NCBI GenBank assembly: GCA_951406725.2
Contig: OX597814.1
Location: 166,904,001 to 166,968,000, forward strand
Direction: 5' to 3'
Length of the DNA: 64,000 bases
From: Octopus vulgaris
Taxonomy: Eukaryota
The stretch's first letter is position 1. Each line of letters begins with the position of its first letter. Shown here piece after piece: positions 1 through 64,000 of the stretch. The notes under the pieces are model-generated. The model was not told the origin of the DNA. It saw only the letters and a program-made list of their open reading frames with translations, and searched no databases. A program made the translations under genes and the position numbers.

Positions 1-665
1 ATGCATTTATTATCATCCTTCATTTCTCCATAACATCCAACACACAGGCATAATTCACACGAAACCTTGACACCTCACATCAGGCATACGTTGTTTGTAT
101 GGAAGAGAAAAAATATTCCAGTGTGAACGAGGCAGTATAATCTCTCTCTCTCCGTACCTTCTGCCCTCCCTCTCCTCTTTCTCTCTCTCTCTCTCTCGAA
201 GACACAATCACCTCACGGATTAAAGAAACAAGTCTACCTTTATATCTGAAAAACAATCGACTTCAAATGTAAAGGCACACTGAATAATGTATTCCAAGAT
301 ATGCTCAGGATTGGCCTGTTTGGTGTTAAACAAGAACAAGAACAACAATAACAACAACAATTACGATGACAACAGCAGCAACATTAGCCAAGACTTCTTG
401 AATCAAGTATTTATCTAACTTTCTTTAAATATTTAATCGAAGTTGCTTTCTGAGATGAAGAAATTCTAGAATAGAAAGCAGGGAAACATAAGTAGAGACG
501 ATAATCGATAAATAAGAGGCAAAGCGAAGAGAAATAAAGAAAGTACAGAGAAGGACAATTGAATAGATAAGTGTAGAGAAATATATCATTCGACTGAAAC
601 TTTCTCGTTCTTAAAGAGGTGATTAGAATACATGTAATGGCGGGGAGTTCACAGATGATATAAAA

Positions 666-1070
666 GGCGATGAGCTGGCAAAAACGTTAACACGCCAGAC
701 GAAATGTCTATCGGTATTTCGTCTGCCACTACGTTCTGAGTTCAAATTCCGCCGAGGTCGACTTTGCCTTTCATCCTTTCGGGGTCGATTAAATAAGTAC
801 CAGTTACGCACTGGGGTCGATATAACCGACTTAACCCGTTTGTCTGTCCTTGTTTGTCCTCTCTGTGTGTAGCCCCTTGTGGAGTAATAAAGAAATAGGT
901 ATTTCGTCTGCCGTTACGTTCTGAGTTCAAATTTCGCCGAGGTCGACTTTGCCTTTCATCCTTTCGGGGTCGATTAAATAAGTACCAGTTACGCACTGGG
1001 GTCAATATAATCGACTTCATCTCTTTGTCTGTCCTTGTTTGTCCCCTCTATGTTTAGCAGTAAAGAAATA
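666..1070 (+). mobile_element. tRNA-derived Nin/Deu-domain SINE, full unit plus headless second unit, 14-bp TSD
   Basis: Head GGCGATGAGCTGGCA...GAGTTCAAATTCC (A/B boxes); Nin-like GTCGACTTTGCCTTTCATCCTTTCGGGGTCGAT; TSD AGATGATATAAAAG at 653-666 and 1071-1084. Confidence 0.85.
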
Positions 1071-1307
1071 AGATGATATAAAAGCTTACACATGCGCGCA
1101 CGCGCACAAATATGCACATATATACGATAGCCTTCTTTCAGTTTCTGTGTACGAAAGCTTTGGTCGGCCTGAGGCTATAATATATATATATATATATGAT
1201 TAATATATATATATATATATATATAATTAATCAAAGGACATACTAAGAATCACTGCTTTGCATGTTATAAGAAATAGCATATGTCGATGGTTTTATATAG
1301 CACTTCA

Positions 1308-1348
<41 letters not shown>

Positions 1349-1354
1349 AACAAA

Positions 1355-1566
1355 CACGGGGTTGAGGCAGAAAAGTTCAAGGCTTTAAGGGTATCATGAA
1401 AGGTTTGGCTGGAAGCCCAACCATCCGAGTTCTTTTACAGGGCTTAGAAAACTGAAGGACTATCGCAATAAGTGTGAATCTGAGAGGGGAATACGTTGAA
1501 TAAAATCAAAATTAACTGACCCTCTCGTATTTTCTTTTACCCAAAGGCAGGAACTTTTCAGCACCA

Positions 1567-1573
<7 letters not shown>
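1355..1573 (+). mobile_element. mariner-derived MITE
   Basis: Imperfect TIRs CACGGGGTTGAGGCAGAAAAGTTC / GAACTTTTCAGCACCACCTCGTG; interior resembles a mariner C-terminus (..NLRGEYVE*). Confidence 0.6.
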
Positions 1574-1628
<55 letters not shown>

Positions 1629-1651
1629 TTGTGTGTGTGTGTGTGTGTGTA

Positions 1652-2737
1652 TCTATATATATAAAATGTTTTGCCTCTCTGTCTGTTCTCAATGCATTCT
1701 CAAACGGCTCGACCAAACCAAGTCAAATTTTACATGGTAATAGTAACAGACCCCAAGAGTGTCGACATGTATTTTTTTCATTTGGATTAAAACAATACAA
1801 CATTGCCACTGGTTCGGTATTACATGCCAAAAGTGAAAGAATAAGATCTATATTGTAATGTGATATAATATTGTTTCACTTTTATTTCTTTCACTTTTAA
1901 TTCTAATGTGATAAGACTATGATATTGTTTCACTTTTATTCTTTCACTTTTAACTCCTGTTGACTAACATAACGAGCGGCTGGCAGTGTAACTCTTGACA
2001 AAAAGAATGAGGTATATAAAAATACACATTTACCGCTCAGTTACCAGTTAATAATTATCGCAGCAGTTGCAAATTTATCGTTAAATTAGCAGCTCATACA
2101 TGTGCTTCTATTTGGCTAATTTGCGTATATTTGGTTCACTTGTACTGCATACAAAAAATAATGACATACTACATACATACAGTTGCTTAAAATAATAGAT
2201 TACTGTATAATTTCTTCTATATCCATAAGTTTTGGTTTACAGTATTGAAAAACATATGCCACTTAAAAAAAGACGTAATCTCTCCAGAAACAACTATAAA
2301 GCAAGGAAAATTGTAGAAAACCGAAGGCGAGAGTCTCAAGAGAGAAAGGAGATGAGACTTTTTCAAGATCAACAAACGCATGCTGCAGCCCGTGAAATGG
2401 AGTATCAAGAGAGAAGTGAGATGAGATTTTCTCAAGATCAGCAAAGGCATGCTGCAATACGTTAGATGGAGTATCAATACGGAAGGGAGATGAGACTTTC
2501 CCAAGATCAGCAAATGCATGCTGCACGTCAGATAGAGTCTCAAGAGAGAAGGGAAATGAGACTTACCCAAGATCAGCAACCGCATCCTGCAGCACATCAA
2601 ATGGAGTCTCAACACAGAAGGGAGATGAGACTTTCCCAAGATCAGCACTTTCCCGTATCACCGATTTCAACATAACTGTAAAATAGATATACAAACTATG
2701 CCATTTTAATCCCGAGCAGCATCGGGTATCTCTGCTG
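1652..2737 (+). mobile_element. non-autonomous Helitron with 60-bp internal tandem repeats
   Basis: 5' TCTATATATATAAA; 3' hairpin CCCGA-GCAGCA-TCGGG then CTG (degenerate CTAG); about 5.5 copies of a 60-bp unit at 2325-2650 encoding ESQERxEMRLxQDQQxHAA. Confidence 0.7.
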
Positions 2738-2829
2738 AAACAAATCCTTCAATAAATTTGAAAATAAATGTATTTTAAGAACGGTTTATTAGCATTAATT
2801 GTTTTCTTTTCATAAAATATATTTTCGAA

Positions 2830-2908
2830 ACTTTGACCCTTGGGGATTTTGACCCTTGGGATTTTGACCCTTGGGATTTTGACCCCAGGGGATTATAACC
2901 TAAACCCA
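2830..2908. repeat. ~15-bp tandem repeats (GGGATTTTGACCCTT) ending ...TAACCTAAACCC, probably a DNA-transposon subterminal array
   Basis: 4-5 visible copies; the partner terminus was not found. Confidence 0.45.
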
Positions 2909-3378
2909 ATTACATACATACATACTTAGAAGGAGAGGAAAGGACGATAGCACTTCACTCTGTGCAACATCTTTCAATAGCATGCCATTTTATTCAAAGT
3001 TCTTGCAGTACGTCGTACAAAATGCTCGCCATGTCATCGGGCACCTATCTACTAAGATGACAAGAATCGACTGCTCAAATTTATGAATAAAAACATATGT
3101 AGCTCGGATTAAACTACTCCCAGTAATAATCATTTTATTATATTTATTTACCGCGTGTTATACGTGACTAACGTTATTACTGATATTGGTGTTGTGGAGT
3201 ACCTATTATGTTTAAATAATCGTTCTTAATTTTATAATGGAATGATAAAGTAGAAATATTATTTATTGATTAATTAACTAATTAATTCATCAATGTTCCC
3301 TCATTGTAGACCGCTATTCAATCGCATGCACAAAGCCACCGAGCTTATAACGACGACTGGCGTGATCCAAACTAATTG

Positions 3379-3403
3379 ATACATACATACATACATACAT
3401 ACA

Positions 3404-3435
<32 letters not shown>

Positions 3436-3551
3436 CACATACATACATACATGCATACATACATACGTACATACATACATATACACATACGTACATACAT
3501 ACATACATACATACATACGTACATAAATACATACACACACACATACATACA

Positions 3552-3583
<32 letters not shown>

Positions 3584-4067
3584 CACATACATACATACAT
3601 ACATACATATACACATACATACATACATACATACATACATACATACGTACATAAATACATATACACACACATACATACATACATACATACATACATACAT
3701 ACATACATACATACATACATACATACATAAGTATATATGAGCATGTCTAGGGATGCAACTATATGCATAAAAATACATACATAAAACAAAACATACAAAT
3801 CTGCACGTCTACATACATACATTCAAACAAAAATCCCCTGTTGATGTTGAAATTCCAATGAAGGAGCCTTAGATCTAGGTTAGAAACCGGCTTTTTCTCT
3901 ATTCGCAAGAAATCTTGAAATAAAACTGAATAATGGCATATACACATACATACATACATACATACATACATACATACATACATACATACATACATACATA
4001 CATACATACATGCATACATACATACATACATACATATATATACATACGTACATACATGCATGCATGC

Positions 4068-4106
<39 letters not shown>

Positions 4107-4456
4107 CATACATACGTACGTACATACATACATACGTACGTACGTACGTACATACATACATACATACGTACATGGATGCATGCATATATACATACATACA
4201 ATCATACGTACATACATACATACATACGTACGTACGTACATACGTACATACGTACGAACGTACGTACGTACGTACATACATACATACGTACATACATACA
4301 TACGTACGTACGTACATACGTACATACGTACGAACGTACGTACGTACATACGTACATACGTACGAACTTACGTACGTACATAGATACATACATGCATACA
4401 TACATACATACATACATACATACATACATACATACATACATACATACATACATACA
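3379..4456. repeat. (TACA)n/(TACG)n microsatellite blocks
   Basis: Directly visible; source of the MYVC/YIHT pseudo-ORFs. Confidence 0.95.
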
Positions 4457-5485
4457 TTATGGCTGCCCCCTCGTTATCGAGTATGGCCATTGCACGAAGC
4501 TTAACTGTTACTGGTGCTGTGATCGAATGTGACTTTGTAGCCCAGCTAAAGATCTACAATGTCTTGTACAAAATTGGCAACTAAGACATTTACTGGTAAT
4601 AGCCGGCTGTAGTTGTAACTGGGCTTCATGTACCTTTGCATGTCGTTTTAGTCCTCCTGCCGAATTACACTCTCTTCCACATGCCCGACAGATATGATTA
4701 GTATGGTGTGTTACCCCACCACCAGTGGCCAGGTTGTCACTCATCTGTCTCGTTTTATGACTACGAAGATGACTCATGAGTCCAGCTTTACTGAGGCAGG
4801 GTCTTGCACAGACATTGCATGTCAGAATCAAAGGAAGACCCTTCCCATCTGGAAGTGTAACAGCGATGCTCTTCCTGACATCCCTCCTTACTTTCTCATG
4901 TGTAACTCGAGATTTCTCAAACGTGACTGTCCCCTCATGCACAATCCTTCTCCACCTGCTACGATCAATAGCTATGCCTTCCTATGTGTCAGGAGAGATG
5001 CAAGCATCTCTTAAGGAAGCTTTCAGCAAGTCCTTATACCTCTTTTTTGGTTTATGTGGAGGTCGTTCTCCTTTAGCTAACTCTCCATAAAAGAGTTGAT
5101 TTGGCATCCTTGAATCCTTCATTCTGACCAGATGACCACTCCATCTGAGCCTTTGCTTTAACACAAGAGCTTCTATACTTACACACCGAGAGCCTTCGAG
5201 TATTTCAAGATCACTGATGCGGTCCTTCCACTTAATGCTATAGATCCGTCTGAGGCACATCTGATGGAAACGTTCCAGATGTTTTAGGTGGTATCAATAT
5301 GTGACCCACGTCTCGCAGGCATAGAGAAGAGAAGGGAGCACACATGCCTTGTACACCTTTATCTTTGTCTTTCTGCATATGTCTCGCCGACTCCAGAGGC
5401 GCTTTTCTAGCCTTCCGAAAGCAACACTTACTTTCCTAATTCTATATGGAACTTCATCATCCACATTGCCATATCTATTAATAGA
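4457..5485 (-). mobile_element. 5'-truncated RTE-clade LINE (RT C-terminal region plus three C2H2-like zinc fingers), inserted in (TACA)n
   Basis: ORF pieces 5294-5485, 4982-5260 and 4508-4942 are one frame broken by two stops. Motifs KVYKACVLPSLLYACETW, LRWSGHLVRM..RMP..LFYGEL, and CxxC..HxxxH three times. Confidence 0.9.
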
Positions 5486-6371
5486 TACATACATACATAC
5501 ATACATACATACATACATACATACATACATACATACATACATACATACATACATACATACATACATGGATGCATGCATACATACATACATGTAGACAGAC
5601 AGACAGACATATATTAATGCAACCACTAAAACATCTAATTTAAGCCAAACAGAACAGGGATTACATAGGTATGGGGCAAGAAATCATTGTAAGAGGAGAT
5701 ATAATTAGGATAAACATGCATTTAAACACCGCTAGGAATATCAATTAGACACCATTTTAGTGACACCAAAATGGCATCGGAATAATAACAACAGAACTCT
5801 ACACACAATCCAACTCTCAGACTTATGCACAATGTATTTTACCATTTATTTTTTTACCTGTTTCAGGTATTGGGCCGCGCCCACGATGGAACGTTACCTT
5901 GAAGGATTTAGTCGAAAAGATCAAACACAGCACTTATTTTGTCATCTTCAGTCTGGTACTTATGTTATCGGGTTCTTTTGTGGAACCGCTAAGTTAAGGA
6001 GACATAAACAAACCAACACCGATCACCAAGCGGTGTGGAGGGACAAATATAAATTCAAACACATAAACACACACACACACACACACACTCACACACACAT
6101 TTTGCCCACCTATATTTGTCTTTTGAATGCTCAAAGAGAACAGAATATTTTCTGAAATAATGTTCTGAATATGTCGTAGTGTTTTAAATGCATTCAGAGT
6201 AGGTCATTTGCTTAGCTGATACAGTTTTTGTAAAGTAGTGAACATTTGTAAAAAAAGTTTTCCCAAATTCAAAGTACAGTAAATATTATTCATTGTGTCC
6301 ACCTACCCCTACATTTGAAAAGTTTTCTCCAACTTTTCTTCATTGCAAAGTATTTGAACAAATCTTCAAAA

Positions 6372-6660
6372 TTCTGCTTCTATACTTATTAGAGATAAAG
6401 CATCACGAATAATATTTTGGTGAGTTGAAAGTGATTTCTTTTGTGCCGTAAATCATTTACCATTTCTGGGGTGGTCCCCTTCCTTTTATGCTCCAAGCAA
6501 GTGCTTATTTCTGTTACGCTTCTGCTTCTATACTTATTAGAGATAAAGCATCTCGAATAATATTTTGGTGAGTTTAAAGTGATTTCTTTTGTGCCGTAAA
6601 TCATTTACCATTTCTGGGGTGGGCCCTTTCCATTAATGCTCCAAATAAGTGGTTATTTCG
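6372..6660. repeat. tandem duplication of a ~148-bp unit
   Basis: TTCTGCTTCTATACTTATTAGAGATAAAGCATC... starts at ~6372 and again at ~6520. Confidence 0.85.
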
Positions 6661-6679
6661 TTTAATGGTTCATCCAGCC

Positions 6680-6965
6680 CTGATCCTGGTAACTTGACAG
6701 AGATAGGCATTAAAACTGTCCCTCATCTTCCCTGTGACTTGTGGTTGTTCCCCAAGCTGAAAGAAAAGATGAAGGAGACTGTGACAAGGGTCAAGGACAC
6801 CTTTCACTTTGGAGGACTGCCACGGTGCCTTCACGAAGTAGCCGGAGCGCCAGAAGTGCATTGAAGTCAGAAGATCCTACATTGAAGGTCATTAGAGTCT
6901 GGTACTTCTCTGAAATTAATATGTCTCTCCTGAAAAAGTCTGAAAACTTCTGGAATGCACCTTAC
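6680..6965 (+). pseudogene. mariner transposase 3' remnant with terminal repeat
   Basis: GIKTVPHLPCDLWLFPKLKE and KCIE motifs; end AAAAAGTCTGAAAACTTCTGGAATGCACCTTACATA. Confidence 0.6.
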
Positions 6966-7149
6966 ATACATACATGCATATACATACCTACCTACCTACC
7001 TACCTACCTACCTACCTACCTACCTACCTACCTACCTACATACATACATACATACATACATACATACATACATGCACGCATGCATGCACGCATACATACA
7101 TACATACATACATACATACATACATACATACATACATACATACATACAT

Positions 7150-7355
7150 AGTAATACATGGGGATGGCATATTTTGCCAATTAAACACACGCACTATATA
7201 TCTGGTTTTCACTTCAGCTTTATTATTATCATTTTAGTGTCCTTTGTCTAACCTCTTTCGTCACACTACCTGTGACATTTTGAGCGAGCCATTATCCTAC
7301 CTTTTTCCTTTTGTTCTGCTTATTCCAGGATGTGTGACGAAAGAGCTTTGACAAA

Positions 7356-7428
<73 letters not shown>

Positions 7429-7562
7429 AGATGATAATAATAATAATAATAATAAGGCCGAAGTGAATACCGTGTGTTTAATTGGCAAAATATGACCACC
7501 CACCAATTATAGCAGTATGTGTTTCAACACACGATTTCACATCAAGAATCTTGCAAAACAAA
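7150..7562. mobile_element. Penelope-like terminal remnant with inverted repeat (same family as 44290-44612)
   Basis: IR 7160-7194 / 7470-7501; partial hammerhead halves GTGTGACGAAAGAG; 7505-7562 is homologous to the reverse complement of 44290-44345. Confidence 0.55.
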
Positions 7563-7584
7563 CAAACACACATACACGCGCGCA

Positions 7585-7669
<85 letters not shown>

Positions 7670-7672
7670 ACA

Positions 7673-7732
<60 letters not shown>

Positions 7733-8214
7733 TTATAAAATTCACCCATTCTGTATTGTCTACCTTTTATGCTACTTTCCTAGCACACACACACACACAC
7801 ACGTACACGCACATACCCAATCACATACACTCACAAACATATTCTGTAATTACTCACTCACGAACATATTCTGTAATTAATTTACTGGTAATATCACCGA
7901 TGTCAAAAAGTACACTGATGTCAACAAGTACTTGGACATCTTCTACGTATATTCAATAGTGTAAACTATTGGTGTATTAAATTACACAATTATTATTATA
8001 CATAGACACACAGACACACACACATATCTATACGAAATTAATTTGTGCAAAAAGAAAACGATAAGAAGTGTACCCCGTCTAATCTAATATTACTATAAAT
8101 GGTTCATATTACACTATGCATTACAAGTGATGATAGTTTCACGTACTTAAGTACGTTCACCTGGCGCTGATTGAACGCATATAATTCTACTTCATGTAGT
8201 ATAAAGCATTTATA

Positions 8215-8245
<31 letters not shown>

Positions 8246-8641
8246 TGATAGAAATGGTAAGACAACAAAAGAATGAAAGAGACCTCGATATTATGTAAAT
8301 AGAGGAATTTTTCTGTAAATATGACAATTATATATATATATATATTGTGAGACTGGGGGAGAGAGTGCAACACACATGTAACCAACCTTATTTCATAAGT
8401 ACAACTTAACTGGATGAAGAGCACATTGTTATTTGTATTATGCAAAAAGCAACTAATAATATATGTACGCATCCTTAATTGCACGCAAGTTTCACGATAC
8501 TTTAATCTCTTCCCTTGACAGGTAAACTAAGTTTGCTTGTTGTTAATTCGTTGATATCGTAATGTTTATAATGTTTTGCACTTAAAAGCAGTTCATACTT
8601 ACTGGAATAATAATGCATGCGTTTGGAGGCGTGTGCGTGTA

Positions 8642-10300
8642 CAGGGTGCGATGAATAAATTGTCGTCTAAATTACGCAAAGATGAAAATAACATAGACAT
8701 CTCATTTTAACAGATATATTTACCAAAATTACATTAAAATATCTTGAAATACTAAAGTGTATAGGCACAGGAGTGGCTGTGTGGTAAGTAGCTTGCTTAC
8801 CAACCACATGGTTCCGGGTTCAGTCCCACTGCGTGGCACCTTGGGCAAGTATCTTCTACTATAGCCTCGGGCCGACCAAAGCCTTGTGAGTGGATTTGGT
8901 AGACGGAAACTGAAAGAAGCCCGTCGTATATATGTATATGTATGTGTGTGTGTGTGTTTGCGTGTCTGTGTTTATCCCCCCCCCCAACATCGCTTGACAA
9001 CCGATACTGGTGTGTTTACGTCCCCGTAACTTAACACTTCAGCAAAAAGAGACCGATAGAATAAGTACTAGGCTTACAAAGAATAAGTCCTGGAGTCGAT
9101 TTGCTCGACTAAAAAAGGCGGTGCTCTAGCATGGTCGCAGTTAAATGACCGAAACAAGTAAAAGAGTAAAAGAGTTAAGAGTAAAAAGTAAATTTATTCA
9201 ATAAAATCGCCGTTGTCTTCAACCACACCCTCCAGACGACTTCGGAATCTTCTGCAACTATTTTGGACGCTCTCCTTAAGTTGGAGAATGCTGCAATAAT
9301 CCTTGCCTTCGGTTCATCTTTGGTGTTACAAGGAGTTTTGTTAGTCTCTTGCTCAACTGCATCCCACACATTATAATCAAGGGGGCTGCAGTCTGGGGTG
9401 TTAGGTGACCAGATGTTTAGGGTAATGTGGTCGCTGAAATTGTCTGACAGTCACGACTGGTTCTCCTGCTTGTGAGACATAGTGCAGAGTTCTGTTGCCA
9501 GACATAGGGTCTTCTAGCAGCCACCTTCTTGACCCAGAGAAGCATTGCCTTCTCCAGGAACTTGATGTAGGCCTCCGTGTTGAGTGTGAGGCAGTGTGGG
9601 AAGATGAACGGAGGGATAACGTTGCCATCACTAGTGATCATACAAAACACCATGATGTTGACTGGATGTTTGATTTTTATCTCTCTCGGTACATATTTTG
9701 GGGACACGGCAAGCCAACGGTTGTTCTGTGTTCAGCGTCTGATCCTGGCAGAAATTTTTCTCGTCTGAGAAAAACCAAAGCATGTTTGGTTCGAGGAGTT
9801 GCTTGAATTTGTTAAAAAGTTTTGTAGCGCGGTCTTTCCTTTTGTCTTTGATGTCCTAGATTAAAGGTTGGCTCATCTTGTATGAAGAATACCGAAAGTA
9901 TTCATGCACTATCTGTGTGATAAGAAACTCAGACATTCCCATGTCCCTAGTGATGGACCTAATTGTCTTGGAGGGATTGTTGTCAATCATGGCCTGGATC
10001 TCACCAAAAACTTGAGTTCTATATTATGAAAACGATCAGAGTTTTCCGATCTGCCATACCTTCATAATCACCATTAGACTTATCCAACATTTTCGAATCC
10101 TCTGCACTCTCCTCAGAATGACACCCAAACACCCTGAAATGTTCGTACTTGAGCTTCCGGCGCGAATGCCAAGCAGTACACAATTTCATTCCCAAATTTC
10201 TGACCCTACTATACTGTGTAGTCAACAAAATCAAAAACAAACAATGTGCATGCGCGAAATTAAAAATATAAAATGGCGACAATTTATCCATCGCACATTG
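8642..10300 (-). mobile_element. Tc1/mariner DNA transposon, maT (DD37D-like) type, decayed transposase, TIRs and TA TSD
   Basis: TIRs CAGGGTGCGATGAATAAATTGTCG / CGACAATTTATCCATCGCACATTG flanked by TA; fragments DEKNF, IMVFCMITSDG, WQQNSA, PDCSPLDYNVW. A SINE is inserted at 8764-9175. Confidence 0.85.
8764..9175 (+). mobile_element. tRNA-derived CORE-type SINE (octopus OR-like)
   Basis: Head GGCACAGGAGTGGCTGTGTGGTAAG...GGTTCAGTCCC, CORE-like CACCTTGGGCAAGT, tail (GAGTAAAA)n. Other copies: 5860-6065(-), 14610-14977(-), 15930-16275(-), 29169-29660(+), 41420-41500(+), 43850-44270(+), 45872-46277(-), 46385-46635(-), 46885-47862(-). Confidence 0.85.
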
Positions 10301-10353
10301 TATGTATGTATGTATGTATGTATGTATGTATGTATATGTGTATATATATATAT

Positions 10354-10901
10354 TGTGTCAGGTCACTTTCGAGTGCTACTGGAAACATGTAACCCAGTAC
10401 AACCTGTTGCATGGTTGGGTCGTCGGTGACTAAACCGGCAACCCCACCAAGCTTGCTTGGTGAGGAGGGTGTTTATTGGACACCCTGCGGGATGAAAAAC
10501 AAAACCCGTCAAAGGGCGGAGGAACTCTTGAGAGTCAACGGTCATCCAATAAATGTCTTAAGGCTGTATCATGTGCGGGGACAGAAATAATCGGACTGAA
10601 TACCTGATCGCGCAGTTAAACCATTGGGAGTGAAGGACTCCTAGCCTTTGTTAGGGCATCCTTCTATGAGAAGGTAGCTCAGGTAACTGGGATAACTCCG
10701 ATATAAAACCTGCGTGGTTACCGATGATGTTGACTTGTTCTTCTTTTCTGATTATGGCTGCTGTTGCTTAGTAAGTGGGATTGACTCAGTGCACAGTTTT
10801 TGCTCACTTAAAAAAAAATCTTCTTGCACAGGCATTGCACGATAACAACATTGATTAAGTTTCGTGCAATGGCCATACTCGATAACAAGGGGGCAGCCAC
10901 C
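10354..10901 (+). mobile_element. short non-coding retroelement: structured LINE-type 5' module plus RTE 3' tail
   Basis: The last ~44 nt match the 3' end of the RTE at 4460-4504 with 2 mismatches. The 5' part is homologous to the Dong 5'UTR at 27580-27758. Flanked by (TA)n. Confidence 0.8.
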
Positions 10902-11352
10902 ATATATATATATATATATATTATTATTATTAATATTAGGGAAGTTATTTCCGAGTCCACAGGGAGAGAAATTCAATTTAGTGGGGCTAAAACGAATTAC
11001 TCCCTGTATTATTTACATATATATAGATACGTTTAAGAGACAGAACCACCTTCAATAATACACACACACACACTCACACACACACACACACCACACCACA
11101 CACACACACCACACATACACACACACACACTTACACACACACACATACACACACACATCAAATAACAAACGACATAAATTCTTGATTTATCAAGATGGTC
11201 TCCACCTCCATGGGATTATCATGACTACCAAATAACAATTGAGACCAGTTCCAGGTGAGAAGTGGGGAGATAATCTCAAGAATCAATAACTCCACAATGT
11301 TGATATGCTGTTAATGAAAAGGACAGGCTTATTGCTTGGAGATAAGAGAACA

Positions 11353-11397
11353 ATCGTGGACATGCGTTTCTAGCTTAATAACCGTCATCAGGACGAC
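11353..11397 (-). ncRNA. minimal type I hammerhead ribozyme motif (stems decayed)
   Basis: Minus strand GTCGTC CTGATGA CGGTT ATTA AGCTA GAAA CGCATG TC CACGAT: intact CUGAUGA / GAAA / GUC core. Confidence 0.55.
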
Positions 11398-11444
11398 ATT
11401 TGGCCAACCTTATCTCCAGTAGCCAAGGGACTTAGAGTTACACA

Positions 11445-11496
<52 letters not shown>

Positions 11497-11689
11497 GAGT
11501 AGAACACATTTATGACCTAAGTAATGAGTATAATTTAAACAGAAATGAACTAAGAGAAATAACTCAGGGCTGTTATTTGGTATTTGATATAACTGTATTT
11601 GCCTCTGTTTTTTCATATACATGCCACTGGCCACTCGGAGTTATTTCTCTTTGCTCACTTTTGCATAAATAATATGCATACAAACAAAC

Positions 11690-11792
11690 AAACATATACA
11701 TACATACATACATACATAAATACATACAAAGATATATATATATATGTCTATATATATATATATGTATATATATACATATATATATATATATG

Positions 11793-11865
<73 letters not shown>

Positions 11866-11871
11866 TATATG

Positions 11872-11918
<47 letters not shown>

Positions 11919-11930
11919 CATATATATATG

Positions 11931-12001
<71 letters not shown>

Positions 12002-12046
12002 TACATACAAAGATATATATATATATGTCTATATATATATGTATGC

Positions 12047-12079
<33 letters not shown>

Positions 12080-12122
12080 TGTATGTATGTATGTATGTAT
12101 GTATGTATGTATGTATGTATAT
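11690..12122. repeat. (TA)n/(TATG)n microsatellite
   Basis: Directly visible. Confidence 0.95.
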
Positions 12123-12536
12123 GAAAACAACTCTAACATGGAATGGTCGGTGGAGAAAGATTTAGAAACAAATATTTACCTAAATAAACGAATCGCAAAT
12201 TGAATGCATCTTCTTTAACAATAACAAAAATTTTGTGAATTTATCTTAATTGAAAAAAAAAAAAATTCCTACTGTTCGATATTATTTTTTGCTATAAGTT
12301 GTCTCCAAAGCTTGCTTATATCGCAGCTAAAATAGGTATAACGTTCGAAAAAAGTTGACGTCAAGCTGATAATGGAAGAAGATGCCTTGGATTAAAATTT
12401 TAGAAATGTTGACTAGTCGTAGGAAAATTGGAATTTTGTACGATATATAGAGAAATTCAAGGAATTTCTGTATATGACAGCAAAAAAAAATGCAATTTTA
12501 ATTAAATATGTTGATTTATATACATACATACATACA

Positions 12537-12567
<31 letters not shown>

Positions 12568-12700
12568 ATTACATACATACATACATACATAATACATACA
12601 TATATATATACATTCATGTGTGTGTGTGAGTGTGTGTGTGTATTTAACTATGTATATATTTGAATTCTCTGTGTATTTTGAATTGGTTACACACACACAC

Positions 12701-12816
<116 letters not shown>

Positions 12817-13521
12817 CTGTATTCATTGGAACATTATGTACTATTATTCGCCCATGTTCATGTCGGGTGATTTAATAAAATGATGGCTATTAAAAGGCGG
12901 TTATTTGAAGAGAACAGTTATATTTCGAGAAGAGTTAAGTTTCAGAGATTTTTATGAGTATTCATTATTTTTTTATCTCTTCATTTCCTCATACTTACTA
13001 ACAGAACATTTCACCTTCCTCAACCACATTCTTTACGGCTTTCTGAGGGGAATAATTATTTGTAAAACCATTACATTCTATGTCAGAATAGTCTCAGGTC
13101 ATGTTTAAAAAAACATATTCATATCAACTAAAACTCATAAAATGTGGTTATTTCACTGTCATTGTAGGAAAAGACATATTTGATGTTACCGTATATTATA
13201 TAAAGATAAAATTTATATAAATTTCTATCGTAATACATTCAAATTACAGTTTATTCAAACGTTTCAATAATGTTAAATGTTAATAACTTTTGATTAATAT
13301 TGCTTTCAAATTTTGCCACAAGGCCAACAATTTCGGGGGAGGCAGGGAAGCCATAGTTTACAACTACATTTCAACTAAAAATTTGCCATAAGGAATAAAT
13401 GAACCAAAGAAAAACTTTTTTTTTATTGAGACCGAATTTATTCCGTTCTATATTTAAGAGATGAGGAATTATGTACATTATTTGCATTTGACGAATAGTT
13501 GTCCTCATCTTGTTTATTGTT

Positions 13522-13566
13522 AACACAATTTTCGGCTGATATACCCTACAGCCTTCATCAGGTGTC
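13522..13566 (-). ncRNA. PLE minimal hammerhead, copy 1
   Basis: GACAC CTGATGAA GGCTG tagggtatat CAGCC GAAAATT GTGTT; stem III is damaged. Confidence 0.6.
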
Positions 13567-13726
13567 TTAGGGAAATTTCGAACCTGGATTCTCATTCCTA
13601 AGGTATTTTTCGTTGTTACTATTATTCACTTTTTATTTCTTGCAAATTATGCACATTCCAATAAACATATTATCCACCTGGGTATATTTTGATCACACAA
13701 ATTATCTCCTCATCTTGTTTGTTGTT

Positions 13727-13772
13727 AGCACAACGTTTCAGCTGATATACCCTACAGCCTTCATCAGGTGTC
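13727..13772 (-). ncRNA. PLE minimal hammerhead, copy 2
   Basis: GACAC CTGATGAA GGCTG tagggtatat CAGCT GAAACGTT GTGCT; palindromic ACGT stem III. Confidence 0.65.
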
Positions 13773-13854
13773 TTAGGGAAATTTCGAACATTGGTTCTCA
13801 TTCCTAAGGTATTTTTCGATGTTGTTATTATTATTATTATTATTATTCAGATCA

Positions 13855-13921
13855 TAGCCTGGAATCGAACTCGGAATCTTGAGGCTAGTAGCCCGCGCTC
13901 TTAACCACGACGCCATATGCC
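13855..13921 (-). promoter_or_regulatory. tRNA-like segment with Pol III A and B boxes
   Basis: TGGCGTCGTGGTTAAG ... GAGTTCGATTCC; no complete acceptor stem, so not a tRNA gene. Confidence 0.65.
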
Positions 13922-14139
13922 TGTGGGCAATAATGGAGTGAAATTTAGGGCTTATCCTTCCTAAATACCGGTTTCCATATGCTATTCATATCTGCACTCA
14001 ATCTGCTTAGGAGGTTATTGTGTCCTAGCATATGTGCTGATTCTTTTAGTTTTCGTATTTTCCAGTGGTGTTCTCTGTCTATTATTTTAACTTCATCCCA
14101 CATGGGTAGGCGGTCTCCATTTTTCCATACATGATCAGC

Positions 14140-14173
<34 letters not shown>

Positions 14174-14479
14174 CATACAGCTAGAAAGAAAGAGAGAAAT
14201 AGATCCCAGGACAGGTATATTATTATCGACCCCGAAAGGACGAAAGACGAAGTTGATCTTGGCAGGATTTGAACACCAGATGGCAGGACGTATACTGTAC
14301 AGCAATTTATCCACAGCTCTACGCACTTGGTAATTTACCACATACCTGATATATCAGCTTAACTCGGAAATATTTAACTGAACTAATTTGAATCTGCTCC
14401 AAATTACTTAAGTTTCGTCTACGTGTCTACACCCACAAAACTTTAAGAAAAGAGCAGCTGAGTTAAACTGGTATTTGTT

Positions 14480-14516
<37 letters not shown>

Positions 14517-16078
14517 CGGGAAGCTTTATGAAAATAGACAAAAGACGAAGGCATGTAGAAAACAAACGATATATATATATATATATATTCTTTTATTTAT
14601 TCCAGAAATTTCACAGCGGTCATGCTGGAGCACCGTCTTTAGACGAACAATTCGACCATAGGACTTATTCTTTGTAAGCCTAGTATTTATTCTATCGGTC
14701 TCTTTTGCCGAACCGCTAAGTTACGGGGACATAAACACACCAACATCAGTTGTCAAGCGATGGTAGCGGGGGGGGGGCAAATACATACACACACACAAAC
14801 ATATATATATGTACGACGGGTTTCTTTCAGTTTCCGTCTACCAAATCCACTCATAAAGCTTTGGTCGATCCGAGGATATAGTAGAAGACACTTGCCCAAG
14901 GTGCCACACAGTGGGACTGAACCCGGAACTATGTGGTTGGGAAGCAAGTTTCTTACCACACAGCCACGCCTGCGCCTATCTAACACTAGCTAATTTTATG
15001 CTACGGAAACAAACAAGAATATAAGTAAAATATCACAGTATTTCAAAACAGATGTTTACGTGTTTTTAAGTTCTCAATAACTTATTATTTCGATTATCTT
15101 GTTAATTTTATGATATATAAAACTCCTCAAATTTCTTCAATTTTCTTTAAATATCATGGATATATCAGCTGGAAAATCTGACAGGGAAAAAAAATCAATA
15201 GAGAATCCAAAGCTACAGGGCTCCATAATTAATGAATAATACAGAAAACTTTGATAAATATAAAGTTGTGATATCATAGAAGGACGAGAAGGAATCATTA
15301 ATGTAGTTGTATTAGTGCGAAGATAATAGATATACAAGATAAAAAGCGACACATTTCATTCAGTATTCACACTTCGAAGTTTTGCTTGTGCTGGAGTCGG
15401 ATTTTTTTCCAGTTTATCGACACAGAATCGACGCCATAAAAACATATAAAATCCTTGTGTAAAAATACATATATATAAGAAAGAAAAACATATAATAATT
15501 GTTTCTAATTTAGGTGCAAGGCCAGCAGTTTTGAGGACAAGGAATTAGTCGATTACCTCGACCAAGTATTTAACTGACTGGTACTTTATTTTAGCAACCC
15601 CCGAAAGGATGAAAATCAAAGTTGACTTCGCCGAGGTTCGAGCTCAGAACACAAAACCCCAAAACAAATACTGCAAGGCAATTTTCCCCAAGATCTAACG
15701 ATTCTACTAGCACCCCTTCTTAAAACATCACAACAGTAAAATTCTTTATTCTCTAATTATGGCAAAAGGCTAGCAATTTTGAGGGGAAGAGCAAAGTCGA
15801 TTACATCAACTCTGGTACTTAACTGGTACTTTATTTTATCGACAACGAAAAGATAAAAGGCAAAGTTGACCTCAGAACGTAAAGAACTGCAAGAAATGTC
15901 GCTTAACATTTTATCCGAAGCACTAACGACCCCAGGACTTATTCTTTGTAAGCCTAGTACTTATTCTATCGGTCTCTTTCGCCGAACCGCTAGGTTACGG
16001 GCACGTAAACACACCAGCATCGGTTATGAAGCGATGTTGGGGGGACAAACACAGACACACAAACTTATACACACATAC

Positions 16079-16126
<48 letters not shown>

Positions 16127-16379
16127 GACGGGTTTCTTTCAGTTTTCGTCTACCAAATCCACTCACAAGGCTTTGGTCGGCCCGTGGCTATAGTAGAAGA
16201 CACTTGCCCAAGGTGCCACGCTGTGGGACTGAACCCAGAACCATGTGGTTCGCAAGTAAGCTACTTACCACACAGCCTAGCATGGTACCGTAGGCTGCAG
16301 GCAACAAGCCCGTTACGCATACATGACTCCAGGGGATTCAACAAAACTTGTAATAAAAAGAAATGATAGTTACTAATAA

Positions 16380-17140
16380 TTTATGCAACAAGCCAAGGAT
16401 GTTGGGAGAATAGAACATTCGTTGTTACCAACAGAATACAGACCTGAAACGGAGAAACTGGATTGCTGATTATAACCACCCATTAACAAGCCATTAGAAC
16501 AAATTTTATAAAGGCAAATTCAGCCAGAGCAAACACAAAATCTGTGGAAAAGGAGACGAAGGTATCAACCATCTTTTACGCGAATGCAGTATACTAGCAT
16601 AAAATGATTACACGTGCAAACATTGCTGTGTTGGTAAAAGAGTGCATTGGGATGTAAGCCGAGTGTGTGGATTTAGAGAGACAGAAAAGTGGTATGAACA
16701 GGAGCCAGAAGCTATGAAGGAAAATAATAGTTAAAGGGTATTATGGGATTTCTCTATAAAAATTGTGCATACTATTGAAACAGGGAAACCACACATAATT
16801 GTAAAGGACAAAATAGTATAAGATCATAAACTTTTCAATAGTAGAGTGGGTACTAAAGAAATTGAGTAAATTGAGAAATATCAAAACATAGTCGAAGAAA
16901 TGAAGAGATTATGGACGAAAAAGGTAAAAGTTTTTTCTGTTGCAATTGAGGCATTCGGTACACCATCCAAACTAAGAGGCTGAAAGATGGTGGAACTGAG
17001 ACACACATTGTCGACCTGCCGAAAAGTACCATCTTGTATTCTGCTAGAATCTTAAGAAAGCTACTTGGGATTTGAGGAGATTTGTTGTCTCCAAACTACA
17101 TGACAACATCCTTGCTAACTAATGTAACATTAATAGCTTT
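16380..17140 (+). pseudogene. decayed R4/Dong 3' fragment (CCHC knuckle plus RLE)
   Basis: KICGKGDEGINHLLRECSILA..KRVHWD..KWYEQEPE..VLWDFSIK..KPHIIV with stops and frameshifts. Confidence 0.75.
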
Positions 17141-17169
17141 ATAACAACAACAACAAAAATATTTAGCCC

Positions 17170-17620
17170 AGTTAGTGACATCGAAGTGACAGAAAAGTGA
17201 TTTGAACATGAAACAGAGAGTGTGATGGTGACTGAGAATTACAGGATTTTATGACATTTCTCCATAGAGACTGACTGTACCATTGAAGCCAGGTGACCAG
17301 ATATGATTGTAACGAACAAGTAAAAAAAATGTGGGGAATAGTGTCACATCAAAGGCTTTGCAACACCATGTGATGGTAGGGCGAATATCAACAAAATCAA
17401 GAGAAATAAAGAGATTTTAGAACACAAAAGTGACAAGTATTTCTGTGATAACTGGTGCATTTGGCACAACACCCAAACTAATACCTAAGAGGGTGAAGGA
17501 TATTGGAATTGCGACACGCATTGTCGACCTGCAGAAAAGTACCATTCCGTATTCTGCAAAAATGCTAAGAAAGATTCTTGAGATTTGAAGAGGCTTGTCA
17601 TGAAAACCTCAGGTGTTAAT
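17170..17620 (+). pseudogene. second decayed R4/Dong 3' fragment
   Basis: Paralogous to 16680-17090 (CATTGTCGACCTGC..AAAAGTACCAT, GCTAAGAAAG). Confidence 0.7.
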
Positions 17621-20481
17621 TAAGTTGGAATTAAACACTTTTTGTAACTCTTCACGAAAGTAAATAGACAATAATGAAAAGCTTTTCAAATAACAATAAT
17701 AATAAACCTTTCCAGTATAGGCACAGGCCTTAAATATTGGGGGAGGCGACTAGTCGATTACGTCGACCCCAATGCTCAACTGATATATATCTTACTAAAA
17801 GGATGATGGCAAAGTGTACTACATATTGGTTTCAAATTCTGGCACAAGGTCAGCAATTTCGGGGAAATGGGTTAGTCGATTACGCCGACCTTAGTCTTTA
17901 AATGGTACTTGTTTTGTATTGACTCGAAAGCTGAAATGCAAAGTCGACTTCGGTGGTATTTAAACTCAAAACGTAAATCCGGAAGAAATGTCCAGCATGC
18001 TAACGATTTTTATTTCTTTACTACCCACAAGGGGCTATACACAGAGGGGACAAACAAGGACAGACAAACGGATTAACTCGATTATATCGACCCCAGTGCG
18101 TAACTGGTACTTATTTAGTCGACCTCGAAAGGATGAAAGGCAATTTGAACTCAGAACGTAACGGCAGACAAAATACCGTTTAGTATTTCGCCGCCCGGCG
18201 GGATAACGATTCTGCCAGCTTGCTACCTTAGTGTGGTCTTTAAACTAGAAGGAGAATCCATTCGATGGGATTCCACGCAGTTTCCGTCTACCCAGTTTTA
18301 CTTATGAGGCTTGAGTCGACCCGAAGCTATGTCTAAGATGACATGCAGTATAGTTGAACTCGATACTTCGCAATTGCCAAGCTTACTTCCGAAACATTCG
18401 ACCATGCTGCATTCTTAAATAAACCTTACAAAAACATGAAAGCTATGGCTTCTTATTCTCCATTCCAAAATCCTTTAAGCTTTGTATCGATATATGAAAC
18501 AAACATTATTCTTTCAATTGTATTGGTTTTATTTCCAGCTAATATTTTTTTTATGATTGAGAAAAAATATCTAAATGGGGTTGAATAAAACAGTGTTTTC
18601 ATAATCTATTGGAAAACAGATTTGAAAATTAAACCCGAAGTACAGATAAATTCTTACCTTGTTATGTTTCAACTTAAAACTACATCTTTTAGTTTGATCT
18701 TCCCTTCTAAGCGCAGTATACCTCTTTTTGACTAATGAACTAGAGTGGTTCACTGCCAGGATTATTCCCGCTTCTTATTTATCGTAAACTATGCGGTTAT
18801 GGGCTCATTCTTCTCAAGTAAATAATTGGCTTACTTAATTGTATTATATAGTCCGTTTTCTGGATATCAACTACAAAGGAGTTTATGTTCAACAAATACA
18901 ATTTTGGAGCGCTCATGCATGTATATATATTTTTACAACTGTTTTAAGGTTATAACATTTGATGTTTTCAGCTTTTTTCCATCGATTCTTTAAATAGATT
19001 TTAGTCGCCATTTACTGAAACCCACTGACGCCATTTTACATTATATATAATGACATTCAACCAAAAATTGCTTCCATTTAAAAGTTATTGTTCATTCCCT
19101 TTCTCTCCACCTATCTCTGTCTCACACACTCGTTCTCTCTCCTTCTCTATTGCTCTCACTTTTTTCCTGCTTGATTTGCCATTCATACACACGTTTAAAT
19201 GAAATCGAAAATAAATAAATACATAAAAATAGCAGTGATCCCCATGACAGCAACTTAACATCAAAGCTACAGTCAGACTAATCTATAGTTTTTAGCAGAT
19301 GAAATGCAGACGTTTCTGACGTTCATGTAAGCTCACCAATCCATCTTCAAATTACATTGTCATTAAAAATTTAGCAACTTATGTATTTACTTTCAATGAT
19401 CATGATCCCAGGTACAGTGAATTTACGATAACATTTATATGACCAATTGTAGATGTGGTGGTCTGTATTCACGACACAAACGTACTGTTCATACGAGAGG
19501 AAGCATGTACAATGTATTCAGAAATAGCAGCCAGATCTGCCTAGTGTCTGTAGAAACGAACGACTGATTAGATTTGTGGTTCTCAAACTGACGAATACCA
19601 AACCCATCCACTTCCATAAAAATTAATGAAATTGTCTCCTCCTCCTTCTATTAATGTGAAAACAAAAATGTGATTTGCAGTATTTGTTCCTGCACTTTAC
19701 GTTCTGAGTTCAAATTCCTCGGCGGAATTTGAAATGAAATTTTTCAATGTCGATAAAATAAATTACTAATCAAGAACTGGGTGGGGAGATAGAACTGACT
19801 AATCCCTCACCTGAAAAGTACTAGCCTTGTACCTTATCCAGAAACCATTCATACTAGTCTCTTTTTTCTCGCCGTGGTGTTGGACAAGCTGACAAGTTTT
19901 TAAAAATCTAAATTTTAGTAAATGCCGCAATTGTCGAAAGACTTTTTAATCATCACAGAAACCTCCAGACAGACCCACTTCTGATTAGAAACACTGCATT
20001 AGAGAATATTGCGCTGGATGCACATAATACAAAAAATGAGATGACCATGGTTAGAACGCTTCTATCACAGGTCCGTTTAACTAGAGCTGACTTGGGGCTA
20101 AAGAACAATAATCGCTTACACATCTAGACTGTTCTTCCACTCCAAATATGTGGTGAGTACTCGGGGGATTCATAGATAATCAGTAACAGTTCAACGCTGA
20201 ATAATTTATTTTTAATGGCTTAGTCGGTCGAAGAGTTGCGCCCCAGATCTTTTCAAGGTTCGTGGAAGGAAATTAGAAAGTTATCCTCAGATAAGATACC
20301 TGGACCGAAGGCATGCAGTAGAATGGGCTCGGTTAAAGGTACTCGATCAACAGATTAACACCACATGACACATTATCACATATATTGAAAGCCGTCCTTT
20401 CGGATGCAATTTTCATTATTATATGTGATAGCTATGGGAAGAAATCGTGAGGTTTAACGGTAAACGTTTGTTGTGAGTAAC

Positions 20482-20710
20482 GTGGCGAGCTGGCAGAATC
20501 GATAGCGCGTCGGGCGAAATGCTTAGCGGTATTTCGTCTGCCGCTACGTTCTGAGTTCAAATTCCGTCGAGGTCGACTTTGCTTTCATCCTTTCGGGGTC
20601 GATTAAATAAGTACCAGTTATGCATTGGGGCTGATATAATCGACTTAATCCATTTGTCTGTCCTTGTTTGTCCCTTCCGTGTTTAGCCCCTTGTGGGTAG
20701 TAAAAAAATA
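20482..20710 (+). mobile_element. Nin-domain SINE with 20-bp TSD
   Basis: TSD GGTAAACGTTTGTTGTGAGT at ~20459-20478 and 20711-20730. Confidence 0.85.
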
Positions 20711-20719
20711 GGTAAACGT

Positions 20720-23700
20720 TTGTTGTGAGTGCCAGAGAAATAGGCGTGCATTGTTCATTGTGTTCATTACCAAAGATTAGATATTGTTTCACACTCCAGA
20801 GGTTGTCGACAAACCAAATCATTTCATCCACATTTTATAATAAGTGGTGACCCGTTCAACTATAGGCCAGTATGCATGTGCATCGAACTCTCGCAAAATT
20901 ATAAGTGATGTTACATCATTCTATTGTTGGTATTTAACATAAAAATATAAGATAGTTTATAGAATACTTAGTACTATATTCACTGTACAACAAAAGAAAG
21001 AACATCATGAAGAAATGTTTCAAAGATAGAAGTTCGCAAATGAAGCAAAACCTTTATAATTAGCACAAAATATAACAAAAGCTATTGAAATTGGCATTCT
21101 TTTTGTTCTTTATGATCTGTTAGAATTGTTTATTGCTATTATGTTTAAGTGATGGTTTGATACACTCCATCGTCTACTGTTTTCAAACTTACTGCTGTAT
21201 AAATAATGGGTTTTTGTATCATAGAGAGAATAGTATGATTGAGGTTTACGGTTTTCATCAAGGAAGGGTTGAATTTCAGATTGAAGATCTCGAAATAGTG
21301 TCTTGTTGAGATTATATCATGTCTTCTTGTTACCAAAACGAATGAAGACATGATGATAAATGTGTTCTTCAATCGCAGGCAAATTTTCCACAAAGCTTGG
21401 CGCACCGTCTAAAGTAAACCCAGTGGCGTTGAATAATAGCTTGAGAAGTTACTTTTCTTAAGTAAAATGCGAAAGAATAACATACAGCTTTGTGACATAC
21501 TGTCAAAATGTAAGAGTTGTTCGTTTTAGTAATTGACTTTGATCCAACAACATCAAGTGACAGTCTCTGTCAAGGTCTTGTTGATTGTATCAGTTTGATC
21601 GGTTGTAATTTTGATGAAGGTTTCAACCTTGCACACATATGACATGATATAATTTTATCCTTAACGTATTTTCTTAATTGAATGCTTTCGTAAAAACAAT
21701 TTTTCTACCTAAGCCGTGATGTACTATTTCTTCGTGAGTTTTCTTAGTTACATCAACTTGTTCATCATTTGACATCAATTCATTATCGTTGGCAATTGCT
21801 TAAATTTTACTCAAAGAGTCAGCAACGAAGTCTCACTTCCTAGACGGCATTCTATTTCACATGAGTACTCTGAGATCTGTAATCCACAACAACACCATTT
21901 ATTATTATAATAGCAGACTTAGGTCAAATAGAATAGTTATTACTTGTTCATGTGTAACTAGTTAGAACTTTTATGTTAAAGTGTAATATCGCACTCTTTT
22001 CTGATGATTTGACAATTGCAATGTGTTTTAATTCTACAATGGACCGTTTCTTTGACTGAGTGACAATGAATCTTCTTTCTTTCCTTTTTAGGTGCCATGT
22101 CCAGAATGTAGGACATAGGCGATCATGTCTTGCCACAATTCTCTGTTCTTTGTTTTCTGTAACAGTTCTGCTTCCTGATATTTAATGCCTCTTTTTTCCC
22201 AACAAGTTCATCATAATTGACATCCATATCATCCTTCTTCTTCTGCTTCTTTCCTCTTCAGTCTTTTCAGTCCTTGCTAAATTCTCCGGATTCTCTTTCC
22301 TTATCATATGACTTACATAGCTCATTTGTTTGGACCTTATTTCACGAAGTAGTTTAATATTTACCATAGCCCGGTTCAGCACTTCTTCATTAGACACTTT
22401 GTCCATACTATCTTCAATATTCTCATTAAGAACTACATTTCGCAACTCACCAAGCACTTTCTCGTTCCTAATGTTATAGACCATATCTCACATCCATACA
22501 GGGTAGACATAGAAGCTAAATATACGGATCTTGATTTTGACGCTCATAGTATGGTTACTCAAGTGATAGTCGATTTTATTTCCTTAATTACTACAAATAT
22601 TGAAAAATGTTGTTCCCAGGGAGGCCAGGGTATTTTATATAAAATGCCATCACTTTTGTTGACTACAACAAAGTAGGTTATGGTATACATAGAAGGTTTA
22701 ATTATTTCTTTAGCTAACAGTTTATTAATTTTGCTCTTATTGAATTGGTAGTCTTTGACAGAGCGATTCCCAATGAAGCAACAAGTATTGCTTCAAAAAT
22801 TCGTAAGCTTGAGCCAGTGACTATTCTAAATTTCGAAAGCGTTTCAAATATGTCATAAAATTTTCGGATTCAGCGTATGCAAAAGTTTGCCTCTGAGTTC
22901 TATCCAAAGTAACTGAAAATGGAATAATAGAAGCATTCCTAAGATAGAAGAATCAGATATTTCACAGGCAACGTTAAATTTCAGTTACTGTTTATTTCAA
23001 TGTCTAGAATTGGCTTCCAATTATATCGAGCTTGTTTCTACCAATAGATTACGCCTTTTGTAGTATTATTTAACACCAATACCAAGATTGTCTTCAGGAA
23101 TCAAAATCATTTCACTATCAGTAAGCCACCTTTGACCGTGACCATTCACAGGACCAAATGTTAATTAATTAATAATTAGATCATTGACTGTATAATACAA
23201 TTGAAACATTATTTATCTGCAGCAGCACATCGTTTATGACCATGAAAGATTGACAACAAAAACCAGTTTTAGCTTGAAAATATTTCCCAACAGCAACAGT
23301 ATAAGAATTAGAATTTGTTATAATGTTATCCATAACACTAACAGTAGCCTCTTCTGGTCGTCCTATAGAAACAGTGTCCTGTAAAAACTTATCAGTTTAA
23401 TGAAACAAAGTAAAGCTATGGCAAACTATTTTTAGCATAGTTTCCCTGTTAAGTCCTTGACAGAAACCATTTCGAAGAATTTCTGTAAATGATGTAGGAA
23501 AGTTACAATTTTGGTATTTATCTAAGAGAACTAATAAAAATCATTTGTAGGTTGTCTGGTTGTTGCTTAGGTGAATATAATTTTATTCATTCAATGAGTA
23601 TCTTCTGTAGTTAATAAATTTAGATGTAATCAAAAGTTTTGCTTTTGAATAGTGTTTAAGGTCAATTCAGCCATTTCTTTTGTAATTTCAAGTTATTTCA

Positions 23701-24150
23701 ATAAAGTACCCTATTTCAGTATTGTAGCTGGTTGCTGCATCCGCGAGGTTTAATAGAAATAAATCCATTTTTTTCGTCCTCACTTCGTTTCGTATATCTG
23801 AGATAACTTTCAAACTAAACAATAAATTCACCAAAAGCTTCTGCACATTCATTCTTTAAAATAGAAAGTCGATTCTTTATGATGGCATTGTTGACTATAA
23901 AGTCGTTTCTGAAGTGTGAAGATTGTTGTAGACCATAATTTAAAAGAGCCGATATCCAAGCAAAAGTTTATTTCACACTCCAGAAGTTGCTGACAAACGA
24001 ATTCATTTTCTCCACATTTTATAATAAATGGCAAGCCGTTCCATTATAGGCCAGTACACATGTACAACAAACTCCCGCAATACAACATGATCTCACATCG
24101 TTCTACTTTTAGTACTTCACATAATTATACGATAGCTATTCAATTAACTA
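20720..24150 (-). mobile_element. ancient Gypsy-type LTR retrotransposon with both LTRs
   Basis: Diverged direct repeats at ~20780-20960 and ~23965-24140. Gag-like AEAFGEFIV.FESYL..EDEKMDLFLLNL, RT start INKLLAKEIIKPS..VVVNKSDG, integrase LRKYVKDKIISCHMCARLKP..RP*QRLSLDVVG..NSYILTV. Confidence 0.7.
22080..22560 (-). mobile_element. RTE-type LINE 3' fragment nested in the Gypsy element
   Basis: DKVSNEEVLNRA..LLREIRSKQMSYVSHMIRKE..RSRRRRMIW. Confidence 0.7.
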
Positions 24151-25654
24151 AATAACATTACGTATTGATAAGAGAATTTGTAGAGAGGATAGTTTTGTTT
24201 TTCTGGGAAAAGCAACAGTAATAACAGCAAGCATATTTCTTTGAAAATCAAACTATTGAAAGACTGAAAATTGTAGTTCATCTTTTGTTTTTGTTTTTTC
24301 TATATCCGATCTTCTGTAGACTGATATTTGATTGTAATTTCTCCAGTACTCTATAGGTGAGCATCAAATTTCCCCTGGATAGGACCATTTGCAACTTTAC
24401 CACTACTGAAAATATAAAACCAATGCATCGACGATGATGCTGTACATTAATGATCAACTCTGTCGTCTCAGAATTGTTTCAACTCCATATCTAAGAATAG
24501 ATATTGCTCATGAATAAATGGCTAATATTACGATATCATCATTCATCTTTAACTTCAGTATTCTCTTTATCTTCTTTTTGCACTCTTTTACAAGACTATT
24601 CCTTCCAGTCCTTATTTTGCGTGAACAATTTCAAGTTATCCATTTAGATTAGAAGGAAGATCATTGGCTGTCCTTACCTTCCGTAATATGCTAGTGAGTG
24701 GCAAGAGAACTATAACAAATAATAGCAATGATACTCTGTTTCGCTGAAATATTCCTCATTTCATGTTGAGTTTTCTCAGTGATTGCGTTCCAGTTACTAA
24801 TTGGGCATTTCCTTGTCTCATGCTTCCACAGATTAATGCTTTCATGCTATCTTCCATTCCGTAGATATTCGTGTTTGTTGTGCTCCAGCAATGTGATAAC
24901 ATATCTTAAGCCTTTTTGTAATGTATTCAGGCCATCCCCAAATTTGTCAGTCCTCCTTACACTTCTTTATTACCAATTTGCAATCAATAGTTGATCTTTC
25001 TGTCTAGAAAGCATCAGTGTCCTTGCTTCCCTTCCTGCATCCTTTTTTTCCACCGGCAAAATTCCCTTTATCCTCAAGATACTAATACAGTTCTGCTAAT
25101 ATGCCTGTGAGCAACTTCCACATTAAAGGAAGGCAAATTATCGACCTAAAATTAGAAACTATGTTTCCCTTATCAATATCCTTAACACACAGCGCAGTTC
25201 TTCAAGTTGTCATCCGAAGTGGGACAGTTCCCTTTTCGCGTATAGTACTTAGAGATTCTGTTTTAATGCAGAGCTGAGAAACTCTTCGGCTAAAACCCTT
25301 GAACACCGTTTGGCTCAGGCTTCTTCCAGTTTTACGCTTTCTTCAACTATTTCCTCTCTTTTGTTGTTCCAGTAACTATATTTCCCTGTTTTTTTCTATA
25401 CCTTCTGTTTCTCCCTCCAGCTTCCTTAACCATTCTGCTTTGCTGATATATTCAGCGGGCTGATCCCAAATTCCACTCCAAAATTTTCTACCTTCTTCAG
25501 CATCTAGAATAACAACCCCATTTCTTTTACACTCTAGATCAACAAATAACATTTTAAGATTTGAATAGAACAGTTATTCTGCTTCATTTATAGTTTCTTA
25601 CTTTTTAAATTTTGCATTAACTGCTACTATTTGTCTCAACTGCTAATGCACTTT

Positions 25655-25963
25655 TGTAATCTTTACGGGGGTGTACTAACAAGGAAAGGGATTTGATCTG
25701 AGACTGTGTAGTTAAACTGTTGTGGCGAGAGTCACTGACACTCCCGGGGGATTAGAAGAATGGACTAGCCGAACACTTACAAAGAGTAGCGTATTGTTTG
25801 AGACGAGAGGTCGGTAGAAACTAAAACATTTGCGGTGTAGAAAACACATTAGTTATTCAAAAACACACAAAGACAGTTGACTTCACTTAAACATTTATTA
25901 TTAGTTATACGGTGTCAAAATTTTCATCGCAAAATCTTCAACTCGGCCACTGACAAGATTACA
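25655..25963. mobile_element. 309-bp insert with TG...CA ends (solo LTR or MITE)
   Basis: Perfect 9-bp terminal IR TGTAATCTT / AAGATTACA; interrupts the Dong coding remnant. Confidence 0.55.
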
Positions 25964-26952
25964 CTGCATCTCAATTCTACTGTAATCTCTTTTCCCGCTT
26001 TCCTATAACTGTCTCATTTTCAATTTGTTGATTCTAGACAAATCCGTCCTTAGCTGGTTCAACTTTTTTTGCCCATTGCGGATTCATTGTCACTTCTATT
26101 ATTTCTTTCCTTGAACTTTACTGCTTCCACTACTACATTTGCTCCAGTGCGTCATAAAATATTTGTTTCAGTTATATTACTTGTTGGAACCACGGGTAAT
26201 ATGGCATTTACTTTTTGTGTTTCTTGTCTAAACACATTCCTATCTATATATCTTAAGTCTGGTGGCGTTTTCTCGGGATCATTGCATTTTTTCCAGAACT
26301 TTTTTCAAAGCAGTGTATTTTTTTCATCTAAACCTGCTACCTGTAACTTCCTAATTATTGTGTTTTCCTCGTCTGTATTAATTCTAATTCATCTGTGACA
26401 TCTTCCTCTAATTCTGTAACTCTACCAGTCTCTTCGCCTATTCTTCTAGTCCACTTTCCATTTTTCTTCTGATTTCCTCAATTTCAATTTCAGTTAACCA
26501 TTTATTTGCTCCGCATGATCTAACATGATCAGCTAACTTTTGTTCAGTGACCTCAGAAACACCTTTGTCCTCCCATATTTGCTTCATACTTCGCTCATAA
26601 ACTTTCCCCGTTGGTTCACTTTTAATGAACTCTCCATGACAATTTTATTCACCACCTTTTAACATTTCCTCTTATGTTCAGTCTGGTCCGTAGTTTGATG
26701 AGGACCTGCAGGAACTTGTTCAACGTTTCCATAGCTGCCTAATGAGAGACCTTCACCATCATTGGTTCCAGCTTCTATCTACATCATAATTTGTTTCAAT
26801 TGTATACATATTGTATACATCGTCTTCGGTTAATTATGGTTTTTCCTTCACTCAGTGTTTTTATCGAGGCAACATCTCAAGGAAGATTGTCGACCAAAAC
26901 TAAAGACTTCATCCTACACATATGATGATGTTATTCCCCCACCGGACATCTA

Positions 26953-27465
26953 CCGTAAATCCTCGAGTATAATCCGCATTTTCCCCCAAAATTTGAAGGT
27001 CAAAATCCCTAGTGCGTACTATATACGAGGTTAAAAATGAAAATTATTTTCTAAGCAATGTCTGAGTCTCTATTTGCTATCTGGCAATGTTTATTCAGAC
27101 GCATTTTGTGATGTCGGGCGCGAAAATACCTTCAGCTAAGCCTGAAAGCAATGAAGTCATAAAAGAATCATCCATAACTTGCAGTAAGCAACATTTATTA
27201 AACGTTATTACTGTTATTACTGTTATTTCTTTATTTTCTGCAAACAAAATGCACAAAAAAATCTACACGTTTGTATTATGTTATATGTACAATAATAATA
27301 AAGGACATTACCGTCTACATTTTTACAAACCAAGGATGTTATATAGACCTCCTTGACTCAAGTTAGAGAAGGGGTGCGTATTATACACAAGTTTTAGGTT
27401 TTTCAGAGGTACATCCTCCTAAAAATCACCTGCGTCAAGGGCGGACTATACTCGAGGATTTACGG
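26953..27465. mobile_element. Tc2/pogo-type MITE
   Basis: TIRs CCGTAAATCCTCGAGTATAATCCGC / GCGGACTATACTCGAGGATTTACGG; TA on the left, CA on the right. Confidence 0.8.
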
Positions 27466-27789
27466 CACTCGGAATTTTTTTTAATATTGGGAATTGGTTT
27501 TATTTTGGAGTTTTCCCTCTCTTAGAAAGGTCGCTGTTATCTCGGCTTTGCCAAATGGTAATCTACTTGCTCTTGTAGCAAAGAAAGACATTTTCTGTAG
27601 GGTGGCCGTTGACTTTATTCACCTTTCATTCACCCTTTGACAGGTTTTGTTTCTCACTTTGCAGGGTTTCCAACAAAAACCACCTTTCGCACCAAGTAAG
27701 CCTGGTAGCGTTGCTGACGGCCCGTCTATGCAACAGACTGTACAGGATTACAGGTTTCATCATCATCATCATCATCATCATCATTATTA

Positions 27790-27873
<84 letters not shown>

Positions 27874-27880
27874 ATATTAT

Positions 27881-28215
27881 TGAGTGAAAGAGCAATGCAT
27901 GCCATCAAAGTGACAATGGGGTACAAAGATACGAAGCCCGATATGCTCATCATGACTACCCGTCTGATAAGGGTATACCAAGCACATGCATCACAACCAT
28001 ATGTGTGCGACATGGTGATCTCATATCAAGATAAACAGCGCATGATCTTGCTGGTGGGGCCCAGTTAGAATTTTCTTCTGGTCGATTAACCCATCCCGCT
28101 CAAAAGGTCTCTGAATAAGGGTTGTTTAAGGATGTTGAGCGAAACACCCATGTTTCCAGAGGTGAATTATTCAAGCCCCAAAGAATCCTTCTCAACACAT
28201 GGCTATGATGCTCCA
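27881..28215 (-). mobile_element. TAA-associated ~560-bp element, partial copy
   Basis: Homologous to 30612-31166 and 57876-58435. Confidence 0.8.
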
Positions 28216-28249
28216 TTATCATTTGTATTCAAAAGTTATTACATGCTAA

Positions 28250-28640
28250 TTTCATTAGCAAAGATGGTATCCTGAAGTTTGGTGACCGCAAGTCTCCTCA
28301 AATCTTAAGAATATTTCATAGGATTTTTGCCAAATACTGAGTGGCACTTTTTCTGCAGGTTGACGAATGCGCGTCTCATTTCCACCATCCTTCAGACTTA
28401 AGAGCGTTGTCTTCCATATTCTTATCATTTATTATTTGACTACATCCCGATATTTCTAATTTTTCTGTTTTCTTGATTATACACTCTACCGTCATATGGA
28501 ATTGCAAAGTCAAGAATCTAAATGCTGTTTTTGTTTCTGTCCTGCACATCTAATCTCCTGTCTTGAATAGCATGTTTGGTCTCAATGTAGAAACCCCATT
28601 AAATTTTGTGTTCATACCACTTTTCTATCGTTTTAAATCC
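28250..28640 (-). pseudogene. decayed R4/Dong 3' fragment
   Basis: Reverse complement is similar to 16660-17080 (GATGGTGGAA.TGAGAC.C.CATT.GTC.ACCTGC). Confidence 0.55.
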
Positions 28641-29336
28641 ACCTACACAGTTATGCCTGCGTTTATACTGTTTTTGTGCCAACTTACAGCATTCATTTAT
28701 TATTATTTTCGTCTCTTTTTTCATACATTCTTCATTTGCTTGTGAGAAAATTTGAAACTATTATTGTTGTTGTTGTTGTTGTTGTACACGCTTAGAAGAA
28801 GTCTAAATATTGTAAATTTACGATGTACATATTGCAACGATGTACAGTAATAATCATAAATATACTCTCTAAATACTATAAACATGTTCATTCTATAAAT
28901 TACTTATATACACTCACAATATTGTAAATATGTGCACTACAAAATATTGAAAATATTTAGTGGTTCTGTGTTGGTTGTTGATGACAATGATATATCAATT
29001 GAGAGAAACAATGTCGATTAAATATACATTAATTAGATGAATAAATTTTATTCTTTGAAATACAGAACAACAGTCTGACGAACAATCGGTGATGCTTTTT
29101 ATTTACAAATATCATGCACGATTAAGTGCTGAACAGATCTGTCTGCAAAGTGTTAGGAAAGTGGGATAGGCGCAGGAGTGGCTGTGTGGTATGTAGCTTG
29201 CTTACCAACCACATGGTTCCGGGTTCAGTCCCACTGCGTGGCACCTTGGGCAAGTGTCTTCTGCTATAGCCTCGGGCCGACAAAAGCCTTGTGAGTGGAT
29301 TTGGTAGACGGAAACTGAAAGAAGCCTGTCGTATAT

Positions 29337-29434
<98 letters not shown>

Positions 29435-30216
29435 GTGTGTATGTTTGTGTCTCTGTGTTTGTCCCCCTAGCATTGCTTGACAACCGATGCTGGTATGTTT
29501 ACGTCCCCGTCACTTAGCGGTTGGGCAAAAGAGACCGATAGAATAAGTACTGGGCTTACAAAGAATAAGTCCCGGGGTCGATTTGCTCGACTAAAGGTGG
29601 TGCTCCAGCATGGCCGCAGTCAAATAACTGAAACAAGTAAAAGAGTAAAAGAGTAAAAAGAGTTTGATGATATTTTGATAGGAACGTGTGTGTGTGTGAG
29701 AGAGAGAGAGAGAGTGAGAGACCACAGCCAGCAACAAATTTATCGTTTATACAGCGAAAGAAGAGTATAGAACCAACAACCCCAGGGCAGACTGGAGTTG
29801 AAAAGCAGAGACAGAGAAGTTTCATCGAACCACATTGCAATGAAGTTGCCTAACAAGAAGTTTCTGATACAAGGGATTGGGTTAAAGTGAAGTCCACAGA
29901 TGGGAAGCTTTGCAAGAATTAATCACGTACAATTTACAAGTCAATAGTTTTCTGTCACCAAGGCAAGCTTTGCACATTTCAAGGCAACCTTGCACATTTA
30001 TTCCGTCTACATTATTGACAGAAATGCTCAACAGATCCGTCTTCCTTTACTCTCCATACACTCATGAATATTAATTCAGATTTCTCCATATAAAATCTGT
30101 TACTTCGTTTTTACAAACTTACGTGTTTATTATTTATTTATATCATTATATAGAATTATAACGACGAAATTGTGAACTGTAGCGTCGTTCGGTCACAAGC
30201 TTCTAACGGAGAAGTC

Positions 30217-30293
30217 ACTGGATTGATAGCATTTCGGATGGCTTGGGATCGATAGCATTTCGGATGACTGGATTCATAGCATTTCGGATGGCT
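30217..30293. repeat. three ~25-nt tandem repeats with core ATAGCATTTCGGATG
   Basis: Directly visible. Confidence 0.8.
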
Positions 30294-30349
30294 ATTACCT
30301 TAGACTTCGTTCGAAAAGCGTTTTCGCGCCGATGTTTACATACTTCGCC

Positions 30350-30481
<132 letters not shown>

Positions 30482-30530
30482 TTATCATTGGATTATTATT
30501 CTTATTATTATTATTATTATTATCATTATG

Positions 30531-30611
<81 letters not shown>

Positions 30612-31164
30612 GAATGAGAGAGCAGTGCATGCCATCAAAGTGACACTGGGGTACGAATATACGAAACCCAGTATACCCATCATGACAGCCCGTCTGATAA
30701 GGATACACCAGGCACATGCATCACAACCATATGAGCGCGACATGGTGATCTCTTATCATAATAAACAGCACATGACCTTGCAGGTGGAGTCCAGTTAGAA
30801 TTTTCTTCAGGTCAAGTAGCCCATCCCGATCAAAAGGTTCCTGAATAAGGGTTGTTTAAGGATGTTGAACGAAACACCCATGTTTCCAAGGATGAATTAT
30901 CCAAATCCCAAAGAATTCCTCTCAACACATGGCTATGATGCTCCCCCACTACTCCTGCTCGTGATCAGAGTTGCACATATCGTCAGCCACTAAGGGACAT
31001 ACTCAACTGGTTAAGGTCAAGCAACTTGACAAGCAAATCTGTGGTATTGAGCAGAATATTTGCTGTACCCCATCTTTTATACCAAGACAAAACAATGTAC
31101 ATAACACTTCCAATCAGTTAAGATCAAAAGCCATGAGAGCCACTGCCTGGTACTGCATCAGGGG

Positions 31165-31166
<2 letters not shown>
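30612..31166 (-). mobile_element. TAA-associated ~560-bp non-autonomous element, full copy
   Basis: Flanked by (TTA)n on both sides. Other copies: 37397-37956(+), 37993-38197(+, internally deleted), 57876-58435(-), 59595-60117(-). Confidence 0.85.
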
Positions 31167-31206
<40 letters not shown>

Positions 31207-31334
31207 TGTACGTTAATATCGGTACAGTCCTGTACTATCTCATAAATTAGCTGTTGTAAGTTGGAATTACTAAAATTGCTGTCAGGTGGCACATAAGGCT
31301 TCCATCTTCTATCTTCTTTCTTTCTTTCTCTCTC

Positions 31335-31367
<33 letters not shown>

Positions 31368-31631
31368 GTCTCTGTCTCTCTCTCTCTTCTCTTCTTTAAA
31401 CTTTTCGGTGGCTTTGATTCGAACCTGGTTCCACGTTCCCCATCCCTCAACCTGTCTCTCTTTTTCAACAGGTCTTCTTCAGGTTTCACCTACATATATT
31501 GACATTGACAAAAGACAAACATGCGCGCACGCACACCGACACACACTCAGTTTCTCTCTGTCACATTTTATTCACAAGATACTGATCAATCTGTGGTTTG
31601 TTCGTAGAAGACGCTTGTCCACGAATAAGAG

Positions 31632-32002
31632 TGTAGTGATGCCATCTTGGAAATCTCCAGCACGCATGCGCAGGGCTGGAATCTTCCGGAAGGCCTGCCG
31701 GGAGTTACGTCATGCACATGCGCAGAAAACTAGCAGCAGCGAAATTATCTTGTGTCTCTCTCTCTTTGACGCTAGCAGCTGAACGATACAGACGTGTCTC
31801 GTGGCGCATCCCTGCTATGCTTGAACGGGCAGAATTGATTCACTCCACTAGACTACTGCCGATAAGCTCCTAGGTTGCCGAATCACCCAAAGGAAGGAAA
31901 TGTTTATATTGCGAATAAAAGAATAAATATTTATACTGTTGAAGTTAACGGAAAATCTTGACTCTTTCTTCATCCAGTGCGGGAATCTCTCATCCTGTTA
32001 CA
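31632..32002 (+). mobile_element. probable solo LTR with promoter-like motifs
   Basis: TGTAG...TTACA ends, AATAAA at ~31914, near-TSD AGAG/ACAG; YY1-, NRF1-, ETS- and CRE-like motifs in the 5' part. Confidence 0.55.
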
Positions 32003-32564
32003 ACAGTCAAACGCGCTACATGCGGTTGCGTATCTAACCTCTTAACTGTACAGAACATCTGTTTATAATCTAACTCTATGATATATGCAAATTTAATTTA
32101 ACACTAGTCATTAATACCATTATGCCATTGGCATTGTGGCACCTATCTAATGATAATGCAGCATGATAAAGCAGTGAAGACGTCTGAAAATTTTCTTTGA
32201 CTCAACTTCATTACAGTATTCTCCTGTTCGTTTCCTAAGCGATACGAATGTAGTATTTAAGAAATAAATAATGTATGTTTTAGCAAATTTACTGAGTAAA
32301 TTTAAAACAGCTGAATCGCGGAAAACATACGTCGTTACAGTTTGGCTAATGTAGTGCTGTAGTTGTAAGCAAAGTGATTTGATAATGATAGGCAATAGGA
32401 AGGTTAACGTCTTGATATTTTCATATATGGCATGAGGAAGGAATGAGAGAAAGAAAGAAAGAAAGAAAGAAAAACACAGCAAGAAAATAAATTAGAAAGA
32501 AAGGAAAAGACGTGTGTGCACGCGAACGCATACACACACTCACACATACTTTCATTTATATTTA

Positions 32565-33328
32565 TTATTTCTTTATTACCCATAAGGGGCTAAACATAGG
32601 GGGGACAAACAAGGACAGACAAAGGTATTAAGTCGACTACATCGACCCCCAGTGCGTAACTGATACTTAATCTATCGACCACGAAAGGATGAAAGGCAAA
32701 GTCGACCTCGGCGGAATTTGAACTCAGAACATAACTGCAGACGAAATACCTATTTCTTTAGTACCTACAAGGGGCTAAACACAGAGAGGACAGACACACG
32801 GATAAATCGATTATATCGACCCCAGTGCGTAACTGGTACTTATTTAATCGACCACGAAAGGATGAAAGGCAAAGTCGACCTCGGCGGAATTTGAACTCAG
32901 AACATAACTGCAGACGAAATACCTATTTCTTTACTACCCACAAGGGGCTAAACACAGAGAGGACAAACAAACGGATAAATCGATTATATCGACCCCAGTG
33001 CGTAACTGGTACTTATTTACTCGACACCGAAAGGATGAAAGGCAAAGTCGACCTCGGCGGAATTTGAACTCAGAACATAACTGCAGACGAAATACCTATT
33101 TCTTTACTACCTACAAGGGGATAAACACAGAGAGGACAAACAAGGACAGACAAACGGATTAAGTCGATTATATCGACCCCAGGGCGTAACTGGTACTTAT
33201 TTACTCGACGCTGAAAGGATGAAAGCAAAGTCGACCTCGGCGGAATTTGAACTCAGAACGTAGCGACAGACGAAATACTGCTAAGCATTTCGCCCGGCGT
33301 GCTAACGTTTCTGCCAGCTCGCCGCCTT
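32565..33328 (-). mobile_element. Nin-domain SINE tetramer (one head plus three headless units)
   Basis: Four ~170-185-bp units joined at GAAATA|GGTATTTCGTCTG. Confidence 0.9.
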
Positions 33329-33351
33329 CAACTTATATTTATATTTATACA

Positions 33352-34200
33352 CTAGCTAAGTATCCCGTCATTGTTGAGTATCCTGTCGTTGCTGAGAAAT
33401 ATTCACACTAGAATGCCTTGGCAAACTTTCGGAATAGCACATCAACATAAGTTGGACTTACTCCGTTTTGACAGGGATTTTCAATTTTTTGGTTTTCTTT
33501 TGGTTTTTTTACCGCACCCTTGCAAATGATGGGGGAAGCTTTTTATGAAGAAAAAAAAGAAAGTTTTAGGAAATATATGAATTCTCCTTCTTCTTCTTCT
33601 GAACCGATTTTGTCAATTTTTTTTTTTTTGCACTACGCAAAACAATGCGAGAACCCTTGAAGGTAAAAAAAAGAAAATTTGGAAATCATCAGTCACCATT
33701 GCAATCCCCACTTCCTTTATTTTCAAATAGAAAATGAAAGGTAATTTCAGTAGCAAAACTTGAAAATTTTTTTCACTAATCCCGGCCCCTCATAAATCCT
33801 AAAATGTCGGGGTATTTTTTTCTTTCAAAATGTTTTTAATCATAGTTTTAAAATACGGACAGTCCGAATCTTCAATTTATTTATGTTTATGATTTCAAAA
33901 TAATTTTCAGACAAAAAGGTGTGTGATTTAAGGGAGACTTAGCTGTTCTTTCTAGCACATCCTACGGTCAACTGGCACTAACCGTGTATCGAGTTTACGG
34001 TATAGTGTGTGTGTCAAATGATACAAGGGGAGGGGGAGGTTCTCCTAGGGGATTTAGTGTTGTAGGGGTTGTGTCAAGGATTTCTTTACACAGGTGGGTG
34101 ATGTAGCATTTTTTGGCCGATAGGTGGACGATATTGCAATTTGGCGCGAAAAATTTGGTAAACACTGGACGATATGTTTTTTTTAAATTTTGAAACTGAT
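33352..34200 (-). mobile_element. Helitron 3' end (extent of the 5' side uncertain)
   Basis: Minus strand ...CAACAATGACGGGATACTTAGCTAG|T, a CTAG-T terminus preceded by a degenerate, duplicated hairpin. Confidence 0.5.
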
Positions 34201-34307
34201 GCTCAGAGGTTGTCGCATGATTCGAGTGTAGTATGAAACTCGAGTTGTGCAGGAAATTCTCATCTTCAGCGCCTTAACTGTGCTGTGCGTGCGTGCGCGT
34301 GTGTGTG

Positions 34308-34338
<31 letters not shown>

Positions 34339-34474
34339 ACGTGCCCGCGCGTGTATATGTAACACACATGTGCATATATACACACATACATAAATATGTA
34401 TATGTATGTATGCATGTATGTATGTATTTATGTATGAATACTTACATATAAGAGAACAAAGTGTACGTACGCTG

Positions 34475-34518
<44 letters not shown>

Positions 34519-37396
34519 AAATACAAAATGGGACAAGAACGCAAAACGGGACAACAAAACATCCAGATAGACGATGCAAAAAAACACGGACGGGTTATTC
34601 GAAGCCATTTATCTTCAGTCAAGAACCGGATCATCCCCGCAATATTCTTAGTTTTGACTGTGCATGTACGTAAAGTGAAACAGTCCACCGTGACTTAAAG
34701 CACGCAACTCAGTATTGTGATCTCTATATTAAAAATGTTGCGTCCATACGAAAACAATATCCATGCTGGGGGTGCTGGGGGTAGCAATCATAAGGAATAA
34801 GAAGAGGGTTTCAGTTGTAGTATACTAGGAGGCAGAGATAGAGGAGGCGAATTATCAGTTGCAGTTGTATGGAACCGATTCACCATTCTCTGAAGTGCAG
34901 CAGGTACCAGCTACTTTTGTTGCTGTTTAGTCTACGAGTAAGGTTAGCCCTAGTGAACTTTTCCCCATTTGATTGAAAAAATTTTTTCTTGAAACTTCTT
35001 GTATGCTCCTTCTAATTGTTTTGACTGTAATTTGGTACCACCGCCATTTTTAGAAACATTTAAAAAAAATTCTCTCTCAGATTAGATCCCGCAGTAAAGA
35101 GATACTGTCTAATTTTACTAATTTTTTTGTTGGGGGTCTAGAAAATGTGCTGAGTCAAAAAATTTCGAATCTTTTCACTTTGACCGGCAGATTTTAAAAA
35201 TAATTACTTTGTAACTAAACACTTTTAAACTTTGTATACTGGTAGTGTGTTACATAAAACATCTTTTTCTCTTGGCTTTCTTAAGAAAATTCTTTGTAAG
35301 TTATTTGTTGTTTAATTTCTTGCATTTCGGCAATTTCAACCAATCAATGACGTCTTTACATGTAGACTGAGCCAATATTAACTTTAATACTACTACTATT
35401 AGAGCTATTTAAAATGTTTGTCTCCGTGGGAATGCTGTATGAGCGCTGTTCACAAATATTCCGAACAGTTTAATACTATCTTTGTCAGCCTGTTCGAAAT
35501 ATTTTTTCTTCTACTAATTGTTTATTAAAATATTCATTCATGTTCATTCTGTGATGCAATTTGTTTTTATGTTCTCAGTCTCATCTTGTTTGCTGTTGTA
35601 AAATTTTTCTTTCTATCAGACATTGTAAAAATAACATATGGTTAAAATGTTTAAACAAACAGATCTTTATGTATATCTGGATATCGGAGCGGGTCGTTCT
35701 CATATAATTATAATTCTTTTTTCTTTTTTTTTTTTTTTGGTAAGAACTCCAACGAAATTTTCAATTGAAAATGCTTGAAGGAAGAGAAAAAGTAAAACGT
35801 GTTTTTCACCCTTCGAGAATCAATAATAATCTTTTCAACTACAAACACTAGGCCTGAATCTTTTGGTATGTAGGGTGGTAGACGATTACATCAACCTCAG
35901 TGTTCAACTGGCATTTATTTTTTTGGACCCCAAAAGGATGAAAGTCAAAGTCGACCTCGGCGGAATTTGAACTCAGTACGTTAAGAGCCGTAAATAATGC
36001 CGCTAAGCATTTTGCTTGATGCTCTAACTACTCAGTCAGGTCACCACCTTAACAACAACAACAAGAGCAATGGTTTGTGATTTAACACAGACCAGCAATT
36101 TTTAAAGGATAAGGCTCGTCGTTACCCATCGAACCCAGTGGACTCCCAAGAGGATGAAAGACAAAGTTGACCTCGTTGGGACTTGAAGTGAAAACGTAAA
36201 GGGACAGAATAACCAGCACAATTCATTATTTCTGACGTTGTCACGATTCTCCAACTCACCGCCTAATAATAGTTTCTGGTTTAAGCACATCATTTTGATA
36301 GAAAACGGAGTAGTCGATACAATCGACTCCAGTACTGGACTGGTATTATATTTCATCGAGCGGGTGGGAGACAAAGCTGACTTCATCGGGATTCAAACTC
36401 AGAACATTAGAAGTCCGAACAAATACGGCAAAGTATCTGACACCCTAATGATTCTGCCAAATACTAATCTTGCATAAGGTCGAAAATATTTTGGAGTTAA
36501 GAGTGTCTTAGTATACAGCTGGTAATCGAGAGCGCCTTTGCTTGATCTGTGGACAGGTAGAAATAACAATCAAATCTCTTTGAAAACAACATCTTATCTT
36601 TCTGAAAAATATAACACATTGGATAATGCAGTCTAGGCTACACTATTCCTTGACAAAGAAAAGACGAGATAATCAAAGCTGAAACATTCTTTGATCACAA
36701 GCTAGAAGTAAGAAAGATTAAGTTAATCTGGCAAGATTTGAACTCAGAACACCGAAGGATGCAAATAAACACCACAAGACATGTGGCCCGTATTTTTACC
36801 GATTGAGCTACTCTTGCTAGGCAGAAATGAATTATTGTCGTTATTTATTCTTAAACAAAATGCACCCACTTTTTGTCATTCCAACATACAAGTGCAGGTT
36901 TTCAATGCAAATTTCAGTAACTCTACTTTCCTTTTGACAAGTTACAGCACTAATAATAATGGCGATGATGATGATGATGTTGAATTCAAAATTTGGCACA
37001 AGGCCAGCAAGTTCGAGGAAGGGTATAAGTCGATTACATCGACCCTATTGTTCAAGTGGTGCTTATTTTATCGATCCCTAAAAAGATGAAAGGTAAAGTC
37101 GGATTCGGCGGAATTTGACCTCGTAACATAAAGACAGGCGTAATACCATTTCTTTACTGCCCACAAGGGGCTAAACACAGAGGACAAACAAGGACAGACA
37201 AACGGATTAAGTCGATTACATCGACCCCAGTGCGTAACTGGTGCTTATTTAATCGACCCCGAAAGGATGAAAGGCAAAGTCAACCTCGGCGGAATTTAAA
37301 CTCAGAACGTAGCGGCAGACGAAATACCGCTAATCATTTCGCCCGGTGTGCTAATGATTCTGCCAGCTCACCGCCTTAATAATGATGATGATGATG

Positions 37397-37956
37397 AAAT
37401 GCCCTGATGCAGTACCAGACAGTGGCTCTAATAGCTCCTGATCTTAACTGATTGGAAGTGTTATCGTGTACATTGCCTTGCCCTGGTATAAAAGATGGGC
37501 TACAGTAAATATTCTGCTCAATATTACAGATTTGCTAGTCAGTTGATTTACCTTAACCAGTTGAGCATGTCCTTTAATGGCTGACGATATGTGAATCTCT
37601 GATCACGAGCAGGAGTAGTGGGGGAGCATCAGAGCCATGTGCTGAGAGGAATTCTTTGGGGTAAGAATAATTCATCTTTGGAAACATGAATGTTTTGTTC
37701 ATCTTCCTTAAGCAACCCTTATTCAGGAACCTTTTGAGCGGGATGGGCTACTCGACCTGAAGAAAATTCTGGCTGGACCCCCACCTGCAAGGTCATGTAC
37801 TGTTTATCTTGACATGAGATCACCATGTCGCACACATATGGTTGTGATGCATGTGCCTGGTGTACCCTTATCAGACGGGTTGTCATGATGGGTATACTGG
37901 GCTTCATATAGTTTACTCTAGTGTCTCTTTGATGGCATGCACTGCTCTCTCACTCA
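37397..37956 (+). mobile_element. TAA-associated ~560-bp element, full copy
   Basis: Starts AAATGCCCTGATGCAGTACC and ends GCACTGCTCTCTCACTC-AAT(GAT)(AAT)n. Confidence 0.85.
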
Positions 37957-38197
37957 ATGATAATAATAATAATAATGATAATAATAATCAATACCTAGAT
38001 GCAGTACCAGGCAGTGGCTCTCATGACTGCAAGGTCAAGCGCTGTTTATCATGATATGAGATCACGATGTCGCGCACATATGGTTGTGATGCATGTGTCT
38101 GGTGTACCCTTATCAGATGGGTTGTCATGATGGGTATACTGGGCTTCGTATATTTTACCCTAGTGTCACTTTGATGGCATGCACTCCTCTCTCACTC

Positions 38198-38311
<114 letters not shown>

Positions 38312-38559
38312 TCTATATTAATGTGTAAACAAGATTAACATAATGAAACAAACAAAAAAGATCAAGAATGTGTAATCCGCAATAGGGAGAAGACATTTGA
38401 GGATTGTTCATGGAAAAAAAAACCCATAATAACCATGGGTACCCCGACTTTTAGGGCAACTGCCTCTGTTCCTTTCCTTTCTCCAGCTACAGGCGCACGC
38501 TCAGAGCAAGCCCGTTTACTCGCACCGTTCTCACCAAATAACAATAAAGACAATTGCAT

Positions 38560-38818
38560 TTGTTGTGGTGTTGGTTGCTGCTGTTACTGTTGTGCCCTAG
38601 CCACTGTTATTGTTGATCTTATTCTTGCTATTGTTAGCGTTGTTGTTGTTGTTGCTGGTGGTGGTGGTGGTGGTGGTGGTGGTGGTGGTGGTGGTTTATG
38701 GTGGCAGTGGTGGCGATGGTGCTGTTGCTGTTGTTGGGTCGTAGCTAAAGTCATTGTCATTACTGTTTCTCCTACTCTTGTTGCAGTTGCTGTTGTTGTT
38801 CTTATTGTTGTTGTTTAC

Positions 38819-38914
<96 letters not shown>

Positions 38915-38920
38915 CATTAT

Positions 38921-38957
<37 letters not shown>

Positions 38958-39009
38958 CATTATGTATTATTATTATTATCATTATTATTATTATTATTAT
39001 GTATTATTA

Positions 39010-39070
<61 letters not shown>

Positions 39071-39285
39071 TACTATTATTATTGTTGTTGTTGCTGCTAT
39101 TGTGCAGTAGCTAATGTCATCGTTACTCTTGTCACTGTTGCTCTTACTACTGTTGTTGTTGTTGTTGTTGCTGGTGGTGGTGATGATGATGATGATGATG
39201 ATGATTCATTATTATTATTATTATTATTATGATGATGATGAGGATGATGACGACGACGATAACGATGTTGGTGATGATGATGATG

Positions 39286-39318
<33 letters not shown>

Positions 39319-39416
39319 GATGATGATGATGATGATGGTGATGATGAGGATGATGGTGATGATGAGGATGATGACGACGACGACGACAACGATGTTGGTG
39401 ATGATGATGATGGTGG

Positions 39417-39466
<50 letters not shown>

Positions 39467-39570
39467 ATGACGATGACGACGATGCTGTTGCTGTTGTTGA
39501 TGTTGTGGTGGTGGCGGTGGCGGTGGCGGCAGCGGCGGCGGAAGTGGTGGTGGAGTCGGCAGTGGCGTCG
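38560..39570. repeat. 1-kb compound trinucleotide microsatellite (GTT/GGT/TAT/GAT/GAC/GGC)
   Basis: Directly visible, with duplicated sub-blocks. Confidence 0.9.
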
Positions 39571-40028
39571 ATGTTTTTCTTCCTATTCCCTCCCCCACCC
39601 CACCTTTTTTTTACCTAGCCCCACCATCACCACCATTCCTACACTAAAACTATCTTTTATAGAATCGCCGTATATACTTCGATAATCGTAATGTCACTAC
39701 ATTCTGAAACACTAGCCCATAGCTGTCACAATGCAAACGCAGCAGACGTACAAGAGTACAAATGGCTTCCAATTCACTCAACGTAATAAGTGAAGATGGC
39801 GCCAATGTTTTCTCCTGCCTCCAACGATCTCGTATAAAATTTAACCTCAACTTTCCAGAAGTCTCCGACCAGAATATTTCAGTTTCGACATGAATATCTT
39901 CAAGGAGCCATTTAAAGCAAAAACTCAAATTGCACTATGCTGGCTGGCGGCTGCAGTAGACTTAGAACCATGCTTTAATCGGATGTGAACTTATGAATAC
40001 GTCTCTCTTTCATCTCCCTCTCTCTCTT

Positions 40029-40083
<55 letters not shown>

Positions 40084-40251
40084 CTCTCGCTCGCTCATTT
40101 TCTTTCTTTCGCTCTTTCTTCACACACGTACATGCACACACACACATAGACACACACACACACACACGCACACACGCAGATACACACATGTATATTTATA
40201 ATGATATATCTTTCTTTGCATCTGTCTCTAGCTCATCTCTTACTTTGTCTC

Positions 40252-40284
<33 letters not shown>

Positions 40285-40546
40285 TGTATGTATGTATGTA
40301 TGTATGTATGTATGCATGCATGTATATATGTATGCATTATGTATGTATGTATGCATGCATGTATGTATGTATGAATGTATGCATGTATGTATGTATGCAT
40401 GCATGTATGTATGTATGTGTGTATGTATGTATGTATGTATGTATGTGTGTATGTATGTATGCATGCATGTATGTATGCATGCATGTATGTATGTATGCAT
40501 GTATGTATGTATGCATGCATGTATGTATGTATGTATGTATGTATAC

Positions 40547-40599
<53 letters not shown>

Positions 40600-41342
40600 T
40601 ACATACATACATGTATGTATATGTACTCAGATACACACACACAAACACACACACACACACCTGCATCATATAGGTAGAGTGACGTAAGCTGTGATGTGTG
40701 CGTGACTGCACGCGGAAGTGTGTAAAAGGTAGAGAGAGCGAGTGAGAGAGAGAGTTAGAGAAAGAAGGAAAGAAAGAAAAAGAATGAATGAATGAAGAAA
40801 GTAATAAAGAAAGAAAGGAAGAAAGAAAGAGGTGATAGTGCATATGAATGTGTGCATGAGTCTACGTGCATATGCGCTTATGCATGAATGTGTGTGTACA
40901 TGTATACACATAATCTATCATCTGTCTATATAATGTGCGTGTATATATGAGTGTGCATATGTTTATGTATATAAGTGCAAATATCTACGCGCAGAAATAT
41001 ACACTGATAGATCTATATGTGCACGTATGTGCATGTGTGCGCGAGTGTATACGCGAATGCATATGTATATGTATAAGGGAAAGTTTGTGTATACAGAAAC
41101 ACATTCACAGCTTACATATATAATATTTCTAAGCAACATGAAAATATTGTTTAGAAATAATCAAATCCTGAGCGGAATCATATTTATATTTCGAAAATTC
41201 TAAGCAGTTGCTACTTTTAATCAGACAAGTATAGGAATTCCTATTACTTACAGAAAATATGTATCAATGATATATATACATATATGCATATATATATGTG
41301 CGTGTGTGTGTGTGTGTGTGTACACATTTATATACGCACACG

Positions 41343-41406
<64 letters not shown>

Positions 41407-41610
41407 CACACACACATGTAGGCGTAGGAGTGGCTGTGTGGTAAGTAGCTTGCTTACGAACCATTTGGTTTCGGGTTCAGTTCCACTGCGTGGCACCTTG
41501 GTGGGGAACACCAAGGTGGGGAACACATACGCCATTGAAACCGGGAAACCGGGCCCATGAGACTGGCTAGGCTTTAAAAGGGCGCATTTATTTATTTTAC
41601 ATATCTGCAT

Positions 41611-41651
<41 letters not shown>

Positions 41652-41831
41652 AATTTATGTATTTAAGTATTATATTTGATATGTATCTTTTCCACTACTG
41701 GAATTTTGGGAGCAGAAGTCGATTACATAGATCTCAGCGTTCGACTGGAAGGATAAAAGGCAAAGAAGACCTCATTGTAATTTGAACTCAGAAGGAAAAC
41801 GAAATGTTGGTCTGCGCAATATACATCTTAA

Positions 41832-42490
41832 CGGCGGCGAGCTGGCAGAAACGTTAGCACGCCGGGCGAAATGCTTAACAGTATTTCGTCTGCTGCTACG
41901 TTCTGAGTTTAAATTCCGCCGAGGTCGACTTTGCCTGTCATCCTTTCGGGGTCAATAAATTAAGTACCAGTTACGCACTGGGGTCGATGTAATCGACTTA
42001 ATACCTATGTCTGTCCTTGTTTGTCCTCTCTATGTTTAGCCCCTTGTGGGTAATAAAGAAATAAGTATTTTGTCTGCTGCTACGTCTGGCGGGGAATTCA
42101 CAGATGATATAAAAGGCGGTGAGCTGGCAGAAACGTTAGCACGCCAGATGAAATGTCTATCGGTATTTCGTCTGCCAATACGTTCTGAGTTCAAATTCCG
42201 CCGAGGTCGACTTTGCCTTTCATTCTTTCGGGGTCGATAAGTTGAGTACCAGTTACGCACCGGGGTCGATATAATCGACTTAATCCGTTTGTCTGTCCTT
42301 GTTTGTCCTCTCTGTGTTTAGCCCCTTGTGGGTAGTAAAGAAATAGGTATTTCGTCTGTCTTTACGTTCTGAGTTCAAATTCCGCCGAGGTTGACTTTGC
42401 CTTTCATCATTTCGAGGTCGATAGATTGAGTACCAGTTGCGTACTGGCGTCGATCTAATCGACTGGCCCCCTCCCACTAAATTTCGGTTC
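41832..42490 (+). mobile_element. cluster of Nin-domain SINEs, including a flank-carrying copy at 42088
   Basis: Units at 41832-42063, 42114-42345 and a headless unit to 42490. Other family copies: 18010-18228(-), 37148-37377(-), 50277-50495, 51683-51910(-), 53638-54015, 58540-58750, 58842-59030, 60284-60490, 61731-61962. Confidence 0.85.
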
Positions 42491-42793
42491 TTGTGAAAAA
42501 AATATATATATAAAAGAGTATATGTATAAAATATATATAAAAGAGTAGAAAAGTATATATATATATACATCTTTCCAGCCATGACCATTCCTTCTTTTAA
42601 TTACCGAACATTTTGTACTCCAGGCTACCTAGCCACATTATAACTTATCAAATTTCTTTTAAGCTGATAGGGTGTGGTTTAAAGGTAATTTGATTGCTAT
42701 TTCTTGTAAACCGAGCGACTGTGTCTGAGTTTTTTCTTGTGTGTGTTGCTCATGTGTGTGTGTGTGTGTGTATATATATGTACTTTGTTTTCT

Positions 42794-43661
<868 letters not shown>

Positions 43662-43995
43662 GGAAGGCAAAGAGGATATCCGTGTCTACACGCAACTACA
43701 TTGGCACTCAAAGCAATTTGTGAATGTATAGTGAACACTACCAAATTCAACTCGCTCGAGAATGATGGCTATACCTTTTTACTAACGAACTCCCCGAAAA
43801 CTCATTTCTAAAAATAAAAATATAAAAGACGTTTAAGCGTCTTATTGATATTGTGGTAAGAAGCTTGCTTCCTAACCACATGGTCCCGGGTTCAGTCTCA
43901 TTGCGTGGTATCTTGAGCAAGTGCCTTTTGCTACAGCCTAGGACCGACCAAAGCCTTGTGAATGGATTTGGTAGACGGAAACTGAAATAAGTCCG

Positions 43996-44065
<70 letters not shown>

Positions 44066-44289
44066 GTGTGTGTGTGTGTGTGACTGTGTTTTTTCCCCAC
44101 CACTTCTTGACAACTGGTGTTGGTGTGTTTTCGTCCCTATTATCTAGCGGTTCGGCAAAGTGACCGATGGAATAAGTGCCAAGCTTTAAAAAATAAGTCC
44201 TAGGGTCGACTAAAACCCTTCAAGTCGTTGCCTCAGCATGGACGTGGTCAATTGACAGAAACAAGTAAAATATCTAAAAAGATATATAT

Positions 44290-44612
44290 TTGTTTTGCAA
44301 GATTTTTGATGTGAAATCGTTTGTGGAAACAGATATTGTTGTATTTAGGAATGGCCATTTTGCCAGTTTAGCCAATAAAAACACACGCACTATAATGGCT
44401 GACCGTTAGTAAGGAGAGACACACAAATAAGAAAAAGAAAGCAAAGGACCACTGATGAGGTCACAGGAGTGTGACGAAAGAACTCTGGCCGAAATAAGAT
44501 TAAGATTAATGTAAAAAATGAATAACGCTGAAGCAAAGTAACACCAAATATATAGTGCGTGTGTTTTTAATGGCTAAACTGGCAAAATGACCATTCCTAA
44601 ATACTACAATAT
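44290..44612. mobile_element. Penelope-like terminal structure: ~60-bp inverted repeats enclosing a hammerhead motif
   Basis: IR 44333-44394 / 44551-44612. Confidence 0.65.
44447..44490 (+). ncRNA. minimal type I hammerhead ribozyme motif
   Basis: GACCA CTGATGAG GTCAC aggagt GTGAC GAAA G aa C TC TGGCC. Confidence 0.65.
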
Positions 44613-47105
44613 AAAAAGATAAGAATCTGTAAAAGTGAAAGAACCATTATTTTTTTTTTCAGGGAAACCCATACAGTTCACTGGTTCTTGTGCACTTACG
44701 ATTCATTCTTGTACTAAAAATGTTCCCCAGCCCTGTTACAGCACATCCATTTTTTTTTATAGTCTCATACGCCTATTCTGGCATGATAGACTCACGTGAC
44801 TACTTAATCTCATTTTCGCCATTTATTATATGACCGTAAACTGAATTGTTAACAGGCTATCTTCTATCCGAACTATTTAATCTCATTATTGCGAATATAT
44901 GACCGGAAAATGATTTGTTAACGTACTGCTTACTTTCAACCCGTGCCACTTTCTCTTTCGACGTAGTGCTACTTCTGATTAAAGCGTAAACTAAGCATTA
45001 TATTTCATATTTGTTTCTACAATAAATATCTTTAAAAAATATACCTTGAATGACAATATGGTTACAATCGTATCACTTGGTAATGTTTTCAATATATTCT
45101 CTTCCCTTATTGCTAACGATTTATCGATAGTAATTTAAAGTGATTCTCGTAAAACGAAATGCAACCAAGAATGGTTTCTCCAATGACGAAAGGAAGCTTT
45201 AGGAATATTCCGTTTGGATTACTATAAAAATGTTGGTCTGTTTCATATTATTTTCACAGCTGATTCCTATTTTTCCTTCCTTTTTGTAAATTTATTGTTT
45301 GTCGTTTATAGCTTCCTATTTATTGAGAAATTAATTCAAATCATAATTGAGATGCTTAGAAGTGTTTATGGTAGATATGTGGATCAAATAACAATTAGTA
45401 GAACGAGTTAGCCATAAAATGAAAACATCAATAATGACATAGAAGAACAATAATACTGTAAACAGCCAATCGGAAAGAAAAAGGTAATGTTATAAATAAT
45501 TCATAGCAATTACCAACAGCATCAGAACAAGTCAATAAATTATATTATTGACATACTTGTGTACATTAATTGTCTCATTAAATGCTGGTGGATATATTAA
45601 CCATAATTCTATGTTTGTCACCATACGACAACTTAGACCATCTCTGCAAGTTGGAAGGGCGCCATTCAATCGACTACAGAACTGACTCGGTTGTTTTATA
45701 GGAACAATTTGGGAGAGCACTGTAACGATTGAAGCGTTATTCTCGTGCTTGAAATTGCAAATATAAAATTTTCATTGCTCTGTGGTCAATAAGGTAAAGA
45801 CTAAAAATGAAACGCATTCCTAGCTAGAATACAACTTTTATATAAATATGAAATGAAATTTTATATAAATACTCTTTACTCTTTTTACTTGTTTCAGTCA
45901 TTTGACTGTGGCCATGCTGGAGCACCGCCTTTACTCGAGCAAATCGACCCCAAGACTTATTCTTTGTAAGTCTAATACTTATTTTATCGGTTTCTTTTGC
46001 CGAACCGCTAAGTTACGGGGGCGTAAACACACCAGCATCGGTTGTTAAGCGATGTTGGGGGGACAAACACAGACACACAAGCACGCATACACAAGCACGC
46101 ACACACATATATATTTACATATATACGACGGGCTTCTTTCAGTTTCCGTCTACTAAATCCACTCACAAGGTTTGGTCGGCTCGAGGCTATAGTAAAAAAC
46201 GTGCCACGCAGTGGGTCTGAACCCGGAACCATGTGGTTGGTAAGCAAGCTACTTGCCACACAGCCACTCCTTCACCTACATATAGGCGTACATAAATTTT
46301 TGTTCAACCCAGGCGGTCGAAAAACATGAGTCATCATTTTAAATAAATTAATATCTTACGATAATTAGGAGGCAGGATCATTAGCACGCCAGGGGAAATG
46401 CTGGTGGTGGTCGACAAACACAAAGACACACACACACACACACACACTATCTCCCTCTCACACTCGAATATATATGACAGGTTTCCACACAGTTTCCACC
46501 TACCAAATTTTCTCACAAGGCATTGGTCATCCCGGAGTTATAGAAGACACTTGCTCAAGGTGCCACGTTATAGGATTGAACCCGAATCCTCGTAATTGCA
46601 AAGCGAGCTTCTTAACCACGCAGCCATACCTGTGCTAATCTAGTAATTTTATCAGCACGTAACTAGGCACATTAAGCGAACAACCAAATTTATCTTGGTT
46701 GATCAAATTATTTTTATTCCATCTACATTATAATGGAGAAAGCTGCTTATTAATTAGGTATGTAACAGTTACTAAAAGTACTAAAAGAAAGCAGTTATTA
46801 AAGGTTTGACCAACCGGAAATTTTTTTTTTTATTAATATTCTAAGAAATTTCCTATAACTTCAATTTCTGAAGTTAATATATCTCACTTTTATCTTTTAC
46901 TTGATTCAGTCTTCAGAGAGCGGCCATGCTGGGGCACTGACTTGAGGGTTTTCTAGTCGAACAAATCAACTGAAGGACTTATTCGCTTTAAGTATAGTAC
47001 TTATTCTATCATTCTTTCTTGCCTAATCGCTAAGTTAATGGGTCGTAAATACACCAATACACCAACGCCGGTTGTCAACCGGTACTGAGGGACAAACACA
47101 AAGAT

Positions 47106-47136
<31 letters not shown>

Positions 47137-47681
47137 CATATATAGATATACACATATGTATATATATATATATATATATATCGTTGTCATTATGTGAAAT
47201 TGTCGTATGTCCTAACTTGGCCAAATGCATTTTTTTCAATATTTATTTTTGCTTACAACAGCCAGTTCTTTTTATCAAACTATCGTATCTTCAGCTGCTT
47301 CAGATACCAAGATATCAAAAACTGTCAAAGTATAGTACGACGGTTTTGCTATGGAATGATGAAACTATTTTATCGTTTTCTGAAAAAGCAACGTTTTGGA
47401 CTTACGACACTTTTGCACTATAACAACGATATACACGCATTGAGTCGAAACAGGGGCAGCTGATGAAGGGGAATGTTCCTTGTGTTATTTGTCTTGTACT
47501 CTGTTTTTTCGTTGTTGAAAAAGTCCGTTTCCTTCTTTGGTATTTTGTTTTCGTTTCTCGTTGTGTTCTACGTTTATTGTGGTGTCCTGTACTCATATAT
47601 GCATGTATATATACATATAGATGTAGATATGTACATATATGTATGTATGTATGCATATGTTTTATTTATTAAATTGTTATA

Positions 47682-47716
<35 letters not shown>

Positions 47717-49271
47717 ACGAACCTCTTTCAGTTTCTGTCAACGAAATCCACTCACAAGGCTTTGGCCTGCCTGAGGCTATAGTAGTTGCCACGCAGCGGG
47801 TCTGAACCCGGATCCATGTAGTTAAGAAGCAAGCTTCTTACCACACAGCCACGCCTGCACCTAAATAAAATCCCGCCAATAGAATCTCCGTTTCATCCAC
47901 AGATCAATACACGTACTCAAAAATCTTATTCCATACAATTACTTTTATATGTTTAATACAATTACTTTTCTTATTAGCGTCAAATATAATGAAGCGTATT
48001 ATATAATTTACGTACTGATGACTTCAGCAGTATAAGTCTTTCTTAGAACTATAGGAAACACAAAGCATTTCAGTGATAGCTTTTCATTTGATAAGTAAGG
48101 CAATTTTAACAAGATTTTATATTTTCAGCTGACAGGAAATAAGACTTATTTTTACTTTTAATTGTCGTTATTGGTTGTTTCACAAAAGGAAATGCATCTT
48201 GCAACTTTAATAAAAATGGAACGCTGCTAACATTTTTTTTCAAAATTTTAATCTACTGTCTTTGTTACTGAGTCTCTCATTTATAACTTACTAATTTACT
48301 TCAAGCGTCATTAATTTGTATTCAAATATTTTCAATTTTCAGTCTCTAAGCATTTCTCTCTCTCTGTCTCTGTCTCTCTATCTCTCTCTTTTTCTCTCAC
48401 TTCCTTTTATTCACATTCTCAAACACACAAAAAACGCATGCACACACTCATAGACATTTCTTTTCAAACAAATGAGCATCCCCTTCTCCCTTTCTCAACA
48501 TCTTCTCTTTGTATTACATTTTAGTTAGAGAAGGATCAATCTCTTAGATTCCACACATTTTGTTTGCGAGCGCTGTAAGCGATGATAAATTATATGTTGG
48601 TAATTGAATCATCTACATAGGTTCGATTTCCAGCTGAGCAGTTTCACCTCCTTTACGTCTATATTCGAGACTATTAGCAGAAGTGTAGTGAGCAGTGAGA
48701 GCAGTGAACTCTAGTGGATAGTTTTACACACTTTACTTTTTATTTTTAAGGACTGCGAGCCGGCAGGATCGTTACAGCGACGAAAGATGCTTTACGCGCT
48801 TTCTTCCGGCTCTTTAAGTTCTGACTACAAATCGAATTACGCCCAGGTCATCTCTGCCTTTCATCCCTTCGAAGTCAATAGACTAGGGTACCAATCTAGT
48901 ATTGGTGTCGACAATATCGATAAACTCTCTTTTCAAAATTATTGGCCTTGTACCTCAATCAGAAAAAAAATTTGCTTATATAAACGATCTTACATCATTA
49001 ATTAGGTGGCTCAAATTCATGTGTATATGGGTAGGGTTGCGCGCATGTGTGTGTTTGTGTGTGTTAGAAAAAGCAGAAAAGCATAAGTCTCATAGATAAT
49101 TCATAATTCAATTACTTTCAACAGCTGTTTCATTAAGAATAAACCTAATTAAGATACATATTTAATTAAGATAATTTAAAGTAACTTTTATCCCAACGCT
49201 TTATGCATGCCACAAACCGCTGCTGGTTTAATTAGATGTATACACACATCCACATACATATATGTGTATAC

Positions 49272-49326
<55 letters not shown>

Positions 49327-52300
49327 TATATATAACCTTTCGCTGCGGATATAGTCTCGAGAGAAAATTCTCCTCAGAGATAAAATGAGTGAAAAGATGG
49401 ACGATGACAGGATTGTGGGGCGTATGCATAACATTCCTGATATTTTAAGATAAATATTGCTTTAAATTGATGAAGTTTATTTATATTGATTATGTATCTT
49501 AATCACGTAATTACATAACTGATGATGTTTATTCCAAACGAACATCTACTGAACATAATTTAATTACGAATTGTCAAATCTACGCCTTCTTGCTTTTTAC
49601 TCTAAATATACATTGCTCTTAAGAATCGTTGATGCTTTTCCTACTTGGATTTACTGCCATGTTATAACGTCTCGGAGGTTAACAACCTAGGACTAATTGA
49701 GTCCTTAATTACCATGGATATATATTTTTTTGGTGTTTTATACATAGCTTCATATAATATATATACATATATGTACGTGTGTATGCAAGCGTATTTGTAT
49801 GTGTGTGTATACATACATACATACATAAATACATACATACATACATACATGCATGCATACATATGAATATACATATCTATAAACATATATACATGCATAT
49901 ACACACGCGTACATGTTTATTACCAACACTTGTTTCCTTGAAGTTTCAGTGTGGTCATGTTATATATCAAATCTGCTGCATATACATAATTATTTATTTG
50001 TCTGAAAAAAGGTTTTGCATTATAAATTTATAGATGAATATGAATAAATTTCTTCAGCATATCTTGAATATTACCTACACCGTCTTCATTAAGATATTAT
50101 CCTCACTAATTTTAAATGCTTCTTTCTACGGTTGTATTTTAGAGAACAAAACATTCTCTCTAAAACTTTCTTGAAAAAAATATTTTAATTCTCCATTTCT
50201 GTTCCTTGCTTGCTATTCCCTTTGATGAACACAACAATTATTAAAACAGCTGTTATAATCATTATTAATATAGCTAAGGTGGCAAGCTGGCAGAATCGTT
50301 AGCATGCCGGGCAATATGCTTAGTTGCATTTAGTCTGTCTTTTCGTTCTGCTTTGAAATTCCGCCGAGGTCGACTTTGTATTTCATCCCTTTCGGAGATC
50401 GTTAAAATAAGTACCAGTTGAGCACTGAAGTTGATGTAACCGACTTAACCCCTCCCACCGAAATTGCTGGTTTTGAGCCAATATTTGAAACCATTATTAA
50501 TACATCTCTCTATCTATATTCCAGCAGAAGACTTGGAGGCTCTATGACGTAATTCGCAGACGATCATGTTGGCTAGTTTAGCAATGATGTTCAGCTGTTG
50601 TTGCCTTTGATTTGTTCCAGAACAACTCTGCTCGAGCAGATCTAGGATCAAAGACGTTCCAGCTTTGACCTAACCTTCTTTGAAAATTATTAACAATTTC
50701 ATTATTTAATATTTCCCTAAAGCGGCATTCTGGCAGAATTGTTAGCATGTCGGACAAAGTGTTTTGCGGAATTTCTTCCAGATCTTTAACGTTCTGTTTT
50801 CAAAACTTGCCGTGGCCAATTTACCTTTCATCCTTTCGAGATCGATAAAATAAAGTATCAATCAAGTACTGGGATCGACATGATTTCAAAATTGCTGGCA
50901 CAGTGCTAAAATTAGAAAGAATTATCTAATGTTAGTTTCCCACCACCACCACCATATAAATGACGGTAGAATATGACTGGAGAGAGATTTTACTTCTATT
51001 TCTAGCAAGTTAAACAACCCTGTAGAGTTTCCCCCCTTACTGATGTGTTGCACAACGAATATCAGTTTGACATATGAGGCGGTCTCGAGACCTCTTTGTC
51101 TCGCTTCCTTATGTGCAGACATACATACATATATGCATCTATGTTTATATATAGAGATCAGTCAAGTGTCAAGACCAAACATTGGGATTAAAATGACCCA
51201 GCCACCACTACTGTATTCAGCATTCAGACAGGCGTCATCATACTTTATACAGTGAACAAGAAATTTTAATCAAATAAAATTACACTCTTAATGATGAGAT
51301 AATATATCATTATGTTAACGAGAAATTCTGGATAAGAAATTTTAGAATGCAATATGGAGTGAATCTGATCTTTGGTAGGACGATCACAACTCTGATCACA
51401 TATGCAAAAACAATCTGTATATGAAATATATCAGCATGGATATAAAAGAACGAGGGTGCATCTCCCTGCGTTTCGGGTGTCTGGTTCGCGGTCATAAGGT
51501 CGTGGGTTCAATTCCTGATCCGGCAACACAATGTGTTTTTCATCAATGCACTTCATTTTAAATTACTCTGGTCTATTCCATTGTAGATAGTACCAATCGG
51601 GTACTTCATGCAGCTCTCTATTACAACTTGGATGTTCCGTAGGATCAGTATCAGAGTATCTCTGCTCGCTACTATATATATTGCTTTACTACCCACAAGG
51701 GGCTAAACACAGAGAGGACAAACAAGGACAGACAAACGGATTAAGTCGATTACATCGACCCCAATGCGTAACTGGTACTTAATTTATCGACCCCGAAAGG
51801 ATGAAAGGCAAAGTCGACCTCGGCGGAATTTGAACTCAGAACATAACGGCAGACGAAATACGGCAACGCATTTCGCCCGGCGTGCTAACGTTTCTGCCAG
51901 CTCGCCGCCTTTCTGCTCGCTACAATATAGTCGTTTGTCTGTCCTTGTTTGTCCTATGTTTAGCCCCTTGTGGGTAATAAAGTCACATATAGAGTCACTT
52001 AAAACAATTAGTGAATGCATGGCTCATATGACGAAGCTATACTCCGCAAATGACGGTTGCCTTAGCCAAAGAAAATCAATAATTAACTGAAAATATTGAA
52101 AATTTCACACGTAGGAAAATCTAAGTTGACTAGAATTAGGAAAAATGTTGAGTAAGCTCTATCTTCTCTATATTTTATTCTATATCTTTTGGTTGTGTTT
52201 GCACAACCAAAAGAACGAACACAAAACTCAACCTTCATTTATCTTCCTTCTTTCTTTTTTCCCCCTTATCTCAATATCTATTTTCCGATCTTCTTCCCTC

Positions 52301-52595
52301 TCGCTGTTCTCTTTCTTTTTATTTTATCTGTTTTTTCAATGATTTACCTTCTTATCTCCTTGCCACCATCTTGTTCTCTCATACTCTGCTACCAACTTTA
52401 AACTTCTCATCTGCTTTTTATCAGCTAGTCCGTTGAAGAGAGACAATGTTCATAGGCCTTGAAGGCTCTCCACAACTGAGTGTCCTATTTCTCCTTAACT
52501 CTACTCGTTCCATTTTATTACTTAACTCTTTCTCTCTCGATTCTGTCTTTCACTCTCTTTAAAATTCATACTGTCTGTCTATCTGTCTGTCTGTC

Positions 52596-52659
<64 letters not shown>

Positions 52660-53573
52660 TTCTCGCCGTTTCTACTTCTTTTTCATACTGTTTTACTCCT
52701 CAATGCCAACCCTCATCTTATGCCTTATTACATTATCTTATTCATGCATTCTCTTCCTTCTTCTTCTTCTTCTTCTTCTTCTTCTTCTTCTTCTTCTTCT
52801 TCTTCTTCTTCTTCTTCCACTTTTTCCTCCTTTTTCTCACTATCAATCCGTCTTTCTCCCTTTCTCTCTTTCTTTTCCTTTATCTCACACACACACGCTT
52901 GCACGCATGCAACACACACAGCGGTAAAGACGTGTCTTCGCGCTTCAACCGTTGCAACGTACCCATATTCACTTGTATGTATAAGTTTATGTCCATGTGA
53001 TATTACTATTCGCCTGATCTGTAAAATAAATGAACAGCAGCCAGTAAAATCTTCACGTTTTATCGTGGACCTTCAGTTTTTAAAATGCCACCTCGTATAT
53101 TAAGGCAGCTTTTATGATGGAACATGAACCACCGAACAAGATGAGGATAAATTATTGCCTCAAGTTTTGTAACGTTAAATATCTGATATCAGATCAAGAA
53201 CCACGTTTCCTTTTTTAAAATTGTTTGGTGAGGGACTTATCAAAAGAATGTTAACGAAATCATTATGAAGAAAATATTAAAACAGTGATATAATTAAGCG
53301 TACCATGAATCAAAGATGAAATATCGAAAATTAGGATATCTTTACGATGGAATTCAATTCTAAGGAAAAGTAACTTCCCTTTTATCTTCACCTTCTCTCT
53401 ATAAATCCCTATAAAATTTATATATCAGTAACTACAATTGTTATTGGTGTTGATTTATTCTGAGTTCAAATCCTGCCGAGCTCAACTTTCTTCCTTCTGA
53501 AGTAGATATATTAAGTAACAATTGAACACTGGGATCGATGTAATCAATTATATCCACTCCCCAAAATTTCAGG

Positions 53574-53638
<65 letters not shown>

Positions 53639-54051
53639 AGCAGTGAGCTGGCAGAATCATTAGCACGCCGGGAGAAATTCTTAGCAGTATTTCTTCTGCC
53701 GCTACGTTCTGAGTTCAAATTCCGCCGAGGTCGACTTTGCCTTTCATCCTTTCGGGGTCGATTAAATAAGTACCAGTTACGCACTGGGGTCGATATTATC
53801 GACTTAATCCGTTTGTCTGTCCTTGTTTGTCCTCTCTGTGTTTAGCCCCTTGTGGGTAGTAATGAAATAGGTATTTCGTCTATCTTCACGTTCTGCGTTC
53901 AAATTCCGCTGTGGTCGGCTTTGCCTTTCATTAAGTACCAGTTACGCACTGGAGTCGATGTAATCGATTTAATCCCTTCCCCTAAAGTTGAGGCCTCCTG
54001 CTTCCACTAGAAAGGATTATTATTGTTGTTGTTGTTGTTGTTGTTGTTGTT

Positions 54052-54119
<68 letters not shown>

Positions 54120-57100
54120 TTTTTTTTTCTTCTTTCAAATTTGCTTCCATTTCTTGCCGAGTGTCTTCCCGACTCCTAGGGCAAAGAAACTCATAGCATA
54201 CATTGGTAGGCCATTAAACCAAACTCAATAGTTCGTTCATTTTTTTTTTTTTTTTTTAAAGTTAAATTAAAATACATGAGCAGCAACAGTTCTCACATCA
54301 ACAATGCTCTTCTCAATACGTGTGATGTACCAGTTAAGACAACCTTTTGCACTTCTTGCAGGGATGGTAAGCCAGGGATCATTCTCATATAATTTTCGGT
54401 TCCCTTCTTGATCATTCCTAGTGCTCCTACGATCACTGGTATTGTAACCGCCTTGAGATGCCACATTTTCTCAATTTCAATGAGTAGGTCTTTATACTTT
54501 CTGAGCTTGTCAAACTCTTTCGCTGAGATATTATGATCACAGGGGATGCTCATGTCGATCAATAAGCAAACTTTATTGTTTTGGTCTTTCACAACAATAT
54601 CTGGTTTATTGGCCTTGATGGTTCGGTCTGTATGTACTGGAAAGTCCCACAGAATGGTTACATTTTCTCCTTCAGTTACAGCCTCAGGGTGGTGATTATA
54701 CCACTTGTCAGCAGTTTTGATATTGTAATGCCGACTTATTAGCCAGTGGAGATATTGGCCAACTCTGTCATGTCTTAATTTATACTCCACTGGTGCTAAG
54801 ACTTTACATCCAGAGATTAGGTGGTCCACTGTTTCAATCATGTCGTTGCAGAATCGGCATTTTGGGTCTGCTCCATTTTTCATCACATTGGCCTGGTAGT
54901 TCCGGGTTAATAGGCTTTGATCTTGAGCAGCCAGGATGAAACCTTCGCTCTCTGCTTTTAGCCCTGAGCTCCGTAGCCACTGATGGGTTTGCTTCTGGTC
55001 AACATCAGCTTGTTTGCTGCGGGTCACATATTTGCCGTGCAGAGGTTTCTCCTCCCACCTATCAGCCAATTGCTCGTGCGCTTTCTTCATTGCCATCATT
55101 TTCACCTTCTTTGCAACAATAGTTGCCGTACTTCCCTCGGGTTGTTCAGTTTGGGTATCCTGCACGAGATCAATAGCAAATTTTTTGCTTTCCTTTATGA
55201 TAGAATGAAGCTTCTTTCGTCTCTCGTGATTTTCCACGAGCTTTAGCATCCAGTCATTCGATATTTCGAGATATTTGGCCAGTCCAATTGTGGTTGTTTT
55301 ATAAGCTAGTTCAAATTGGATCAGGCCTCGACCTCCTTGGGCTCTGGGAAGGTAAAGGCGATCTACGTCTGCCTTTGGGTGGTGCATCCTATTACAACTC
55401 AGCAGCTTGCGTATTTTTCTATCTATATTCTTTACTTCACTCATATTCCAGTTCAACACATTGTAGCTATAAGTAACAACTGGAACTGCTAAGGAATTTA
55501 TAGCTAACACCTTGTTACGTGCATTTAGTTCAGATTTCAGGACTGCACGAACTCTCCTATAACATTCCTTCCTGATTTTTTCTTTCATGCTTGCATGCTG
55601 AATACCAGAGCCTTCATTTATCCCTAAATATTTGTATGTTTGTTCTTGCTCAAGCTCTCTTATGACTGTGTCAACATCTAACACGACTGAATTTGTGGTC
55701 TTCACTTTCCCTTTCTGGAAAGTGGCCTTGGCACACTTCTCAAGTCCAAACTCCATCCCGATGTCATCGCTGAATGCTTTCACGGTGTGCAATAGGCCTT
55801 CAAGTTCATTATTGTCTTTACCATAAAGTTTTAAGTCATCCATATAAAATAGATGGCTTATTTTTTTATTGGCAATTTTATACCCATACCCTGTTCTGTT
55901 TAATTCACTTGTAAGGGGTATTAGGGCTATGCAGAATATTAAAGGTGAAAGTGAGTCACCTTGAAAAATTCCACAGTTGATGTTTATATTTTCTGAGGCA
56001 AGTACTCCATTAGAGTGGTATAATTGGAGATTCGTATTCCACAACGACATATTGTGCTTCAGGAAGTTTGAAATCACAGGGGAAATTTTGAAGATGTCCA
56101 GCGATCTCAAGATCCATGGATGCGGTATACTGTCGAAGGCCTTTTTGTAGTCAATCCATGCGGTGCTGAGATTTCTGCGCTTGTTGTGACAGTTCTCAAG
56201 GATCATACGATTGATTAGCAGTTGATCTTTGCATCCGTAAGAGCCTCGGCGGCACCCTTTTTGTTCAATGGGGAAAATATCGTTCTTCTCCATGAATGCA
56301 TATGTTTTCTCCGCCAGGATAGATGTTAGGATTTTATACGTGGTGGATAGACAGGTTATAGGCCGATAGTTTTTTGGAAGGTTGGTTTCGTTATTCTTTG
56401 GGAGTAGGTAAGTAATGCCACTTGCTAACCATTCAGGTGTTTTCTTTGGGTCTCTCATAATTCCATTAAGCAGCTGAACTAGCTTACCGTGTGCGCATGG
56501 GAGCGATGCGAGCCAGAAATTCGGCACCCTATCTTTACCGGGGGATTTCCAATTATGGGCCTTCGTGAGTGCCTTTCTTAGGTCTGCTATTGTGATGTCT
56601 TCCCATGCTTGTTGTAAATTTTGGTAGGATCCTTCAGTTTGTATAATCCAGTCTGCATTTATGTTGTACGTCTTCTTGTCACTCCAAATCCTTTTCCAAA
56701 AGTTTTGAACTTCTTCCATGGGAGGGGGGTCTTTAACGGTTACTTTCTCCTTCCCTATTTCTCTGTAGAATTTTTTGGCATTGGATGTGAACAGCTTATT
56801 TTGCTTGTAAAACTTGTTTCTCTTCTCAAATCTTCGTATTCTTTGGGCTTTTGCTTGGACTTTTTGTTTCAGCGTTTCTTTTATTGATATCAGTTCTTCT
56901 CTTGGTGAGGATCCAAATTTTCACTTCATCTTTCTTCCTGTTCTGGATCTTACATCATTTCCACATATTAGTTCATTTAATATTGATATTTCCCCTCTCA
57001 TAAATTCAATCTCTTTTTCAATTTTACTTCTCCAGGTTTGATTTCTTCCCAGGTTTTGTTTTCTTTGTTTTTTCGGGGGCATACAGCTGGTTTCAATTGC

Positions 57101-57799
57101 CCTAGCAGAAGCGTAAATAATTCCATTTAACTCAGTAAAATCAGGTTTTAATTCTCGTATTATTTCATTTGTTACATAGTTGCCAATTTGGATTTGTTTT
57201 TTATTTTGGTTTGTATTTGAGAGTTTATGAAGTCGTTCTCTATCATTCATACTTGTATGTCTTACAACTTCAAGCGTATTCAGGATTTTCTGCCTCATTT
57301 CTGCCATAGACTCTCTGTGTTCTTCAGCAAATGCGAGATCTTCAGTTACTGTTGTTTTTTTCGTTTTCCTGGCTATCTTTAACAGGTACAATAGAATTTC
57401 TTGTATCTTCAGGCCTTTGCGTACTTTGGTCAGATGGCAGTCTTTCAATTAAGCCTCGTGGCGGGCTATACTGTTCATCTGATTCTTCATTTCCTTTGTG
57501 TCTTATATTTATGTCATTTTCCGTTGCATGCTTGATCGCGCTTATTTCACTGTCTGTGAGTCTGTTATTTCTAAGGATATCCCTCCTCACATTTGCTAAT
57601 TTGTTCTCGTCCAAATAGGGCCTACTGTCTTGATTCCGTGTTCTCCATATACTGTAAGAGTTTGCGGTGTGTCTCTCTTGAGATGGCCTACCTAATGCAT
57701 AGTAATAAGCGTATATTACTTCTTTATACTCTTCTCGGGTCCATTTGTTCCGCTTACATTTTTCTTTCTGTGGTGGTTGTGGTGGTGAACTTGGAGGGC

Positions 57800-57800
<1 letters not shown>
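54120..57800 (-). mobile_element. R4/Dong-clade non-LTR retrotransposon, 5'-truncated, near-intact, inserted in (TAA)n
   Basis: Single long ORF with one TGA (56921-56923) and one frameshift (~57355). 3'UTR hairpin TTGCC..GAGT..ACTC GGCAA at 54154-54184. TAA tracts on both sides. Confidence 0.93.
54293..56719 (-). CDS. reverse transcriptase plus CCHC knuckle plus restriction-like endonuclease (R4/Dong ORF, main portion)
   Basis: NYRPITCL, IDYKKAFDS, GIFQGDSLSP, YMDDLK, YKYLG, CRFC..ETVDHLISGC, RHD, KPDIV..LIDMSIP, K..KY; catalytic motifs intact. The frame stays open upstream to the TGA at 56921. Confidence 0.93.
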   Translation of the reverse strand: MEEVQNFWKRIWSDKKTYNINADWIIQTEGSYQNLQQAWEDITIADLRKALTKAHNWKSPGKDRVPNFWLASLPCAHGKLVQLLNGIMRDPKKTPEWLASGITYLLPKNNETNLPKNYRPITCLSTTYKILTSILAEKTYAFMEKNDIFPIEQKGCRRGSYGCKDQLLINRMILENCHNKRRNLSTAWIDYKKAFDSIPHPWILRSLDIFKISPVISNFLKHNMSLWNTNLQLYHSNGVLASENININCGIFQGDSLSPLIFCIALIPLTSELNRTGYGYKIANKKISHLFYMDDLKLYGKDNNELEGLLHTVKAFSDDIGMEFGLEKCAKATFQKGKVKTTNSVVLDVDTVIRELEQEQTYKYLGINEGSGIQHASMKEKIRKECYRRVRAVLKSELNARNKVLAINSLAVPVVTYSYNVLNWNMSEVKNIDRKIRKLLSCNRMHHPKADVDRLYLPRAQGGRGLIQFELAYKTTTIGLAKYLEISNDWMLKLVENHERRKKLHSIIKESKKFAIDLVQDTQTEQPEGSTATIVAKKVKMMAMKKAHEQLADRWEEKPLHGKYVTRSKQADVDQKQTHQWLRSSGLKAESEGFILAAQDQSLLTRNYQANVMKNGADPKCRFCNDMIETVDHLISGCKVLAPVEYKLRHDRVGQYLHWLISRHYNIKTADKWYNHHPEAVTEGENVTILWDFPVHTDRTIKANKPDIVVKDQNNKVCLLIDMSIPCDHNISAKEFDKLRKYKDLLIEIEKMWHLKAVTIPVIVGALGMIKKGTENYMRMIPGLPSLQEVQKVVLTGTSHVLRRALLM

Positions 57801-57876
<76 letters not shown>

Positions 57877-58432
57877 GAGTGAGAGAGCAGTGCTTGCCAT
57901 CAAAGTGACACTGTGGTGCAATTATACGAAGCCTCATATACCCATCATGACTACCCATCTGATAAGAGTACACAAGGTACTTGCATCACAACCACATTTG
58001 CGTGTCATGGTGACCTTATAACAAGATAAACAGCGCATGACATTGCAGTTGGGGCCCAGTTAGAATATTCTTCAGGCTGATTAACATATCCCGTTCAAAA
58101 TGTCCCTGAATAAGGTTTGTTTAAGGATGGTGAACGAAACACCCATGTTTCCAGAGGTGAATTATTCAAACCCCAAAGAATCCCTCTCAACACATGGCTC
58201 TGATGCTCCCCCACTACTCCTGCTCATGATCAGAGATGCACATATCATCAGCCACTAAGGGACTTGGTCAACTGGTTAAGGTCAAACAACTGACAAGCGA
58301 ATCTGTGGTACTGAGAAGAATATTTAATGTAGCCCATCTTTTATACCAAGACAAAACAATGTACACAATAACACTTCCAATCAGCTAAGATCTGAAGCCA
58401 TGAGAACCACTACCTGGTATTGCATCAGGGCA

Positions 58433-58496
<64 letters not shown>

Positions 58497-58497
58497 G

Positions 58498-58531
<34 letters not shown>

Positions 58532-58754
58532 TATTATTAAAGCGGCGAGCTGGTAGAATCGTTAGCATGCCGGGCAAAATGTTTAGCTGCATATCTTCCG
58601 TCCTTACGTTCTGAGTTCAAATTCCGCCGTGGCGGACTTTGCTTTTCATCATTTCGGGGTCGATAAAATAAATGCCAGTTGAGCACTAGGATCGATGTAA
58701 TTGACTATCCCCCCTCCCCCAAACTTCAAGCTTTGTGTATATTGTTGAAAGGAT

Positions 58755-58811
<57 letters not shown>

Positions 58812-59089
58812 GACTACTACTATTATTATTATTATTATTAAAGCGGTGAGCTGGCAGTATCGTTAGCACTGTGGACAAAATGCTTAGTGGCATTTCGTCC
58901 GTCCTTACGTTCTGAGTTCAAATTCCACCCAAGTTGACTTTGCCTTTCATCCTTTCATCCTTTCGGGGTCGATGTAATCGACTGGCCCCTTTCCCCAAAA
59001 TTTCAAGCCTTATGCCTAAAGTAGAAAGAATTCTTACTTTTATAATTATAATTTCTTTTTTACTCACATTCGGTCTTATTCTTGACAGA

Positions 59090-59575
59090 ATTTATGTGGG
59101 TAGCTGGTTACTATCTGTAACCTTAGGTATCCACAAATTTTCAGCAGTCTTTCAAGTGCTTAGAATCTTCCTGATAATCCTTGCTGTCCCTAAGAGACAA
59201 ACACTTTGTTGGAGCTCAACAGGGCATTTTATTCCAGTCTTCTTCATCCATTTGTCTATATCTTTGCTCATTTATCCCAACGCACCAATTATCTTAGGCA
59301 CAACCTTGACAGTTCTCCAAATTCTTCCTATTTCAAATTTTAAGGGATTGTATTTTCTTTGTTTTTCTTCCTCTTTCTTTTCGATCCAGGAATCAAACGG
59401 ACATGATGGGTCGATTAGTAAACAATTTCGTTTTTCCTTATTTATAGTTGTTACGTCCGCTCTATTATTTTCTAACTTGTCCGTTTGAACGTCCTATAAA
59501 ATCTTACAGTTTTCCGACTCCAATATTCTTTCGGCCCAATAACTGTACCATGTGTTTCGAGCTTCAAATCTCTGA
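59090..59575 (-). pseudogene. decayed R4/Dong-type RLE 3' fragment
   Basis: ILESENCKIL*DV..IDPSCPFDSWIEKKEEEKQRKYNPLKFEIGRIW..VKVVPKIIGALG. Confidence 0.7.
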
Positions 59576-60216
59576 TTATTATTGTTATTATTATTGACAC
59601 TAAGGTAAAATATACAAAACCCAGTATACCCGTCATGACAGCCCGTCTGATAAGGGTACACCAAGCACATGCATAACAACCATATGTGCGCGACATAGTG
59701 ATCTCATATCAACATTAACAGCGCATGACCTTGCAGGTGGGACCCAGTTAGAATTTTCTTTAGGTCAAGTAGCTCATCCTACTCAAAAAAGGTCCCTGAA
59801 TAAGGGTTGTTTAATGATGTTGAACGAAACACCTAAGTTTCTAAAGGGGAATTATCCAATCCTCAAAGAATTCCTCTCAACACATGGCTCTGATGCTCCC
59901 GCACTACTCCTGCTCGTGATCAGAGATGCACATATCGTCATCCACTAAGGGACATGCTCAACTGGTTAAGGTCAAGCAACTTGACAAGCAAATCTGTGGT
60001 ATTGAGCAGAATATTTGTGTAGCCCATCTTTTATACCAAGACAAAACAATGTACATGACTTCACTTCCAATCAGTTAAAATCAAGAGCCATGAGAGCCAC
60101 TGCCTGGTACTGCATCATCATCATCATCATCATCATCATCACCACCACCACCACCACCACCACCACCACTACCACCACCACCACCACCACCATCACCATC
60201 ACCATCATCATCATCA

Positions 60217-60280
<64 letters not shown>

Positions 60281-61072
60281 CAAGGCGGCGAGTTGGTAGA
60301 ATCATTAGCACGCTGGGCATAATGCTTAGTGACATTTCTTCCGCCTTTCCGAGTTCAAGTACCACTGAGGCTGACTTTGCCTTTCATCCTTTCGGGCTCA
60401 ATAAAATAAATACCAAGAGTATGCCTGGGATCGATGTAATCGGCTTACCCACTCACACAAAATTTCTGGCCTTGTGCTAAAACTTGAAATTATTATTATT
60501 ATTGGTGATGGTGGTGGTGGTGGTGGTGTTTTCATATTCGTATCGACAAAACGTCCATTGGATCGCTCGTGAGTTTGGTTAATTGTTTATATATTTATAA
60601 CTGCATCTTGTTGTTGCATACCATCTTGCAAAGCAAACCAAAACTTTTAGGGGTTTATTCGCTGGCTTATCCGTTTCTCGCTCCTTTGGGGCTCACGTTT
60701 GTTAGAAAGGATTTCAAATTTTGTTTTTAAAAACAATTTTCTTTAAACATAGCTAACGCTTCCACAACCAACAAACTGAAGGGGGATGTAGGACCTAAAT
60801 GTCAAAGACAGGTGTAGAAAGTGCAACGATTTTCTTCTTCTCACTCTGCTCATGGAAGGGAAAGAGAAACATTTTCAAGCATTGAATACTTGCCCTACAG
60901 CTATAGTGGCTAACGACAGTTGCAATAGCAACAATAACAACAACTACAATATTGACTAAAACAACAACTGCAGCAATGATAGCAAAAGCACAGAAGAAGC
61001 ATGAGTAAGGGCATCCACAGTAGCAGTATCAGCGCTAGGGGTAACAGTAATGGTAGCAGAAGCACCGCAAGT

Positions 61073-61452
61073 GGAGGCGCAATGGCCCAGTGGTTAGGAC
61101 AGCGGACTCGCAGTCGGAGGATCGCGGATTCGATTCCCAGACCGGGCGTTGTGTGTGTTTATTGAGCGAAAATACCTAAAGCTCCACGAAGCTCCGACAG
61201 GGGATGGTGGTGACCCCTGTTGTACTCTTTCGCTCCAACTTTCTCTCACTCTTTCTTCCTGTTTCTTGTCCCCGACTTCCTACGCAACCGCTGAGCCTGG
61301 ATGCGCATTCATCCATCGGTCGATGCTCTCGGTGTCGGGGGTTGACCTGCTTTCTCTTCTGTGGGTCTTACGAATAGCAAAGGACCACGTTTCGGATTTC
61401 TCCCATTACACTCTGGGACGAAGACCGCTTCGCTCAACAAACAAACAAACAA
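61073..61452 (+). mobile_element. third tRNA-derived SINE family, (AAAC)n tail
   Basis: TGGCCCAGTGG A box, GGATTCGATTCC B box, TSD-like AGCACCGCAA on both sides. Confidence 0.75.
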
Positions 61453-61979
61453 GCAGCACCGCAACAACAGCAGCGGAAATAACAATAACAATGGCGGAAA
61501 CGCAAGGGCTTGAACAATAGAAACAACAATGACAGTAGCAACGAAGAAAAAAGGCAACAGCTGTTACATAACCAAACATTAATGACAGCAGCAAGAAGAA
61601 AATTGACTGCGCCAATAATATCAACAACGATAACAAAAACAATAACAATATCAGCAACAAGCGCAGCAGTAGCAAGGTTTCCTTAGCAGGAATAGCTTCC
61701 ACAAGGAAGCTATACAGTCTCTCCCCATAAGGCGGCGAGCTGGCAGAAACGTTAGCGCGCCGGGCGAAATGCTTAGCGGTATTTCGTCTGCCGCTACGTT
61801 CTAAGTTCAAATTCCGCCGAGGTCGACTTTGCCTTTCATCCTTTCCGGGTCGATTAAATAAGCATCAGTTACGCACTGGGGTTCGATATAATCGACTTAA
61901 TTCGTTTGACTGTCCTTGTTTGTCCCCTTTGTGTGTATCCCCTTGTGGGCAGTAAAGAAATAAGAAAGTAATATATCTC

Positions 61980-63620
61980 CGCGTATTGTTAAAGTATCGG
62001 CGCCTGCAGTCGACTACGAACACACAAACAGAAAAGGGTCTTTGCAATATACGAATGAACATCCAGCATATATTTATGGCAAAGCAGTTTAGCGGAGTCG
62101 AGATCCTAGTTAACTCCGAACCCTTCTCACTTCAACACTCAGTGATCGCCCGCCGTAGTGATGACTTCGCTCTGTTTGGGAAGAAAGACAATAAGGCTAA
62201 TAAAATAGGTTGGCTTTGAAGCGTTGTAAGCGAGCGAGTGATACTCTGCTGAATGAAAAGTGAATGAGGCAGGAGAACTGGATTGAGATCACAGTTGAAA
62301 TCCTTCTCCGTGTAAAATCTGAACATCTGGATAAGATCCCAGACCTCAACTCCATGCCGAATGAGTTGAAGAGGGTAGAGGACCAAGATGCCTTCTTCCT
62401 ACGCAATCAAGAGGAAAGAAGGGTCCTACTGCTGCCGACACCATCGCTGCAACAAACAACAGTATGAAACAACAAGAGAGGCAATAGCATCAACACCAAC
62501 AAGTGTGAGTAAAAGTGCAGCAAAAACAACATCAGTACTGACATCAACAATTGCCGTGAGAGCAACAGCGCAACGCCTACAATCGCAGCAGCAACCATGG
62601 AAACAGTAACAGCAGTAGCACCAACAACATCAATACCTACGTTGTCAACAGAAGCAAATGAAGTGACGGAAAGTAAGGATTACAACAAAAAACAAAACAA
62701 AACAAAAAACAGAAGAAACAAAACACAGAACAACAATGCGTTCACATGAACACCACACACCGCCCAATCCACAGCAACAAATACCTCGTCACTGCCACCA
62801 CTTATACGAAAAGGAACATATAGATGAAACACATAGATGAAACCACTGCGAACATACAAGAACAAAAGCAGCTGACTAACACACAGACCTAACAGGAACC
62901 AGATCAACAGCATCAGCTAAACATTCTTCTCCACTTACAACAAATCGCATACATATCCAACTTTGAGCTACTAAGAAGAAAAAGGTAAAGAACAGCTACA
63001 TTACATAGCACAGAGTGGAGACCAAGAGACAGCGGCGATGACTTTCAATAAAGCAATGTGAAAGTCCTAAACCTAAAACTGGTAAGGATGCCAGACGACA
63101 GGTATAGGCAAATGAGAGTTTCCTGCATGACGTTCGAAACTCCAGCGCCATGTCCTCGAACAGGGTTTCCCTAAGAAACGCCATACACAGAAGGTAGTAT
63201 AATACACCAGGTTGCTTACAGAAGAACTGTTCAGATATGTGACCCTTTTTCTTCTTCCTTTCTTTCCTAATAATTTGGTAGCCCTGAAAGTAGGTTACGT
63301 CAGCACTCGTGGCCTGGGCTCATCCTGGAGGCAGAGAAGGCTGCCGAATGCCCTCACTTCGCTGGCTGTGGATGTGGTAGCAATTAATGAGATCAAGATT
63401 TCCAGCACATGCATTTCGGCGCCCATTTTTTAATGACTTTGAGATCTATGTATCTCTTAATCATTTGGTGTGGAGGCGGGATGACAATTTTCATTAGGAA
63501 AGGTGCAGATAGCACTAGAGAAGATTCCTGATCATATAGACCTGCCAAACGGAACTTACTGCTCGTTATGGCGACCGGTTGAAGGCCGAAGTTCCACACA
63601 TTTAGTATCACCAACTATCT
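61980..63620 (+). pseudogene. decayed L1/Tx1-like LINE (ORF1 remnant and start of the APE endonuclease)
   Basis: 63270-63430 reads LKVGYVSTRGLGSSWRQ..LAVDVVAINEIKI (APE motifs I-II); ORF1-like MRQENW..E..LDKIPD upstream. Confidence 0.55.
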
Positions 63621-64000
63621 AAGTACTTTCTTCTCACAACAGAACAAGCAGAAGTCCGGGCTGCTGCTGACACAGCAGTGGTAATAATATCAAAAGCAAC
63701 AAAAATAATAATATCAAACTAACGTTTGGTGAAGATCATGCCATTAGGGCCTTATTAAAAAGATTCTCAGAGGAGGACATGAGCATAAATCCTGTAAATA
63801 ATTGTTCAAATCTTTTAGTGAAGTCTCACAGTAAAGTATTCATTCAAGTACTACCATAATATATGAAGTTCTTTAAAACCAGTAGCCATATTCCACAGTT
63901 TATCTAAACTCCCCATCGAACTACTAGTTTCTTTGAATAACGCGGTTCGCATGGCGATCGAGTTGGGTCGTATGACTCAGAAAGTAAGTCAAACTTGCAA

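Follow-up and report, generated by a model that had tools for sequence, protein, structure and literature searches.

RTE and R4/Dong retrotransposons of the octopus have in common a 5' RNA module that is predicted to fold like a flavivirus xrRNA

Introduction

In a segment of the Octopus vulgaris genome (GenBank assembly GCA_951406725.2, contig OX597814.1, forward-strand positions 166,904,001 to 166,968,000), which at its full length of 64,000 nt we call the window, an RTE-type element and an R4/Dong element carry a similar stretch near their 5' ends. An initial annotation read this stretch as a structured RNA module that had passed between LINE clades and that served self-cleavage, capping or cap-independent translation. 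The common ancestor of APE- and RLE-type LINEs is remote, and the locus raises the question of what such an RNA does at the 5' end of both and how both came to carry it. We find that the first ~58 nt bear the hallmarks of a flavivirus subclass-1a xrRNA, a fold predicted here from sequence comparison.

Results

The module and its neighbors in the window

The plus-strand copy at 10381-10559 aligns with the minus-strand copy at 27759-27583 with a local score of 144, where the best of 500 dinucleotide shuffles reached 46, and blastn gives 70.5% identity over 146 nt (E 7e-16). The homology first noted for 10382-10559(+) and 27758-27583(-) is thus borne out. The shared module of ~180 nt stands as annotated but its start does not: the proposed 10377 is ~20 nt late, the element beginning at 10356, and because these 5' ~20 nt had been left out the xrRNA-type fold was missed. 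The elements concerned are the following.

10356..10901, plus strand: one copy of family A, a non-autonomous element of RTE type and ~545 bp, with ends fixed across copies
27583..27759, minus strand: decayed module copy in an R4/Dong 5'UTR, 5'-truncated, running from L3 onward (alignment)
26000..26700, minus strand: decayed R4/Dong ORF start (translation; 150 scored relatives in the host genome), which we take to be a Myb-like region
26953..27465, unstranded: MITE with terminal inverted repeats (inverted 25-nt match, 96%), inserted in the Dong 5'UTR

The family A copy is flanked by (ATGT)n/(AT)n. A first look at the host genome gave 2137 candidates for this family, and the 40 that were scored are 95-100% identical; the 5' 195 nt share 85% identity with autonomous RTEs. 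The minus-strand module copy sits after (AAT)n/(GAT)n and ahead of the decayed R4/Dong ORF, and is without close relatives, its best other match being 76%. Directly upstream of this Dong copy lies the 3' end of another Dong (27870-28750, minus strand), and the (AAT)n between the two points to nested insertion into the same target repeat. A near-complete R4/Dong with an 875-aa RT frame occupies 54293-57800 (minus strand), while one stop and one frameshift interrupt the frames upstream; it begins right after (AAT)n without the module and is thus either 5'-truncated or of another family. Just upstream of the family A copy is a decayed transposase (9181-10300, minus strand), presumably mariner-like from its translation. 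Two other abundant short repeat families, each with many copies, lie at 638-1070 and 8754-9180.

Element families that carry the module

The proposal of a portable, structured module common to RTE and R4/Dong holds across a wide set of loci. The module stands at the head of 19 of 30 loci of autonomous RTEs (the young APE-RT families RTE-I and RTE-II), in 20 of 25 loci of the family Dong-Y and in 25 of 29 loci on other contigs. The last group comes from a metagenome scan with a pattern of domain B, the 3' domain of the module; its 25 true homologues fall into five families (F1-F5), and four chance matches were dropped. Within the host genome, the non-autonomous families A, B and C are also headed by the module. 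Twelve Dong-Y loci begin at profile position 4 or earlier, and in seven of the 20 that bear the module collinear tblastn matches to the RT of the window's Dong follow downstream, within the length of flank covered. In a second family, Dong-X (25 loci, L180-L204), domain B and a published downstream domain are kept and domain A is replaced by an AT-rich leader, which indicates that the domains are separable. Among the best 30 Dong loci, four have the module in the UTR, the window's own included. Because RTE, Dong and outside families all carry it, the module is not a simple Dong chimera. One further locus considered as a Dong UTR (L068) was rejected, being a short element in its own right that lies next to a Dong. 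At the 5' end of one Dong-Y (L365, 1100-1483) the module is tandemly duplicated, the upstream copy being internally deleted.

Assignment to the RTE clade (L152, L154, RTE-I, RTE-II) is based on a single ORF of ~1,050-1,150 aa with APE followed by RT and a Pfam match for the APE. Both L152 and L154 run on into APE-RT frames, and the relatives of the L154 protein are single APE-RT proteins of ~1,060 aa, the named ones among them being from lancelet, fish, bird, snail, sea urchin, shrimp and octopod; several are named 'craniofacial development protein 2-like', a name that we take to be linked to RTE. In L431 a module at 768-960 accompanies an unbroken 1123-aa frame with a C-terminal zinc finger. 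This locus (768-4740, on C16) is a young RTE-II copy with a full module, and several further 1123-aa frames occur in the host genome. The window copy, Dong-X and Dong-Y were placed in R4/Dong by translations, collinear RT matches and AAT-rich flanks; we take the clade to be marked by the lack of an APE, a Myb-like N terminus, RT, a C-terminal restriction-like nuclease and an (AAT)n target.

All 30 of the best loci of other APE-LINE families (PF03372) are without the module and Dong-X is without domain A, so the module is not required for all such elements. Many unbroken APE-RT frames of 1132-1149 aa (L121-L150 and others) have 5' ends without it, and some of these frames stand in tandem arrays, about 5.3-5.9 kb apart (e.g. 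C47, C50, C30). Pattern scans of viral contigs returned 0 and 12 loci and those of prokaryote genomes 120; none of these 132 matches the module profile, and they were therefore used as controls. A scan of the viral contigs for RTE proteins found none.

The first ~58 nt are predicted to form a subclass-1a xrRNA fold

Subclass-1a xrRNAs are described as a three-way junction in which one C separates P2 from P3, together with a base triple (U.A-U), a PK1 of 1-2 bp with a G-C pair and a PK2 of 2-7 bp followed by P4 (accessible passages of PMC8374639, PMC8571300, PMC7527734 and PMC7603331), with P2 variable and P1 and P3 fixed in length (same part of PMC7527734). In the window copy every one of the defining features can be placed in the right order and spacing, P4 as a candidate helix. 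All lie on the plus strand.

10356..10413: domain A, predicted subclass-1a xrRNA (descriptor, pair counts, family table, simulation)
10359-63/10402-06: P1
10364-67/10372-75: P2
10376: single junction C between P2 and P3
10377-82/10394-99: P3
G10357-C10400: PK1
U10358.A10378-U10398: base triple
10386-92/10407-13: PK2, 7 bp

The bases on which the fold depends are constant across families. All 10 families with an intact 5' end have G3 and its PK1 partner C, the junction C, and U4 with the A-U pair, which are the bases of the U.A-U triple, the contact itself being carried over from ZIKV numbering; the junction C occurs in 11 of 11 families. PK1 is paired in 18 of 20 copies and lacking in F1, a single decayed copy. 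A parse scored by pairing only places the tertiary-contact bases correctly in nine of 11 families, and the two misses are single decayed copies. The base after the junction C varies (A, C or U across families); its counterpart in ZIKV is unpaired, according to the available part of PMC7603331. The outside families were picked by their domain-B pattern, so that their domain A is unselected.

P2 keeps its pairing at lengths between 10 and 24 nt and the lengths of P1 and P3 do not change, the pattern described for subclass-1a xrRNAs; PK2 spans 4-9 bp per family with four double-sided types in its 4-bp core. Taken together, the first four P2 and four PK2 pairs show nine double-sided, no one-sided and one broken type; none of 32,000 family-tree simulations with matched change counts equals this result (averages about 1 and 12), for which the PK2 registers of F1, F4 and F5 were fixed by eye, and mis-anchoring of P2 in three families leaves only seven double-sided with one one-sided and eight broken types. 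In an unadjusted alignment of 20 copies, 84.4% of cells are paired (0/500 shuffles) and nine pairs have a double-sided change (19/500). P1, P2 and P3 are paired in 96%, 97% and 92.5% of cells there; P1 and P3 are nearly invariant and hence offer almost no covariation of their own.

A strict descriptor of the fold matches once in both strands of the window (128 kb), at 10357 with a 7-bp PK2, against none in 3 Mb of Markov sequence, none in the 132 control loci and one in 20,000 shuffles of the segment; it was written after the sequence had been seen, so these counts are backgrounds rather than a blind test. Old copies often fail it, matches being found in 2/16 for Dong-Y, 5/25 for family B (at the element start) and 2/7 for RTE-I. 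The MFE fold of 10356..10413 includes P1-P3, the pairing probabilities of P1 and P3 in the window copy being only ~0.3 under a pseudoknot-free model. RNAalifold recovers P2, P3, P5 and P7, misses P1 and prefers a 5'-to-3' pairing without double-sided changes. A crude ring count gives 15-16 nt, as in the subclass-1a ring, in four of 11 families and 17-22 nt in seven. We consider domain A quite likely to resist Xrn1 in some degree.

Covariation in domain B

The remainder of the module is on the plus strand as well.

10414..10431: P4 hairpin, directly after PK2 (10413/14-17 with 10427-30/31; pair counts)
10432..10551: domain B (covariation, 13 families)
10445-51/10456-62: P5 (84/91 cells paired, four double-sided types, null 0/287)
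10474-80/10545-51: long-range helix, 6-7-bp core (74/91 paired, eight types, null 1/291)
10487-91/10505-09: P7, closing a conserved 13-nt A-rich loop (three double-sided types, null 0/386)
10524-27/10532-35: P8, covarying by inspection
10467-71/10481-85: possible P6, well paired and non-significant

P4 is paired in 63 of 63 cells with one-sided changes only, which is non-significant against the null. Several of these helices had been proposed by eye, and covariation sorted them. The helix 10445-51/10456-62 (P5) is supported. So is the 6-7-bp core of the '15-bp helix'. For a long-range pairing of 10418-23 with 10538-43, 70 of 78 cells are paired but double-sided changes are absent (null 117/358); the P4 loop may pair with 10538-43. 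A short helix around 10406-13 fails (36/52 paired, no double-sided change) and clashes with P1 and PK2, its two drawn versions being, by eye, in different registers, and a CCC(T)/(A)GGG helix is paired in 42/52 without covariation. Across the module as a whole, P2, PK2, P5, P7 and the long-range helix lie above the tree-based nulls.

An asymmetric purine-rich loop precedes P8 (10517-10540), with Watson-Crick pairs in its place in family F3; to our eye it looks like one strand of a kink-turn or one half of the core of a hammerhead. The 5'UTRs of two RTEs, 601 and 880 nt long, contain 10 and 16 upstream AUGs, and on that account the role of domain B is likely to be internal ribosome entry or protein binding. 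The cap-independent translation first suggested is a plausible model for the 3' domain.

Rfam and ribozyme searches

Across the window Rfam gives no match at gathering. On the module itself, the weak match that pointed us to xrRNAs is Flavivirus_SLIV (RF01415) at 10352-10416 (21.5 bits, E 0.27), which begins upstream of the start first annotated. The best scores of this model are 21.5 bits for the window copy and 27.1 for L032, against a gathering threshold of 54.5, and domain A is accordingly described as built like an xrRNA and not as a member of the Rfam family. The model missed seven of eight module loci and an intact RTE-II, and its scan of the host genome gave no matches among the 64 of 84,788 candidates that were scored.

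No ribozyme family is among the Rfam matches at E<=10 on the module loci, and by inspection neither the HDV-like nor the hammerhead layout fits. HDV-like ribozymes are nested double pseudoknots whose P3/L3 core lies between P2 and the 3' strand of P1 and whose catalytic C is in J4/2; only 0 or 12 nt are available where that core belongs. Hammerheads have a core with a general-base G, three stems and a cleavage triplet; here a C replaces the G, stem I is lacking and the motif is absent in F3. Twister, twister-sister, pistol and hatchet give no covariance-model match at gathering or E<=10, though variants that the models do not capture may have escaped. The proposed self-cleavage or capping role thus finds no counterpart among these families.

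The element boundary lies near the predicted halt site

Where does the RNA begin? Column conservation sets in at +2, where G3 is +3, in three families: A, with 48 distinct flanks, B, with 23, and F3, with five. In F4, with eight flanks, it does so at -2 to 0. Xrn1 is reported to halt two positions before PK1 (accessible part of PMC13161572) or 5-6 nt before P1 (that of PMC5760640); these sites correspond to about -1 to +1 in module numbering, and the DNA boundary of the element lies within ~3 nt of them. Reverse transcriptase gets through xrRNA rings from the 3' side, according to the same part of PMC5760640.

We consider it on balance probable, as a model, that an xrRNA-type ring lets host exonucleases set and protect the 5' end of the element RNA. 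Elements inserted in microsatellites would owe their transcription to host promoters further upstream; once the transcript had lost its cap or been cut upstream, an exonuclease (Xrn1 or Xrn2) would degrade it as far as the ring and stop there. Read-through host transcripts would so be trimmed to the element start and the uncapped RNA protected, in place of a ribozyme. The element's reverse transcriptase would pass the ring from the 3' side and copy to that end, giving uniform full-length insertions, and domain B, the downstream published domain or both would recruit ribosomes internally or bind the ORF protein. Internal recruitment is proposed since scanning would be impeded both by the ring and by the 10-16 upstream AUGs. 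Several points weigh against an exonuclease-set end: an internal promoter would likewise fix a 5' end; the Rfam score is below cut-off, old copies often fail the descriptor and the ring count can be read either way; there is next to no variation in P1 and P3, whose in-silico pairing is only ~0.3; and Dong-X manages without domain A, and 30 loci of other APE-LINE families without the module.

Discussion

Other accounts of the module

The structural evidence also fits a genuine xrRNA that acts as a shield only, in an element with an internal promoter and its own cap, the ring protecting the RNA after decapping. Many LINEs have internal promoters (accessible text of PMC8501958), and the conserved single-stranded motifs of domain B could act in DNA. 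The 5' strand must thread the ring, however, and an RNA with 10-16 upstream AUGs is a poor capped, scanned template; the agreement between boundary and halt site would moreover be coincidence, and we regard this account as fairly unlikely. It is distinctly unlikely, in our estimate, that the module serves the ORF protein as a signal for binding or for 5' integration, its xrRNA likeness a convergence without nuclease resistance. Such a signal would explain why non-autonomous derivatives keep the whole module, R2 5'UTRs have been proposed to promote top-strand cleavage (PMC12222951), and the Rfam xrRNA score is indeed sub-threshold; but two unrelated proteins, of RTE and R4, would have to bind it, and all five tertiary-contact bases needed for Xrn1 resistance are invariant.

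One unpaired domain-B motif resembles, as we see it, half a hammerhead core, and conserved unpaired motifs of this kind could belong to a new self-cleaving or capping ribozyme, in domain A, B or both, that cuts at the 5' junction. HDV-like ribozymes are predicted at RTE and R4 5' ends (PMC5786205, in a passage citing Ruminski 2011), and twister variants occur in an RTE (available part of PMC8501958). Against this stand the lack of any family match at E<=10 and of space for the HDV-like P3/L3 core, a hammerhead-like stretch that has neither general-base G nor stem I and forms ordinary pairs in F3, and a domain A that already accounts for the 5' end; we hold a new ribozyme to be very unlikely. 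The idea of a DNA-level promoter, or of plain shared ancestry with no conserved RNA structure, draws on the high sequence conservation and on the regulator binding suggested for the neighboring domain in the accessible part of PMC5786205. It is largely refuted, and to our mind extremely improbable, given that P2, PK2, P5, P7 and the long-range helix have more compensatory changes than the tree-based nulls yield and that insertions in P2 stay paired.

Probable capture of the module across clades

In domain B, Dong-X and Dong-Y share 82-91% identity with the host-genome families A, RTE-I and RTE-II, against 68-82% with the outside families F1-F5; sequence identity between families is 62-91%. The Dong-RTE identity of 82-91% is hard to square with inheritance from a remote ancestor and suggests capture within the lineage. 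We think it likely, from these identities, that RTEs of the same genome were the source from which Dong families took the module; the tree of the module has weak resolution (66/92) and is unrooted.

Relation to known xrRNAs and 5' ends

By published features, the module shares with ZIKV xrRNA1 and MVEV xrRNA2 (RF01415) the P1-P3 junction, the single C, the U.A-U triple, PK1 and a variable P2, and with flavivirus subclass 1a also an L3-S4 PK2, here of 4-9 bp, with a candidate P4 after it; its 5' and junction bases recur in the Rfam Flavivirus_SLIV alignment. The settings differ: flavivirus xrRNAs lie in the viral 3'UTR and in tandem, whereas the module is single and opens retrotransposons that reside in chromosomes, with a long UTR and an ORF behind it. 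With the HDV-like and twister ribozymes at R2, R4 and RTE 5' ends (Ruminski 2011, as cited in PMC5786205; PMC8501958) it has in common the place and likely the job of freeing the element RNA from a host co-transcript and protecting it, but no catalytic core fits and the end would come from a host exonuclease instead of self-cleavage. The R2 5'UTR may also give exonuclease resistance (PMC12222951).

The fold is known and the setting apparently undescribed. A 2021 review states, in its available part, that xrRNAs have been characterized in viruses only and treats xrRNAs of eukaryotic genomes as an open question (PMC8374639). Our search of the openly accessible literature, by titles and abstracts, returned viral or engineered cases and no natural retrotransposon xrRNA; the accessible part of PMC12397905 has no relevant passage on one. 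We advance tentatively, at a little under even probability, the wider proposal that animal non-LTR elements use a functional flavivirus-type xrRNA through which host exonucleases define their 5' ends, one that can move between the RTE and R4 clades and that may have common ancestry with the flavivirus subclass-1a xrRNAs by way of exchange between retrotransposons and RNA viruses.

If functional, the module would be a rare case of a virus-type nuclease knot outside viruses. An exonuclease-set end, if true, would give LINEs a third route to a 5' end beside internal promoters and self-cleaving ribozymes, account for the uniformity of full-length 5' ends and prompt one to ask whether these elements and flavivirus xrRNAs are kin. 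The candidate is concrete and spans several families; its chromosomal copies number in the thousands, and it is present in young elements whose ORFs are intact. The prediction is that same-strand host transcripts reading through a copy leave a stable decay fragment. Such modules could also supply natural, non-viral 5' stabilizers for RNA-templated insertion, a process whose efficiency is limited by the stability of the 5' end (PMC12222951).

The downstream motif and the family A tail

Three further features lie 3' of the module.

10644..10711, plus strand: published RTE 5'UTR domain (Ceph-domain 3' half), matched by eye to supplement alignments in the accessible part of PMC5786205
27490..27560, minus strand: the Dong UTR's own copy of the published domain, decayed (9/2000 shuffles)
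10835..10901, plus strand: 3' tail of family A, RTE-like by eye only

A second shared motif had been described at 10650-10710 and 27540-27495. The sharing is real (9/2000 shuffles), and 10644..10711 is similar in RTE-I (0/2000 shuffles) and in two Dong copies (5 and 9 of 2000). The motif itself is not new: it is the conserved RTE 5'UTR domain known from RTE, R4-1_ADi and Ingi-3_AC, for which regulator binding has been suggested, and a 5'UTR piece common to RTE and R4 has thereby already been reported (available part of PMC5786205). This domain lies ~90 nt downstream of the module; the upstream ~195 nt and RNA structure are absent from that part of the paper.

Family A had been called 'RTE-tailed'. 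The likeness of its tail to the end of an intact RTE-II is non-significant (297/2000 shuffles) and blastn finds no match between the tail and RTE-I/II 3' ends, but the link to RTE stands through the 85% identity at the 5' end. Family A resembles the bipartite non-autonomous RTEs Bov-A, RTESINE and RTE-N (accessible text of PMC5786205) in joining a LINE 5' end to a short tail with no ORF and in having no apparent tRNA-like head, but differs in that no partner for its tail was found; an autonomous partner of the family was sought without success. A longer variant of family A (L032, L052, L019, L044, L049) has ~100 extra nt before the tail, which in L052 read as a decayed zinc finger, and this variant may lead to the autonomous partner.
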